Below, one piece after another: positions 1 through 64,000 of a DNA stretch of 64,000 nt (the stretch's first letter is position 1; each line of letters begins with the position of its first letter). Origin of the DNA: an uncultured Bacteroidales bacterium (lineage in GTDB: Bacteria; Bacteroidota; Bacteroidia; Bacteroidales; FEN-979); the NCBI GenBank assembly GCA_903925275.1, contig CAIYES010000233.1, positions 1,547 to 65,546 on the forward strand. The letters run 5' to 3'. The position numbers and the translations under genes are program-made. The notes below the pieces were generated by a model that searched no databases, was not told the DNA's origin, and worked only from the letters and a program-made list of their open reading frames with translations.

Positions 1-577
1 CTTTTACCTTGGGAAATTCGAGGTTACGCAGAAACAATGGAAGCTTGTGATGGGAAATAATCCCTCTGAAGACTTTATTTGCGATGATTGCCCGGTAATT
101 TATGTGAGCTATTATGACGTCGAAAAATTTATAGAAAAAGTGAATGGCCTCAGTAATAAAATCTACCGGCTGCCAACTGAAGCAGAATGGGAATATGCAT
201 CCCGTGGCGGAAAAAATTCAAAAGGATACCTCTATTCGGGCAGCAATAACCCCAGAGACGTTGCATGGTATGCCGCTAATTCAAATTCAGAACTTCATCC
301 CGTCGGACAGAAAAAGCCCAATGAACTTGGGATATATGATATGAGCGGGAATGTATGGGAATGGGCTAATGATCTTATCAGCTATACCTATTATGAGGAA
401 AGCCCGGCCGAAAACCCCAAAGGGCCTGAATCAGGTAACTGCAATTCCCTCCGCGGAGGTTGTTTCATCGATAGTCCGGTGCGATTATCGGTTACGTTGC
501 GTGGTCATGAATTTCCCGACAAGAAGTTTAGCATTCTTGGCTTCAGACTTGCAATGGACTACAAGAAAAAAAAGTAA
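1..577 (+). CDS. Formylglycine-generating-enzyme (FGE-sulfatase/SUMF1) domain protein, 5' end outside window
   Basis: Frame stays open back to nt 2 (FYLGKFEVTQKQWKLVMG...), so the track start at 47 is internal. Motifs RLPTEAEWEYASRGG, GNVWEWANDL and RGGCF match the FGE-sulfatase core. Confidence 0.8.
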   Translation, partial: FYLGKFEVTQKQWKLVMGNNPSEDFICDDCPVIYVSYYDVEKFIEKVNGLSNKIYRLPTEAEWEYASRGGKNSKGYLYSGSNNPRDVAWYAANSNSELHPVGQKKPNELGIYDMSGNVWEWANDLISYTYYEESPAENPKGPESGNCNSLRGGCFIDSPVRLSVTLRGHEFPDKKFSILGFRLAMDYKKKK

Positions 578-589
578 ATCCGCAGGCGA

Positions 590-1873
590 TTAATCCTTTT
601 TTTTAATAATCAGTTTATCGATTCGGTTTCCATCGAGGTCGACGATTTCAAATTCGAACTCTTTCCAGTTGAACTTCTCGCCCGGGATGGGAATGTGCCT
701 GAGGATGCTCATCGCAAGGCCTGCGAGGGTATCAAATTTAACTTTGTTTTTATCGAAGCCCTGGATGTTGAACTCATAGGCGAATTCGTAGAATGACATT
801 TGTCCGTCGGCTAACCAGCTTCCATCGTCGCGCTGGTTAATCTGCGGTTCATCGGGGTTGGGTTCGTTAAAATCGCCAACCAGCGCTTCAAGAATGTCAT
901 TCAGCGTAACCATGCCCACGGTGGAGCCGTATTCATCTACCACTAATCCGTAGTGGATTTTATTCATCTTGAATATCTCGAGTGTTTCATAGGCCGTGAG
1001 TGTTTCAAGCACAAATTGCGCCGGTTTGATCTGGTCTTTGATGTTGAAATTATCATCGCATACATTTTCCAGGAAGAGGTCCTTGATGAAGATCACCCCC
1101 ATCACATTATCAAGGTCATCTTCGCAAATGGGATACACGGAATGCAGTTCGTCGCGCATTTTTTGCCGGATCACTTCCGGGGTTTCGTGAATATCGAGCC
1201 ACACCAGGTCCGAATGGTGCGTCATGAGTGAGGAAACCTTGCGGTCACCTAAGTGGAAAACACGTTCCACAATATCCTGTTCTATTTCCTGAACCTCCCC
1301 GTCTTCGGCCCCCTCCTGCACCATGGCCTTGATCTCCTCCTCTGTCACTTTCGATTCGGCGGATGGTTTTATACGCATCAAACGGAGAATTCCATCACCG
1401 GCTTTCGAGAGAAAAAAGGTAAACGGGTAAGTGAGATATGTTATCGCCAGCAGCGGACGAATCATGGCTTTGGCAATGCCTTCTGAATTGATCAGGCCGA
1501 TTCGCTTGGGCACAAGTTCGCCGATCAGCATTGAAACAAAGGTAACAAGGATTACGACCAGGGTAAGTGCAAGCGAATGGCTTAATGCGGGATTGACACC
1601 AAGGGATAGCAACAGCCCTGCCATGCCATGCGCAATTTCATCGCTGGAATAAACCCCTGTCAAAATACCTACCAGTGTTATTCCTATTTGCATCGTGGAC
1701 AAAATGCGCGATGGAGAATTGGCGTTGTCCAGCGCCAGTTTCGCCAGTTTGTCGCCATTGCGCGCATCAAGTTCGAGCCTGGTTTTTCGCGCTGAAACCA
1801 AGGAAATTTCAGCCATGACAAAGGCACCGTTGATAAAAAAAAGTATCAATAAAATAATGATAGAGGATATCAT
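590..1873 (-). CDS. CNNM/hemolysin-family transporter (DUF21 membrane domain + CBS pair + CorC_HlyC)
   Basis: N-terminal TM helices with AEISLVSARKTRL, a central CBS-like region, and a C-terminal CorC-type domain (GSWLADGQMSFYEF...GEKFNWKEFEFEIVDLDGNRIDKL). Confidence 0.8.
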   Translation of the reverse strand: MISSIIILLILFFINGAFVMAEISLVSARKTRLELDARNGDKLAKLALDNANSPSRILSTMQIGITLVGILTGVYSSDEIAHGMAGLLLSLGVNPALSHSLALTLVVILVTFVSMLIGELVPKRIGLINSEGIAKAMIRPLLAITYLTYPFTFFLSKAGDGILRLMRIKPSAESKVTEEEIKAMVQEGAEDGEVQEIEQDIVERVFHLGDRKVSSLMTHHSDLVWLDIHETPEVIRQKMRDELHSVYPICEDDLDNVMGVIFIKDLFLENVCDDNFNIKDQIKPAQFVLETLTAYETLEIFKMNKIHYGLVVDEYGSTVGMVTLNDILEALVGDFNEPNPDEPQINQRDDGSWLADGQMSFYEFAYEFNIQGFDKNKVKFDTLAGLAMSILRHIPIPGEKFNWKEFEFEIVDLDGNRIDKLIIKKKD

Positions 1874-2027
1874 GAGATCAGAATATTAATGTTGCGGGCA
1901 AATATACGAATAAACTGAGGGATGCCGGCGACTCGTGATGCTAACGCACAATGCATCAGGGGTTACATGAAATTCATCCTGTATTTGCTTTTATTGTAAC
2001 TTTGTTTGTTTTGATAAAGACACTTTT

Positions 2028-5000
2028 GTGAAGAAATACATTTTACTCACCTTTTTGTTTGTAACCCTCATTGCGGGAACGGATTATGCACAGCCGTTGA
2101 GAATGTTGCCAGAAGTAACACCAGCCGGAAAGGGCAAGGTAAACACCAAAATCGACAACATCGGATACTGGAACAGGATGGTCGACATGGGTTATGTAAC
2201 GCCCAATCCATGGCACCCGCAACGAAATGCTACCTTCACCGGAAGCATGATTCACATTCCAGGCATGCACCCGCAGGATTCACCTGACATTCCTGTAACC
2301 GACAAAACTGATGTGACCCAAAGTGAAAATTCAGTTTTCATCGATCCGGCAAATGAAGAGGTAATACTAAATTCGAACAATTCGACTAGTTGGAGACTTG
2401 GGTCTGCACAGGATAGTTATGGCGCCGATGCTTTGTACAGCTACGATGGTGGCCAGGACTGGGGAGGATCAACCCTGGGAACCAACGGCGACAACAATGG
2501 CGACCCTTCCACAGCCATCGGACTGAATGGCTGGTGGTACGTGGGCAGGATCAACGTGGATTACGGACAGGCTGTTTCATACAGCAAAGACCAGGGTAAA
2601 ACCTGGACAAAGGTGAAGGTTGCAAATGGACCCAGTTCAGCGAATGGGTTGCTCGATAAAAATCATCTATGGATCGATAATGCCACGGACAGTCCTTTCA
2701 AGAACAACGTTTATGCCGCCTGGACCAACTTTATTCCCGGCTCTGCCGACACAAACCAGATCGAAATCGTGCGTTCAACCGATCATGGGCTCACATGGTC
2801 ATCGCCGTTAAACATCAGTGCGGCTGCGGTTGCACTGGAGCTGAATCATGGAGTTAACATCCATACCGGTCCGAACGGCGAGGTTTATCTTGCCTGGAGC
2901 ATTTATGATTCCTGGCCATCGGATGAAACCGCCATTGGCTTCACCAAATCCATAACCGGGGGGGATGTTTTCTTACCTGCTGTCAGAATCATTGATAATA
3001 TCAAGGGAATCCGTGCTTCGATGACTGGTAAAGCCATGCGCGTAAACTCCTTTCCCTCGATGGCCGTTGACAACAGCGCCGGTCCAAACCGGGGAAACAT
3101 TTACGTTGTATGGTCAAATGTGGGATTCCCGGGCATAAATACCGGATCAGACATTGATGTATACCTCATCCGGTCGGCAGACGGCGGTAGCACCTGGTCG
3201 GTTCCCATCCGTGTAAACCAGGATCCGTCAGGGTTGGGAAAACAACACTTTTTCCCTTGGATCACCTGCGATCCTGTGACCGGAGGATTGTGCGTGATTT
3301 ATTATGACGATCGTAATCTCCCTTCAACAGATGCATCGGTTTTTGTTTCCTGGTCGTACGACGGCGGACTATCATGGGCCGATATGCAAGTGAGTGATTA
3401 TACCTTCACCCCGGAGCCAATCCCCGGTTTGGCCTACTATTATTTCGGCGATTACATCGGTATCCAGTCGCGTAACATGAAAGTTTTTCCGGTATGGACA
3501 GATAACCATGATGGAGGCCGTGCCATGACCTTCACCTCTCCGTTCGAACTGGGGCCCAATCCCAACCAGCCCTGGGTGACCTACTATTCCGGCACCCTGT
3601 CACCGGTTCCGGGTGGAGGCACCGTGACCATGAACGATGGTGATTCGCTATACCTTTCGTTGGGGTTAAAAAATGTGGGCGATCAGCAGGCTGTTAATGT
3701 GAACGCTTATATATCTGCTGATAGCCCGTATATCATGATCACCGATAGTACGGCTGCCTATGGGGCAATCGATTCTGCGCAGGTAAAAATCATCCCGAAC
3801 GGTTTTACATTTAAAGTTTCCGATACCATTCCCGATAACCAGTTGGTTCAGTTCAATGTGCGGGTGACTGATGCCGATTCAACCTGGTACAGCCGGTTTT
3901 CCATGGAATCACATGCCCCGGCGATGAAAATCAATGGGATCAGCATTGTCGATACCCTGGCAGGGAACCACAATGGGCGATTGGATCCGGGTGAAACAGT
4001 ACAATTGGTCGTTTCGAATACCAATACCGGTGATTTTTCCTGCAGATCAGTATATGCATTGCTGTCATCAAACTCTCCCTACGTGACATTTTTATCCGAT
4101 AGCGTTTACGTTGACAGTCTCGCGCCGGGCGAGGTCAAAAATGCAGTGTTTACGGCCATCGTCAGTGCAGATGCACCTACAGGCAGCGCCGCTGATCTGC
4201 AATATTCCATTCATTCGGGGTTGTACCGGTCGGAACGATCATTCAGGCAGATGATCGGTATCCTGATTGAGAACTGGGAATCAAATACATTCACCAGGTT
4301 TCCATGGCAATCAGGGGGATTAGTGCCCTGGATAATCACGGCCCAGAACCCATGGGAAGGAATTTATAGTGCCCGGTCGGGCTATATTCCTGATTATAAA
4401 AATTCACAACTTATCCTATCCTATGCATCGGCGACCGACGACAGCATTTCATTTTACCTGCGCACCTCTTCCGAGGAAGGATGCGATTGGCTTTTGTTTT
4501 ACATCGACGGAGTACTGCAAGGGCAATGGTCGGGGATAACTCCCTGGACCCGCGTTGCTTTCCCGGTTGGAAGCGGGCAACATCTGTTCAAGTGGATTTA
4601 CCAGAAAGATCTCTCGGTATTTTCCGGCGAGGACCGGGCGATGGTCGATTTTATTGTCTTTCCCCCACCCGTTTTGCCTGCAGTGGATCCCGGACCCGAT
4701 GATACCATTTGTGCAGGGATGATTGCAACATTGCAGGCGACTGTTCAACAATGTGATTCACTGAAATGGTCAACCACCGGTGACGGGGTATTCGGCAATG
4801 ATACATTGCCAGCCACTACCTATACACTCGGAACAAATGATGTGTTCGCCGGAAATGTAACATGCAGGCTTACCGGCTATGGCACGTACGGCAGTACAAG
4901 TAAAAACAAACTTTTACGAATAAACCCGCATCCTGTTGCCAAAATATCTGTATTCCCGCATGATACGGTGTGTGCTGAACAAGCTATTAATTTATCGGCC

Positions 5001-5450
5001 GATACAGCAGGAATTTCAACCTGGCTCTGGACTCCGGGAAACCTGAATACGCCGGAAGTGATATATGATACCGCCAATACAGGCGGAATAGGGACACACA
5101 TGATCAGGCTTTTTGTAACAGACCGGTTTCAATGCCAGAACAGGGATTCTGTATATCTGAGATTTAAAAATTGTACCGGGATTGAAGAAAATACAACCTC
5201 CTCAACACGGATCTATCCAAATCCCGGAAGTGGCTTGTTCATGATAGAAGTTAATGACAAAGAACCCGGATCAATTCATGTGACAATTAAAAATGCAATC
5301 AGCGAGATAGTTTACGATGAAAATGATCCGTTCATCACGGAACAAGGACCTAAAAAAATAAACTTGAAATTTCTTCCGGATGGCGTATATTTGCTATCAC
5401 TAACAACTGCTCACGGAACTACTTTCCACAAACTGATTATCCGGAAATAA
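2028..5450 (+). CDS. Large secreted BNR/Asp-box beta-propeller protein with T9SS C-terminal sorting domain
   Basis: GTG start plus signal peptide. Five Asp-box motifs (SYDGGQDW, SKDQGKTW, STDHGLTW, SADGGSTW, SYDGGLSW). C-terminal RIYPNPGSGLFMIEV...LIIRK is typical of T9SS cargo. Confidence 0.7.
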   Translation: MKKYILLTFLFVTLIAGTDYAQPLRMLPEVTPAGKGKVNTKIDNIGYWNRMVDMGYVTPNPWHPQRNATFTGSMIHIPGMHPQDSPDIPVTDKTDVTQSENSVFIDPANEEVILNSNNSTSWRLGSAQDSYGADALYSYDGGQDWGGSTLGTNGDNNGDPSTAIGLNGWWYVGRINVDYGQAVSYSKDQGKTWTKVKVANGPSSANGLLDKNHLWIDNATDSPFKNNVYAAWTNFIPGSADTNQIEIVRSTDHGLTWSSPLNISAAAVALELNHGVNIHTGPNGEVYLAWSIYDSWPSDETAIGFTKSITGGDVFLPAVRIIDNIKGIRASMTGKAMRVNSFPSMAVDNSAGPNRGNIYVVWSNVGFPGINTGSDIDVYLIRSADGGSTWSVPIRVNQDPSGLGKQHFFPWITCDPVTGGLCVIYYDDRNLPSTDASVFVSWSYDGGLSWADMQVSDYTFTPEPIPGLAYYYFGDYIGIQSRNMKVFPVWTDNHDGGRAMTFTSPFELGPNPNQPWVTYYSGTLSPVPGGGTVTMNDGDSLYLSLGLKNVGDQQAVNVNAYISADSPYIMITDSTAAYGAIDSAQVKIIPNGFTFKVSDTIPDNQLVQFNVRVTDADSTWYSRFSMESHAPAMKINGISIVDTLAGNHNGRLDPGETVQLVVSNTNTGDFSCRSVYALLSSNSPYVTFLSDSVYVDSLAPGEVKNAVFTAIVSADAPTGSAADLQYSIHSGLYRSERSFRQMIGILIENWESNTFTRFPWQSGGLVPWIITAQNPWEGIYSARSGYIPDYKNSQLILSYASATDDSISFYLRTSSEEGCDWLLFYIDGVLQGQWSGITPWTRVAFPVGSGQHLFKWIYQKDLSVFSGEDRAMVDFIVFPPPVLPAVDPGPDDTICAGMIATLQATVQQCDSLKWSTTGDGVFGNDTLPATTYTLGTNDVFAGNVTCRLTGYGTYGSTSKNKLLRINPHPVAKISVFPHDTVCAEQAINLSADTAGISTWLWTPGNLNTPEVIYDTANTGGIGTHMIRLFVTDRFQCQNRDSVYLRFKNCTGIEENTTSSTRIYPNPGSGLFMIEVNDKEPGSIHVTIKNAISEIVYDENDPFITEQGPKKINLKFLPDGVYLLSLTTAHGTTFHKLIIRK

Positions 5451-5454
5451 ACGC

Positions 5455-5979
5455 TTGAAAAAGCTTGCCGTTATCGCCGTCCTGATCCTGTTCCTGGTAA
5501 ATACCATGGGCTATTTTATTATATTCAGGTACAACCAGTACCTGATTCAGCAGGAGATGGTCTCCCGGATCAGATGTGGTGCCAATCACGAAAAAACAGT
5601 CATCCTTAAAATTTTACATCCGGAACGGCAAACTCAATTTCGTCGTATTAAAAAAACCGAGTTTATTTACTTTGGTAAACTGTATGACGTGGTTACTGAA
5701 AGAAAAAACGGGGACACCTCATTTTTCTATTGTATCCAGGATAAAAAAGAAGAGGATCTGTTAGCCGATTATTCCTTATACCTCAGGCGCAACGGTGATT
5801 CCTCGCACAAAGACAATTCGATATTGGCCCTCGTATACAACCTGATTTCCCAGGCGCTTATTCAATATCCTTCCATGACCGTTCAGGAACAAGGGATTGC
5901 ACTTCATTTCCCTGTTTTCACACAAATAATTGTTCCGGTTTACCTGGTCCACTTTACCCCTCCTCCGGAATCTGTTTGA
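5455..5979 (+). CDS. Hypothetical membrane-anchored protein
   Basis: TTG start 5 nt after the upstream stop, one N-terminal hydrophobic helix, no recognisable motif. Confidence 0.4.
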   Translation: MKKLAVIAVLILFLVNTMGYFIIFRYNQYLIQQEMVSRIRCGANHEKTVILKILHPERQTQFRRIKKTEFIYFGKLYDVVTERKNGDTSFFYCIQDKKEEDLLADYSLYLRRNGDSSHKDNSILALVYNLISQALIQYPSMTVQEQGIALHFPVFTQIIVPVYLVHFTPPPESV

Positions 5980-6129
5980 TTTCTTTCCATAATCTTTTCA
6001 CCTGCCGGGATCATTATCCGGGTATGGGTTATACCCACGCCTTACCCCTTCCTATTTGAAGGATTGGCAGGGAGTGGGTACATTAAAGACTGACATTCAC
6101 AAATTATTCAACAATAAATTTATAAACCC

Positions 6130-8271
6130 ATGAAATCACTTTATATAATTTCTTTTCTTTTATTATTCAGCATTTTCTCTGCCATGGCTCAGGATAAGCA
6201 GGGATCATCCCCGGCAGTGCGTGATACCACGGCCATAAAATATCTCAATGAAGTTGTTGTTTCCGCTTTAAGGATCAATATTCCCCTGAGGGAAATTCCG
6301 GCAGCCATATCGGTGGTTACCCCAAGGCAATTAAATACGATGACAAAAACCATCGCAGCCGATGATGCTTTAAGGCTTGTTCCTGGTGTCAGGATTGACA
6401 ATGGAACCGGCGGATCCCGGGTTCATGTGTACATCCGCGGCCAGGGTGTTTTAACCGAAAGCGGATTCAGGGGAGTCGGGGTGTATATCGATGGTATTTC
6501 CATCAACAACCCTGGTGGCTTTGCCCCCGATTTATATGATGTTGACTGGGAAACCGTAAAAAATGTGGAAGTTGTTAAAGGACTTGCTGCTTCTTTGTAT
6601 GGCGCAAGTGCAACCGGCGGAATCATAAACATCACAACCAAAGATGGTGGTGATAAACCTGTTAACAGTTCATTGTATACCGCTGCCGGTTCACACGGCT
6701 TCTGGAAAATTCTGGGGCAGGTTGACGGTACACAAAAAAATGTGAACTACCGGGTTTCATATTCCCATATGCAAAGCCATGGTTATCGCATACACCAGTC
6801 CTATATGTCAGACAATTTAAGCGAAAAGCTCACCTGGACACCATCCGCTAAATTAACCGTTACCCAATTGCTTACCTATACGAGCTATTTTAATCAGAAC
6901 TCCGAAGGAATTAATTTAGGCCGTTACGATACCGTTGGCCATACGGCAGCCAATACCGATGCAATCCGTTACAATGAGTTTCATAAAACCCAACGGCTCA
7001 CCGGTGCTACCAGCGTAAAATACGATTTTGCCAAAAACCAGGACATCACGGTCAAAGGGTTTATGCGGTTCAATAACTACAGGGAAACCTCCAACAATGG
7101 CGATGATTACAAACCATACGTCAACCCCGGCATTTCAGCACAGTATAATCTTCACTTTGGCAAGGAAAACCTATATAATCACCTCAGCCTGGGGGTGGAT
7201 TATCAATCGATGACGATGAATGAACACATGTTTGCCGTACCTGTCTGGAAGGATTTTAATAACAACCGGATCGACAGCTACTGGAGTGAAGAATCTTTTG
7301 ACACCCAGACAGTGCTGATAAACCAGGTCATTCGCCAGCGGAGTACGGGGGTGTTTTTGATCGACAAACTTGATATTGCCAAAAAGCTCTTTGCCATCCT
7401 CAATGTCCGTTATGACTACGTGTATAACAAGCTGGATTCCTCGACAGTGAGTGACAGTAAAGTTTTTCAAAAGCCCACTTTCCGGATCGGTTTAGCCTAT
7501 GATATGGCCAAGGCTGCCAATATCTATGCAAGTTATGGTTCCGGGTTTTTAGTCCCGACAGAAGATGAACTGTACAACAACCCGGTAAAATACGGCGGGT
7601 TTAATTCGCTTATTAAACCAACCAACTCGATGGGTGGTGAAATTGGTGTTCGCGGCGAGATCGGCAAGATGTTTTATTATGATGTTACCGGTTTTCTCAT
7701 CAATTCCAAAGATGAATTCTACCGTTACAGTGTTCCGGGAAGAGGCAACAATACGGCATTCTTTGGCAATATGGGACAGAGCAAAAGATGGGGTGTAGAG
7801 ACATTTTTGTCTTTTTCGCCGGTTGATTTCCTTAAATTCGATGTTGCCTATTCCTATTCAAATTTCCGGTATACCTCACCTGACAGCACCGCCGGGCACT
7901 GGATTCCTCAAAGCCCTGAACATATGCTCACGGCTGAAGCCTCTGTAAAGTTCCTGAAACATTTTACCCTGACGTTGAATGCCCAGTACCAGTCGAAATG
8001 GTGCATCCAGGTCGACGACTCTATTTATTTCCAATACCATGAAAACGGGCAAATCCGCAGTTCCTGGGTGAATGGATTCAAGCTATTCAATGCCAACCTC
8101 AATTATGCATGGAAACTGGGTTCACTGAAAGGCGACATCGGTGTATTTGCCAAGAATTTCCTTGACGAGCAATATTTCGGGTTCACAGAGCCCAACAACG
8201 GACCGGATTATAACAGCTATCAGGCTGCTCCAGGCAGGGAGTTCTTTGTAAGCCTGCGGCTCAGGTTGTAG
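6130..8271 (+). CDS. TonB-dependent receptor
   Basis: Signal peptide. Plug-domain motifs (NEVVVSA, DALRLVPGV, IRGQG, VEVVKGLAASLYGASATGGIINITTK). Long beta-barrel region. Confidence 0.85.
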   Translation: MKSLYIISFLLLFSIFSAMAQDKQGSSPAVRDTTAIKYLNEVVVSALRINIPLREIPAAISVVTPRQLNTMTKTIAADDALRLVPGVRIDNGTGGSRVHVYIRGQGVLTESGFRGVGVYIDGISINNPGGFAPDLYDVDWETVKNVEVVKGLAASLYGASATGGIINITTKDGGDKPVNSSLYTAAGSHGFWKILGQVDGTQKNVNYRVSYSHMQSHGYRIHQSYMSDNLSEKLTWTPSAKLTVTQLLTYTSYFNQNSEGINLGRYDTVGHTAANTDAIRYNEFHKTQRLTGATSVKYDFAKNQDITVKGFMRFNNYRETSNNGDDYKPYVNPGISAQYNLHFGKENLYNHLSLGVDYQSMTMNEHMFAVPVWKDFNNNRIDSYWSEESFDTQTVLINQVIRQRSTGVFLIDKLDIAKKLFAILNVRYDYVYNKLDSSTVSDSKVFQKPTFRIGLAYDMAKAANIYASYGSGFLVPTEDELYNNPVKYGGFNSLIKPTNSMGGEIGVRGEIGKMFYYDVTGFLINSKDEFYRYSVPGRGNNTAFFGNMGQSKRWGVETFLSFSPVDFLKFDVAYSYSNFRYTSPDSTAGHWIPQSPEHMLTAEASVKFLKHFTLTLNAQYQSKWCIQVDDSIYFQYHENGQIRSSWVNGFKLFNANLNYAWKLGSLKGDIGVFAKNFLDEQYFGFTEPNNGPDYNSYQAAPGREFFVSLRLRL

Positions 8272-8302
8272 AATGCTGTCAGCATGTGGATTAACCCAAA
8301 TG

Positions 8303-8350
8303 CCCCCACCCCTTCCCATCTCCTTGAAGGGGAGGGGCCAGGGGAGAGGT
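8303..8350. repeat. Degenerate member of a GC-rich palindromic (REP-like) element family
   Basis: CCCCACCCCTTCCCATCTCCTTGAAGGGGAGGGGCCAGGGGAGAGG forms an imperfect hairpin between convergent gene ends. It is related to the elements at 51575 and 58267. Confidence 0.5.
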
Positions 8351-8456
8351 CATAAATAATTAAACGCTCTGACAGGTTTATTTACGGTAAAAACATGATT
8401 TGTTACGTCTGAATGACTTTGCATGCTACCGGCTTCAGCCCTGGGAATGAGGTATT

Positions 8457-9008
8457 TCAATCCTTTCCGTGCGCCTTTTCAAACTTAGCTTTGGCCTTAT
8501 AGATAAACAGCGCTCTGAGTTTATCCCAGAAATCTCCTCCAAGCACAAACAGGCTTGCAATGAAAACGAGATCCGAGAAAACGACGATGATGTAACGTGC
8601 CTGTATTGAGATCGGAAGCAGGTGGGGCATTAATGAGATCATATAGTTGGGAAGGAAAGGGAGCATAAATAAAACCAGTCCGATATTGTACCGCAAAGGC
8701 GTAATATGGTGTGGTTTGGCCACCTTGAAAAAAATATAGCGCATCTTGTAGTTTATCCAGGCATACGAAGGTTTGCCCAGAATGGCCACACTTACGATTT
8801 TCATCAGGGGTGCACTGATCCAGAAAATCCCCAGCACAAAGTCTTTCATGAACTGACTCTTCACAAATTCTTTCAGTACCAAACCGGTCGGCAACATGAA
8901 AAAGGAGATGATGAAAATCACAAGTCCAACATAAAACCGGATGCCGGGGTTTTCAGGCCTCTTTATGTCCGATGCCGGTGGACGATGGAAAAACAGTGGT
9001 ACGCTCAT
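8457..9008 (-). CDS. Hypothetical multi-pass membrane protein
   Basis: Several hydrophobic segments, no recognisable motif. Confidence 0.45.
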   Translation of the reverse strand: MSVPLFFHRPPASDIKRPENPGIRFYVGLVIFIISFFMLPTGLVLKEFVKSQFMKDFVLGIFWISAPLMKIVSVAILGKPSYAWINYKMRYIFFKVAKPHHITPLRYNIGLVLFMLPFLPNYMISLMPHLLPISIQARYIIVVFSDLVFIASLFVLGGDFWDKLRALFIYKAKAKFEKAHGKD

Positions 9009-9083
9009 ATTTTTACAAAATTAACATGTTACACATCCACCCCAAACTCATCCCATTTGAAGGGAAGCGCCTGGTTGGATAAA

Positions 9084-9998
9084 TCAGATGAAGAACATGG
9101 CCACACCCAACACCGCAATCAAAGCCCCGGCTATTTCTTTAAAAGTTACTTTTTCCTTGTACAGGATCATTGATGGCGGAATGATCAGTACCGGCACGAT
9201 GGCCATGATGGTGGAAGCAATGCCGGTATCAGCATATTTGATGGCGATCAGTGAAAAGGAAACTCCCAAGAACGGGCCGAAAAAAGCTCCGACTGAAAGC
9301 TGCAGCATGGGTTTTCGTTTGTCAAGCGCCCTCCAGGCATGTTTCCAGAATCCCATCAAGCTGAACAACACCGAAAAACCGACAATGCCGGCAATGACAC
9401 GGATCTGCGTTGAAGCAAAGGTGTCGTATCCCTTCATGCCTAATTTACTAAGCACCAGTCCTGCAGCCTGGCCAACCGCTCCGCCCAGTCCCAGTAAGAT
9501 TCCCCAAACCGGGTAATTGAACTTTACCTTTCTGAACCCGCCGTTGCTTTCGGCCTTGGTATGTCTTTTTAGCACCACCAGGGCAATGCCCGAGATGGTC
9601 AGGACCATCCCGATCCAGCTTTTCCACGAAAGAGTCTCTCCCAGGATCATCCAGCCGATGAGGGCCGTAATCGGCGGAGCCAATGCCATCAGCAACATAG
9701 AGATACGGGCTCCAATGACCACAAAAGCCTGAAAAAGGCAGAGGTCACCAAACACAAACCCTATCAATCCTGAAAGCGTAAGGTAAAACCAGGCACGGGG
9801 TGTTGCATCCAATGGCAACAAATATCCCCGGTAGAAATAAACAAACAGCGTCAGAAAACAAAAACCAACAACCAGTCTCAACAGGTTTACAACCATCGAG
9901 CCAATCTTCCGGCTGGCCGCTTCAAAAGTGAGCGCTGTTATGGTCCAGAAAACTGCTGTAAGCAGTGCGGCAAATTCACCGGTATGATTCATCAACAA
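9084..9998 (-). CDS. DMT-superfamily (EamA-like) transporter
   Basis: About 10 TM segments arranged as two EamA-like halves, 304 aa. Confidence 0.75.
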   Translation of the reverse strand: MLMNHTGEFAALLTAVFWTITALTFEAASRKIGSMVVNLLRLVVGFCFLTLFVYFYRGYLLPLDATPRAWFYLTLSGLIGFVFGDLCLFQAFVVIGARISMLLMALAPPITALIGWMILGETLSWKSWIGMVLTISGIALVVLKRHTKAESNGGFRKVKFNYPVWGILLGLGGAVGQAAGLVLSKLGMKGYDTFASTQIRVIAGIVGFSVLFSLMGFWKHAWRALDKRKPMLQLSVGAFFGPFLGVSFSLIAIKYADTGIASTIMAIVPVLIIPPSMILYKEKVTFKEIAGALIAVLGVAMFFI

Positions 9999-10011
9999 TT
10001 GTTCCTCCTTT

Positions 10012-11304
10012 TTATTTTCCTGCCAGCCACTCTTCGGGATTTTGTATCACCTTTCCCCGCCACAGTTCAAAATGCAACTCTGATTTTTTATCATCGGGAT
10101 TGGTATGTACCTTCCCGATAGCCTGTCTGGCCGAAACTTCCTGCCCCTCCCGCACCCGAACCTCCTCTAAGTTTGAATAAACTGTTAGGTAATCACCATG
10201 ACGGATAATTACAACTTTATTAAGGTTGGGAAAGGACATCACACGGCTCACCCTTCCGTTAAATACCGTCTTAATTGCTGATTCCGGCTCGGTCATGATG
10301 TCGACACCATTGTTCTTAACTGTAACATGATCCAGCACCGGATGGGGATGCTCGCCAAAACTGCCGGAAATAAAACCCCGGTCACATGGCCATGGCAACC
10401 GACCCCGGTTAGCAGAGAATGATGATGACAATTCCTTTTCAAGGGGTGTAAATTCCATTACCGGGCTATGGGCTGCCTCTTTTGTCGTTGATGCCGGTTT
10501 ATTCAGCTTCGCATCCTTTTTCCGCGATCGTGCTTCAGAGGCTTTAATATCCTCCGCTATCAGCTTTTCTATTTCATTTTCAAGCTCTGCTGCAGCCTTT
10601 TGTTTCACTTTCAATGTTGCCAGCAATTGCTTTTCTTTGGATGAAAACTCTTTAACAGCCTCGGCCTTCTCCGTTTTTTCCCTGTCAAGCTTTTGTTTTT
10701 CCAATTGTTGCGACTGAACCAGGGTTAGTTTTTCAATTTTTACCGACTCCAGTTCCTTCCGGTGGTCGTCAATCGCGTGTTTTGTCGATTCTATCTTGGC
10801 AACCTGGTGGCGACGGTACGAACTATACTGCTGGTAATATTTCAGACGCTGATATGCCTGGTTAAAATCCTTTGCCGCGAAAATAAACATCAATTTATTG
10901 TGCCCATTCATAGTCCGGTATGCATAATAGATCATCCGTGCATATTCCGTTTTCATATCCTGAAGCTGTTTTGACATCCGTTCGATCTGAAGATTTTCTA
11001 CCGAAATCTGTACCTGAACATCATTCAGTTGCAGATTGATGGTATTGATCAACGCTTGCCGGCTTTTGATCTGTTTTGCCAGTATTTGAAGTTTGTTGAG
11101 AGAAGTTTGCTTGTTTTTCTGCGTTTTTTCCAATAATTCGCTGGTAAAACGGATATCCTGTTCAAGTTGTTTTTTCGTACGCTGTAATTTCTCTTTATCT
11201 TTTGACAATTGGGAATAACCCGTTGCATTTGAAAGCATGAAAAATACCATCAGCAGAAAGTTGGCATATGTGATTTTGCTGAAAAGGCATTTCCTTCTGA
11301 TCAT
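10012..11304 (-). CDS. M23 family metallopeptidase with long coiled coil (EnvC-like murein hydrolase activator)
   Basis: About 250 aa of heptad-rich coiled coil followed by a LytM/M23 domain (GVDIMTE..., IRHGDYLTVYSNL, GKVH...ELHFELW). Confidence 0.8.
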   Translation of the reverse strand: MIRRKCLFSKITYANFLLMVFFMLSNATGYSQLSKDKEKLQRTKKQLEQDIRFTSELLEKTQKNKQTSLNKLQILAKQIKSRQALINTINLQLNDVQVQISVENLQIERMSKQLQDMKTEYARMIYYAYRTMNGHNKLMFIFAAKDFNQAYQRLKYYQQYSSYRRHQVAKIESTKHAIDDHRKELESVKIEKLTLVQSQQLEKQKLDREKTEKAEAVKEFSSKEKQLLATLKVKQKAAAELENEIEKLIAEDIKASEARSRKKDAKLNKPASTTKEAAHSPVMEFTPLEKELSSSFSANRGRLPWPCDRGFISGSFGEHPHPVLDHVTVKNNGVDIMTEPESAIKTVFNGRVSRVMSFPNLNKVVIIRHGDYLTVYSNLEEVRVREGQEVSARQAIGKVHTNPDDKKSELHFELWRGKVIQNPEEWLAGK

Positions 11305-11316
11305 CGGGTTGAATTG

Positions 11317-12147
11317 TTATTTAACCGGCAGGTAACTGGCAGGAATTTTAAAAGGAAATTGAAACGGTACATTGATGGCCATCCTTGAAAAATCAACTTT
11401 GACTCTGATCGTATTATCGGCCCAGATGATGTAATTCATCTTTCGTGGAAAAAGCTGATCCTGTACCAACTCAAAATCGGAATATGCCGATTCGAGCTTG
11501 ATATTATCGCGCCGAATCTCCTTTATGTCGGCATTGGTGATTTTAAAATTTTCAGGATCAAGCCAGATGTTCTGGATATAGATTTTCAGATTTTCCTGGC
11601 TGTTGCGTACGAATTTCCTGAGTTTTTGGCGTTCACCTGTTGAGAGTTTATACTCGCCGCGGTCGATGGATGCTCTGAATTTACTGCCCTCGTAAAATTC
11701 AAGGTCATTGCCGAGCAGAATGGCCTGCAACAAATCATAGTCGATGTTGGCATTGAGAAACCGGTTTACATATTCATAATTACCGATGAAATAGGTATCG
11801 TTGAGCCGGTTTATCATCTTAACTGAATCCTGGGAAATCATCAGTCTTACTGCCTCAATGCCAAGCATAGGGGTTAACGAAATCCAGATCAGGCTGTCTT
11901 TCCGGATACGGATCTGGCCATTAAAGGAATTTTCCTTGCCCTTATTCGAATATTCTGCCGAAAACTTCGCCGAAAACCAATCGAATTTCAACTCCTTTTC
12001 TTTCAATTTTCCAAATAAGAAATCAGCCCCCTCTTCTTTAATGGGCGCTTTCATCACTTTCCGCGCAGGGCTGCAGGATTCAAGAATAAAAAGAGAGGCC
12101 AGAAACAACCAAAAGAACCAGCAGGAGAATATGGGATACCTTTTCAT
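11317..12147 (-). CDS. DUF4292-type (LolB-like) lipoprotein
   Basis: Lipobox LESC. Size and position between the TPR and M23 genes downstream of dut, a block I recall as conserved in Bacteroidota. Confidence 0.6.
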   Translation of the reverse strand: MKRYPIFSCWFFWLFLASLFILESCSPARKVMKAPIKEEGADFLFGKLKEKELKFDWFSAKFSAEYSNKGKENSFNGQIRIRKDSLIWISLTPMLGIEAVRLMISQDSVKMINRLNDTYFIGNYEYVNRFLNANIDYDLLQAILLGNDLEFYEGSKFRASIDRGEYKLSTGERQKLRKFVRNSQENLKIYIQNIWLDPENFKITNADIKEIRRDNIKLESAYSDFELVQDQLFPRKMNYIIWADNTIRVKVDFSRMAINVPFQFPFKIPASYLPVK

Positions 12148-12150
12148 GAA

Positions 12151-13932
12151 TTATGGATGATATTTTTTATCAGCGATCTTTTTATCGAGTTGATCAGAGC
12201 CAGGGCCCTTTTGCTTTGCCTTCATCCAATATTCAACCGCCTGTGATTCATTGCCTAATTTGTAAAGCACATCTCCGTAATGTTCCAGCACTTCGGCGCT
12301 CGCTTCTTCCTTGTTTTGCAACGCTTTATAAATCCATTCGCCAGCCTCTTTATATTTTTCCTGTGCAAAGAGTACCCAGCCATATGTATCCTGGAACGAT
12401 GCATTCTGCGGTTCAAGTGCCACTGCCTTTTTCGCCATTTTCTCAGCTTTATCCAAATTGCTCCCGCGCAGGGAGAGATAATAGGCGTAGTTGTTTAGCA
12501 CATAGGCATTGTCGTCCTTCAATAGTATTGATTTCTCATACGCTTTGAATGCATCTTGTTCATTCTTCAATGCATGACAGGCATCCCCCTCATACATATA
12601 GAACTGTGCAAGGAGTTCATTGTCATCAACCACCAGCTTCGCACCGGAAGTCAACAATGCAAGGGCTTGCTCATTCTTTTTTAACTGAAGACAGGCCAAT
12701 CCTGTAAAGAGAAAAGGCAGGGGCAACTCTGGAAAAAGCTCTACGGCACGGGTACCGTAAGTAACCAGATGTTCATATTCACTCAGTTGCAGATCAAGGC
12801 GGAGAATCTGTTCCCAAATGGCGTATCTGCCGCTATCCAGTGCCAGCACCTTAAGAAAGGTTTCCCTTGCCTCGGGATATTTTTTATCCTGGGTTAATAA
12901 ATCACCATAAATGGAATAAACTTTCGGATCTTTCGGATGTGTTTCAATGAGAATTTTCGCCAATGTAAACGCCTGGTCTTTTAAGTCATTGTATAGCTGA
13001 TTCACACTGTAAAATGAAAGCAGGATGTTTACCTTGGTATCAACATCGAGGTTGGGAGTGGCAAAACCGAGTTTGAGTTCTTCGAATGCCTTTTCTTTAT
13101 CCCCGGTTTTGCGATAAAAATCGGCCATCGACATATGAATATAGGCATTTTCAGGATCCTTCGCGGCAATTTTTTTATACATCTCAAGCGCCTTGTCGGG
13201 TTTGTTGTTGGCAATATAAAATTCAGCAAGTATCGATTGGTAACGGCTTTCAACAGGAAATGCCAGTATTAATTTCTGAATTTCATTTTCGGCGCCCTTC
13301 AAGTCATTCTGGTGCAGGTAAATTTTCTCTTTCTGGATTGAAACCTCTTCTGAAATCCCGGCGTTTTCTTCGATACGGTTATAGACTTTGATGGCGTCCC
13401 CATATTTTTCTACCTGAAGATACAGGGCAGCAAGTTGATACAGGTAATCAAGGTTGTCGGAATTTTTTTCAATAATTTTCTCATAAATTTCAATGGCATC
13501 CCCAGGCCGGGTGGAGTTCTGGTAAAGTTCGGCAAGGAAAAGTGAATACCATAAATTGTCAGGATCGAGACGCGTTGCCTCCTTGCACATCCTGATGGCC
13601 TCATCCTGATTTTTCTGCATCGATTCGATACGGGCCATTTCGTAGTAACCAACCGGATCATCCGGGTAACGGCTTACATAGTGTCGGAACATCTCCTGCG
13701 CACCTTTAAAATTCCCGATGATGGCCTCTTTTTTGGCATCGATCAGCATGCCTTGATTACCCGGGTTTAACCCTGATGGTGCGGATTGTTCCTTTTTTGA
13801 CTTTTTCTTATTCTGTTTTTGCTTATCAGGCATTTTATACCCGGCAACTGATTCGACCCCCTTTATTTCACAGGTATTTGCAGAAAGCCCAAGTGATAAA
13901 ATAAAAAATATGATAATTATCGATCCTCTCAT
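12151..13932 (-). CDS. Tetratricopeptide-repeat protein
   Basis: Repeated about 34-aa A/Y/L-patterned units throughout, with a signal peptide. Confidence 0.8.
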   Translation of the reverse strand: MRGSIIIIFFILSLGLSANTCEIKGVESVAGYKMPDKQKQNKKKSKKEQSAPSGLNPGNQGMLIDAKKEAIIGNFKGAQEMFRHYVSRYPDDPVGYYEMARIESMQKNQDEAIRMCKEATRLDPDNLWYSLFLAELYQNSTRPGDAIEIYEKIIEKNSDNLDYLYQLAALYLQVEKYGDAIKVYNRIEENAGISEEVSIQKEKIYLHQNDLKGAENEIQKLILAFPVESRYQSILAEFYIANNKPDKALEMYKKIAAKDPENAYIHMSMADFYRKTGDKEKAFEELKLGFATPNLDVDTKVNILLSFYSVNQLYNDLKDQAFTLAKILIETHPKDPKVYSIYGDLLTQDKKYPEARETFLKVLALDSGRYAIWEQILRLDLQLSEYEHLVTYGTRAVELFPELPLPFLFTGLACLQLKKNEQALALLTSGAKLVVDDNELLAQFYMYEGDACHALKNEQDAFKAYEKSILLKDDNAYVLNNYAYYLSLRGSNLDKAEKMAKKAVALEPQNASFQDTYGWVLFAQEKYKEAGEWIYKALQNKEEASAEVLEHYGDVLYKLGNESQAVEYWMKAKQKGPGSDQLDKKIADKKYHP

Positions 13933-13959
13933 GCGTAATTTTTAATGGGTAATTTTTAA

Positions 13960-14394
13960 TTACTTCGTTCCGGTGTGACCAAACCCGCCGGAGCCACGTT
14001 CGGTAGCAACCAGTTCCTCAACTTCAACCCAGTCGGCCTGTTCGTGTGCGGCAATTACCATTTGAGCGATCCGCTCACCATCGCCGATCACAACCACCTC
14101 ATTCGATAAATTGATCAGAATGACTTTAATTTCCCCCCGGTAATCGGCATCGATCGTTCCCGGCGTATTCAGCAGGGTGATCCCGCTTTTGATGGCAAGT
14201 CCGCTGCGTGGCCTGATCTGGGCTTCATACCCAACCGGAATTTCAATATGCAATCCGGTCGGAACGAGAATCCGCTCCAAAGGTTTCAGTACGATGTCGG
14301 TATCAAGGTTTGCACGCAAATCCATTCCTGCAGATGCCTGTGTTTCGTAGGCAGGCAAAGGATGTTTTGAGTGATTGACAATCCTGATCTTCAT
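13960..14394 (-). CDS. dut: dUTP diphosphatase
   Basis: 144 aa. Motifs [24 protein letters not shown] and a C-terminal [10 protein letters not shown]. Confidence 0.95.
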
Positions 14395-14432
14395 GGTTAT
14401 AAGTAAGGCTGCAAAGGTAATAAAATTCCTGG

Positions 14433-15932
14433 TTACCGGGATGTGGAAAGCCTGGGCACTTCAATAAGATATACAACTGCCGCAAACACCACGAGCAGAA
14501 AAGTGTGAAACATGATACGCAGAATGGTTCCCTCTAAAACAGTATAACTGCTTATTCCGTATAGCAATACGGCAAATCCAAGGTATCCGAAAAATTTGAA
14601 GAGGTTATATTTCACCGGGAAATAATGTTGTCCGATCAGGTATGACAGTACCATCATAAGCGCATAACAAATAAATGTAGCCCAGGCAGAACCTAAGTAT
14701 CCATGGATCAGATGGTCGGCGCCAAGCGGAATCCACCAGAAGTTCAGCACAAGGGTAACCACCGCGCCAATCACAGACAGCCAGGCGCCCCAAATCGTCT
14801 TCGAAGTGAGTTTGTACCAGATCGAAAGGTTGTAATAAACCCCAAGAAACAGGTTGGCCATCAATAGGATGGGAATAACCCCTTTGCCCTCCCAGTAGTT
14901 TTTTCCAATAAACTTCCGCATGATAAAATCGTCAAGATAGACCATGGTTACCAGGAAGATAAATGAAACCGTGATGATAAAATAATCCATGATCCGTGCA
15001 TATACTATTTTAGCATCCTTCTCTTTGGCTTGTGCAAAAAAGAAAGGTTCGGCGGCATACTTGTATGCCTGGACGAAAATCGTCATCAGAATGGAAATTT
15101 TATAACATGCACTGTAAATTCCAACCTGGTAGGAAGCAACATCCTTTGGTAGTAAATACCGCAGCAGCAGCCTGTCGAAAGTCTCATTAACGATACCCGC
15201 CATTCCCGCGAAAAGCAATGGAAAGGCATAGATCAGCATGGCTTTAAGCAGTTTTGTGTCTGCTTTCCATTTCATCTCCATAAACTGAGGAACCAGCAGC
15301 AGGAGCGTAGCAGCACTGGCGATTAAATTTGATATGAAAATATATTCGATGCCCCAGTCGGGACGGTATAGTAATAAAATGACCCGGTTGGCTGCTCCCC
15401 ATGATTCATGCCTGATAATATACGGGCAAAGCAGGATAAAAAACAGGTTCAGCCCAAAGTTGATCATGATGTTAGCCAGGTTGATCCCTGCGAAACGGAA
15501 AGCCCTGTTCTGCGCCCTGAGCCGGGCAAACGGAAGCTTTGAAAGGGCATCCAAGACCAACATCCATGCAAACCACTGTACATATTCAGGATGTCGGGCA
15601 TAATCGATCCAGGCAGCAACATTTTTCGAAAAGACAAAGGAAAGAAATAAGAATATCAGGGAGGAAAAAATCAGGGAGATCATGCCGGTACTGAAAACCT
15701 TTTCTTTGTCCCTTTCGCTTTCGTTAAACCGGAAAAAAGCTGTTTCCATCCCATAAGTCAGGATGACCATCAGGAAAGCTGCATAAGCATAGAACACCGT
15801 AACCGTTCCATATTCTCCCGGTAAAAAAACCCGTGTATACAACGGAACGAGTAAATACCCGAGGATGCGCCCCAGAATGCTTGATAGCCCGTAAATGGCA
15901 GTTTGACCGGCAAGTTTTTTAAAAGGATTCAT
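14433..15932 (-). CDS. MOP-superfamily polysaccharide/oligosaccharide flippase (Wzx/polysaccharide biosynthesis protein)
   Basis: About 14 TM helices. Start moved to [10 protein letters not shown] (ATG at 15932) because the track's 21-aa extension is translated tandem repeat. Confidence 0.75.
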
Positions 15933-15966
15933 CAGGACAAAGATATCGGTTTTTTGAATTACTTTG

Positions 15967-16106
15967 GCAGGGAGTAGGCAGTAGGCAGTAGGCAATAGGC
16001 AGTAGGCAGTAGGTGATAAGTGTTAAGTGTTAAGTGTTAAGTGTTAAGTGTTAAGTGTTAAGTGTTAAGTTTTAAGTGTTAAGTGTTAAGTGTTAAGTGT
16101 TAAGTT
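15967..16106. repeat. Tandem heptanucleotide array, about 20 units in one continuous phase (GTAGGCA block changing into TTAAGTG block)
   Basis: Read directly. GTAGGCA units at 15974-16008, transitional units GTAGGTG and ATAAGTG, then TTAAGTG/TTAAGTT units at 16023-16106. Confidence 0.95.
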
Positions 16107-16135
16107 ATTACCCTGTTCTTTCATTATTTATTTCC

Positions 16136-16186
16136 TGCATTTCCCTGCATTAATTGCATTGTTTGCATTGTTTGCATTGTTTGCAT
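16136..16186. repeat. Six TGCAT(T) motifs at 10,9,9,9,9-bp spacing (TTGCATTGT nonamer repeat)
   Basis: TGCAT at 16136, 16146, 16155, 16164, 16173 and 16182. A TACTTTTG -7-like box follows at 16193-16200. Confidence 0.9.
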
Positions 16187-16204
16187 TTTGTTTACTTTTG
16201 TTTC

Positions 16205-16837
16205 ATGCCGAAAAACAAATTCTACGTCGTGTGGCAAGGTAAGATCCGCGGCATTTACGACAGTTGGGCCGACTGCAAAAAGCAGGTTGACGGTTTCGAT
16301 GGTGCCTTATACAAGGGATTTCCAACCCTCGACCTGGCAAAAAATGCGCTGAATGACGATCCGCGCAGGTATATGTCGAAGGGGCTGCATGTTCCTAAAA
16401 AGATTGTTTGTTCCAATCCGCTGATCGGTGAACCTGTTTCCGACAGTATTTGTGTAGATGCCGCATGTGCCGGAAACCCGGGCATCCTCGAGTACCGTGG
16501 TGTGGATACCAAATCGGGTGCTGAACTCTTTCGCATGGGACCTTTCCCCGAAGGAACCGTGAACCTTGGAGAATTTCTCGGCATCGTTCATGCCCTTGCC
16601 TACCTGAAACAACGCAACAGCGACTGGCCGGTATATTCCGATTCACGAACTGCCATCGCCTGGGTTCGCAAAAAGGCTATCAACACGAACCTTGCTGTTT
16701 CGCCGAAAAACGAAAAACTGTTCGCCCTTGTGAGCCGCGCCATTACCTGGATTAACGAGAACCAATGGCCAAACAAAATATTAAAATGGGAAACGGAATT
16801 CTGGGGGGAGATCCCGGCAGATTTCGGAAGAAAATGA
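16205..16837 (+). CDS. rnhA: Ribonuclease H1 with N-terminal hybrid-binding (viroplasmin-like) domain
   Basis: KFYVVWQGKIRGIYDSWADCKKQVDGFDGALYKGF matches the RNase H1 N-terminal domain. An RNase H catalytic region follows (VDAACAGNPG...EY...VYSDS). Start moved to ATG 16205; the upstream MHCLHCLHCLH is translated repeat. Confidence 0.8.
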   Translation: MPKNKFYVVWQGKIRGIYDSWADCKKQVDGFDGALYKGFPTLDLAKNALNDDPRRYMSKGLHVPKKIVCSNPLIGEPVSDSICVDAACAGNPGILEYRGVDTKSGAELFRMGPFPEGTVNLGEFLGIVHALAYLKQRNSDWPVYSDSRTAIAWVRKKAINTNLAVSPKNEKLFALVSRAITWINENQWPNKILKWETEFWGEIPADFGRK

Positions 16838-16864
16838 TTACCTTCGTTCCTCAATATTTTCGAT

Positions 16865-17572
16865 ATGCGTCTGCAAATTCTTACTCTTTTTGCCTTCCTT
16901 TTGCTTAGCGCCTGCAGCAACAAGGACACGCCGGTGTATGTTCAATGCTATCCCCTGATGCCCTCCCCCCACCGTATTTCGGAGGAGATACTTTACTCAG
17001 GACCCGATACAACTTACGTGAAAAGTACATTTTTTATTTACGATGGTTCCGGCCGTTTGGTTTTTAAACTATCCTCCCAGGGCGGAATCAAGGATACCAT
17101 TGAAAGATATACCTATTTTTCAGATAAAATTATCATGAACTCACTCGAATATACCCTGAACGGAGCGGGATTGGCTGTGTCACTTTACAATTTAAAAACC
17201 TGGATGTACAGTGCATCAGGGTATCTCACGGAAGAAACTGAAACCTATGGCGGCGGAGCCTATGCCAGTCAGGTTTATTACACCTGTTACAACGCCGAAC
17301 AGATCATCACAAGGCATCAAACCTCGCTTGGAACCTTTACTGATACAACCTTTTATCACCATTATACCGACATGGTCAACACGATTGGGAATGAAAACCA
17401 CGGGATTCTATTCCTTGGCCGGCAGGACAATACACTGCTTAAATCACAAATCAAAAATGGCCAGACACTCTATGTCTATACCTATGTGCTTGATTCAATG
17501 AACCGCGTGCTGTGGGAAACGAACGCCGACCAGAACGGAAACCTTACCTACCGGAAGTTTCAATACCTATAA
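16865..17572 (+). CDS. Hypothetical lipoprotein
   Basis: Signal peptide with lipobox LLSAC; no recognisable domain. Confidence 0.5.
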   Translation: MRLQILTLFAFLLLSACSNKDTPVYVQCYPLMPSPHRISEEILYSGPDTTYVKSTFFIYDGSGRLVFKLSSQGGIKDTIERYTYFSDKIIMNSLEYTLNGAGLAVSLYNLKTWMYSASGYLTEETETYGGGAYASQVYYTCYNAEQIITRHQTSLGTFTDTTFYHHYTDMVNTIGNENHGILFLGRQDNTLLKSQIKNGQTLYVYTYVLDSMNRVLWETNADQNGNLTYRKFQYL

Positions 17573-17929
17573 AGTCGCGTAAAAGGCGTCAACAATGTGG
17601 TTGATCGTTTTTCCCTCAGGTCGGATCAGTATGGTAACAATATCAAACCTCACCTCCCCGGGATGCCTGCGATAGCGTGCATAGGCGTTGGCTGCACGCA
17701 CCAGAATCCGCTGCTTGTGCTTTGTCACCGATGTTTCGGGTTCGGCGAAAACATTGGAAGAGCGGGTTTTCACCTCCACGATCACGAGAAAATTGCCATC
17801 AATGGCAATGATATCGATCTCCTCTTTTCCCCACCGCCAGTTCCTTTCAAGGATGCGGTATCCCTTTCCTTCGAGGTGAGCGACTGCTAAGTCTTCCCCT
17901 GCTTTTCCCAATGCAAGATTGTCTTTCAT
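17567..17929 (-). CDS. yraN: YraN-family (UPF0102) endonuclease-like protein
   Basis: GKAGEDLAVAHLEGKGYRILERNWR..., EIDIIA and VIVEVKTR match the family signature; 120 aa. Confidence 0.85.
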   Translation of the reverse strand: MKDNLALGKAGEDLAVAHLEGKGYRILERNWRWGKEEIDIIAIDGNFLVIVEVKTRSSNVFAEPETSVTKHKQRILVRAANAYARYRRHPGEVRFDIVTILIRPEGKTINHIVDAFYATL

Positions 17930-17972
17930 ATTATGGGCTGATTACATCGCAATGGCATAGAATTTTATGCCC

Positions 17973-18878
17973 CTACGACGGTAAAAAATCCAATTCCACC
18001 TCATCTCCCACCCGCAGGCTGACCTTGCGCCCCAGGATCAGCGCCAGGTTTGTATCGAGATGTCCGGCAGGAAAATCAAAACAAACCGGAAATTTATACT
18101 CTTTTACAACATCAGCAATAATCTCCCCGGCGCTCTTCCCAAATGGGATGACATTGTCATTCATTTTGCTCATTCCTCCCACGATAAGTCCTTTAATACG
18201 GGCAAGTTTACCGGCCCGGTAAAGGTTTATCATCATACGGTCTATATGGTACAGATATTCGTCCACGTCTTCCAGAAACAGGATCTTTCCTGTGGTATCC
18301 AACTCAGAAACCGACCCCATGAGGTTGTGCAGGATTGACAAATTCCCTCCGACCAGCAACCCTTCCGCAATGCCTCCACGCGACAAGAATGGTTTAGGAT
18401 AAGCATAGGCGATAGGCTCTCCGAAGAGAGCACTGATCAATGTTTGCAGCGTTTCATCCCTTTTTTCGTTTTTAATATTGATGGGCATGACTGCATGAAG
18501 TGTTTCGATCCCAAACAACTGATGAATATGGGCATGCAGCACCGTAACATCGCTGTACCCAACGATCCACTTTGGACTTTTGCGAAACTTTGTAAAATCA
18601 AGTTTGTCAATGATGCGCACCGTGCCGTATCCGCCCCTGGAACAAATAATCGCCCGGATGGTATCATCATCAAGCATTTGTTGAAAATCCTTGCAACGCT
18701 GCCCATCGGTACCGGCAAACTGATGATGTTTGCTAAAGACATGGGTTCCTAAAACCACTTCCAGGTCGTTTCGTTGAAAAAAACGGATGGCCGGATGAAC
18801 TTCATCGAAGGTAATGCTCCGGGCCGGAGAAACAATGGCGATTTTATCGCCCTTTTTAAGATAAGCTGGCCTGATCAT
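17973..18878 (-). CDS. ldcA: LD-carboxypeptidase (S66, muramoyltetrapeptide carboxypeptidase)
   Basis: IAIVSPA, RGGYG and the GYSDVT nucleophile motif, with a C-terminal ..FPAGH.. region. Confidence 0.85.
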   Translation of the reverse strand: MIRPAYLKKGDKIAIVSPARSITFDEVHPAIRFFQRNDLEVVLGTHVFSKHHQFAGTDGQRCKDFQQMLDDDTIRAIICSRGGYGTVRIIDKLDFTKFRKSPKWIVGYSDVTVLHAHIHQLFGIETLHAVMPINIKNEKRDETLQTLISALFGEPIAYAYPKPFLSRGGIAEGLLVGGNLSILHNLMGSVSELDTTGKILFLEDVDEYLYHIDRMMINLYRAGKLARIKGLIVGGMSKMNDNVIPFGKSAGEIIADVVKEYKFPVCFDFPAGHLDTNLALILGRKVSLRVGDEVELDFLPS

Positions 18879-18951
18879 GCTTCAAAAGTAACTAAAATGA
18901 GGAAACATTTTTTTATTATTCCTACTTTTGTTCTTCTAAAAACCAACTCCC

Positions 18952-20154
18952 ATGAGAATTTTTTCATACCTGCTCCTGTTTGTATTTTCGATCTCGACAA
19001 CCCTCATCCAGGGACAACGACCTGTCGTTTTAGTTTCCTTTTCATTCCTGAATTATGATCTCAATACACACATCGCAGGAACCGGAGGGATTTCCATGGT
19101 ATCCTCTCAGCTTTACCCTGAAACCGGGCTGATTCACAACCCAGCCCTGCTTGCAAACGATCAACGGTTCTTCACTGCAAATGGCGCTGCTGCAACCATG
19201 TTGCGACTGAACGATATAGATAACTGGACTGGCGACTTGAGCGGATCCTATGCATTCAATGCAAACAATAACATCGGATTCAGCATTTCATATTTTGATA
19301 ATGGCAATATTTACGTGGTCGCTCCCCCCGATCCTGAAGGGTTATACACGACCAGATATTATGACCTTTCTGCAAAAGTTGTCTATTCCCATTCGTTCGG
19401 AAAGGGAATCTCTTTGGGAGGAGCTATAAAATACTGTCGGTCGGATTTTGACAACGCTGATATAGGCTATGGATACAAAATGAAATCCATGAATGGAGTT
19501 GCCGTGGATATCGGTTTCAGCTACCGCAAATCGTTCAACCTGGCTCCATGGTTAAACCTTGGATTAAACACCGGTATTGCTGCAACCGACCTTGGCCCAA
19601 AGGTCAGCTATGATTACGGCGTTGCTTCGGGAAAAATGTTCCTGCCTTCACAACTGCGTGTAGGTTTGCTGTTGACCCCTGAATTCATTCTCCCTTCAAA
19701 CTGGAGAATTGCACTTGATGTTGCCTTGCAGGCTGACAAACCAATGACTCCCTCGCAACCTGAATATGTTCTGAACGATGATGGTTCCTATTCTATAACC
19801 AAAGGCATTGATCCTGATGTCTCAGCATTCAGGGCTCTTTATCAATCCTTTTATGATTCCCCGGAAGGATTCAAGGGTGAGATCGACGAAATTGTCAATC
19901 ATGCCGGATCGGAATTAAGATTTTTGTGGAACAATAAGGTTTATTTCGCCATCAGATATGGTCATTCCTGGAAACCGCAGCAGTCGGGATACTATTCGTC
20001 AGGAGCCGGTGGCCTGGGGGTGGGATTTTTTGGTTTCTACATGGATTTTTTCCATGTACTCGACAGGCCCAATACTTACGAAGAAATTCATAAGAACTAC
20101 GGATTCTCTTTCGGCTTCAGGGGTAATCTTTCCGGAAAAATGTTCAGGTTCTGA
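18952..20154 (+). CDS. Outer-membrane beta-barrel protein, PorV/PorQ-like (putative T9SS-associated)
   Basis: Signal peptide. N-terminal AGTGGISMVSS...HNPALLA resembles the PorV/FadL-type motif. About 400 aa with a terminal F. Assigned from memory of the family only. Confidence 0.45.
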   Translation: MRIFSYLLLFVFSISTTLIQGQRPVVLVSFSFLNYDLNTHIAGTGGISMVSSQLYPETGLIHNPALLANDQRFFTANGAAATMLRLNDIDNWTGDLSGSYAFNANNNIGFSISYFDNGNIYVVAPPDPEGLYTTRYYDLSAKVVYSHSFGKGISLGGAIKYCRSDFDNADIGYGYKMKSMNGVAVDIGFSYRKSFNLAPWLNLGLNTGIAATDLGPKVSYDYGVASGKMFLPSQLRVGLLLTPEFILPSNWRIALDVALQADKPMTPSQPEYVLNDDGSYSITKGIDPDVSAFRALYQSFYDSPEGFKGEIDEIVNHAGSELRFLWNNKVYFAIRYGHSWKPQQSGYYSSGAGGLGVGFFGFYMDFFHVLDRPNTYEEIHKNYGFSFGFRGNLSGKMFRF

Positions 20155-20198
20155 TCTGTTTTCATTACTTCATGGTTAATAATTTCTATTTTAGAGGC

Positions 20199-20377
20199 TG
20201 TTTAAATTTCTTATTTTGTTGTGTCTCTATGTGTAAGACTGTGCCATAGGCACAAAATCCGGATAGAAATCTTATGTTCTGAGAACCATCTCGTCCCGTA
20301 CGGGACGAAATAATGCATTTATCCCTGGTTTTCTACCCATTTAAAATCCCTAACGGGATTAATAAGAAATTTAAACA
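20199..20377. mobile_element. 179-bp hairpin-rich element with 17-bp perfect terminal inverted repeats (MITE-like)
   Basis: TGTTTAAATTTCTTATT at 20199-20215 is the exact reverse complement of 20361-20377. Internal hairpins lie at 20241-20253, 20291-20308 and 20346-20359. Confidence 0.7.
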
Positions 20378-20498
20378 AACACTTAATGGTCACATGGAAT
20401 AGCCATAAATAATCATTTACGGTTGGCATGCACGTTGTGATTATGGCAATTTCATATCTTTGCTTCTCATTTTTTGACAATTCTCTGAGCCTGTTCCC

Positions 20499-22550
20499 AT
20501 GAGCGACAAACCTGTTTATAAACGGTATACCGTTACATCCGCCCTGCCCTACGCCAACGGGCCAATCCATATCGGTCATCTTGCCGGTGTTTATATCCCT
20601 GCCGACATATATGTCCGTTTCCTTCGGATGAACGACGAGGATGTCATCTTTATCGGTGGTTCCGACGAGCACGGCGTGCCCATCACCATCAAGGCACTGC
20701 AGCAAGGAGTTACCCCCCAGGATATTGTGGACAGATATCATGGCATCATCAAAAAATCATTCGCCGATTTTGGAATTTCCTTTGACATTTATTCCCGTAC
20801 CTCCAATAAAACCCATCATGAGACAGCTTCTGCATTCTTTCGCAAGTTGTATGATGCAGGAAAATTCATCGAAAAGGTTTCGGAACAATATTTCGACGAA
20901 GCCACGGGCCAATTCCTCGCCGACCGTTACATTACCGGAACATGCCCCTTCTGCGGTTTTGACAACGCCTACGGCGACCAATGCGAAAAGTGCGGCACCT
21001 CGCTTAATGCAACTGACCTGATTGAACCAAAATCAGTACTCAGTGGCAATAAACCGGTTTTGCGTGAAACACGACACTGGTTTCTCCCGCTTGATCAATA
21101 TGAACCCTGGTTGCGTGAATGGATCCTCGAAGGTCACAAAGATGACTGGAAAACCAATGTTTACGGGCAATGTAAATCATGGATCGATCAGGGACTTCAG
21201 CCGCGCGCCGTTACCCGCGACCTCGACTGGGGTGTGAAAGTTCCCGTGGAAGGTGCCGAAGGAAAAGTGTTGTATGTTTGGTTTGATGCACCCATCGGAT
21301 ATATTTCGGCAACCAAAGAACTGACTCCGGAATGGGAAAAATACTGGAAGGATCCGGAAACCAAGCTCGTTCATTTTATTGGCAAAGACAACATCGTTTT
21401 TCACTGCATCATCTTTCCGGCGATGCTGAAAGCCGAAGGTACCTATATACTTCCTGATAATGTTCCTGCCAATGAGTTCCTGAATCTTGAAGGTGACAAA
21501 ATATCCACCTCCCGGAACTGGGCAGTATGGTTGCATGAATACCTGGAGGCATTTCCGGGTAAACAGGATGTTCTAAGATATGTACTCACATCTGCCGCCC
21601 CCGAAACCAAGGATAACGACTTCACCTGGAAAGATTTTCAAACAAGGAACAACAGTGAACTTGTTGCAATTCTCGGAAATTTTGTGAACCGTACCATTGT
21701 TTTAACACACAAATATTTCGAAGGAAAAGTTCCTGAAACTTCTGCATTCACCGACTATGATAAAACGGCGTTGGAAGAGATGAGGCAATTTCCCGGCCGC
21801 ATTGCCGGTAGCATCCGGAACTACCGTTTCCGTGAAGCATTGGCAGAACTGATGAACCTGGCCCGTCTGGGGAACAAGTACCTCACCGACAATGAGCCTT
21901 GGAAGGTTTTCCCCACCGACCCTGTCAGGGTTGGAACAGTTTTAAACATCTCCTTGCAGATCTGTGCCCAGCTCTCGATCGTTGCCGAGCCTTTTCTCCC
22001 ATTTTCGGCTGCAAAGATCAGGCAGATTCTCAACCTGCCATCCTACAAATGGGGGGAGGCCATGTTGCTCAACTGGCTTTCAGCAGGTCACCGGTTAAAC
22101 CAGCCTGAACTACTCTTTGAGAAAATCGATGATGGCGCCATTGAAGCCCAGGTACAAAAGCTGTTGAGTACCCGCGAAGCCAATGAAGCCTTGCAAGCCA
22201 AAGCGCCCGTGAAGCCCGGCAAGGAGGCGATCGTATTCGAGGACTTCTCTAAAATGGATATTCGTGTGGGAACCATCATGGAGGCAGAGAAGGTAGCTAA
22301 AACCGATAAGTTGCTGAAATTGAAAATTGACACCGGTCTCGATCAGCGCATCGTGGTTTCCGGAATCGCAAAGTTTTTTAGTCCCGAAGAAATCGTTGGA
22401 AAACGCGTTTGCATCCTGGTAAATCTTGCCCCCCGCAAACTCAAAGGTATCGAATCGCAGGGTATGATCCTTATGGCCGAAAACCCTGATGGAACACTGT
22501 TTTTTGTAACCCCCGGTGAAGGATCCATCAATGGGGCGGATGTTAAATAG
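20499..22550 (+). CDS. metG: Methionine--tRNA ligase with C-terminal tRNA-binding (EMAP-like) domain
   Basis: [14 protein letters not shown] (HIGH motif), zinc knuckle CPFCG...CEKCG, KISTSRN (KMSKS variant), and a C-terminal MDIRVGTI...[12 protein letters not shown] domain. Confidence 0.97.
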
Positions 22551-22553
22551 TTT

Positions 22554-22594
22554 CCAAACCTTCCAGGTTTTAAAAACCCGGAAGATTTGGTTTT
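22554..22594 (+). terminator. Candidate intrinsic terminator of metG
   Basis: CCAAACCTTCCAGG / CCCGGAAGATTTGG forms a 14-bp stem with 2 mismatches, followed by TTTT. Confidence 0.5.
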
Positions 22595-22623
22595 AAAAAA
22601 TAGTTTAATTTTGCGCCACTCCC

Positions 22624-22695
22624 GGCCCCGTAGTTCAATGGATAGAACGGAAGTTTCCTAAACTTTAAATGCAGGTTCGATTCCTGCCGGGGCTA
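22624..22695 (+). tRNA. tRNA-Arg: tRNA-Arg (anticodon CCT)
   Basis: Manual cloverleaf: acceptor GGCCCCG/CGGGGCT, D arm GTTC-AATGGATA-GAAC, anticodon arm GAAGT-TTCCTAA-ACTTT, T arm GCAGG-TTCGATT-CCTGC, discriminator A. No encoded CCA. Confidence 0.9.
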
Positions 22696-22711
22696 CCTGA
22701 TCATCATACAG

Positions 22712-22746
22712 AAGGCTGATAATCAACAAGATGTCAGCCTTTTTTC
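22712..22746 (+). terminator. Candidate intrinsic terminator after the tRNA
   Basis: AAGGCTGA...TCAGCCTT stem followed by a T-run. Confidence 0.55.
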
Positions 22747-22778
22747 TTGTTGGGTACAACATAGGTACAACTAATTAC

Positions 22779-23139
22779 GGATCAAGAGGAAAATCTGGGG
22801 GATTACATTTGAAATTGAAATCTACTTGGTGAAATGAAACTGAAAAATCACTGCAATCTCAGAACCCCATAGGGGTGATATCTTTGTAGCAGGAGAAAAA
22901 TGAACCATTTCCAGAGCCCCATCGGGGCGACATAGTTGTTGAATCTGTAGAAGCTTAGCTATTGAGTTTATCAAACAGCAGGAAGAATAACCTATTTCGC
23001 AGCTACGCTGCTTTGTTATTCACGACCTGTTATTAGTACTACAAAGATTAGGCAGCTATGCTGCCAATTGGGGAGCAAGGGCAAAACCTCCGGATTTTTC
23101 GCTTGAACCTACCTTCCCCCCAGATTTATCTCTTGATCC
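22779..23139 (+). mobile_element. 361-bp non-autonomous TIR element (MITE-like), copy 1, with 8-bp target-site duplication
   Basis: Ends are GGATCAAGAGGAAAATCTGGGGG... and ...CCCCCCAGATTTATCTCTTGATCC (imperfect inverted repeat). It is flanked by CTAATTAC at 22771-22778 and 23140-23147. No ORF. A second copy lies at 43819. Confidence 0.8.
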
Positions 23140-23373
23140 CTAATTACAACTATCTGAATATTAGTTTATTACAAATAAGGATTTTCGGATAAACTACGTA
23201 ATATATTGATATAATGCATGTTGGTCATTTTATGCTTGAATTCCTAATCCCAGGCATTATTTATTAACGGGCTGTTCATAACTGACCTGCTCTGACAATA
23301 ACAGTTTCTCCAAGCATTTAGTTTCGCAGGGAATTCCCTACTTTTACTGTTGATTTACTAACCAACTAAGCGA

Positions 23374-24972
23374 ATGCCTACACTCAACTGGATCGGCAAA
23401 GACAAAGTCATCAACCACCATCAGGATGTACCCTTCCGTATACTCGACCATCAGTACGGTTTTACACCGGATGGCAAACAAGAAGCACCTGTTAACAGCG
23501 GTAATCTCATCATCCACGGTGATAATCTCGAAGCGCTTAAAGCCCTGTTGCCTCAGTACGAAGCGAAGGTTAAGTGCATCTATATTGACCCCCCTTATAA
23601 CACAGGTAATGAGGGTTGGGCATATAACGATAACGTTAACGATCCAAAGATTAAAAAGTGGTTGCACAAGGTTGTAGGCAAGGAGGGTGAGGACCTGAGC
23701 AGACATGATAAGTGGTTGTGCATGATGTATCCGAGAATGGTGCTTCTGCACAAGCTGCTTAGTCCTGATGGTGCAATGTTCATCTCAATAGACGATAATG
23801 AACAGCCAAACTTACGCTTATTGCTTGATGAACTATTTGGTGGTAAGAACTTCATTGCTAACGTTATATGGCAGAAGGTGTATTCTCCTAAGAACTCTGC
23901 GAAATACTTTTCTGAGGATCATGACTATATCATGGTTTACTCTAAAGACTTCACAAAGTGGGTGCCTAACATGATTCCACGTTCTGCAATACAAGTAAGC
24001 CGATATAAGAACCCAGATCATGATTCAAGAGGGCCTTGGAAACCTGGTGATCTGTCTGCAAGAAACTACTATGGAGATGGTACATACTCTATAACAACAC
24101 CTTCAGGGAGAACTATTGACGCACCTCCAAAAGGTATGTATTGGCGTGTCTCCTTTAAAAAGTTTCAAGAGATGGATGCTGATGGGCGAATTTGGTGGGG
24201 TGCAGAAGGAAATAATGTTCCTGCCATTAAAAGGTTCTTATCGGAGGTCCAAGATGGTGTGGTGCCTCAAACATTGTGGCGCTATGAGGAGGTTGGGCAT
24301 ACGCAGGATGCCAAAAAGGAGTTGCTTAAGATACTTGATTTCGACTCCTCAGCAGATGTCTTTATCACACCTAAGCCATCATCCTTGGTTGATCGAATCC
24401 TTCAGATAGGATCAAGCAAAGATTCAATCGTTCTTGATTCATTCGCCGGCTCAGGTACAACAGCTCATGCGGTCCTGAAACTAAACAAGAAGGACAAGGG
24501 TAATCGCAAATGTATCCTCGTAGAGATGGAAGACTACGCAGAAACCATCACCGCAGAACGCGTCAAGCGCGTCATCAATGGATACGCTGACGTTGAAGGA
24601 ACCGGTGGCAGCTTTGATTACTACGAGTTAGGGCCTCCGTTGTTTGATGAGAACGGCAACCTGAATGATCAGGTACCATTGAACAGGATCAGAGAGTATG
24701 TATGGTACTCCGAAACCCGGTCAGCATTTAATCCGTTGACGGAGGATCAGCTTCGCAATCCTTACTTCCTGGGGATCAAGGAGGATACCGGGTATTATTT
24801 CTACTACGAACTTCAGCAGGTAACCACCCTCGATTACGATTTTCTTGGTACCATCTGCCTCAAAGCAGAACAGTATGTAATCTATGCCGACAACTGCCTG
24901 CTGTCAAAGACCTTCCTGCAAAACAACAACATCATATTCAAGAAGATACCCCGAGACATCTCACGCTTATGA
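23374..24972 (+). CDS. mod: Type III restriction-modification methyltransferase (Mod), beta-class amino-MTase
   Basis: IYIDPPYNTG (motif IV) precedes DSFAGSGTTAHAV (motif I). Size and a downstream Res-type helicase-nuclease support the call. Confidence 0.85.
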   Translation: MPTLNWIGKDKVINHHQDVPFRILDHQYGFTPDGKQEAPVNSGNLIIHGDNLEALKALLPQYEAKVKCIYIDPPYNTGNEGWAYNDNVNDPKIKKWLHKVVGKEGEDLSRHDKWLCMMYPRMVLLHKLLSPDGAMFISIDDNEQPNLRLLLDELFGGKNFIANVIWQKVYSPKNSAKYFSEDHDYIMVYSKDFTKWVPNMIPRSAIQVSRYKNPDHDSRGPWKPGDLSARNYYGDGTYSITTPSGRTIDAPPKGMYWRVSFKKFQEMDADGRIWWGAEGNNVPAIKRFLSEVQDGVVPQTLWRYEEVGHTQDAKKELLKILDFDSSADVFITPKPSSLVDRILQIGSSKDSIVLDSFAGSGTTAHAVLKLNKKDKGNRKCILVEMEDYAETITAERVKRVINGYADVEGTGGSFDYYELGPPLFDENGNLNDQVPLNRIREYVWYSETRSAFNPLTEDQLRNPYFLGIKEDTGYYFYYELQQVTTLDYDFLGTICLKAEQYVIYADNCLLSKTFLQNNNIIFKKIPRDISRL

Positions 24973-25094
24973 AACCAAATGGAAAATACACTGTGGCAAT
25001 AAACGCATTATATGGGAATTGAACTATTCAAAATTGTCGAATGGATCAAGGTTTAATCATTTTTTTCTATCTTGCATAAACAAAAATAACCGAT

Positions 25095-25307
25095 ATGAAA
25101 ACCGATGAATTAATACTCGAAATAAAAAAACTGCCATTGAATGAAAAGCTTAAGATTATTGAAACTACAGCTCATTCGGTCAGGCTTGACGGAGAAAGAA
25201 AACAAAGGGCTGCCGCTGCAAAATCCCGTGCCGGGAATTATGCAACAGATCAGGAATTAACAGCGTTTACCACTTTAGACGGAGCGGCCTTTTATGAAAC
25301 AAGGTGA
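25095..25307 (+). CDS. Putative antitoxin of the downstream MazF-like toxin
   Basis: 70-aa ORF overlapping the toxin gene by 14 nt. The N-terminal helix (ELILEIKKLPLNEKLKIIE) resembles small addiction-module antitoxins; the family is not firmly recognised. Confidence 0.55.
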   Translation: MKTDELILEIKKLPLNEKLKIIETTAHSVRLDGERKQRAAAAKSRAGNYATDQELTAFTTLDGAAFYETR

Positions 25308-25653
25308 AATATGGCTTATCAGTCTTGATCCGGTGGTAGGCGCAGAGATCAACAAGACAAGAACCGCAATTATTATCAATGATGATGCGTTGGGAATTCT
25401 TCCACTGAAGATAATCATCCCGGTTACAGAATGGAAAACCAGGTATGTCAATGCTCCCTGGTTTGTAAAAATCGACTCTTCTGAAAATACCGGATTAACC
25501 AAAGATTCTGCTGCTGATTGTTTTCAAATCCGCTCGGCATTTGATTCACGGCTGATAAAAAAACTGGGAAAAGTAGACCAGGCGTCATTAGAAAAAATTC
25601 AGTATGCATTATCGAAAGTCCTGTCAATACATTTATTCGAAAAATTCGAATAG
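25294..25653 (+). CDS. mazF: PemK/MazF-family type II toxin (endoribonuclease fold)
   Basis: MKQGEIWLISLDPVVGAEINKTRTAIIINDD...PLKIIIPVT...ADCFQIRS matches the PemK/MazF pattern. Confidence 0.8.
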   Translation: MKQGEIWLISLDPVVGAEINKTRTAIIINDDALGILPLKIIIPVTEWKTRYVNAPWFVKIDSSENTGLTKDSAADCFQIRSAFDSRLIKKLGKVDQASLEKIQYALSKVLSIHLFEKFE

Positions 25654-25712
25654 CTCCCATGATCAATTCTTCGTAAAAGAAATCAAGCGCAAATCCCGGG
25701 CACCCGTAAACA

Positions 25713-28340
25713 ATGGAACTCAAACCCTACCAGACCAAAGTCATCAAAGACCTTGAAAGCTATCTTGGCTACGTTCAACAGTACAAGCTTACCGACGTAG
25801 CCTTTAAGCGCTTTTGGGAAGATCAGGTCGGTCCTTACAACCCGATCACCGGTGAAGGTATGTGACCGTATCAGAACAATGTTCCAAATGCGGCGCATGT
25901 TTGTATTAAGGTACCGACAGCAGGTGGTAAGACCTTCATCGCCTGTAACGCATTGAAGACGATCTTTAACGCATTTGATGCCAGCCATGCAAAAGCAGTG
26001 GTGTGGTTAGTACCCTGGAGCAACCTGTTAGAACAAACGGTTCGGAACCTGAGCAACCCTGATCATCCTTACCGGCAGAAGCTGAACACACTATTTAACC
26101 ATCGTGTGGCCGTTTATGAGAAGAAGGACCTGTTACAGGGATCAAACTTTAGTCCATCAGTGGTTAGTGAACAATTGAGCATCTTCGTGATGAGCTTTGG
26201 CTCGATCAGAGCGACGCGCAAGGAAGACCGTAAGATATATGAGCAAAACGGTCAACTGTCATCGTTTGTGCCCACTTATAATGATAGCTCCGTGGTACTG
26301 GCCAACACCGATGAGTCGGCGCTGATCAATGTAATCCGGAACCTGAACCCGATACTGGTCGTTGACGAAAGTCACAATGCTGAAACAGACCTCAGCGTGG
26401 AGATGCTGAAAGCGCTCAATCCATGCTTCATTCTTGATCTTACAGCCACTCCTAAAGACAACAGCAACATTGTCAGCATGGTTCCGGCTATTGAGTTGAA
26501 AAAACACAGCATGGTAAAGCTGCCTGTGATCGTTTATAACCATAAAGATAAACATGATGTTATCAGTAGCGCTCTTCACTTGCAGCGGAAACTGGAAGCA
26601 TCAGCACTTGCAGAAGAGAAGGTCACAGGCCGCTACATCCGCCCAATCGTCCTGTTTCAGGCACAATCAGCGACCCATGAAGACAACACGACCTTTGAGA
26701 AGCTAAAAGCCGAACTGCTAAAGCTTGGCATCAAGGAAGAGCAGATCAAAATTAAAACGGCAAACAAGAACGAACTTACCGGCATTGATCTGTCGTCAAA
26801 AGACTGTCAGGTAAGGTACATCATCACGATTAATGCACTGAAAGAAGGCTGGGACTGTCCGTTCGCATATATCCTGGCTTCACTTGCTGACAAGTCATCA
26901 GCAGTTGACGTTGAACAGATTCTTGGACGTGTGCTAAGACAGCCCTACGTTATCCGACATGCCGATATATTACTGAATGTTTCGTATGTACTCACGTCAT
27001 CCGCAAAGTTCAATGATACCTTGCAGAACATCGTCAAGAGCTTGTTGAATTCCGGATTTAGCGATAAAGACTACCGGCAGAAGGATGATATGCCCGAAGC
27101 CGACAAACAGCAGGTCACAGCAAAGACACTCGATAATTTCCTGTTTCCGGAAGACAAGCCGGAGGATGAAGGTATTGATGCCGGGAAGGTCAACTATAGT
27201 CCTGATGGTACAGATGCACCGGCAGCAACTACGGTTATCAACACCATCGCCGGTCTTGCCGAACAACAGAACCGTGAACTGGAAGAGCAGATCAACAAAC
27301 AACCTGATGTTATTGACGACAACTATTTTGCAGAGATGGGAACTAAAGTAAAGCGTTATCGAATCCGTGAAGCCTTGTTGGATCAAGTCAAGAGTATCAC
27401 CATTCCACGGTTCTACATTGATGTACCACACAGCGATCTCTTTGAAACCAGTTCAGGACTTGTCCCATTAGATGACACCATTCTGCTTACTGGATTCGCC
27501 CTGGAGAAGTGCGACAAGAATATCGCCTTTGATGATGTCTCGTCTGAACTTTACAAGGTTGACTTACAGGAAACACGGAAGAATGAGTACTCGCCCTCGT
27601 TTACCAAGATCGAAGACCGGATGCTTAAAGAGCCGTTAGTCGATTACATTCTCGCCAAACCAAAGGAGAGCCAGCTCAAAGACCTCGCTGATATAGTGAT
27701 CAAGCTCATAGGAGACATGTACCCAATTCCTGACAGCTCCATAAAACGCTATGTTGAATCAGTTTTTAACGACTTCACGCAAGAGCAGATCGCTGATTTT
27801 CTCGCTCGTAAATACACTTACGTCGACAAGATCAAACATAAGATCAAGGTACTTGCAGATGCATACGCCGAAGAACAATTCAATAAGTACATTAAGGTGG
27901 GGAAGATCAAGGTTCAGCAAGTGTGGAAGTTTCCTGAATCAATCAGTCCTGGCAACCTCGGCCCATCTATCGGACAATCGCTATATGAGCGTGAAGGGTC
28001 CATGAATGGCTTTGAAGAGCGTGTGATACTTGAATTGTCAAGCCTCTCTAACATAAACTTCTGGCACCGGAATATTGAGCGCAGGGGCTTTGCTATCAAC
28101 GGTTTTAAGTCAAACCATTATCCTGACTTCATTCTCTATACAAAGACCGGTAACGTAATTCTACTGGAAACAAAAGGTGATTATCTGGATGGAACTGACA
28201 GTTCTGCTAAGTGTCGTCTCGGGAACCAGTGGCAGCAGCTCTCCGGTTCAGGATTCAGTTACTTTATGGTGTTTGATGCCAAACCCATTACCGATTCTTA
28301 TACGATCACGCAGGCAAAGGATATGATCAGGATGCTTTAA
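25713..28340 (+). pseudogene. res: Type III restriction enzyme Res subunit (SF2 helicase + PD-(D/E)xK nuclease) interrupted by an in-frame TGA at 25863-25865
   Basis: The same frame gives MELKPYQ...GEGM-stop-PYQNNVPNAAHVCIKVPTAGGKTF (Walker A), then VVDESHN (motif II) and a C-terminal YPDFILY...LLETKG nuclease motif. The track ORF starts at TTG 25953, downstream of motif I. Confidence 0.75.
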
Positions 28341-28877
28341 CCCGGTTTTTCTCCACAAAAAACCCACTTACTTACCTGTATACCCTATAGGTGTAAAGTA
28401 AGTGAGCAGGTTTCTTCTTAATCGAGACTACCAGCATACATTGCCCCTAAAACGGGGCCACCTCCAATTCGACATTGTAAACGTCATTCTCAAGCCTTGG
28501 CACGTCCACCGCTGCAAGTGATTGTGTCATTTAATGTTGTGATTTGTTTGAGCCAATTGCCTTTGGGATCAAAACCCTGATAGATCCAAAGTCAAAAAGA
28601 GATGTCTCAGGGTATTGGTATAGCAAGACAAACAGTACAGAATGCGGAATATGGTGGGAATATAAACTTACTTACCCTCTTCAAAATAATCGATGTTCAT
28701 GACATGGCATTAGAGGAATTTTTCAGAGAAATGGAATAACATCATGATTACGGGTTTCCTCAATGGTTATCAGCCTGAAAAACAATTATATAGGTCTTTG
28801 CCTGTAGAATTAAATACGTATTAACCTGCAATGACTATAGTTGACATGATCAAGCGATCTTCAACAGGTAAGATCAG

Positions 28878-29672
28878 TTAATTGATCAGGATCATTTTCT
28901 TCATTTCTGATGTGGCTGATCCTGAATTAATTTGGTACAGGTATGTTCCTGCCGGTAAATCGGTATTGTCGATATTTATATGACCGGTTTGCCCCACTAC
29001 GTTTACAGATTTTCTCATATTACCCTTCAAATCGTAGAATATAATCTGACCTTGTGTTTCTCCCGGTAGCAACTGGTACTCGATTGTTGCATTACCTTTA
29101 TTTGGATTTGGGTAAACATTGATTATGCATCGTCCAGAGTTTGACGATTGAATGTCAGATTGCCCATATGGCAAATGCCCCGGCAGACTATATATTTCAC
29201 TTATTGATTTTCCTGTTGCAACTAACGTTTCTGACATTATCATCTTAGTCCCTGCAGCGGTATTAAATATACCCCCATAATATGCATGATTTGCTGAATC
29301 ACCTCTTGAGAATAAAACCGAACCATCCTCTTTATAAACCAATACTTTGGTATTATAAAAATCCGCAACCATATATTCGATTGATGCATCCAAATCGAAC
29401 AGTTTATCAGAAACATTGAAAATCCAATAATTATGATTCGGTTGGACCGGAACTATAATTGTTTTAAATGATGTATAATCAAGGTTATACAGGTAAAATA
29501 TATTGCTGTCTGCAATTGGTATAAACCATTTATCTCCACCATTTTCAAAATGAATTATGGTCGGAAATGCTTGATAGTTGTTTGCAGGATAGGTGTGTTC
29601 CAATACAATTTGCGCATCCAGCATAAAATGCGTTGACAGGAAAATCATTGTAATGAGAATCGATTTTTTCAT
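28878..29672 (-). CDS. Secreted protein with T9SS C-terminal sorting domain
   Basis: Signal peptide, C-terminal NVYPNPNKGNATIEYQL...GTYLYQI...KKMILIN. Confidence 0.65.
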   Translation of the reverse strand: MKKSILITMIFLSTHFMLDAQIVLEHTYPANNYQAFPTIIHFENGGDKWFIPIADSNIFYLYNLDYTSFKTIIVPVQPNHNYWIFNVSDKLFDLDASIEYMVADFYNTKVLVYKEDGSVLFSRGDSANHAYYGGIFNTAAGTKMIMSETLVATGKSISEIYSLPGHLPYGQSDIQSSNSGRCIINVYPNPNKGNATIEYQLLPGETQGQIIFYDLKGNMRKSVNVVGQTGHINIDNTDLPAGTYLYQINSGSATSEMKKMILIN

Positions 29673-30153
29673 ACTGAATTGGTTTTTGATGATGTGTTTT
29701 TAATGTTTCAGGACGGTAGAGAAAAATCAAAAGTAAGGATATAATCTCAACCTAAACCGTAAAACACCAAACAATGATTGTTATTCCTGACAACAAAAAA
29801 TCCGGGTGACTAATGGCATTAACCAATTTTCAGGATACCAGTGAAAATATTTTGTCCAAAATATAATTTATAATCATTTCACATAATTCACAACAAGCTT
29901 ATTATGTGGATTATATAAATGTTTTTAATTAAAACCCATCAAAAATCATCAAAACTCGTATTAATTATAATCACTGTGTAACAATCAGTTACAAAATACG
30001 TATAATATCTAAACACCCATGAACTATGAAAAATCACAGTATCGATGGCTTTAACCCCCTGAATATAAACACTATTAAGGGGGTTTTCTTTTAATCGGAT
30101 CATCTTACTTGACACATAGAAATAAAGATTGAACCGTATCAGCTAGGTTGATA

Positions 30154-32916
30154 TTATCTTCTGTTATTTATTTTGATGTCAATTCCTGATTGTTCCTTGA
30201 ACTTATTCAGCCGGTATTTAAATGAAAGCATCACATACCGGCCGATGATGTTCGAACGTGTTTCGCGCAGGTAATTCATCTCACTCACCCGTTCAATGCC
30301 GGTATTTTTATTGAGCAGGTCAAAACAGGTCAGTGTGAGCAGCGCACGGTTGTTTTTCAGGAAATAGAAATTGATCTCGGCGCCGATCAGCGGGATATTG
30401 ACCATGTCGTTGAAGGACTTTGCGTTGTAGTTTGTAACATCTGCCGATACTGCAAAACTCCACCGCTCACCAGGGGTAAAACGCAGTTCCCCGAAATATG
30501 CCAGGTCAAAATAGCGGTTATTCAGTGATTCCTGGATCGAATAACGTGCATCTGTCAATGAAAAGGATGCTCCGAAATTAACATCCCATTTCTCTTTTTT
30601 CCTGTTGTCGAAACTGATTGTCAGGCGGTGGGTGAGATTGGTGTTGATGTTTTCGATGCTGTTGACAAAGGTGATTCCCCTGTTCCAGTTCTCACGGAGG
30701 TTTGTGTGAAATACAAGCCCGAGTTTCCTGACAGGTGAGGAAAAATCGATTGAGGCCGAGGCGGAATAATCATCAGGAACATTGACAAGTTTCATGACCT
30801 GCCTCAGACTGTCATTGATTGACCTGGACCAGCTGATCTTGTTTTGAGTGTAGGTAAAGTTGAGCGATGTAAAGAGCGATGTAAACGAGAACTGATCGAA
30901 TAACCACCAGTTGAAGGAGAGATCGTGGCTGTATTCGGGTTTCAGGGACCTGTTGCCATAGGTAAGCATTAAAGGATTAATGTTTTCAACCACCGGCAGC
31001 AACTGGTTTGCCGAAGGGGTGTTTACCGATGATGAATAGGAGAAAGCCAGTCTTCGCCCCTTGTTGTACTCATTTTCCCAGGTAAACTGCGGAAGGAAGT
31101 AACAAAGACTGGTCTGAAAATCCGGCTGATCATTCAGAATGTTCATCATCCTGCCAAGTTCGAGTTGGGCGGTTAAGAAAAAATTTGTCTTTTCGGTGTT
31201 ACGCCTAAGCCTGATCGCGGGTTTCAGGCTGATGTATCGGTTTGAGAACACCGGACTCAGCGAATCGATGATCTCTTCGGTTTCGGCGGGGACACCCTGA
31301 GTCCGGTCGATCCGTTCACCAAGATATCCTGCTGTTACCAAAGGTTCAAGGCAGAGTGTTTTTCCTATTTTCTGCGTTAAGGTAACGGATGCATCTCCGC
31401 TCAGATCGTCGGTCATTTTTTCCTGGTATTGTCGTGTGTCATCGAGGTTCTCCGGGTAATAGTACTGTGTTACATTTTGCCACTGACTCCTGCTTAAACC
31501 ATATGAACCGGCTGCACTGCCCGCAAACTTGATATTGGTCAGGCTGCCATTCAGTTTTTTAATCCAGGATCCGCTGAAATTGGCCGAAAAACGGTCGGAT
31601 CGGTCTGAATTTCCACTTTTCAGGCTATTAATCAGGCTGTCATTACGATAGCTCCCGGTGGCAGATCCTCCTTTACCGCGGCCATTTGTCAGTGATGCTC
31701 CTCCGGAGAAGGTCAGGTTCTGGCTTGAATCAATCCTGTTTTTCCAGCCAAAGGTCAAGCGATGAGCCCAGTTTTCATCATCGGTTGTTAATGCCTGTTG
31801 CTGAATGAAAGAGGAGCCCGGGGTGAAATTTTGCGAAAAGATCTGCTGATCCAGCCTGACATCAGAAGCATTCCCCAGGTAACTGATGTAAAACCGGTTG
31901 TTTTTCCTGAATTCATGGGAATAATTCAACCCGGCGGCACCCGAGGTGACATACCCGTTTACCGGTTGTCCGAAATTCACAGGATAGCTGTTTTCACTGG
32001 TCATGCTGATTTTCGTTATTCCTCCGCCCATCGCCCCGAGGCCACCGTTAAAACGCAGGTAATCGGAGAATGAGAAGCCAAACTGGTTGATGTTGTTGAT
32101 CATGGCCAGTGCAGCAAACTGGTCTGCCCCGGTAAAACGATATATTTTTGCGCTGCCCTCATAATGACCGCTTGTTCCGGCCCCAGCCAATACATCTCCA
32201 AAAACCGCCTTTTTTTTGTCATCTTTCAGAACCATGTTCACTGTTTTATCGTGGGAACCATCATTGATCCCCGTGAACTCGCTTTCATCCGATTTTTTAT
32301 TATAGACCTGCACCTTTTTAATAGCATCTGCAGGGACATTCTTCGTAGCGACTTTCAGATCATTGCCAAAAAACTCCTTCCCATCGACGAGCACATTTTT
32401 TACATCCTCACCTATGGCCTTGATATTTCCTGCGCGGTCGACTTCCAACCCCGGCAGCTTGCGCAGCAGGTCTTCGGCAACAGCATCGGGTTTTGTTTTG
32501 AAGGCAGCTGCATTGTATTCGATTGTATCTTTTTTGATCAGCAGGGGGATATATTCGCCTTTTACTTGTAGTTCGCTGAGGTTGATTGGGTTAGGCTTCA
32601 TTATGATAGCCCCGAAATTGTCATCCCCAGGCAGTGGCAGCTTTATTGTACGATAAAGCGTTTGGTATCCCAGGTAGGCAACCTGCATGAGCCAGTTGCC
32701 CGGCCTGGTATTCCTGATTTCGAAATGACCGGTGGCTCCGGTAATCCCGAAAAATGCAAGGGTCGAATCATCCGGGTTGAGTATGGCCACTGTGGCAAAA
32801 CCCAATCCCTCGCCTTTTTCATCAAGGACATCGCCCGAAAGGATGTTTTTTTGTGCCATGGCAGCCAGGGGTAGCAACATTACCAGGAACAGGATGGTTC
32901 GTTTCATTTTCATCAT
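30154..32916 (-). CDS. Outer-membrane beta-barrel family protein with N-terminal carboxypeptidase-regulatory-like domain (TonB-receptor-like)
   Basis: Signal peptide. LSGDVLDEKGEGLGFATVAI...TGATGHFEI is a CarbopepD_reg-type domain. About 800 aa of barrel-type sequence follows. It is paired with a GLPGLI gene. Confidence 0.7.
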   Translation of the reverse strand: MMKMKRTILFLVMLLPLAAMAQKNILSGDVLDEKGEGLGFATVAILNPDDSTLAFFGITGATGHFEIRNTRPGNWLMQVAYLGYQTLYRTIKLPLPGDDNFGAIIMKPNPINLSELQVKGEYIPLLIKKDTIEYNAAAFKTKPDAVAEDLLRKLPGLEVDRAGNIKAIGEDVKNVLVDGKEFFGNDLKVATKNVPADAIKKVQVYNKKSDESEFTGINDGSHDKTVNMVLKDDKKKAVFGDVLAGAGTSGHYEGSAKIYRFTGADQFAALAMINNINQFGFSFSDYLRFNGGLGAMGGGITKISMTSENSYPVNFGQPVNGYVTSGAAGLNYSHEFRKNNRFYISYLGNASDVRLDQQIFSQNFTPGSSFIQQQALTTDDENWAHRLTFGWKNRIDSSQNLTFSGGASLTNGRGKGGSATGSYRNDSLINSLKSGNSDRSDRFSANFSGSWIKKLNGSLTNIKFAGSAAGSYGLSRSQWQNVTQYYYPENLDDTRQYQEKMTDDLSGDASVTLTQKIGKTLCLEPLVTAGYLGERIDRTQGVPAETEEIIDSLSPVFSNRYISLKPAIRLRRNTEKTNFFLTAQLELGRMMNILNDQPDFQTSLCYFLPQFTWENEYNKGRRLAFSYSSSVNTPSANQLLPVVENINPLMLTYGNRSLKPEYSHDLSFNWWLFDQFSFTSLFTSLNFTYTQNKISWSRSINDSLRQVMKLVNVPDDYSASASIDFSSPVRKLGLVFHTNLRENWNRGITFVNSIENINTNLTHRLTISFDNRKKEKWDVNFGASFSLTDARYSIQESLNNRYFDLAYFGELRFTPGERWSFAVSADVTNYNAKSFNDMVNIPLIGAEINFYFLKNNRALLTLTCFDLLNKNTGIERVSEMNYLRETRSNIIGRYVMLSFKYRLNKFKEQSGIDIKINNRR

Positions 32917-32921
32917 CAGGC

Positions 32922-33692
32922 TTATCGTTGGATTTTGATAACAATATGCTGTCCGCCTCCACCACCTTCACCCCCCATCTCTTTCATCTTTTCATCAACG
33001 ATCTTTTTATATTGCTCTTCCGTGACCTTTTTCCCCTCTCTGGGTTTACCCAGCAGGCTTTTGTCAACCTTCGAAAATTCGACCGAAGTTGCTGTGATCA
33101 CCCGCTCACCATCATTGATATCGACTGCAAGGATCAGTCCCGGCAGGTTACCCCAATTCCGCGGACCACTTGACACGGGGATTGCCGGGGTAAACCATGC
33201 CCTGATCTTTTTTCCGTCCTCCTCGCGCATACCCTCCTGGCACGGTAATCCGAGGATGGTCTTCTGATCCCCGGTCAGTTTCCAATCGGCTTTACCCGCA
33301 TCCGATTCAATAAGAAACTGGCGTGACATGAATTCCCGCTGTTCAATCCGTTTATTTTCTTTCAGATTTCGGTAAACCTTGTCATCATCCTGGTAGACCT
33401 GGTAATGAATCATTGTTCCGCCTGTCTCCTGCTCAATTGCATCGGTAGCGGGCTTTTCATTGTCGCTGTGGTATAGTGATTCATCTGGGGAGAAATAAAG
33501 AACTGTCCGCTCGGTCCGCTCTTTCGGCAACATATCGGAATATTGCGCCGATTCCCCTTCAAGCTTTATCTCGAGTTTCATCTTTTCTTCATAACGGACT
33601 GTTCCCGAGTTGTTCGTTCCTGCAGCCGGTTGTCCGTGGCCTGTGATCCATATGACCATCAAGGCGGGTATTAACATCACTGTTTTCATCAT
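32922..33692 (-). CDS. GLPGLI family protein
   Basis: Contains the literal motif NLPGLILAV. Size about 250 aa, signal peptide, and it sits upstream of, and is co-transcribed with, the barrel gene on the minus strand. Confidence 0.75.
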   Translation of the reverse strand: MMKTVMLIPALMVIWITGHGQPAAGTNNSGTVRYEEKMKLEIKLEGESAQYSDMLPKERTERTVLYFSPDESLYHSDNEKPATDAIEQETGGTMIHYQVYQDDDKVYRNLKENKRIEQREFMSRQFLIESDAGKADWKLTGDQKTILGLPCQEGMREEDGKKIRAWFTPAIPVSSGPRNWGNLPGLILAVDINDGERVITATSVEFSKVDKSLLGKPREGKKVTEEQYKKIVDEKMKEMGGEGGGGGQHIVIKIQR

Positions 33693-33930
33693 TTTCGTTG
33701 TTTAATTACTGATTGTTTTATTTGAAAGGTTCATTATGAATTCTCTGCATCGTACTATTTTGCAAAAACCTGTGCCGTGATCTTTATGACAAGGTGGTAA
33801 TTATTACGAGGCAAATGTAAAACCATGATCCATCGGTCAAGGTTAAGCCCTGGCCAATTAAGGTTAATTAAGGTTAACGGATGTAAGAATCAGCCAGGAT
33901 TGCCCTATTTTTGTGTCTTCAATTTCCACC

Positions 33931-35430
33931 ATGAAGAAATCGAAACAAATTAGGCTGGCAGGCATCCTCATGATAATGAGCTGGTTGCTGCTTCTTACCT
34001 TTGTACTCCAATGGCTGTCGGCAAGGCATGAGGCCGAAAAGGAGTGGCTGCAGGAGGAACTTGACCGGCGCTTTGAGGAAACAAAATTACAGGTGGTAGA
34101 CTCCACGCTGATCATCCACCTGATTGACCCGATGATCCGCGACAGCCAGCAGATGAAGGTGGTGGTAAGCCTGGGTGACAGTGCTGTTAAGTACCGGAAA
34201 GGCATCCATACTTTTGATACGGTGATTCATGAAAACAACGGAGCCGGGAAAAAAAACCTTGTATATAAAATTGATATCTCTGATTCAGCCTCAAAAAAAA
34301 TCCTTGTAATGAACCGTAACAAACGGTTTCACGCCGATTCAGGCAATATTGTACTTCACAGCATCCGTCTGATGATCGGGCAAACCAACGATTCTGCAGG
34401 GCATAACCCGGTTTTCAGGAAGTACCTGCCTGCGAACATTGACACGGCGTTATTCAGGAAAATTTTTGTGGAAAAGATGAATAAAGAGGGGTTGTTTTTC
34501 CCTGTTACATGGTCGGATGGTCAGGACCTCGATTCTACTCCCAGAACCGGTTCTCTGATATACCTCAACAGCCGTATTTTTGAAGGCACCGTGACAGCGA
34601 GCGTTGACGGGTATTCAGGGTACCTTTTAAAACGAATCATTCCACAAATACTGTTCGCATTGATTCTTCTCATGCTGACTGGAGGTGCTTTTATCTTCAT
34701 TTTCCGCAGTCTCAGGAAACAGGTGCAGTTAAATGACCTGCGCAACGATTTCATCAGCAATATTTCGCATGAACTGAAAACTCCTGTCGCAACAGTAAAA
34801 GTGGCGCTGGAATCGCTCAGGAGTTTTGACATGAAAAAGGATCCTGCAGTAACCAGTGAATACCTGAACATGGCATCCCTTGAGATGGACAGGCTCGAAA
34901 GGTTGATTGGAAAGGTGCTCAATATCTCTGCCCTTGAGGAGGAAGACCGCATTGTCACGCTTCGCACCTCCGATCTGAAAGTGATCACAGAAAAGGTGAT
35001 CCGGTCAATGTCTTCGCGGTTTGAACAGGAACAGGCTGAGCTCGTTTTCGAAGCGCCTGATGAAAGTTACCGCTGTCCCTTGGATGACCTTTTCGTTGAA
35101 GGATTGCTTATCAACCTGGTCGACAACAGCCTTAAGTATGCCGGAGAAAAACCATGGATTGAAATCCGGCTTTCACAGGACCAGCAAATGGTTCAGATGG
35201 AAGTCAGTGACAGGGGACCGGGCATCCCCGAACAGTATATCAGGAAGGTATTCGACAAATTTTTCAGGGTTCCAACCGGCGACCGGCATAATATAAAGGG
35301 ACATGGCCTGGGATTGAGTTATGCCGCACGGGTCATGAAACAACACAAGGGAAGGATTACGGTTAGGAACCTGGAAGGCAGGGGATGTGCATTCTCAATG
35401 TCATTTCCTAAAGAAAGAGCATCTGACTGA
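33931..35430 (+). CDS. Sensor histidine kinase
   Basis: Two TM segments. HisKA H-box FISNISHELKTPVA. HATPase motifs DRGPGIP and GHGLGLSY. Start moved to ATG 33931. Confidence 0.85.
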   Translation: MKKSKQIRLAGILMIMSWLLLLTFVLQWLSARHEAEKEWLQEELDRRFEETKLQVVDSTLIIHLIDPMIRDSQQMKVVVSLGDSAVKYRKGIHTFDTVIHENNGAGKKNLVYKIDISDSASKKILVMNRNKRFHADSGNIVLHSIRLMIGQTNDSAGHNPVFRKYLPANIDTALFRKIFVEKMNKEGLFFPVTWSDGQDLDSTPRTGSLIYLNSRIFEGTVTASVDGYSGYLLKRIIPQILFALILLMLTGGAFIFIFRSLRKQVQLNDLRNDFISNISHELKTPVATVKVALESLRSFDMKKDPAVTSEYLNMASLEMDRLERLIGKVLNISALEEEDRIVTLRTSDLKVITEKVIRSMSSRFEQEQAELVFEAPDESYRCPLDDLFVEGLLINLVDNSLKYAGEKPWIEIRLSQDQQMVQMEVSDRGPGIPEQYIRKVFDKFFRVPTGDRHNIKGHGLGLSYAARVMKQHKGRITVRNLEGRGCAFSMSFPKERASD

Positions 35431-35473
35431 TCAACTTCTCAATCACTAAATAGATAAACCCTTAAAAATAAGC

Positions 35474-36172
35474 GTGAAAAGAAAGGTTATATATGTCGAG
35501 GATGAACCCTTCCTGGGTAAAATTGTAAAGGAGACCCTTGAGAACCAACATTTTGAAGTTCTTTGGAAAACCACCGGGATCAGCATACTCAAAGAGATCA
35601 GGGAATTTTCCCCGGAAATCTGTGTTCTCGACATTATGCTGCCTGATGTTGACGGATATGTGTTGTGCCGTCAGATTAAACACACATTTCCCTCCCTGCC
35701 GGTCATTTTTCTGACAGCTAAAACCGAAACAGCCGACCTGGTGAAGGGGTTCGAAGCAGGCGGAACCGATTACATGCGGAAACCATTCAGCATTGAGGAG
35801 CTGATCGTGCGGATCCACAACCAGTTCCAGCTGATGGAAGGGAAGAACCAGGGAGGAGGAGGTATCGGCGAAGAAATTGTATTGGGGCAGTATCTCTTTA
35901 TCCCCGGCCGGTGCGAACTGCTTTCACCCTCACGAACCATCAAACTGTCATTACGTGATATGCAGGTCATGTCGATGCTTGCCGGTAACACCAACCGTGT
36001 GGTTGACCGCAAAACCATGCTGATCTCCATTTGGGGCGACGACTCCTTTTTTAATTCGAGAACGCTGGATGTCTACATCAGGAAACTACGCAACTATTTT
36101 TCGGAAGACCGCGGAATAGAGATCGTGACCATGAAAGGCAAGGGTTACCTGTTCCTGGTGAAGGAGAAATGA
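35474..36172 (+). CDS. OmpR/PhoB-family response regulator
   Basis: Receiver domain (VIYVEDE...LDIMLPDVDG...LTAK) plus a winged-helix C-terminus (LRKLRNYF...VTMKGKGY). GTG start. Confidence 0.85.
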   Translation: MKRKVIYVEDEPFLGKIVKETLENQHFEVLWKTTGISILKEIREFSPEICVLDIMLPDVDGYVLCRQIKHTFPSLPVIFLTAKTETADLVKGFEAGGTDYMRKPFSIEELIVRIHNQFQLMEGKNQGGGGIGEEIVLGQYLFIPGRCELLSPSRTIKLSLRDMQVMSMLAGNTNRVVDRKTMLISIWGDDSFFNSRTLDVYIRKLRNYFSEDRGIEIVTMKGKGYLFLVKEK

Positions 36173-36457
36173 TTTTTCTGTGCCACTCAGCCGGGCAAAA
36201 GGTTCTGAAACGGCCAATACCGGCAGGAAAGAGCAGTTTCAGATGATCGGGCAACTATACCGCCAGTTAGCGATTTACATAATAATATGCCGGCATTTAG
36301 AATACAATTGCTGTATTGGAGTTTTTTTGTGATATTTTTTTCATAAAATCAGGAGAATCCATCTAAATCTTTTTTTGTACTTTAGTAGTTTCTATGGGTA
36401 TATCCCACTGTGACCCGAAAGAACCTATTGATCAACTATTATCATACCGCAGGCATT

Positions 36458-37825
36458 ATGAAAAGACTATTCTACCTCCTTTTTCTGATGTTACCCATGG
36501 CCATGTCCGGGCAAATTAATTTATCAAAATCCTTTCCATTGGATTATATGTGGAAGTATGTCGGGAATGCGGGTTTTTCAGAATGGTATTGTGATTATAC
36601 GCGCATCGCTATCGACCCGTCAGGAGAACCATATATCGTATTTCAGGATCGTGCACATTTAAACAAAGCAACGGTTATGAAATATAACGGAGTTAATTGG
36701 GTTTACGTGGGGTCTCCCGGTTTTTCGGCAGGAGTGGCAAAATATACAAACATTGCTTTTGACCCCCTGGGGATACCTTATGTTGCATTCATGGATTTCG
36801 ATAATGGACATAAAGCAAACGTTATGAAATTTGACGGAACAAGTTGGGATTCCGTTGGAATCGCCGGGTTCTCAAGTGATGGAGTAGAATATTTAAGTTT
36901 TGCCTTCAGTCCTTCGGGAGAACCATATGTGGCATTTTTGGACGGGGGAAATTCCGGCAAATCAACCGTTATGAAATTTGATGGAACAAGTTGGTTGAAT
37001 GTAGGCAATGCCGGGTTTTCTTCCACAATGGCCTATCAGACAAGCCTCGCATTCAGCCCATCCGGTCAGCCGGCAGTAGTGTTCACTGATGACTATTCCT
37101 GGGGTCATGCCACGGTGATGCAGTTTGATGGCTCAACCTGGAATACGGTTGGCGCTTCGGGATTCTCACCGGGATATGCCAATTGTCTGAGTCTCGCCTT
37201 TAACCCTTTGGGAGAACCCTGTGTAGCTTTTAAAGATGTGTACAAAGCCTCATTAATGAAATTTGACGGAGTCAATTGGATAAATGTGGGGAACGCGGGG
37301 TTCTCAAGTGGTACAGCAGAAGATATTAACCTTGTTTTTAATTCATCCGGAGAGCCTTTGGTCTCCTTTGTGGATTTTGGAAATGCCCAGAGGGCAACCT
37401 TAATGAAATTTAACGGAACCGAGTGGGTATATATAGGTCCGGCAGGTTTTTCTGCAGGTGATGCGGATTACCTTAGTCTCGCGCTCAGCCCGACCGGTGT
37501 AGCGTATCTGGGGTTTGTCGATGGAGGAAATGGTTATAGAGCAACCGTGATGAAGTATGATTCCGTTGCTGTTGGAATTTCAGATAAAGAGATATCCCCG
37601 TTAACTATTTATCCAAATCCTGCAACCGATCAAATAACGGGTAAAGTTTCATTGACAGGAACAGGAAATATTTCTATTGAAACTATTGCCGGGAAAGAAC
37701 TCATTAAAAAACCCTTAGCTGCACCATACACTTCAATTGATATCCGCAACTTGCCATGCGGGGTTTATGTTGTACGTTTGACGAATGATAAAACAGTGCA
37801 GGTGCAAAAATTCATTAAACAGTGA
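36458..37825 (+). CDS. T9SS-sorted protein built from seven about 49-aa repeats (probable beta-propeller)
   Basis: Seven units of the pattern VGnAGFS...LAFsPsGEPyVaF.D..n..kATVMKFDGt.W. C-terminal TIYPNPATDQITGKV...VVRLTNDKTVQVQKFIKQ. Start moved to MKRLFYLL (ATG 36458). Confidence 0.7.
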   Translation: MKRLFYLLFLMLPMAMSGQINLSKSFPLDYMWKYVGNAGFSEWYCDYTRIAIDPSGEPYIVFQDRAHLNKATVMKYNGVNWVYVGSPGFSAGVAKYTNIAFDPLGIPYVAFMDFDNGHKANVMKFDGTSWDSVGIAGFSSDGVEYLSFAFSPSGEPYVAFLDGGNSGKSTVMKFDGTSWLNVGNAGFSSTMAYQTSLAFSPSGQPAVVFTDDYSWGHATVMQFDGSTWNTVGASGFSPGYANCLSLAFNPLGEPCVAFKDVYKASLMKFDGVNWINVGNAGFSSGTAEDINLVFNSSGEPLVSFVDFGNAQRATLMKFNGTEWVYIGPAGFSAGDADYLSLALSPTGVAYLGFVDGGNGYRATVMKYDSVAVGISDKEISPLTIYPNPATDQITGKVSLTGTGNISIETIAGKELIKKPLAAPYTSIDIRNLPCGVYVVRLTNDKTVQVQKFIKQ

Positions 37826-37946
37826 ATTTGCACCCTATGCTGATTGCGCCACTACATTTTGCCTATTTTTACATGATTTTTACTGCTACCAATACTCCCT
37901 TCCCAGGATGTTCCTGTTTTGGGCATGATACCTTAATCTGAAACCA

Positions 37947-38636
37947 GTGAAAAATATCAAAATACGTGCAATTGTAACAGGATCAACAGGAATGGTGGGT
38001 GAAGGCGTGCTGCACGAATGTTTACTGCACCCCGATGTTGAATCCGTTCTGGTGATCAACAGAAAACCCTGCGGTGTCAAACACCCGAAGCTGAAAGAGA
38101 TCATTCATGCCGATTTCTTTGACTTCTCCCCGATTGAGAGCCAGCTTTCAGGCTATAATGCATGTTTCTTCTGTGCCGGCGTTTCATCAGTGGGGATGAA
38201 AAAACCAGAATATACCCGATTGACCTATACCCTGACGATGCATGTTGCCCAAACACTTTGTAAACTAAACCCTGACATGATTTTTTGCTACGTCTCAGGT
38301 TCAGGTACCGACAGCACCGAAAAGGGAAAGATGATGTGGGCAAGGGTAAAAGGCAAAACAGAAAACGATTTGATGAAACTTCCGTTTACGGATGTGTTCG
38401 CTTTCCGTCCCGCTATCATTCTGCCAACCGAGGGGTTGAAAAACGTCCTGCCGGCTTATAAATATGTGAGCTGGTTGTTTCCTGTTTTACGACCTCTCTT
38501 CCCGGATTATTTTGGCACCCTGAAAGATGTCGGACTGGCGATGATCAACACTGTGATGTTTGGTTCCGTCAAAAAGGTGCTGGATACGAAGGATATTGCC
38601 GTTTTGGCCAGGAAAACCGATGAAATCGTCCAGTAA
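37947..38636 (+). CDS. NAD(P)-binding Rossmann-fold protein (atypical SDR/epimerase-like)
   Basis: N-terminal IVTGSTGMVGEGVL glycine-rich motif, 229 aa, GTG start. Confidence 0.6.
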   Translation: MKNIKIRAIVTGSTGMVGEGVLHECLLHPDVESVLVINRKPCGVKHPKLKEIIHADFFDFSPIESQLSGYNACFFCAGVSSVGMKKPEYTRLTYTLTMHVAQTLCKLNPDMIFCYVSGSGTDSTEKGKMMWARVKGKTENDLMKLPFTDVFAFRPAIILPTEGLKNVLPAYKYVSWLFPVLRPLFPDYFGTLKDVGLAMINTVMFGSVKKVLDTKDIAVLARKTDEIVQ

Positions 38637-38821
38637 ACATGGGTTTTGATATCCCATTCCGATTCCATTATGGCTGAAGCCTGCCAGTTGGTAACTCCGT
38701 GAACTATATATAAAACGGGATAAATTTGTACCGTTCATAGTATAACACCCGTATTTATTGATATTTAGCCATAAACAGAATAAAGTCCAACTAAAAAAAC
38801 TGAATTAACTTACAAAAAACA

Positions 38822-39514
38822 ATGGAAACATTTCACAGTGATTTGTCAAATATTGAATTTCCCATTGCTGAAAAAGTATCAGGCAAAACGATACGAAAGT
38901 CAATATTGGATTTAATACAAAAGGATAAGCCACAATTCACAAGCGACAAATTTTTATCGATCAGTGAGCTAACCAATTATCGGGAACAATACATCGAGGG
39001 CTTTCTGAGGAAGCAAATTGGAAGCCTGACCGACTTAGACAAGACTGTACTTGACTCCTTGAAAGAAAGAACCATTCTGACCGACAAATTAGATGGTGAG
39101 GATATCCTGCCAATGACTTTCGGTCAGAGAATTGCCGACAAAGTTGCATCGTTTGGGGGTAGCTGGACATTCATCATTATGTTTGCCGTTTTCCTCTTTT
39201 TATGGATTTGTGTCAATGTTTATTGGCTTGGAAACAGAGGATTTGACCCCTATCCGTTTATACTGTTGAACCTTATTCTGTCGAGTCTGGCAGCAATTCA
39301 GGCTCCGGTTATCATGATGAGTCAAAACCGTCAGGAAGAAAAAGACAGAGATAGAGGCAAAAAGGACTATATGATAAACCTTAAATCGGAGCTTGAAATC
39401 AGGATGTTGCACGAAAAAATCGACCATCTGATTATTAACGAACAACAGGAGGTGCTGGAGATTCATAAAGTTCAGATAGAGATGATGAATGACATTCTTA
39501 AACGTCTTGAATAA
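38822..39514 (+). CDS. DUF1003-family membrane protein
   Basis: FGQRIADKVASFGGSWTFII...FDPYPFILLNLILS..QAPVIMMSQNRQ followed by a coiled C-terminus, as in DUF1003. Confidence 0.65.
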   Translation: METFHSDLSNIEFPIAEKVSGKTIRKSILDLIQKDKPQFTSDKFLSISELTNYREQYIEGFLRKQIGSLTDLDKTVLDSLKERTILTDKLDGEDILPMTFGQRIADKVASFGGSWTFIIMFAVFLFLWICVNVYWLGNRGFDPYPFILLNLILSSLAAIQAPVIMMSQNRQEEKDRDRGKKDYMINLKSELEIRMLHEKIDHLIINEQQEVLEIHKVQIEMMNDILKRLE

Positions 39515-39619
39515 TAATCAATCGGCATTAGCAAATAGCATATTTTCGTTGACAGCAGGCAGAACAATTCTGTTACCTTACATTCATTTGCCATTGCAAC
39601 GAAAAAAAATCAATGGAAA

Positions 39620-40078
39620 ATGATAACAAATAACAAACTTGATAAATCATTTGGTGCTGTTGGTACTTCAGCCGGTATGTTTCTATTTATTGCAGGGTTG
39701 ATTCTGACATGTTTACACTTATCCGGAATTATCTTGGTTTTGATTGGAGCATTTGTTGGATTTTCTTCCTCAAGTACGTTGATCGACTATGGTAAAAACC
39801 AGGTCAAATTTTCGAATAACCTGTTTGGGTTTATAAGAATAGGAAAATGGCTGCAAATTGAACCATCCATGAAAATCGGCATCAGAGAGTCCAATCAAAC
39901 CTATCGCACCTACAGCATGGGCAACCGGACGCTTGATGATACGCAAAAAGATTTCAGACTTGTTCTGTATGATTCGGCGAATAAAGAGATAATGCCGGTC
40001 AAAAAAACCGATTCACTTGTTGCTGCCAGAATAGAACTTGAAATAGAATGTAAGCGTTTGGGGTTAAAAAGCATCTGA
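39620..40078 (+). CDS. Hypothetical membrane protein
   Basis: Two N-terminal TM helices, no recognisable motif. Confidence 0.4.
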   Translation: MITNNKLDKSFGAVGTSAGMFLFIAGLILTCLHLSGIILVLIGAFVGFSSSSTLIDYGKNQVKFSNNLFGFIRIGKWLQIEPSMKIGIRESNQTYRTYSMGNRTLDDTQKDFRLVLYDSANKEIMPVKKTDSLVAARIELEIECKRLGLKSI

Positions 40079-40126
40079 AAGTTTTTCAATATCAATTAAA
40101 ATTGCAATGAAGAAATACCGGTAGCC

Positions 40127-40698
40127 ATGCACAAAACATTGCAAGAGAAGATAACCTTTTCAGGAGTTGATTATTCGGGTAAACAATTGTCGGACAGTGA
40201 ATTTGACGGATGCACATTTAAAAACTGCAACTTTACAAAAAGCGACCTGTCGGGCAGCGATTTTATGGACTGCATATTTGAAAATTGTGATTTTAGTCTG
40301 GTCAAATTTCACAATACCGGATTGAAAAACATCAGGTTCATTGGTTGTAAGTTGCTGGGCATTGATTTTTCAAACTGTAAGGACTTTCTTCTATCATTCT
40401 ATTTTGAAAAAAGCGTTTAAATTACGCTGCTTTTCACAAGAAAAAAATCAAAAACACAGTATTCAAGGACTGTACAATAAAAGAAGCCGATTTTTCAGAG
40501 GCTGACCTGACTGCCTCAAGTTTTCTGAATTGCGATTTATCCAGAACCATTTTCCTACATACAATTTTAGAAAAAGCAGATTTCCGCACGGCATATAATT
40601 ATTCCTTTGACCTTGAGTTAAACAGGGTTAAGAAGGCAAAATTCTCAGCATCAGGCGTCATCGGATTATTTGATAAATACCAGATTATCATTGAGTAA
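40127..40698 (+). pseudogene. Pentapeptide-repeat protein disrupted by a single-base frameshift near 40416-40419
   Basis: The first frame ends ...FYFEKSV-TAA at 40420. The pentapeptide pattern continues in the -1 frame from 40417 (LNYAAFHKKKIKNTVFKDCTIKEADFSEADLTASSFLNCDLSRTIF...) to TAA 40698. One extra T in the TTT run would restore a protein of about 190 aa. Confidence 0.75.
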
Positions 40699-40813
40699 CA
40701 ATTAGCTTCAATAGATTGGCAGGCAAGTGAAAAGTTTTATCCTTACCGGCAACCGAAAATTCACACTGGTGGGCAGTATTTTTTCGATGTGTTAATTTTT
40801 TAATTATAGCATT

Positions 40814-41236
40814 ATGAGAAACTTAACAGTATTTTGTCTGATCATTTTACCTGTTTTGTTATTTTCCTGTATGCCACATGATCACAAGGATGGTGTAATT
40901 TGCACCACTGAATACCGGATGCTCACGGTATCGGTAAAGGATACAATGTCTCAGCCTGTCCATTTAAGTAGTTATTATGTAAAAAAAACCAGTACTGGTG
41001 AGATCATGGATTTTGAGAAGGAAGACCACTATACGGATAGTATAAATAGAATACAGGGCATCTATTTCTTGTTCACGGATGGAAAAATGGGAATGACCTC
41101 AAAAAACGGCACTGAATTTGAATTTCATGGAATGCTGGATACATCAGAAATCGTAAATGAACATTTTATCATCGGAAATGACGAGTGCCATGTTAAAATC
41201 GTTTCTGGCAATACTGCGATCATTATTTCAAGATGA
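40814..41236 (+). CDS. Hypothetical lipoprotein
   Basis: Signal peptide with lipobox LLFSC; no recognisable motif. Confidence 0.45.
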   Translation: MRNLTVFCLIILPVLLFSCMPHDHKDGVICTTEYRMLTVSVKDTMSQPVHLSSYYVKKTSTGEIMDFEKEDHYTDSINRIQGIYFLFTDGKMGMTSKNGTEFEFHGMLDTSEIVNEHFIIGNDECHVKIVSGNTAIIISR

Positions 41237-41300
41237 AACAGATTCGTGGTATTGCTTTCCGTTTGATTTTCTGATGCGTTTTTGAGGAATATGGGTTTAA

Positions 41301-42041
41301 TCAATCAATATTGTTTTCGGTAAATACACCGGCCGATTTTCGGCTTATCCCATTCCTGTATGGACAAACCTTCCGGCATGCATTGCAGGTGTAAATTTCC
41401 CACCCCCTGGGATGTTGAATGAATGAGAACCCTCTGCATCGTTTCTGGATTACTGTAATGCCGTTTAATGCCTTAACAGGACAAGCATCAAGACACAGTC
41501 TGCAACCGGGCAGACAGCAAAAATCATCAACAACAGGATCAGGTTCAATTTCGGTATCAAGCAGTACCGCTCCGATATAAACCATATTGCCATATTCACG
41601 GTTTATCAGCAGCGTATTTCTGCCCAGAATACCCAGACCGGCATTGAAGGCAGCATGTCGCATGGAGATGATTCCCATGGCATGTTGATTTTCAGCATCC
41701 CAATGAATGTATGGCACATCGGTAACTACAGGTACTACCTGAATGTTAAACTCTTCGAGTTTGGAACACAGATTCAATCCGATCTGATCCAGCGCTGAAT
41801 AAAGTAAGTCGGCGGTATGTGAATAGGGTACGGGATTTTCAGCCATGATTACCTCCGAAGGCATTTTCTTCAGGAAAACCACAACTGACTTGCAGTTGGA
41901 ATAGATATCCGTCGGGCGAAATCCTTCCGGAGCAGAATAAAATCTATCGATGCCGGAAATTCCACATTTATCGGCCCCAAGATTGAGGACAATGGATTTT
42001 ATTTCTTTTGCAGAGATCATTTCAATGGGCTGAGATTTCAA
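41301..42041 (-). CDS. 4Fe-4S dicluster protein, QueG/reductive-dehalogenase-like
   Basis: Two Cys clusters (CCLPGCRLCLDACP and CNACRKVCPY) C-terminal to an about 170-aa domain resembling epoxyqueuosine-reductase-type proteins. The assignment is approximate. Confidence 0.55.
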   Translation of the reverse strand: MKSQPIEMISAKEIKSIVLNLGADKCGISGIDRFYSAPEGFRPTDIYSNCKSVVVFLKKMPSEVIMAENPVPYSHTADLLYSALDQIGLNLCSKLEEFNIQVVPVVTDVPYIHWDAENQHAMGIISMRHAAFNAGLGILGRNTLLINREYGNMVYIGAVLLDTEIEPDPVVDDFCCLPGCRLCLDACPVKALNGITVIQKRCRGFSFIQHPRGWEIYTCNACRKVCPYRNGISRKSAGVFTENNID

Positions 42042-42364
42042 TCATCATTGAACTTCCTCTTGGAGGTCTTTGATGCCCCATGACCTCCAAGAAATCCCCA
42101 ACCTCCGCTTCCGAGTACGAATCCAAATGAATACCATATTCCATTGTTATTCGGAGCAAAGACTGAGACATCATTCCGCCAAAGCATGGCGATCAGGTCG
42201 ATTGGTGCAATGATCCCATGCCACAAGCCACCCCAGAAACCGTAGGTGTGACCTTTGAGGCATTCTGTGACAACTTCCTTGTTGGCGCATCCTGAAAACA
42301 GCAATAACGTTGCAAACAGGATGAGAAGGATTACTGTTCCGTTAACGGGAAAAAACTTTTTCAT
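42038..42364 (-). CDS. Small lipoprotein/membrane protein, hypothetical
   Basis: Lipobox LLFSGC, a glycine-rich hydrophobic C-terminal half, and a 4-nt overlap with the downstream gene. Confidence 0.45.
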   Translation of the reverse strand: MKKFFPVNGTVILLILFATLLLFSGCANKEVVTECLKGHTYGFWGGLWHGIIAPIDLIAMLWRNDVSVFAPNNNGIWYSFGFVLGSGGWGFLGGHGASKTSKRKFNDD

Positions 42365-42386
42365 GGTTATTGCGCTGATTTTAATA

Positions 42387-42677
42387 CTACATTATTTTCG
42401 TATTTGTTTTAACCTCTTCAATAAACTCCTTGGATGGTTTGAATGCTGGTATCATATGGGCGGGAATCTTTAAGGCAGTGTTTTTAGTGATATTTCTCCC
42501 GATTTTTTCAGCCCTTTTCTTCAGGAGGAAAGTACCAAATCCACGGAGATAAATGTTTTCACCTTTTGTCATATTAGCCTTAATGTTTTCCATCACTGCT
42601 TCAACTACCGTTAATACTGTACCTTTCTCGATTCCTGTTGTGACGACGATTTTTTCGACGATTTCTGCTTTTGTCAT
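42387..42677 (-). CDS. hup: HU/IHF-family DNA-binding protein
   Basis: MTKAEIVEKI...VMENIKANM..GENIYLRGFGTF..KKRAEK.GRNI..N..L.IPA...P.FKPSKEF is the canonical HU pattern. Confidence 0.85.
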   Translation of the reverse strand: MTKAEIVEKIVVTTGIEKGTVLTVVEAVMENIKANMTKGENIYLRGFGTFLLKKRAEKIGRNITKNTALKIPAHMIPAFKPSKEFIEEVKTNTKIM

Positions 42678-42857
42678 ATCCGTAGAATTAAATGGTTAAG
42701 ATGTTGATTTAATGCGGAAAGTTAGGAAATTTCAAGATGCCGGCATGGATAATGATAAAATATCTTGTAAAAACCGATATTCTCCTATCTTTCATACATT
42801 TGTATAAACTTTTTATCCAAAAAGGAACAAGAAAATGTAACGCAACAATAATCCGAC

Positions 42858-43766
42858 ATGACGAAAAACAAAACAGTCTTTGATTTTTTTTATTCCAGGC
42901 TTCTTTCCGGAAAGATTAAAGAAAAAAGCGAAGTAATTATTATCTCTGTTGCAATAGTCAGTTTTATCCTTCATCTACTGTTGGTAACACTTGTAAACTT
43001 AAATGTTTTGCAACTGAACGATTATTCCGGAATATTCAGGAATCCGATAGCGGCGATATATACACCCTTCTCATTCATATTGATTTACGAGGTTTACCTT
43101 TTGGTGTATTACCTGCCAAAATCAACCACCAATTATATCGGTAAACAATATGAAATCATCACCCTGATCTTGATCAGAAGTATTTTTAAAGATCTGGCCA
43201 ACCTGCAATTCACTTCAGATTGGTTCAGGGTGCAAAATGATCTCAAGTTCACTTATGATCTGGTGGCAACAATTGTTTTGTTCTTTCTGATTTTTATATT
43301 TTACCGGCTCAATGAAAAAAATGACGAAAGGCATCCTAAAAACAGCCCGCTATCATTGGAAATAGTGAAATTTATTAAAATGAAAAACATTATTGCCATG
43401 TGTTTAATACCCGTATTTTTAATTTTAGCGATCGTTGGCTTCAGCCGATGGGTTCACGGGAGTTTCTTTTCCATAAGTCAAATGGTGGATTCCATGAAAA
43501 ACGTCAATACAATATTTTTTAATGAATTTTTTACGGTTTTAATCCTGACAGATGTTTTGTTGCTGCTGATTTCATTTTTATATACCGACAAATTCTATAA
43601 AGTAATCAGGAATTCAGGCTTCATTATTTCAACCATTTTGATTAAACTGTCGTTTGGAATAGAAGGGGTATTAAATACGATTATGGTTGTTGTGGCTGTA
43701 TTATTCGGGGTTCTCATTTTGCTTATTCACAATCAATATGAAAAAATGAGCCTATCCAACGACTGA
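42858..43766 (+). CDS. Hypothetical multi-pass membrane protein
   Basis: Six or more hydrophobic helices, very AT-rich codons, no motif. Confidence 0.45.
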   Translation: MTKNKTVFDFFYSRLLSGKIKEKSEVIIISVAIVSFILHLLLVTLVNLNVLQLNDYSGIFRNPIAAIYTPFSFILIYEVYLLVYYLPKSTTNYIGKQYEIITLILIRSIFKDLANLQFTSDWFRVQNDLKFTYDLVATIVLFFLIFIFYRLNEKNDERHPKNSPLSLEIVKFIKMKNIIAMCLIPVFLILAIVGFSRWVHGSFFSISQMVDSMKNVNTIFFNEFFTVLILTDVLLLLISFLYTDKFYKVIRNSGFIISTILIKLSFGIEGVLNTIMVVVAVLFGVLILLIHNQYEKMSLSND

Positions 43767-43818
43767 GTCAATATACTTTTAAGCAAGAAATTCTGCTTAA
43801 GTAAGGTCTGCTTAAAAA

Positions 43819-44147
43819 GGATCAAGAGGAAAATCTGGAGGATTACGTTTGAAATTGAAATCGACCTGGTGAAAAAGAATCTGGAAAAATCACTGCAATC
43901 TTAGAACCCCATCGGGGTGATATCTTTGTAGCAAGAGAAAAGCGGACCATTTCAAGAGCCCCATCGGGGCGACATGGTTATTGAACCTGTCAAAGAATAG
44001 CTGTTGAATTTATTTAACATTAGGAAGAATAATCTATTTCGCAGCTACGCTGCTTAGTTATTCACGCCCTGTTATTACTACAAAGATTAGGCAGTTACGC
44101 TGCCAATTGAAAGCAAGTGGAAAACCCCCGGAAATTCTTCTTGATCC
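43819..44147 (+). mobile_element. 329-bp non-autonomous TIR element (MITE-like), copy 2, with its own 8-bp target-site duplication
   Basis: Collinear with copy 1 in the same orientation. It is flanked by CTTAAAAA at 43811-43818 and 44148-44155. The right end is shorter than in copy 1. Confidence 0.8.
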
Positions 44148-44316
44148 CTTAAAAACTCCTTGCTAACTGAACGAAAGATAACGATACCTGAAAATCTGTG
44201 TTTGAAACACCAGAAATCCGTTATGAGTTGAAGCAAAAAGGCATCACCAGCGATTGAGGAGAGATTGTCAGGTTTATGATTGTTAAAAAAGGTTCACCCG
44301 TCTCTTAATCGATTTA

Positions 44317-44898
44317 TTATTGTGGTGAATACATGTTGCTCATTTCCTCTTCAAAGATTTTTTTAAATTTATCGTAAATGAAATCAGCCCTTACAACCTG
44401 ATCGCCTGACAGCTTGCTGCTGATTGCGCTGAATACAGCACTGCTTTCCAATTCAAGGGTGTAATGCGTTTTAAATTTTCCCTCTTTGGTTTTTGTTTGC
44501 AGGTTGCATATCACAACAGCGTCTTTCAGTAATTGGTTCACCGCTTCGCGGGACAGGGTTTCATAGCGGACAAGTAATTCATTCCTGTTATTGCCCATAA
44601 AGGAATGACCATAGTTATCGATAACGGACTTAACCAAAGTCCCAATCTGATCAGCCAGGTTAGCGCGCGCCTTGGCTTCTGCGTTTTTCTCCGACATCTG
44701 CTGATCCCTGCTTTCGCCCGTTGCGGTGTCGCGGTAATGTTCCAGGTCCGAATTGAACTGTGCACCGTAACAGTACTTTACTATTTCCTCATCCCCCTGG
44801 GGATTAAATGATGTTGCATTTAATCTTTCGGAGAGGAAGCCCATGGTAAATGTCATGATCACCAGCATTACCATACTTTTTGCATAGATATTTCTCAT
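44317..44898 (-). CDS. Hypothetical secreted protein
   Basis: N-terminal hydrophobic signal, no recognisable motif. Confidence 0.4.
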   Translation of the reverse strand: MRNIYAKSMVMLVIMTFTMGFLSERLNATSFNPQGDEEIVKYCYGAQFNSDLEHYRDTATGESRDQQMSEKNAEAKARANLADQIGTLVKSVIDNYGHSFMGNNRNELLVRYETLSREAVNQLLKDAVVICNLQTKTKEGKFKTHYTLELESSAVFSAISSKLSGDQVVRADFIYDKFKKIFEEEMSNMYSPQ

Positions 44899-45092
44899 TT
44901 TCAGTCGTTATAAAGTTAACAATGTTATGTTTTTGAAAATCAATAGATTAAATTTTACTCTTCCAAAGATAACAAAGAAATTTATAACTACTCACTGATT
45001 GGTGGAAATGACTTTTTTCCTGGTTGAACAGTTGGGTGTGGAGACAAGAAAGCATTTGTAACAGAAAATCCGGCAGAAGGCTGGTACGGTTA

Positions 45093-46712
45093 CTATTTAA
45101 TCTCCTCAATTTTCCTGATAATCCGCGACAGCGCTTCGTTAAGCTTTGCTTCAGGTGTGATGATGTTAAACCCTTCCCAGAAAGCATCATTTCCGTTGTA
45201 TGGTTGATCCGAAAATACAATACCGGGCTTCATTAATTCCTGTTTCTGAAATTTCACAACCTCAGAGGTGTCAATGTTACAGGTGGCGAGTTCAAGGAAG
45301 GTATTAAAGTGATCGGACGATAAGTGATGCCTCAGACGCGTTATTACCTCCAGATCACAGCGGGCATGCTGAAGGTAATACCTGCCGTTGAAGGAGGTAT
45401 AGCTGAGGGAATAATTTATCTTTTTGAGTTTAACAATCAGCCGGCTGCTTTTCTTCAGCACAAGGTCTTCAGCCGCAAGATCAAGATAGGCCGGGTTAAT
45501 TTCGAAATCAGCGCCCAGGATGGCAAAACCTTCCTTCTCAATATAAACTGTTCCGGTATACAACGCTTTTTTCAGGTCGGTATTTTGCACAAATGTAATG
45601 GCATAAGCATCCTTTGCATTATAGGATACCAGGTCGGAATATTTATATATGTATTCAACAGGTGGTGTTTGATCAAGGAAACCCGGAATACATTTGACAA
45701 TATCAAGCTGCAGGGCTGATTGAACCCCGGCTTTAAGTTTCAGGAAAACAGTATCGGAGGGATTTGCATTCTGAACTTTTCTCGACTTAAGCAGCTTTAC
45801 CTGGTCGGAATGTTCGCTTACATCATATGGTGATTTATATACCTTAAAAACGGCCTCCGAATAGCTGATAAATTTATTGTTTTTCTGCACCCCTTCGCGA
45901 TAAAACGTTGTAAGATAAGCTGGATCAACGGCATAGTTCTTCTTTCGTTGATCCATTGCTTTCTCGATAATTAAAGTCGGATCAATGTATCGTATAATAA
46001 CTTCCTGGATGGAAATTACCCTGCGGTCGAGGTAGAGGTCAACCTGCTGCTCGTCGAGCAACTGAACCGGAATCTGCTGGCTCATATATCCCAGGTGCGA
46101 AACAACCAAAGAGGTTCCGATCAGAGAATCTGGAATTCTGAGCAAAAAAAAACCATCACTGTTTGTAATGGTGCCAATGTTCTCCTCAACGATTCCAATG
46201 GTAGCAAACGGTATCGCTGTTTTGTTTTCGTTATCGAAAATGTGCCCTTTAATTACAATATATTTGATTACATCCATTCCGGGAACAACCGGTTGTTTCT
46301 TGATTACGGGAAGTGCGTCATTTTTCGTCTGATAAATCAAAATATGTTTACCCAGTACTTTATACGTAAGTCCGGGAGTTGAAAGTATGTTATCGAGCAC
46401 TTTATTCAGCGGCTGATTATCGGCATGCAGTTTAACATGTTTATCGCTTTCAATGGTTTCACTGTTATAAATAAAAAAACAGTCCGCTTTTTGCGATATC
46501 AGGTTTAATGCTTCGTACAGCGTTGTATTTTGTTTGGGGATGCTGATGGTTTTTTCGAGCAGCGGGATCTGACCGAAGGCTGAATTCAGCGAAAACAGTA
46601 AAATGCCTGCACTGAATATACAAGCTTCAAAAAATGAAAGCCCGGGGCTGTATTTGCAAAACTTAATTCTGTCTTGCGCCTTCTTTATTTTCGAAAAATA
46701 CAACTTCGCCAT
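45093..46712 (-). CDS. STN (secretin/TonB N-terminal signalling) + carboxypeptidase-regulatory-like domain protein lacking plug and barrel
   Basis: LYEALNLISQKADCFFIYNSE...NQPLNKVLDNILSTPGLTYKVLGKHILIY is STN-like. IKGHIFDNENKTAIPFATIGI...TNSDGFFLLRI is CarbopepD_reg-like. The C-terminal about 300 aa is paralogous to 48276..49526. The track start overlaps fecR by 50 nt, so the true start is uncertain. Confidence 0.65.
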   Translation of the reverse strand: MAKLYFSKIKKAQDRIKFCKYSPGLSFFEACIFSAGILLFSLNSAFGQIPLLEKTISIPKQNTTLYEALNLISQKADCFFIYNSETIESDKHVKLHADNQPLNKVLDNILSTPGLTYKVLGKHILIYQTKNDALPVIKKQPVVPGMDVIKYIVIKGHIFDNENKTAIPFATIGIVEENIGTITNSDGFFLLRIPDSLIGTSLVVSHLGYMSQQIPVQLLDEQQVDLYLDRRVISIQEVIIRYIDPTLIIEKAMDQRKKNYAVDPAYLTTFYREGVQKNNKFISYSEAVFKVYKSPYDVSEHSDQVKLLKSRKVQNANPSDTVFLKLKAGVQSALQLDIVKCIPGFLDQTPPVEYIYKYSDLVSYNAKDAYAITFVQNTDLKKALYTGTVYIEKEGFAILGADFEINPAYLDLAAEDLVLKKSSRLIVKLKKINYSLSYTSFNGRYYLQHARCDLEVITRLRHHLSSDHFNTFLELATCNIDTSEVVKFQKQELMKPGIVFSDQPYNGNDAFWEGFNIITPEAKLNEALSRIIRKIEEIK

Positions 46713-47694
46713 TGATGGTTTGGCTTTTCAGGTTCAGTGTCATACAAATAAGCTCGGTCATTGTTTCGGCTGTTTCGTTCTGGAAAGTAACGGTAAGCTT
46801 ATGTTTTCCGATTTCATTATCCGATAACACAAAGGTAGTGTTGAAATTCCGATTCAGCACATGAATAATATTCTGAAGTGTTTCATCTTTAAATTGCATG
46901 CGCTGTTTATACCAGGAAGTTGTTTCGTTTGCAATATGCTTTGACTTCACCAGGTTGTTTTCAACGGTTGAAATCTTTTCGCCGGCTACAACCATTTCGC
47001 TTTTAGAAGGATCCGTTTTCAACGTCACTTTCACCTTTCCCCGGTCGACAAAGAGTTCGAAGCCATGACCATTTTTTGTTTTCACATTAAAAGCCGTTCC
47101 CAGAACCTGTATCAGCGCCTCATCAGTTTCAATGATAAAAGGCCTGTCGGGATTGGGTGCAATATCGAAAAAAGCCTCCCCTTTCAGCTCGACATTGCGC
47201 GATCCGGATTTGAATTCCTCCGGAAAAGAGAACAATGAATTTTGAGCGATATAAATAACCGAGCCATCAGCAAGGGTTTTGATAAGGGTGGTAACACCAT
47301 TGCCTGTATTAAGCTGGACCATTTCAACTGCCGGCTTACGGCTCATCATCATATAAAAACCTATACCGGTGCCCACCAGAATCAATATGGCAGCAGCAAT
47401 TTTTAACAGTGCGGGCATTAACCTGATTTTCGAAGCATCCTGCTGTACAGGAATCAAATTCTCCTCCTGAAGGCGACCATGCAGTTTATCCCAGGCTTTG
47501 CCGGTATGGGGAGATTTGGCTGTATGATATCCTTTCATGGCGGACCATTGTTTTTTCAATTTTTCAATCCTGATTTCATCTTCTTCCGAGACGGAAATTT
47601 CTTTTTCAAAAGCGCACGACTCCGTTTCGTTCATTTCACCACTCAGATATCTGGCGAGTTTTTCTGTCTGTTGTTTGTTTCTATCTGTTTTCAT
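46663..47694 (-). CDS. FecR-family anti-sigma factor
   Basis: N-terminal cytoplasmic region, a single TM (ALLKIAAAILILVGTGIGFYMM), a periplasmic FecR domain (VELKGEAFFD...FIIETDEALIQVLGTAFNV), and a 4-nt overlap with the sigma gene. Confidence 0.8.
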   Translation of the reverse strand: MKTDRNKQQTEKLARYLSGEMNETESCAFEKEISVSEEDEIRIEKLKKQWSAMKGYHTAKSPHTGKAWDKLHGRLQEENLIPVQQDASKIRLMPALLKIAAAILILVGTGIGFYMMMSRKPAVEMVQLNTGNGVTTLIKTLADGSVIYIAQNSLFSFPEEFKSGSRNVELKGEAFFDIAPNPDRPFIIETDEALIQVLGTAFNVKTKNGHGFELFVDRGKVKVTLKTDPSKSEMVVAGEKISTVENNLVKSKHIANETTSWYKQRMQFKDETLQNIIHVLNRNFNTTFVLSDNEIGKHKLTVTFQNETAETMTELICMTLNLKSQTINGEVVFFENKEGARQN

Positions 47695-48251
47695 AACGCT
47701 CCTTCTCTGGTATACTCTTTCAACGTTTTTCTGAACAGTTGCAGTGCTTTTCCCATATCGGCCTCAACGGTTTTCACCGAAATGGATAAGATGAGGGCAA
47801 TTTCGCGATATTTCATCCCTTCGAACCGGTTCATTCGGAAAATCCGGGAGCAACGTTCCGGCATTTTCTTGAAAGTTGCGTTTATTAAATTGCCTAAATC
47901 GTTCAACTCTACATCTGTTTGCACATTTACCGGCATCTTATCCTGAGATTCGTTGAAAATATGTTCTGCATAACTTTTCCGAACGGCAAGGTGTTGGAGA
48001 TAATGAAGTGCATTGTTTCTGATTGAATGATACAAATAAGCGTTCAGCGACAACTTCGGACTGAATGATTCCCTGTTTTTCCAAAAATTATAGAAAAACT
48101 CCTGAACTAAATCTTCCGCTGTATCCATATCGTTCAGGAGTTTATCTGCATGATGGCACAAAGGCCCGTAGTATTTGGTAAAAAGCCGTTCAAATTCCCT
48201 GATGTCGCCACCTTGTATTTTCTTCTGTATATATAAATCAGTAAGGTTCAT
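47691..48251 (-). CDS. ECF-type RNA polymerase sigma-70 factor
   Basis: 186 aa. Region 2 (FERLFTKYYGPLCHHA...AEDLVQEFF) and region 4 (RIFRMNRFEGMKYREIALILSISVKTVE). Confidence 0.85.
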   Translation of the reverse strand: MNLTDLYIQKKIQGGDIREFERLFTKYYGPLCHHADKLLNDMDTAEDLVQEFFYNFWKNRESFSPKLSLNAYLYHSIRNNALHYLQHLAVRKSYAEHIFNESQDKMPVNVQTDVELNDLGNLINATFKKMPERCSRIFRMNRFEGMKYREIALILSISVKTVEADMGKALQLFRKTLKEYTREGAL

Positions 48252-48275
48252 AGGGATTTGATAAGCGTTGCGGAT

Positions 48276-49526
48276 CTATTTCTTCTTGCTTTTCGCAAGC
48301 TTTTTTATAGCATTTTCGATGGAATTATCCGGTTCAATGATATTGTATTCACCCCAGAAATCAACATCTGCAAAATCCTGTACTTTCTCTGTAAAAACCA
48401 TGTTCGATTTGAACACATCCTGGTTTGCAAATTTAGCGATATTATTCTCCCGCCTGTCGGTAATGGCTACCTCCGACATAACGGTATAATGATTTTTGAA
48501 CAGTCGTCTCTTCCAGTCACAGGTGAATTTCAGATCAACACGCACATAGTTGAGGAAGTATTTGCCGTTTTGTTCTTTATAGGTTACAAGGTAACTGGTC
48601 GATGTCGGCATAAAGTGCAAGCCCATTGGCTTTTTCTGAATAAAAACGCGCGCAGCCTTGGCTTCATCTTTGAGATCGAGGCTGAATTCAGCGCGGGTTA
48701 TGGCCATATTTTCCTGGGAAATGAATAGCTTCCCAAAATAAAGCGGATCTTCGTTTACAACAATTGGCGAGAAGTTGATTACCCAGTTTATTTTATTTTC
48801 GATATTTACCATCGATCCAAATTCGAACTGATAATTATCAAGGTTATCCAAAGCTATGCTGAGGTCGGTGTTTTTAACAATATCGATCAGCATTGCAACA
48901 TTAGGGCCACCTTGCAACTGAACCATCAGGGTGTCGGCTTTTTTCACATTGGAACCTTTTCGTCCCTTGTAAATTTTCACCTGGTCGTCCTGATTACTTG
49001 AATAAGGCGCCTTATAGATATCAACCACAGCTTCGGCAATTGAAACATAATCGCGACGCTGCCTGATTGACTCACGGTAAAAACCAGTCATCATGTTGGG
49101 TGTTTCACTGAAGTTCTTTCTGATGTTTCTGATTGCCATTTCCACAATTCCGCGTGCATCTCCAGGCACGATGGAAATTTCCTTAAGCTGGATTGGCTGA
49201 AGGTCGAGATAGAATGTTTTATCTTTTCCGACCGCTTCGCTGATTTTAAACTTCGCCGTTGTATAACTTACATGCGATACTTCAAAGTATTCGGCATTAA
49301 GTGATGTGTTCACTTTTAAGGTGAATTCCCCGTCGGAGTTTGAAACTGTCCCAATGCCCGTTTTGGGTACAGAAATAGTGGCATAAACAATTTTGTCACC
49401 GGTTTTGGAATCCTTTAACTGTCCGCTGACAGTGACAAATGAATTTTGTGATAAAGCTGTACCATATACGGCAATAAACAGCAATAATATGCCTGTACGG
49501 ATCAAATTCTTTTTGAATGTTCTCAT
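48276..49526 (-). CDS. Carboxypeptidase-regulatory-like domain protein, paralogue of the C-terminal two thirds of 45093..46712
   Basis: VSGQLKDSKTGDKIVYATISV...SNSDGEFTLKV is CarbopepD_reg-like. The remainder is collinear with the other protein (FYRESIRQRRDYVSIAEAVVDIYKAPY vs FYREGVQKNNKFISYSEAVFKVYKSPY). Confidence 0.65.
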   Translation of the reverse strand: MRTFKKNLIRTGILLLFIAVYGTALSQNSFVTVSGQLKDSKTGDKIVYATISVPKTGIGTVSNSDGEFTLKVNTSLNAEYFEVSHVSYTTAKFKISEAVGKDKTFYLDLQPIQLKEISIVPGDARGIVEMAIRNIRKNFSETPNMMTGFYRESIRQRRDYVSIAEAVVDIYKAPYSSNQDDQVKIYKGRKGSNVKKADTLMVQLQGGPNVAMLIDIVKNTDLSIALDNLDNYQFEFGSMVNIENKINWVINFSPIVVNEDPLYFGKLFISQENMAITRAEFSLDLKDEAKAARVFIQKKPMGLHFMPTSTSYLVTYKEQNGKYFLNYVRVDLKFTCDWKRRLFKNHYTVMSEVAITDRRENNIAKFANQDVFKSNMVFTEKVQDFADVDFWGEYNIIEPDNSIENAIKKLAKSKKK

Positions 49527-49758
49527 GGCTGATGGTTTTGAAGGTTTTCTGTTTTTGAGGGATTACATCTATAAGAAACCCCAGCCTGAAAATACCCTAT
49601 GAAAATATTGCTTTTTTTCTTCCCGGTATACAATCCTGCCCAATTTTCTACCTTCAGGATGAGCCCGGATTACTTGAAAGTGGTTGATTTATCGGGGAAA
49701 AGACCTTTTCCTTCCAATTCAGCTTAACGCCTTTTTAATTCAGCAGAACCTGAACCTG

Positions 49759-50478
49759 TCAATCAAAATTTCCATCAATATATTCCTGGAACTTTTCTCT
49801 GTATTGATCGCTTACAGGGATATATACCTTACCGTCGAAAACAATTCTGTTCCGTTCTATCACTGAAATCCTTTTAAGATTTACGATGAATGACCGGTGA
49901 ACCCTCATAAACCGGCCGGAAGGAAGTTGTTCTTCGATCGTCTTCATGCTCATCTGCGTCATCACGGGGGCACTGTTGATCAAATGAATCTTGATATACT
50001 CGTGCTGGCTCTCAATGTACTTTATGTCATCCAGTTCGATTCGGATGAGTTTGTATTCTGATTTTACGAACAAATGGCTGGCTGTAGTCTTGACGCTTTC
50101 CTTCAGGCTGTTAGCCTTTAAATCTATCAGACTTTTCACCTTGTTGGCCGCTTTCAGGAAATTGTTGTAGGTGATGGGTTTTAATAAATAGTCTGTGGCA
50201 TCTACCTGGAACCCTTCCACGGCATATTCGCTGTAGGCGGTAGTAAATACGATATAGGGTTTGTCGGTCAGTGATTTTACAAATTCCAATCCGTTCAGGT
50301 CGGGCATATTGATATCAATGAATATGAGCTGTATCGCACGGTTGTTGATAATTTCCATTGCCTCGAATGCACTCCGGCACTCGGCCACCAGTTCCAGAAA
50401 TGGGGTTTTCTGAATATATGCTGATATTTTTTTTACTGCCAGGGGTTCATCGTCAATGGCGATGCAGGAAATCTTCAT
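49759..50478 (-). CDS. LytTR-family response regulator
   Basis: Receiver domain (CIAIDDEPLA...IFIDINMPDLNG) plus a LytTR DNA-binding domain (IKYIESQHEYIKIH...FMRVHRSFIVNL). Confidence 0.9.
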   Translation of the reverse strand: MKISCIAIDDEPLAVKKISAYIQKTPFLELVAECRSAFEAMEIINNRAIQLIFIDINMPDLNGLEFVKSLTDKPYIVFTTAYSEYAVEGFQVDATDYLLKPITYNNFLKAANKVKSLIDLKANSLKESVKTTASHLFVKSEYKLIRIELDDIKYIESQHEYIKIHLINSAPVMTQMSMKTIEEQLPSGRFMRVHRSFIVNLKRISVIERNRIVFDGKVYIPVSDQYREKFQEYIDGNFD

Positions 50479-51551
50479 ATTGGAATTTTAAGGTCAACTT
50501 CAAATTCACTTTCTTTATCCTGAATGTTCAACTGGAAATTATCCTCATATAATAACTTTAAACTCTCTTTTATGTTATCAAGACCGATTCCTGAATATTC
50601 GCCCTGGTAATTTGCTGCAATTTTATGCTTGCTGTTTTTAATAATACACGTCAGGAAAGCGCTGTCAATCCGGAGTTCAAAATAAATATACGATTTCTGC
50701 GGATAACTCACACCATGCTTAAAAGCATTTTCAAGCAACGAAATAAAAAGCATCGGGGGTATTTTTGTATCAGGAACCTTTTCAGGAATCACAACAGTAA
50801 CTTCCACCTCATCGGAATGCCTGAGTTGCATCAGTGAAATAAAACTGTTGATGAATTCGATCTCCTTTTTCAATTCGATGGTGTTTTGAGCCGAATCATA
50901 AAGCAGGTACCGCATAAGTGTTGAAAGCCGTACGACAGCATCCTGGGCCTTTTCCGAATCTATTTCAATAAGTGAATGTATGTTATTCAGGGTGTTCATA
51001 AAAAAATGGGGACTTACCTGGTGCCTCAGTAAAGCGAGGTTGGTTTTAAGTTGCTCCTTCTCTGCATCCTTTCTAAGACTCTCTTCACTCAACCATTTCG
51101 CCATTAGTCTGATCGTGGTACCGGCACCAACGATTAAAATGCAAATGATGAGATTGTCCGCAAAAACCATGAAGGGCGGTTTTGAATTTGGGGAATTCAG
51201 GTCAGGCTGTCTGAACCCGTCGGGTGAAAAATCAGTACCGGGATCAGCAAATGAAAAAAATCCCGGACGGGCAATCATATTGATCGCTATCCCCATGATT
51301 ATCAATAAAGAAACCGACACAAAGTAGTACAGGTATCTCTTTTTCAGTAGTAAACGCGGCACCAGAATATAAACATTCACCAGGAAAATAATGAGAAACC
51401 CGGAAAGGTTTACCCAATGTCCTGCCATGGTATTCCAATTAAGATGTCCGGAGCCGCGTTCGCTGAAATAGGGTACCGAGAAAACGAGCGCCCATATTAA
51501 AACGTAGAACAAAACTTCAATTTTCCTGCTGCTTGGCAAATGTGCTTTCAT
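50475..51551 (-). CDS. LytS/YehU-type sensor histidine kinase
   Basis: An N-terminal multi-TM region, then the His_kinase signature LRHQVSPHFFMNTLNNIHSLI and an HATPase region. There is a 4-nt overlap with the regulator gene. Confidence 0.85.
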   Translation of the reverse strand: MKAHLPSSRKIEVLFYVLIWALVFSVPYFSERGSGHLNWNTMAGHWVNLSGFLIIFLVNVYILVPRLLLKKRYLYYFVSVSLLIIMGIAINMIARPGFFSFADPGTDFSPDGFRQPDLNSPNSKPPFMVFADNLIICILIVGAGTTIRLMAKWLSEESLRKDAEKEQLKTNLALLRHQVSPHFFMNTLNNIHSLIEIDSEKAQDAVVRLSTLMRYLLYDSAQNTIELKKEIEFINSFISLMQLRHSDEVEVTVVIPEKVPDTKIPPMLFISLLENAFKHGVSYPQKSYIYFELRIDSAFLTCIIKNSKHKIAANYQGEYSGIGLDNIKESLKLLYEDNFQLNIQDKESEFEVDLKIPI

Positions 51552-51574
51552 TTCACAAAGTTATTTAATTTATC

Positions 51575-51629
51575 CACCTCATCCCCTGCGCCCCTTCTCC
51601 TTAAGGAGAAGGGGACGGGGGTTGAGGTA
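51575..51629. repeat. GC-rich nested palindrome (REP-like); probable terminator between the TBDT and kinase genes
   Basis: Perfect hairpin CCCCTTCTCC-TTAA-GGAGAAGGGG at 51591-51614, nested in an imperfect outer stem CACCTCATCCCC.../...GGGGGTTGAGGTA. Confidence 0.75.
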
Positions 51630-51648
51630 GCATGATGGTTCATCATTT

Positions 51649-54006
51649 CTAAAATTGTATTTTATAAATAAAGTTCGGAAAAAACCCCAGTTGGTATGTC
51701 GTACTAATAGACCTGCTTCTGTCATCGTAACTCTGTGAGAATACGTTGTTATTGTTCGTGACATTTTGCAAGTCAATGGAAAACGATTGAGACAGTTTTT
51801 TCATCGGGCTGTTCAGGGTAAATCCTACCTTAAAATCCAACCTGAAATAATCCGGATATGTGCTTGAATAGGCATATTCATCACCTTTCAGCACCTCCCT
51901 GCCTCTGACCTGGGACGCCGCTAAATCTATCGGGGTATAATATCGTCCGCCGGCATACGTAACTTTGATGTCCGTTGTGATGGCATTCCTTTTTTCCTTG
52001 CCAAGCTTCCACTCTTTCCCTGCCAGGAAGTTGGCCACATATCTCCCGTTAAATGCCGTGTTCCGCTCTATTCCGTCACTGGCGGTGTATTTTGACTGGT
52101 AAAGCGAAGCAGTAAATAAGCCATAGTACCCCCTGCTGAAGAACTTCTCAACAGTTAGTTCAACGCCGTAGTTTCTGCCGGTGCCGGTGTTTGTCAGGCT
52201 GTCTTCAAGGTCGGTTTTAAAACTTGCCCCGGTATTCAGCATGGAGTAACTGCTGGGGTAAGTATTGACAGGCACATTCACGAGATACTGATAATAGGCT
52301 TCAATTTTCAAACGCCAGTCTTTGAAGGGTTGCACATCATATCCCAGGACAAAATGATGGCTTTTGGTAAAACCCAGCTCCAGGTTATCATAATTATATG
52401 AACCATCTGGATTGGGCGTCTGTAAAAAATAGACATTCAACGGTTGGGTTTGCGAATGCAACCCATAGCCAAAGCTGAAGCTGTTCTTATTATTCAACTC
52501 GTACTTTAACCCGATCCGGGGTTCAAGGGAGAATGAATTATTCAGGAAGAACTGCTGGGCATGGAGGCCTGCATTCAGCGTGAGTTTTTCGGTGATGTTG
52601 TATTTAAGATGAGCATAAACCTGGGCCAGCGTGGTGTAGCTGTTGTAATCCCAGATTTGGATCCATCCTTCACCTTCCCGCCTTCTGTTCCTGTTGTACA
52701 GGTACAGATTCATATATTCTGCCTGCATTCCGGCTTTAAAAAACAGCCTGGAATTGATTTTCAGATTGTAGTTGGTAATGAATTCATAACCTGTTCTGGC
52801 AACCTTATTTTCCTCTTTGCTGTATGAATTCCTTAATGAATCCAACCCGTAGTTCAACTGGTTATTCCCCGAATAATTGATGCCGATCGTAGAACTGATG
52901 AAAGATTTACTGTTGATCTGCTTGAAGTGTTTCAGTCCCCCGATGGCTATCTTACTCTTGAAATCTGTTTGTTGTCCACCGCCATATAATTCATTCGAAC
53001 TACCTCCTTCTATTGCAATGCTACTGGCAGCCAGGATGCCAAACAGGGTGAACCTGCCAAGTTTTGTATCCCCGCTGTTTATTTTGAATGAAAGATCCTG
53101 GTAGGTGGGCGTAGAAGTAGTGCCTATGTTTATTCCCATGGCCTGGGCAATACCGGCAAGCGAATAACGGTAACCAATTAAATACGATGAACCGTTCGAT
53201 TTGCTGATGGGCCCCTCCGTCATGGCCTCAATTCCGGTTGTTACCCCAAGCTGGACAGTGGTTTCCCGTTTTTGTGTATTCCCGTTTCTGAAGCCGATGT
53301 CGAAAACTCCGGAAATCGCATTGCCATATTCTGCCGGCCAGGCTGAGGTGAAGAAATCGGAGCTCTTCAGCATATTGGTGTTCAGTGCGCTCACTGCACC
53401 GCCTGTGGTGCCTACCGATGCAAAATGGTTGGGATTGGTTGCATCCATGCCATCGATGCGCCACAACACCCCAACAGGAGAATTACCGCGGATCACAATG
53501 TCATTTCTGCTGTCGTCGGTGGCGCTTACGCCGGCAAAATTCGCAGCCAGCCGTGCCGGATCGCTTCGCCCTCCGGCAAACCGGTTCACCTCTTCCATGG
53601 AGAATGTGCGGCCGCTGATGGTTGATAAACTGTTGATGGTTTTGTCTTTACTGTTAGCCGTAACAACGACTTCATTCAGGGACTTAATATCCTCCTCCAT
53701 CGCAATGTCAAGGATTGTCTCTTTCCCTGAAGTCACCACGACGCTGGATACAAATACATCCTTGTAGCCGACAAAGGAGAATTTCAACTCATACCTGCCT
53801 GGCAACACATCGGGAATAACATAAATCCCCTTTTCATTGGTTACCGCTCCCCTTTTATCGGCTTCATTCATTATTTGAACAGTGGCGCCAGGAAGAGTTG
53901 TTTGAGAAAGCTTATCAATAACCACACCTCTTATTTTCTGCCTGTTATTCTGAGCATAAGATAAATGAGCTATTATCAGTAAAATAATCAAAAAGTATCT
54001 TTTCAT
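51649..54006 (-). CDS. TonB-dependent receptor with carboxypeptidase-regulatory-like N-terminal domain
   Basis: IRGVVIDKLSQTTLPGATVQI...NEKGIYVI is CarbopepD_reg-like. Plug motifs are NEVVVTA, DPARLAANFAGV, IRGNSP and YGNAISGVFDI. Terminal aromatic residue. Confidence 0.85.
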   Translation of the reverse strand: MKRYFLIILLIIAHLSYAQNNRQKIRGVVIDKLSQTTLPGATVQIMNEADKRGAVTNEKGIYVIPDVLPGRYELKFSFVGYKDVFVSSVVVTSGKETILDIAMEEDIKSLNEVVVTANSKDKTINSLSTISGRTFSMEEVNRFAGGRSDPARLAANFAGVSATDDSRNDIVIRGNSPVGVLWRIDGMDATNPNHFASVGTTGGAVSALNTNMLKSSDFFTSAWPAEYGNAISGVFDIGFRNGNTQKRETTVQLGVTTGIEAMTEGPISKSNGSSYLIGYRYSLAGIAQAMGINIGTTSTPTYQDLSFKINSGDTKLGRFTLFGILAASSIAIEGGSSNELYGGGQQTDFKSKIAIGGLKHFKQINSKSFISSTIGINYSGNNQLNYGLDSLRNSYSKEENKVARTGYEFITNYNLKINSRLFFKAGMQAEYMNLYLYNRNRRREGEGWIQIWDYNSYTTLAQVYAHLKYNITEKLTLNAGLHAQQFFLNNSFSLEPRIGLKYELNNKNSFSFGYGLHSQTQPLNVYFLQTPNPDGSYNYDNLELGFTKSHHFVLGYDVQPFKDWRLKIEAYYQYLVNVPVNTYPSSYSMLNTGASFKTDLEDSLTNTGTGRNYGVELTVEKFFSRGYYGLFTASLYQSKYTASDGIERNTAFNGRYVANFLAGKEWKLGKEKRNAITTDIKVTYAGGRYYTPIDLAASQVRGREVLKGDEYAYSSTYPDYFRLDFKVGFTLNSPMKKLSQSFSIDLQNVTNNNNVFSQSYDDRSRSISTTYQLGFFPNFIYKIQF

Positions 54007-54012
54007 TATTTT

Positions 54013-55248
54013 TTAGTTGATATTTCTTACTAGACGTACAAAGTTTAAAACCCTTTCTTCTCCCTGGCCTGTTCCTGCTGTCTTCTTGTCGAAACGCACT
54101 GCACCGGCGCCGTGCAGGTCTTCACCATTTCCGTCTTCCGCCCTGCCAAAAGCGACATACCATGCAGATGGATAAGCTCCGTTTGCTATAGAAATAGCCG
54201 AGGTACTTGTCCAATAGTAGGGATAGTCAGCCTTTCCTCCATCGTTTAGAATACCGGTACAACTGAATAGTGCATTTATTGCGGGTCCTACATTGGCTGC
54301 GTTTGTTGCACCAGGCGAGCGTGTGTAATCCACAAGACTTTGAAGTTCTTTTGTATTCGGTAACCGCCAATCGTCGTGCCCCAGGTAATTTGCGTTATTC
54401 TGCGTTTGAGCATAAGCCAGTGCGTGTTCCCAATCCATACCCGAACCGTTGTCGGTCTGTTGCCACATGAGGCCGGTAGCCAAATCAGAAATGGTTCCGT
54501 CGCCGTTGTTCTGGAATAAATTGACGCCATACGCAAGATTGCCACGCACACAACGAACAAAGTGCATTGGCCCTTCAGCAATACTGTAAGCTTTTATATG
54601 TCCGGTGCCAAAATTCACACCAAAGGCAAGTTCTGCGTCAGGCGTATTCCCACTGATATTGCCCATTACTCCGGTGTATTTGTCACTGCTCCAGAATATC
54701 GCATGACTGAGGTCTTGTTCATCTGTATATTTAATGTCAAAATATTCTGTATCTATATAAGGCCAGCCGACACTTACATTCCATAAAGAGTATAGCTCCT
54801 TGATGGTAGGCACCCGCCAATCGTTGTAACCGCCATAGTTTTGATTGTTCAGATTGTCAACCTCAGTTTGAGTTTCGGCCCAGTAATACATACCACCGAA
54901 AGTTGGTTTTTCATAGCTTTTCTGCCATGTTAAACCAGTAACTTCATCTTTTACAGTAAGTCCATCGCTGCTTTTGGTGTAAACGGGAGTTATATGTTCA
55001 AACTGGGAATCCTGTCCGTAAAATGCTGCACCGAAACCAGGGGTGATAATGTTTCCTGCACTGTCCCAGCATTTGGTCTGACTTGTACCGACAACCGGGA
55101 AACAGCCTGCATAGGCCGGTTCACGCGGAACTACCTGCAAATCTCCGCTAACGGTTGTTTTATCTTTTTTACACCCGCAGGAGGTGAAAATAATTCCGGA
55201 GATCATGATCATGGTTGTAAAACCGGGAAACGATTTCGATTTTTTCAT
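54013..55248 (-). CDS. Lipoprotein with two DUF1566 (Lcl C-terminal-like) domains
   Basis: Lipobox FTSC. Duplicated signatures GYNDWRVPTIKELYSL and GHDDWRLPNTKELQSLVDYTR. Confidence 0.75.
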   Translation of the reverse strand: MKKSKSFPGFTTMIMISGIIFTSCGCKKDKTTVSGDLQVVPREPAYAGCFPVVGTSQTKCWDSAGNIITPGFGAAFYGQDSQFEHITPVYTKSSDGLTVKDEVTGLTWQKSYEKPTFGGMYYWAETQTEVDNLNNQNYGGYNDWRVPTIKELYSLWNVSVGWPYIDTEYFDIKYTDEQDLSHAIFWSSDKYTGVMGNISGNTPDAELAFGVNFGTGHIKAYSIAEGPMHFVRCVRGNLAYGVNLFQNNGDGTISDLATGLMWQQTDNGSGMDWEHALAYAQTQNNANYLGHDDWRLPNTKELQSLVDYTRSPGATNAANVGPAINALFSCTGILNDGGKADYPYYWTSTSAISIANGAYPSAWYVAFGRAEDGNGEDLHGAGAVRFDKKTAGTGQGEERVLNFVRLVRNIN

Positions 55249-55274
55249 TGCTGAATTTTTTATTTATTGTGGAG

Positions 55275-55357
55275 CAAAAGTATTGTGCAGGAAATCTTTC
55301 AAGAAATGGAATCGCCAGATAGTAGGGTTGTGTCACCCTTTCGAGGTTTTTTATCAC
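55275..55357 (-). promoter_or_regulatory. Candidate promoter: TACTTTTG -7 box plus three TC(A/G)C cores phased at 21 bp
   Basis: Plus-strand CAAAAGTA at 55275-55282. Cores at 55312, 55333 and 55354. Same layout as 58035-58116. Confidence 0.55.
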
Positions 55358-55426
55358 TGAATGGTTTTGGGAAATGGATGCCTTTCGAAAATAACAGGCA
55401 ACACGGAAGAATTCCAGACGCTGTAT

Positions 55427-56404
55427 TTACTCTTTAGGCAAAAGCATGATACTCCCTGCTTCAATTTTCAGAGCTTTGCCTTTCATCTTGATGAAGACAT
55501 TGATCGAACTCAGATTTGTAACCAGGGTTTTGTCTGCTGAAAATTTGAGATTTTTAAAGGCATTGATATAATCCACTAATCCTATTTGTGTTGTGTAGTA
55601 TATATCCGGATTTTTGGAAACCATCTTGAAAAACTTTTCTACTTCTGCCCATTTGTTTCCAGTTCCTTCATATTCCCAACTATGTCCCCACACATAAAAC
55701 AGGGCCAATGAATTCGCTTTAAGAAAATCAGTGGTAAGCTGATAAAATTGTGCTAATTCTCTTCTGTCATTTGCAGTGTCATTGGGTATATAATTTGTTT
55801 TTCCGAATAAATGAATGGTAGGTTGCCATCTAAGAAAATCAGTTGGCATACTAAAATTGTATGTATCACCTACTGTTCTGGCATATTCAATACCTAAACC
55901 GGTTATTGCCTCAACTACAAAATCGTTGGTATTGCCAAATGGATACGACATTCCACGAACGGGATAGCCCATCAATCGTTCCAATTCTTTTCTATCTTCC
56001 ACCACTTCATAAATCACGTCAATTTTCGACAAAGAGGTCAGACTTGGGTGATTTGCCGTATGGCCGGAAACTTCGTGGCCTTTGTATAGGTTTTTAACCT
56101 CTTCTTTGGTGAGATAATCTTTTGTTCCGAGTTTGTTGGAATTAAGATGAAAAGTCCCGATAAGACCATACTCATTCATCAATTTCACCAAATGCCTGTC
56201 GGCTTCATTTCCATCATCATAACTCAAAATCAAAGCTTTGGATTTACCCTGTGGGAAAAGCATTTCTACTGGAATACTGCTCTTTTCGAGAGCAGTATTG
56301 GTTTGAGCATTTGCGGAATTGATAACAGTAATCAATGCGAGGATAACAATAATTAATTTTGATTCGCTTCTCATCTTATAATAATTTGATTTCAGAGGTC
56401 GCAT
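55427..56404 (-). CDS. Polysaccharide deacetylase (NodB homology / CE4)
   Basis: LILSYDDGN (motif 1) and GHTANHPSL (motif 2). Signal peptide; the start may instead be the second Met (56374). Confidence 0.8.
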   Translation of the reverse strand: MRPLKSNYYKMRSESKLIIVILALITVINSANAQTNTALEKSSIPVEMLFPQGKSKALILSYDDGNEADRHLVKLMNEYGLIGTFHLNSNKLGTKDYLTKEEVKNLYKGHEVSGHTANHPSLTSLSKIDVIYEVVEDRKELERLMGYPVRGMSYPFGNTNDFVVEAITGLGIEYARTVGDTYNFSMPTDFLRWQPTIHLFGKTNYIPNDTANDRRELAQFYQLTTDFLKANSLALFYVWGHSWEYEGTGNKWAEVEKFFKMVSKNPDIYYTTQIGLVDYINAFKNLKFSADKTLVTNLSSINVFIKMKGKALKIEAGSIMLLPKE

Positions 56405-56456
56405 GAAATTTTCATTTTAAAATGGTGGTTTTTAATCAACCGGTTCCAACGAAAGC

Positions 56457-58007
56457 CTATTCTTTTATTAACTTTTTAACTTCAAAAGTGTTTCCGTATT
56501 GAAGTTTTACTAAATAAACCCCGGTTGCAAGGTTATTGGTCTGTATCATGATTTTGTCAGCTAAACTGCCTTTGTGCACGATCTGACCGATGGAATTTAA
56601 AAGCTCAAAGTTTGCCATTCCCCTGTTTCCTTTCATTTCAATTGTAAGTTCGCCAGTTGCAGGATTTGGATAAATGTTAAACATATTGAAGTCTTTATTT
56701 TCATTTATTCCGGTTGAAGATCCATTTCTTACCAAACGCACATAATTGTATATCCTGACGGCATCGCCCTGAGGAGCATTGGGATTGTAATATCCATTTC
56801 CATTATGCGTGTATCCCGCAAAGCTTCTTGGTTTCGGATCGCTTCGCTGACATCCGGCGCCATGTATATCAATCCACCCACCAAAAGGGGGCATATAGCC
56901 CATAGCTCTTCCGAAGCAAACATAGGTGGCGCTTGCTCCGTTTGTCTGCGCTTGCGAAGAAAAAGTAGTGTTGCTCCAATACCAGGGATAATCTGCTACA
57001 CCTCCTTCATTGGTAATCTGGGTGCAGTTGAACATCGGGTTTATGGCTGCAGAACTGCTTGTTGCCGGAGAACGGGTATAGTCAACGATACTTTGCAACT
57101 CCTTGGTATCGGGTAATCGCCAATCCGAATATCCTGCATAGATAAAAGCTTCAGCATAACTCAATGCGTCCTTCCATAAAACGCCTGTCCCGTTATCGTT
57201 TTGCATCCACATCAGCCCGGTAGCATTATCAGTAATGGTTCCGTTCCCGTTGTCAACGAATTGATTTGTCCCATAGGTAGTATTGCCGCGAACATACAAT
57301 ACATAGAAATGCTTTGATTGTCCGTCTTCCGGAACAGGGGAAGTGGTTGGATATCCTTTAATACGTCCATCAATAAAATTGAACCCGAACAAAGTTTCCT
57401 GCCCATTCATGGTTGTGCTTACATATTTCGTAGCGGATGCAATTTGACCATCAATAATCCTTTCAGTTCCAAGGTCGCCGTGTGCCAGTGAGTTTACATC
57501 ACCGAAACCGACAGAGAAATATGTCGTATCAATATATTTTATACAAGTAGACGGTGGTGGGCCTGGTTCTGCTCCAAAAAACATGGCAATGGAATATAAC
57601 TCTTTAATAGCAGGTAAACGCCAATCATGATAACCTGCCGTGCTACATGTTGCAGCGCTATCCACTGCCTCATAATACTTCAGTTTATCATAGAAATTAA
57701 TTGCTCCATCACCGTTTCTGTCCTCGGTTTGCTGCCACATCAGCCCGGTTAAATTGTCGGTTACTGTGCCATCACCATTGTTGGTATAAGATCGCATGTT
57801 TCCGGGATGATTCGAATTCTGTCCGTAGAATGCCTGCCCCGGAGTGGGCATTGTTATTGCAACCGTTGTGTCGTAAGATATTGTCTGACCTGTTCCGACA
57901 ATTGGATAAGTATTGGTTTGGCTATATCCAATAATATTTATCATTGTCACAATGCAAAAGGTTGCAATAACATTGACTGTGAAGGATTTGTTTGATAATT
58001 TTTTCAT
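56457..58007 (-). CDS. Secreted protein with two DUF1566 domains and a T9SS C-terminal sorting domain
   Basis: GYHDWRLPAIKELYSI and GYSDWRLPDTKELQSIVDYTR. C-terminal NIYPNPATGELTIEM...GVYLVKLQYGNTFEVKKLIKE. Confidence 0.75.
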   Translation of the reverse strand: MKKLSNKSFTVNVIATFCIVTMINIIGYSQTNTYPIVGTGQTISYDTTVAITMPTPGQAFYGQNSNHPGNMRSYTNNGDGTVTDNLTGLMWQQTEDRNGDGAINFYDKLKYYEAVDSAATCSTAGYHDWRLPAIKELYSIAMFFGAEPGPPPSTCIKYIDTTYFSVGFGDVNSLAHGDLGTERIIDGQIASATKYVSTTMNGQETLFGFNFIDGRIKGYPTTSPVPEDGQSKHFYVLYVRGNTTYGTNQFVDNGNGTITDNATGLMWMQNDNGTGVLWKDALSYAEAFIYAGYSDWRLPDTKELQSIVDYTRSPATSSSAAINPMFNCTQITNEGGVADYPWYWSNTTFSSQAQTNGASATYVCFGRAMGYMPPFGGWIDIHGAGCQRSDPKPRSFAGYTHNGNGYYNPNAPQGDAVRIYNYVRLVRNGSSTGINENKDFNMFNIYPNPATGELTIEMKGNRGMANFELLNSIGQIVHKGSLADKIMIQTNNLATGVYLVKLQYGNTFEVKKLIKE

Positions 58008-58034
58008 GGCTAAACTTTTTACTTATTAAGAAAG

Positions 58035-58116
58035 CAAAGGTACAGCGCAGGAAATCATTTAAAAAAGCAATCACCATAAACCTTGGATAAATCACCCAAT
58101 AGTGGTTTTTTGTCAC
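58035..58116 (-). promoter_or_regulatory. Candidate promoter: TACCTTTG -7 box plus three TCAC cores phased at 21 bp
   Basis: Plus-strand CAAAGGTA at 58035-58042. TCAC at 58071, 58092 and 58113. About 100 nt is collinear with 55275-55357. Confidence 0.55.
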
Positions 58117-58266
58117 TGAATGATTTTGCAATACTGGTGATAACCTGTTGTAATCGGTGATTATCTGCGTTTCCACTTAGCGGTATACGAGTTATCCGGG
58201 TGCCAACAAGGTAATTCCAATGTGATTTCACCTCATCAATAATGAGTTTGGTCTAAAAAACCAAAA

Positions 58267-58344
58267 TCACCTCACCCTGACCCTCTCCTAAAGGAGAGGG
58301 AATTCCCCTTCTCCTGAGGGAGAAGGGGTTAGGGGTTGAGGTCA
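58267..58344. repeat. GC-rich double-hairpin palindromic element (REP-like)
   Basis: CCCTCTCC-TAAA-GGAGAGGG at 58281-58300 and CCCCTTCTCC-TGAG-GGAGAAGGGG at 58305-58328, inside outer arms TCACCTCACCCTGA / TTAGGGGTTGAGGTCA. The second stem is identical to the one at 51591. Confidence 0.8.
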
Positions 58345-58478
58345 ATTGAATTTTTTTCATTCATTACGAATCATACTGTTTTTATACTGCACTCAATAAT
58401 GATTTCTGACTATTTATTGTTATTTTTGACGAATTAAAAACCCTGAATAATCTACATATTACAAACATTTTCAATGCG

Positions 58479-58677
58479 GTCCGGTAAAACTTTATGTTAC
58501 TTTCCAAAATCCCTGTCAATATTGCGTCCCTACGGGACTTAACATCGAATGGGTCATTTCTTGATCTACCGATATTTTGTCCCTGACAGGACAGTCCCGT
58601 AGGGACAAGATATTGGTAGAAAGCAAGTTGAAGAACAATAGACAGTCCCGTAGGGACGGTATAAAATTTAACCGGAC
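58479..58677. mobile_element. 199-bp hairpin-rich element with imperfect 17-bp terminal inverted repeats (MITE-like)
   Basis: GTCCGGTAAAACTTTAT at 58479-58495 matches the reverse complement of 58661-58677 at 15 of 17 positions. GTCCC-loop-GGGAC hairpins lie at 58526, 58594 and 58645. A 19-bp long-range stem pairs 58566-58584 with 58601-58619. Confidence 0.6.
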
Positions 58678-58758
58678 AATAATGATGCGTTTTATGCTGA
58701 GAATCAGCAGATAAAGAAAGTGAAATTTTTTAAAATTCCTAAACTAAAATCAAAAAAG

Positions 58759-59574
58759 ATGAATAGACTGTTTTTTTTCATTGTACTCATGTTGACAACC
58801 ATTGCAAGTGGGTTTGCCCAGGAAGATGCCGAAGGATGTAAAGACCATGCTCTGTTTACACGCATGCCGGGATACTATATTTCAGAGTGTACGGTGAACT
58901 ATAATCAGCTCGATTTTTATGACAGCAAGGGTCAGGATGTAAAATTGGAAGGAAATCTCACCTACGCCTGGTACATATTTAACCTGGAATCAGGAAAAAC
59001 AGAACCAAGTTATTTTCAGATCATTAAAAATTATGCCAACGCCATTATTAAAATCGGAGGTACTAAAATTTATGAAGAAAACGGGTTAGGATGCTATGAA
59101 TTGAATAAAAACGGAAAAGTTTATAAAATAAAAGTTGCCGCTACCAACAATAGTGATATTATACTGAATGTACTTGAAATAGAGGCCATGAAACAAGATA
59201 TTTCTGCAAATGAAATGCTTGACGCCCTGAACAAAGATGGCTTCATTTCACTTGATATTCTTTTTGAAACCGGAAAATCGAAAATTCAAAACGAATCACT
59301 TCCGATCATCGACCAGGTTTACCAGTTGATGAAGCTTGATTTAGCGCTTAAAATCAGTGTTGAAGGCCATACCGATAATGTTGGTGATGCTGCAAGCAAT
59401 AAAAAACTTTCTACCGCCCGGGCCAAAGCGGTTATGGACGCACTGATTGCCAAAGGAATTGAGAAAACAAGGTTGTCATATACTGGTTGGGGACAAGAAA
59501 AACCAGTTGCCGATAACAGAACCGATGAAGGAAAATCGAAAAACAGGCGGGTGGAAATAATCAAGAAGCCATAA
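58759..59574 (+). CDS. OmpA-family (OmpA/MotB C-terminal domain) protein
   Basis: C-terminal FETGKSKI...VEGHTDNVGDAASNKKLSTARAKAV...NRRVEI. Signal peptide. Start moved to MNRLFFF (ATG 58759). Confidence 0.8.
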   Translation: MNRLFFFIVLMLTTIASGFAQEDAEGCKDHALFTRMPGYYISECTVNYNQLDFYDSKGQDVKLEGNLTYAWYIFNLESGKTEPSYFQIIKNYANAIIKIGGTKIYEENGLGCYELNKNGKVYKIKVAATNNSDIILNVLEIEAMKQDISANEMLDALNKDGFISLDILFETGKSKIQNESLPIIDQVYQLMKLDLALKISVEGHTDNVGDAASNKKLSTARAKAVMDALIAKGIEKTRLSYTGWGQEKPVADNRTDEGKSKNRRVEIIKKP

Positions 59575-59730
59575 ACATTTCAAATTCATGTATATAGGTT
59601 TTAGCGTCTTGGCGTCTTGGCGGTGAAAAAGAGTTTTCGGAATGGTTCAACTTTTGAACCTGAAAATGCTAAACGGGAACTTCTGTGAAAAAAGGATAAG
59701 CGTGTAATGTTACTCTGAAATTTGGCAAAA

Positions 59731-60930
59731 ATGCTTTTATTCTTATCACTTCTGGGTATTTTTCTCTCGGTAATCTTGTTGTATTTCAATGCAAGGAAAT
59801 ATAGATCTTCCATCTACCTGGGTGCCTTTTTTTTCCTGATAAGCCTATATGGCTTTATACAGTATTCCCTACTCTATTCAAAATCGGTCGGTCTTGTCAG
59901 CATCGTTTTTATCAATATCGGTTTTCTTACTTATCTCACGGGGCCTGCGCTATACATGTATGTGCGAAGCGTTTTAACAGATCAGGCGCGCCTGAAAAAG
60001 AGAGACCTCTGGCATTTGCTGCCGGCATTGATATACCTTTTTGCCTCATTACCTTACATTTTCACCCCATGGTCATACAAAGTCCTTTGTGCAACGAAAT
60101 TGGTCGTCGACCCCACTTTCATCGCAAGCTATAACGCCACTCTTTTGCATGAACTGTTGCCAAATGATTTGATTTTTCTCAGCCGCCCGATTTTGATCCT
60201 GGCTTATGCAATCTGGTCGGCAGGACTTTTTCTCTGGTATTTAAGAAAAAAAGGACAATCACAGGTTCTTTCCCACCAGCATTATATGACCCAATGGCTT
60301 ACTTACCTGCTGGGTTTTTTATTTGTGCTGGTTGTCAGCCATATGTTGGTCTTGTTGGAATCCATTTCAAACCAGGATTTAAAATATTTTTTCACCCTTG
60401 ATCTTTTGCAGGTGCTGTCGGGATTAGGCCTTTCAGGACTGCTGACCTTACCATTCTTTTTTCCGGGCATTTTATACGGGTTGCCCCGGTTCCCCCAAGC
60501 CATCCCAAAGCAGTTAACCAACGACAAAACAATGGTTGAGTTGAAGAAAGAGGCAAAAAAAGAGAACCACAATTTCGAATCCGAATATCTGCAATTCCTT
60601 GAACAAAAAGTTGAAACCTCGATGGAGGAACTGCAGCCTTACCTTCAACCGGACTGCAATCTTGCATATTTGTCGAAACTTACCGGCTTACCCGTCCATC
60701 ATCTTGCATATTATTTCAGGGAGAGTAAAAAACAGTCATTCAATGATTTCCGTAATGAGTGGCGGATAAAACATGCAAAGAACCTCATAAAAGAGGGTAA
60801 GGCGAAGGATCTGACCCTGGAAGCCATCGGTTTACTGTCAGGATTTTCGACCCGAAACACTTTTTTTACCGCCTTTAAAAAAGTTGAAAAAACATCGCCA
60901 GGTGTTTTTGTTAATCAGTTTACGAAATAG
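59731..60930 (+). CDS. AraC-family transcriptional regulator with N-terminal multi-TM domain
   Basis: About 250 aa of hydrophobic helices followed by an HTH_AraC C-terminus (LAYLSKLTGLPVHHLAYYFR...GFSTRNTFFTAFKK). Confidence 0.75.
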   Translation: MLLFLSLLGIFLSVILLYFNARKYRSSIYLGAFFFLISLYGFIQYSLLYSKSVGLVSIVFINIGFLTYLTGPALYMYVRSVLTDQARLKKRDLWHLLPALIYLFASLPYIFTPWSYKVLCATKLVVDPTFIASYNATLLHELLPNDLIFLSRPILILAYAIWSAGLFLWYLRKKGQSQVLSHQHYMTQWLTYLLGFLFVLVVSHMLVLLESISNQDLKYFFTLDLLQVLSGLGLSGLLTLPFFFPGILYGLPRFPQAIPKQLTNDKTMVELKKEAKKENHNFESEYLQFLEQKVETSMEELQPYLQPDCNLAYLSKLTGLPVHHLAYYFRESKKQSFNDFRNEWRIKHAKNLIKEGKAKDLTLEAIGLLSGFSTRNTFFTAFKKVEKTSPGVFVNQFTK

Positions 60931-60995
60931 ACGCGGACTGTTGGAAATTTGTATCCTTTTTCAAAAATGGTACATATAAGAAGCTTTTACCCTTT

Positions 60996-61005
60996 CCCCC
61001 CCCCC
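60996..61005. repeat. Poly(C)10 homopolymer tract 75 nt upstream of the next start codon
   Basis: Read directly: CCTTT-CCCCCCCCCC-GATAC. Confidence 0.95.
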
Positions 61006-61080
61006 GATACATCCATCTGTTTATGATTATTTTTATCGCTTCAAATAGGAAATGATCAATCATTGTTAATTTTTATTCGT

Positions 61081-61956
61081 ATGAGAAAAGCTACCATCCT
61101 TATGATTGTGGTTCTGCAATGCATAACTGCATGGGCACAAGACAAACCTTCAGAACCATCTAAAGCCGGCAAAAGGTTCTTTGTCGGTTTATCCTGGTCA
61201 TACACGTCAATTGATTTGAAACTGTCATCGCTTTCCCTGCATTCTGTCTGGTTTGGATCGGATTTGGGAACCCGTGATCTGGAAACCGGTGAGATCGACA
61301 CGATTAATGATTTTGTGAAAAGACATACCGATATCAACACGCTCAGAATTGAAGCCGGGATGGATTTCATCAACAAACCGGATAGCCGGTGGAAATTGTC
61401 AGGGACCCTGCTGCTGGGGCTCGCACAGAACCTTACAACCGTTCATAACAATGAATCCGGGGTTCAGGAATATTCGTTCAATTCGGGTTTTTCGAAACCC
61501 TGCCTGGGACTGGGAATTAATTTAGGTTATCAGTTTACCAAACATTGGGGGCTTTCTCTTCGTCCTTATATCGTTGGCACGATGGGGACCATCAAGGATA
61601 TCGACGACAAGATCAATCCGGATCCGATAAATTTTACCTCCGACAAACAGGACAAATTCAGTACCCTCTATCTCAGGAGCAGTCTGTTAGCCCGTTATAC
61701 TGCCGGCCCTGTAACGATCATGGCAGGCCCGGGTTTTTATTATGTCTGGGCGAAACATGTTTACCGCCGCAATTACACGAATATCAATGACGGGCAAACA
61801 CTGACCGAGGAGGCAACCTATGTATTAATACCCCGGTCGTTCATCGACGGGAATCTGGCAGTGGTGTGGAATATCATTGATCAACTGACCTTCCACGTTT
61901 CTGCAGGAATAGCGAATGATTTCATGCTGGATGCTGGTTTACATTACAATTTTTAA
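61081..61956 (+). CDS. Hypothetical outer-membrane beta-barrel protein
   Basis: Signal peptide (ILMIVVLQCITAWAQ), alternating beta-strand-like pattern, terminal ...LHYNF. Start moved to ATG 61081. Confidence 0.5.
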   Translation: MRKATILMIVVLQCITAWAQDKPSEPSKAGKRFFVGLSWSYTSIDLKLSSLSLHSVWFGSDLGTRDLETGEIDTINDFVKRHTDINTLRIEAGMDFINKPDSRWKLSGTLLLGLAQNLTTVHNNESGVQEYSFNSGFSKPCLGLGINLGYQFTKHWGLSLRPYIVGTMGTIKDIDDKINPDPINFTSDKQDKFSTLYLRSSLLARYTAGPVTIMAGPGFYYVWAKHVYRRNYTNINDGQTLTEEATYVLIPRSFIDGNLAVVWNIIDQLTFHVSAGIANDFMLDAGLHYNF

Positions 61957-61982
61957 TAAAATTAATATAAGGAGATTATACC

Positions 61983-64000
61983 ATGAGAAAATTGATCCAT
62001 TTCATCATCATGCTCATACCGGTCATCGGTTTTGGTCAGTCGCTCATTCCCGAAGCCCACTGGAATGACGGTAACAACCGTGCCTGGTGTGATAAAGGGT
62101 TAGGCACAGCCTTTACATCGAATAATGGCATTTTGACCGCCTTTAATTATCAGGGAAACGGAACAAGAAATGGCGGACATGTGTACATGTACACCATTGA
62201 TGAAGCCATTAAAACCAGCCAGACCGATCTGAGTAATGTAAAGATGAGTGATTTCCAACTGGGACCTTCGGCCGACCATAACAACAAGATCGTTTTCGGT
62301 TTCCCCGGTGAAGGTAGTTCCTATGATGAAGGACCGGTACTGGGAAGGTCCTTCTTTTTCCAGTACGAATCACAGATCTGGTATTTTATCCATATTCGCT
62401 CTGCCAACCAGTGTGACCATTGTACCTCGCCTGATAATGATAGTTATGAATGTTATGCCAGGATCCCTGCCAACACCGAAAGTAAATGCTACACATACTA
62501 TCTGAAAGCGAGTCCGGTATCTACGGTTTGGAAACAAGGGGCTATTCAGGTGGACAGCCTGGTCTATTTTCTTGCAGTCGACAAATCGGTTTTACCGAAT
62601 CGCTGGCAGTTCCAGGAATTCAGGTTCGATAGTACGGATAGTCATTTTAAATATAACAACTATGCAAGCGTCATTAATTCCATTATTTATCCCTGGCTTG
62701 GCGGTTTATACAGCAGACTTGACAGTGCTGGAAACACCTATTTTGTAGCCACTTTTTATGACCAGGCAGGCAACTGGCAGGTTGGCAAAATTGTCCCGGG
62801 TATTACAGGAGGAAAAAGGACGTTTACCTGGCAGCTATTGCTTGATAACATGCATTCCAGCCCGTTTACCTCCGCGTTCATCGGTGCCACCACCATCTAT
62901 GGCGGGACGATCAAAGGGAACCGGGTGCCTTCCAACATCACCAATAAAGCTGAATCCGACAGAATGATTTTGTTCGGGGAATCCATGGCTAAATCCAGCG
63001 ATGGGTATTATCATGTACAATACGGTGAATATCATTTTCACAATGAGTTGCTGGTCAAAGATGGTTCAGGTGAGATACAGCTTCCTGCTTCGACCGGAGC
63101 CTATTACGTCGGCGACAATTTCCACCTGTATGCCAGTTATATGCTGCAACCAAAGGATTACTTATCCGTCATGTCGGGTACCGACGGGTACCAGCAATAT
63201 ATGTGGCTGCTATATCCCGACCATAATAAGCATTTTAACGGGGCCATGTTTCAATCAGACTTCTGGAGTGTGAGTCCTGATTATGAATACAGTCCCGATC
63301 TGGATGATGACATTTCATATCCGGGAATCAGTTCGCTGTGGACCCTTGTGGGAATTTTGGATGGCCCTCCGCCTGTTTCAATGAACTGGTCTAAGTGGAA
63401 TTCCACCTGGGGATATCCTGTTTACCCGACGACGCTGGAATTGGAAACAGACAGTTCGGGGGCTTCGGAGTTCACTACCCAGACCGAGAATGGATGGAGT
63501 GTAGGTGAGAGTGTCAAAGTGGAGAGTGCACAAAAGAAATACAATATGCAGGGATCCATCAGTGAAAAATTCAAGTTCTCACAAACCTTTGATAAAACCG
63601 TATCCAGCTCCGAAACGCATACTGTGACGTATACGAGTCCTTTTGAATTGGATGAGGAATCACAGGAGTATGGTTATTTCCTTTATATAATCCCGGAGAT
63701 TAAAAGGTATTCCTTCTCCATGTTCCCCTGGTGGGATGATTCCTCCAAACAGGAATATCCGGTTGAAGGCTCCTTTCAGTATCTGTTTGAGACGATTGCC
63801 AACAAGTTTCTTAAATATCCCAAACCGATCAGTAAGCCCCCTTTCAATATCGCAGAAACAAACAATGCCGGAATGGAAGACTGGTCTTATGATAAAGGCC
63901 GTGCGTTTCTTTTACAGCAGGCCGGAGATTGGGATCTTTTCCCGTGCATGTCCTTAAGCTGGATGAGCCCTGGTAGTGGCAACAGTTGCAACATCCAGAC
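61983..64000 (+). CDS. Large secreted hypothetical protein, 3' end outside window (at least 672 codons); absent from the supplied ORF track
   Basis: ATG 61983 is preceded by AAGGAG at 61969-61974. It has a signal peptide (MRKLIHFIIMLIPVIGFGQS). Manual translation found no stop in this frame up to nt 64000. The track shows no competing frame-0 ORF. Confidence 0.75.
   Translation, partial: MRKLIHFIIMLIPVIGFGQSLIPEAHWNDGNNRAWCDKGLGTAFTSNNGILTAFNYQGNGTRNGGHVYMYTIDEAIKTSQTDLSNVKMSDFQLGPSADHNNKIVFGFPGEGSSYDEGPVLGRSFFFQYESQIWYFIHIRSANQCDHCTSPDNDSYECYARIPANTESKCYTYYLKASPVSTVWKQGAIQVDSLVYFLAVDKSVLPNRWQFQEFRFDSTDSHFKYNNYASVINSIIYPWLGGLYSRLDSAGNTYFVATFYDQAGNWQVGKIVPGITGGKRTFTWQLLLDNMHSSPFTSAFIGATTIYGGTIKGNRVPSNITNKAESDRMILFGESMAKSSDGYYHVQYGEYHFHNELLVKDGSGEIQLPASTGAYYVGDNFHLYASYMLQPKDYLSVMSGTDGYQQYMWLLYPDHNKHFNGAMFQSDFWSVSPDYEYSPDLDDDISYPGISSLWTLVGILDGPPPVSMNWSKWNSTWGYPVYPTTLELETDSSGASEFTTQTENGWSVGESVKVESAQKKYNMQGSISEKFKFSQTFDKTVSSSETHTVTYTSPFELDEESQEYGYFLYIIPEIKRYSFSMFPWWDDSSKQEYPVEGSFQYLFETIANKFLKYPKPISKPPFNIAETNNAGMEDWSYDKGRAFLLQQAGDWDLFPCMSLSWMSPGSGNSCNIQ

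Follow-up and report, generated by a model that had tools for sequence, protein, structure and literature searches.

We analyzed a window of 64,000 nt, the whole stretch of DNA considered here, from an uncultured Bacteroidales bacterium. In this window, two promoters (P1 and P2) head a set of genes that all lie on the minus strand. P2 is the promoter of the DUF1566-B unit, whose first gene encodes the DUF1566/Lcl_C paralogue B (56457..58007; 516 aa, with a T9SS C-terminal sorting domain) and whose second gene encodes a polysaccharide deacetylase (55427..56404; 325 aa) that is syntenic in many loci. P1 is the promoter of the DUF1566-A unit, which starts with the DUF1566/Lcl_C paralogue A (54013..55248; 411 aa, with a lipoprotein-like N-terminus ...FTSCGC). 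Orthologues of paralogue A were found in 80 loci with 54–92% identity, and a PDB sequence search with this protein returned no match. Next comes a TonB-dependent-receptor-like outer-membrane protein (51649..54006; 785 aa, CarboxypepD_reg and Plug domains), which follows gene A in nearly all loci. The sensor histidine kinase (50475..51551; 358 aa) is of the LytS/YehU type, with a PF06580 match of 80 bits, a GHKL domain, a hydrophobic N-terminal half and only a sub-threshold match to HATPase_c_5; it is syntenic with the module in related loci. Finally, the LytTR response regulator (49759..50478; 239 aa) combines PF04397 (80 bits) with PF00072, and its phospho-acceptor is likely D55; it is the protein proposed to bind the repeats described below. 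In NCBIfam it comes closest to BtsR, with 148.8 bits against an equivalog cut-off of 246 bits, and it scores 101 bits against LytR, for which the cut-off is 375, which places it outside the BtsR/YpdB equivalogs. The gene content given by a sequence-only reading of the locus holds: two Lcl_C/DUF1566 proteins, a PF06580 sensor and a Response_reg plus LytTR regulator, all on the minus strand.

Our comparison covered approximately 100 related loci. The genes for DUF1566-A, the TonB-like protein, the kinase and the LytTR regulator were syntenic in nearly every locus with sufficient sequence. None of the module genes (the two DUF1566 genes and those for the deacetylase, TonB-like protein, kinase and regulator) encodes a signalling-peptide precursor, an ABC exporter or an AgrB-like protein. 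We considered a nearby ECF sigma/FecR pair (46663-48251) as a candidate regulator and rejected it: the pair shows no synteny to the module elsewhere and the repeated motif is unlike ECF promoters. The TonB-like and kinase genes are separated by about 25 nt in most loci and lie on the same strand. In the window, a 64-nt GC-rich palindrome (51571-51634) is inserted between them and may block read-through, weakening the feedback proposed below. A conserved TAACTTTG box (51556..51563, minus strand) lies 4 nt upstream of the kinase ATG, and the arrangement TAnnTTTG-N4-ATG precedes the kinase gene in at least 11 orthologous loci. This predicted internal promoter would yield a leaderless kinase/regulator mRNA for basal expression.

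The sequence-only reading had reported three direct repeats upstream of each DUF1566 gene, and every coordinate and string that it quoted proved correct on checking. The TCAC/TCGC cores lie at 55312, 55333 and 55354 in P1 and at 58071, 58092 and 58113 in P2, with a spacing of 21 and 21 bp in each promoter. On the plus strand, the repeats of P1 (AATCGCCA, TGTCACCC and TATCACTGAATG) start at 55310, 55331 and 55352, and those of P2 (AATCACCA, AATCACCC and TGTCACTGAATG) start at 58069, 58090 and 58111. Read along the gene strand (minus), P1 presents a distal repeat R1 (55352..55362, ATTCAGTGATA), a middle repeat R2 21 bp away (55331..55341, AAAGGGTGACA) and a proximal repeat R3 after another 21 bp (55310..55320, ATCTGGCGATT). 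Relative to the predicted transcription start, the GTGAT core of R1 falls at -86..-82, and the cores of R2 and R3 at -65..-61 and -44..-40. The R3 core of P1 is GCGAT in the window and GTGAT in most orthologues. The corresponding repeats of P2, also on the minus strand, are R1 (58111..58121, ATTCAGTGACA; core predicted at -85..-81), R2 (58090..58100, ATTGGGTGATT; -64..-60) and R3 (58069..58079, TTATGGTGATT; -43..-39). The two upstream regions are collinear, as had been claimed, with one 1-nt indel in about 125 nt. The description of the elements as direct repeats stands; the 4-nt core does not stand as the repeated unit, the conserved unit being about 10–11 nt long (ATTnrGTGAYA). Two extra inverted GGTGAT copies are located upstream of P2 (58136 and 58156) and are unexplained by an operator model. 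We rejected them as part of an operator or as a divergent promoter: they are absent from orthologous B promoters, have no suitably placed -7 box on the plus strand and give no signal with the position weight matrix (PWM) described below.

Both sets of repeats are found at a fixed distance from a box of the Bacteroidota sigma-A type (TAnnTTTG), which in this phylum spans -12..-5 (PMC9723704). The box of P1 (TACTTTTG) occupies 55276..55283 and that of P2 (TACCTTTG) 58036..58043, both on the minus strand. The distances previously given are correct: the 4-nt proximal core is 29 nt (P1) or 28 nt (P2) from the -7 box, which is itself 26 nt (P1) or 27 nt (P2) from the ATG. Counted from the end of the R3 pentamer, TAnnTTTG begins after 28 nt in P1 and 27 nt in P2. 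The predicted transcription start sites are about 55271 for P1, whose 5' UTR would thus measure about 23 nt, and about 58031 for P2; all repeat positions (-84, -63, -42 and the like) are counted from these predicted sites. The R3 pentamer ends 3–4 nt before a conserved ATTTT -33-like element and, in P1, R3 abuts the conserved CATTT(T/C) sequence of this element at 55300-55309. Across promoters the element reads ATTTT(C/T)TG and lies about 17–20 nt upstream of the -7 box, differing, by the predicted start sites, from the consensus -33 TTTG. Promoters that depend on an activator typically have such a weak, non-consensus element (TTTC/TTTT). Counted from the predicted start sites, the repeats are placed directly upstream of the -35-equivalent element, as LytTR operators are. 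Other candidate signals were rejected. The 10-mer GATTTCCTGC between -33 and -7 is kept only in close relatives and also occurs once within a coding region; we take it to be lineage-specific. A generic scan for sigma-70 promoters and terminators returned counts at or below the shuffle expectation and is uninformative for Bacteroidota promoters. Reading the repeats as an RNA element is unsupported, because an Rfam scan of 49000-59000 gave sub-threshold matches only, all of them on palindromes, and because the predicted start sites are downstream of the repeats.

The window by itself provides weak, marginal evidence, with a core of 4–5 nt. In an unbiased self-similarity analysis, the best 10-nt self-match had an offset of 16 in P1 and 32 in P2. 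Since offset 21 is not the best within either promoter, its significance must rest on comparative data. Across 95 upstream regions, offset 21 was the sole strong peak (16.6 observed vs 2.7 in shuffles). A PWM trained solely on other genomes assigned 61–62 bits to the P1 and P2 sites, and the next best score was 0.3 bits over 128 kb of scanned strand. The motif search that the sequence-only reading had proposed accordingly returned P1 and P2 as the only sites in the 64-kb window. We extended the search to metagenomes, scanning 241 million records with a strict pattern. Among the 35 non-repetitive matches with extended similarity, 33 lie before DUF1566 A or B genes and the remaining two are on contigs that end ahead of any downstream gene. 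The other matches are satellite arrays (7-nt or 21-nt) or isolated chance matches. Neither the PWM scan of the window nor the metagenome scan revealed further regulon members.

The phasing is also conserved beyond the window. The 21/21 bp spacing of three nnGTGAY units, whose conservation in orthologous loci had been named as a possible point of failure, recurs in 39 of 40 promoters from related loci; these promoters are homologous, so that their agreement is a non-independent sampling. An alignment of 29 non-redundant promoters is ungapped all the way from R1 through the -7 box, which lies at a fixed 28 nt past the R3 pentamer and is at least 80% conserved, as expected of a Bacteroidota sigma-A -7 element. 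R1 is the most conserved unit in this set and is followed by a conserved A5-6 tract. Units of about 10–11 nt at 21/21 bp correspond to the direct repeats of LytTR-family operators. The repeats precede the first gene of the module, whichever it is: A, B, or a 131-aa ORF plus CotH. The LytTR regulator gene is syntenic, and hence genetically linked, with the genes that bear them in about 25 loci. A very recent neutral duplication had been raised as a trivial source of the likeness between P1 and P2. Paralogues A and B share 41% protein identity and 33% identity at four-fold sites, which are thus saturated, vs 70% identity between the operators and 80% between the cores. Likewise, core identity (73–93%) exceeds four-fold-site identity (48–73%) in most of 27 orthologue pairs.

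The repeated word follows the clade of the linked regulator. In 20 loci with a window-type regulator (69–88% identity), the promoters score 24–72 bits under the GTGAY operator model. Five other loci (class 2) encode a different LytTR regulator (23–28% identity; Pfam LytTR and Response_reg) and score below 0 under this model. These five loci present CAAyTCAA repeats instead, with a 21-bp period and a constant distance of 33 nt to the -7 box. The pairing of regulator class and repeated word has no exceptions among loci holding both parts, which is the pattern of a specific regulator/operator pair; one locus (L021) holds neither the GTGAY nor the CAAyTCAA motif. Protein A is equally conserved in both classes, and the class-2 loci are scattered in the protein-A tree (neighbor joining, unbootstrapped) and across overlapping taxa. 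That the word differs between regulator clades at an unchanged 21-bp geometry is a stronger argument than those of the sequence-only reading. We lean, by a small margin over even odds, toward a horizontally spread module of DUF1566 lectin-like and TonB-dependent-like proteins that was wired to two non-orthologous LytS/LytTR pairs, the three-site word being exchanged and the 21-bp geometry and promoter distance being kept. This wiring would probably have occurred more than once, the number of independent swaps being read from the unbootstrapped tree.

Our analysis establishes the repeats and their exact phasing, as well as the constant distance that separates them from the -7 box. It also establishes that they are conserved beyond the neutral expectation, occur exclusively with this module and co-vary with the clade of the regulator. 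The view that the repeats are putative sites of the LytTR regulator encoded downstream is supported, all the in silico checks that the sequence-only reading had suggested being favorable, and we consider it likely that both triplets are operators for the regulator at 50478..49759, as predicted. The alignments suggest an operator of three head-to-tail units of about 10–11 nt, centered near predicted positions -84, -63 and -42; 21 bp corresponds to two helical turns, which would place the three units on one face of the DNA. This operator probably activates both units and feeds back on the regulator's own kinase/regulator genes. Under such a mechanism, the membrane LytS/YehU-type kinase (51551..50475) would sense an envelope or extracellular cue and phosphorylate the regulator, which would then fill the three sites cooperatively and recruit RNA polymerase, the proximal unit touching the weak -33 element of a Bacteroidota sigma-A promoter. 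P2 would drive DUF1566-B, a predicted T9SS cargo, and the polysaccharide deacetylase, and P1 the DUF1566-A lipoprotein and the TonB-dependent-like outer-membrane protein. Read-through from P1 into the kinase and regulator genes would constitute positive feedback, and the -7 box that precedes the kinase ATG by 4 nt would probably supply their basal leaderless expression.

The sign of the regulation could be the opposite. The linked regulator might bind next to the -33 element and shut both promoters until a signal arrives, as does CoxC, whose three direct repeats overlap the -35 and which represses (PMC11347149); indeed, the R3 core (about -44..-40, predicted) abuts the -33-like element. We regard repression as unlikely, however, given that the operator reaches upstream to -86 and leaves the -7 box and the start site uncovered, that a non-consensus -33 is usual where an activator is needed, and that most LytTR response regulators bind just upstream of the -35 and activate (PMC6193735, PMC11347149). 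Somewhat less probable still is that the repeats are a real operator of another DNA-binding protein encoded elsewhere, such as a global regulator, and that the linked LytTR protein acts on other targets. The core GTGAY is short, and the inspection covered 64 kb of this genome, together with short flanks in the other genomes, which leaves room for such a protein. Nevertheless, the word switches with the linked LytTR clade in loci whose structural genes and host taxa overlap, the operator is confined to this module, no regulator other than the LytS/LytTR pair is conserved with it (the ECF sigma/FecR pair of the window lacks synteny elsewhere), and direct repeats at 21 bp are a LytTR signature. 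The phased elements might instead reflect intrinsic curvature or UP-like elements that stimulate transcription constitutively, a view to which the A5-6 tract after R1 and a period of two helical turns lend some appeal. We find it very improbable: the A-tract is present at R1 alone and the conserved letters are GTGAY with flanking TT, whereas class-2 promoters keep another specific word at the same phase and curvature leaves the co-variation with the regulator clade unexplained. The last alternative, that P1 and P2 resemble each other as an unconstrained remnant of tandem duplication with 21-bp repeats arising by chance, can point to their homology (which makes their agreement one observation) and to the self-match offsets within the window, but it is refuted by the conserved phasing, the PWM scores and the four-fold comparison and retains practically no probability.

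The LytTR operator that we favor was likened by the sequence-only reading to the sites of AgrA, ComE and PlnC/D, regulators of Firmicutes whose consensus is a pair of 9-bp direct repeats with a 12-bp spacer. The geometry that it gave is correct: LytTR repeats are 9–11 nt long with spacers of 11–13 nt (PMC4847170) and lie just upstream of the -35, usually by 4–11 bp, where they mediate positive autoregulation (PMC6193735). The likeness to the Agr, Com and Pln systems holds for this general geometry upstream of the -35 and for the positive autoregulation of a kinase/regulator operon (PMC4847170, PMC6193735); it fails for the type of circuit. Their kinases are of the AgrC/HPK10 type, whereas the kinase of the window is LytS/YehU-type and does not classify as HPK10, and the window presents three repeats, in a Gram-negative Bacteroidota, within a module among whose identified genes none is for a signalling peptide, its processing or its export.

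Similar in architecture are BtsS/BtsR (YehU/YehT) and YpdA/YpdB of E. coli, which share the kinase family (PF06580) and the receiver plus LytTR arrangement and whose direct repeats (9–11 nt, 11–13 nt spacers) precede a transporter gene (PMC4847170). These systems differ in having two repeats, other words and pyruvate-transporter targets, and the regulator of the window is not an orthologue of BtsR, its 148.8 bits falling short of the 246-bit cut-off; surface DUF1566 and TonB-like proteins are the proposed targets in the window, behind a Bacteroidota -33/-7 promoter. Three repeats depart from the canonical pair, and there is precedent for them: three evenly spaced LytTR repeats are documented for RcoM1 of Paraburkholderia xenovorans and CoxC of Afipia carboxidovorans, likewise imperfect direct repeats of about 8 nt with 12–13 nt spacers (a period of about 20–21 bp) that are LytTR-bound (PMC11347149). 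In contrast to the receiver-LytTR response regulator found here, both are one-component proteins with a haem-PAS or MHYT sensor fused to LytTR. Their repeat words (TTCNNGCA and TTNNNGCN) are unlike that of the window, and they belong to Proteobacteria with -35/-10 promoters. LytTR repeat words are poorly conserved from system to system (PMC6193735). LytTR regulatory systems of the HdrRM/BrsRM type also possess operon-proximal direct repeats with 11–13 bp spacers, 4–11 bp upstream of the -35, and positive feedback (PMC6193735). In those systems the LytTR protein stands alone and its partner is a membrane inhibitor, whereas the window encodes a classical kinase and a receiver-LytTR regulator.

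LytTR regulators are abundant in Bacteroidota. We found no paper that defines an operator for a LytTR regulator of this phylum and none that treats DUF1566 and LytTR together; a full-text literature search for LytTR, direct repeats and Bacteroidetes returned incidental mentions only. Our analysis suggests an ordinary kind of switch in an unstudied, widely shared surface-protein module. If this is true, a module of many freshwater, sediment and wastewater FCB-group MAGs gains an operator consensus and a promoter architecture that can be put to the test, and whatever induces the operator would be a handle on the function of the very conserved DUF1566/TonB-like pair. Three-site LytTR operators would then exist beyond RcoM and CoxC. 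The two classes would also represent two naturally occurring LytTR regulator/operator pairs that share one geometry and appear to be orthogonal, useful for understanding how the LytTR fold reads DNA and as genetic parts for Bacteroidota. Finally, if the two pairs were indeed exchanged at the same module, this would be a natural swap of regulator/operator cassettes with two orthogonal LytTR specificities, and, to our knowledge, no LytTR operator would have been defined in Bacteroidota or Ignavibacteriota before these.

Two promoters on the minus strand of the window, P1 and P2, precede DUF1566/Lcl_C paralogues A and B, respectively. Paralogue B (58007..56457; 516 aa, with a C-terminal T9SS sorting domain) is followed on the same strand by a polysaccharide deacetylase (56404..55427), paralogue A (55248..54013; 411 aa, with a lipoprotein-like N-terminus), a TonB-dependent-receptor-like protein of 785 aa (54006..51649), a LytS/YehU-type histidine kinase (PF06580; 51551..50475) and a response regulator with receiver and LytTR domains (50478..49759). 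The DUF1566 proteins presented only Lcl_C domains, with weak, adhesin-like NCBIfam matches, and a sequence search of the PDB returned no relatives. Directly downstream of the regulator and on the same strand, positions 46663-49526 encode a CarboxypepD_reg protein (416 aa), an ECF sigma factor and a FecR-like anti-sigma factor. No synteny between these genes and the module was seen elsewhere among the loci; they probably constitute a separate trans-envelope signalling unit.

The sequence-only reading had described three direct repeats phased at 21 bp in each promoter, with cores at 55312, 55333 and 55354 (P1) and at 58071, 58092 and 58113 (P2), and had interpreted them as sites for the LytTR regulator encoded downstream. 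These repeat strings and coordinates were exact when compared with the window sequence, and the upstream regions of P1 and P2 are indeed collinear, aligning with one 1-nt indel. The gene-strand units are ATTCAGTGATA / AAAGGGTGACA / ATCTGGCGATT for P1 and ATTCAGTGACA / ATTGGGTGATT / TTATGGTGATT for P2. The pattern GTGAY-N16-GTGAY-N16-GYGAT matched the window twice, at P1 and P2 only, and never in 100 shuffles. A Bacteroidota -7 box (TACTTTTG / TACCTTTG) is located 27-28 nt after the proximal pentamer, or 28-29 nt when counted from the 4-nt core used in the sequence-only reading.

Taken alone, the window provides weak evidence for these repeats. The shared core spans 4-5 nt, and an unbiased scan of offsets 12-32 placed the best 10-nt self-match at 16 for P1 and 32 for P2, neither at 21. 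Moreover, the agreement between P1 and P2 counts only once because the two promoters are homologous to each other. The case therefore rests on the comparison with related loci.

Relatives of protein A (the product of paralogue A) were sought in a scan limited to one genome per species, which yielded 80 loci with 54-92% identity. Across 95 upstream regions from protein-A loci, offset 21 was the sole outstanding peak of self-similarity (16.6 observed vs 2.7 in shuffles). Three GTGAY-like cores were present in 40 upstream regions and their spacing was exactly 21/21 in 39 of them, indicating that the phasing is maintained in orthologous loci. Once near-duplicates were removed, 29 promoters aligned with zero gaps from 14 nt upstream of the distal unit (R1) to past the -7 box. 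Besides the three cores, the conserved positions comprised TT 3-4 nt ahead of every core, ATTTT 3-4 nt beyond the proximal unit (R3) and TAnnTTTG, whose position was fixed; the spacers between units were variable. When both strands of the 64-kb window were scored with a weight matrix built from other genomes only, the repeat segments of P1 and P2 reached 61-62 bits and the next best position 0.3 bits.

Resemblance between P1 and P2 could also reflect a recent duplication without constraint. Paralogues A and B are 41% identical (BLASTP). Among conserved residues, their four-fold degenerate sites are 33% identical, which is essentially saturation, vs 70% for the two operators and 80% for their 15 core positions. 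Relative to the A promoters of 27 orthologous loci, the window cores were 73-93% identical, generally higher than the four-fold-site identity of the adjacent gene (48-73%). Core identity above that of four-fold sites rules out a neutral duplication remnant.

The gene order A, TonB-like, kinase, LytTR regulator was kept in nearly every locus of sufficient length, and the order of gene B and the deacetylase was variable. The operator always preceded the first gene of a transcription unit, which was A or B in most loci. It was found ahead of B where B directly precedes A (L029, L033, L040 and L057), ahead of a 131-aa ORF with no Pfam match in L009 and L046 and, in L035 (3282-5252), ahead of a first DUF1566 gene itself disrupted by an IS (rve integrase). 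The 131-aa ORF is followed by a CotH-family protein in L009 (4195-5981) and by a DUF1566-B-like ORF in L046 (4239-5961). Two units with two operators were found in the window, as in the loci most closely related to it (L004, L006, L007, L059, L110 and L111).

We searched 241 million metagenome records for a strict pattern of three cores, N27-28 and TAnnTTTG. This yielded 95 DNA stretches, 33 of which had a DUF1566 A or B gene starting within ~25-30 nt downstream. The same extended promoter was found in L122 and L162, whose sequences end before a gene. Since the remaining matches were 7-nt or 21-nt satellite arrays, or were isolated without extended similarity, the operator appears confined to this module, and these records gave no sign of a wider regulon. 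The motif search recovered only P1 and P2 in the window and, in metagenomes, promoters only of this module.

A second class of operator was identified in ten loci without GTGAY repeats (L015, L016, L017, L020, L024, L032, L045, L048, L063 and L068). Upstream of gene A, these present CAAyTCAA repeated at exactly 21 bp, a degenerate, weak third copy (ATTCAG-like) 21 bp further upstream and a -7 box fixed 33 nt after the proximal 8-mer. Where downstream genes were present, the kinase and regulator belonged to another clade, the regulator (251 aa, Response_reg and LytTR) being 23-28% identical to that of the window. Window-type regulators (69-88% identity) were found in 20 loci, including five outside the training set, all scoring 24-72 bits with the GTGAY model. 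The five loci with the other regulator scored below 0 and, immediately ahead of A, matched the CAAyTCAA pair at 14-16/16 positions. Among the tabulated loci, L021 had neither motif. Protein A resembled its window counterpart to about the same degree in both classes (74-88%), and the swapped promoter and swapped regulator lie ~3.6 kb apart, with the conserved A and TonB-like genes in between. The operator word changes with the linked LytTR protein while the geometry is kept, as expected if that protein reads the repeats. Class-2 loci occupied at least four places in a neighbor-joining tree of protein A (no bootstrap), and both classes occurred in MAGs labelled Ignavibacteria, Saprospiraceae and other Bacteroidota. 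On this reading, one structural module is served by two interchangeable regulator/operator pairs. The window-type distal unit (CATTCAGTGAY) contains the same ATTCAG word as the third copy of class 2, which hints at a common ancestry of the two promoter classes. Neither class was present at distant protein-A copies (54-65%; Verrucomicrobiota, Desulfuromonadales, Myxococcales and Spirochaetes). Protein A (69-92%) and the TonB-like protein (~70-95%) remain similar across MAGs of mixed labels (L001-L080) that share the module: Bacteroidales, Saprospiraceae, Flavobacteriaceae, Ignavibacteria, Cloacimonadales, Chloroflexia and Clostridia. Such a distribution suggests horizontal spread of the module, or else binning or labelling errors.

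The flavobacterial sigma-A -7 box spans -12..-5 (PMC9723704). On this basis, transcription is predicted to start near 55271 (P1) and 58031 (P2), which would put the cores at -86/-65/-44 and -85/-64/-43, respectively. The three sites lie on the same side of the DNA because 21 bp represents two helical turns, and the proximal repeat adjoins a non-consensus -33 element. Known LytTR sites consist of repeats of 9-11 nt with spacers of 11-13 nt (PMC4847170), usually 4-11 bp upstream of the -35 element, and mediate positive autoregulation (PMC6193735). In RcoM1 and CoxC, the LytTR domain binds three evenly spaced 8-bp repeats (PMC11347149). From the geometry, the position by the -33 element and this literature, we infer binding and activation: the phosphorylated regulator would bind the three units cooperatively and would activate both P1 and P2. 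Repression through the repeats, as with CoxC, is a minority possibility. The three-site layout is that of RcoM1 and CoxC, but these two are one-component regulators. A peptide quorum-sensing circuit (Agr/Com/Pln type) was rejected, as none of the module genes identified encodes a signalling peptide or an exporter and the kinase belongs to the LytS/YehU type. The regulator is not a BtsR or LytR equivalog, scoring below the NCBIfam cut-offs. Geometry, position, linkage and operator/regulator co-variation all support the original proposal of sites for the downstream-encoded regulator, making this a well-supported candidate LytTR operator that the regulator is predicted to bind. Our literature search found no paper that connects DUF1566 with LytTR or defines an operator for a LytTR protein of Bacteroidota.

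The kinase gene starts ~25 nt after the TonB-like gene in most loci. Exactly 4 nt separate a conserved TAnnTTTG from the kinase ATG that follows it, both in the window (51563..51556, minus strand) and in at least 11 orthologous loci (L004, L006, L008, L009, L014, L018, L026, L029, L033, L055 and L057). An internal promoter yielding a leaderless kinase/regulator mRNA is therefore predicted. Such a basal transcript would add to putative read-through from P1. Positively autoregulated two-component systems usually combine basal with induced expression.

A GC-rich palindrome (CCTCAACCCC...CCCCTTCTCC-TNAN-GGAGAAGGGG...GGGGATGAGG) is present in two copies in the window. One (51571-51634) is inserted between the TonB-like and kinase genes, upstream of the kinase -7 box, at a place that is empty in orthologous loci; the second (58264-58345) is located upstream of P2. 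The element resembles REP or MITE repeats and may serve as a terminator or insulator; the first copy may reduce read-through to the kinase in the window. Two GGTGAT words resembling the R3 unit (ctGGTGATa / tcGGTGATt; 58136-58141 and 58156-58161), 20 bp apart, lie upstream of the P2 operator in the orientation opposite to it and are absent from orthologous B promoters. Finally, the 13-nt palindrome GTCCCGTAGGGAC occurs three times, once inverted, in the 540-nt gap between P2 and a divergent OmpA-family gene (58720-59574), at 58526-58657 (shuffle expectation 0.04).
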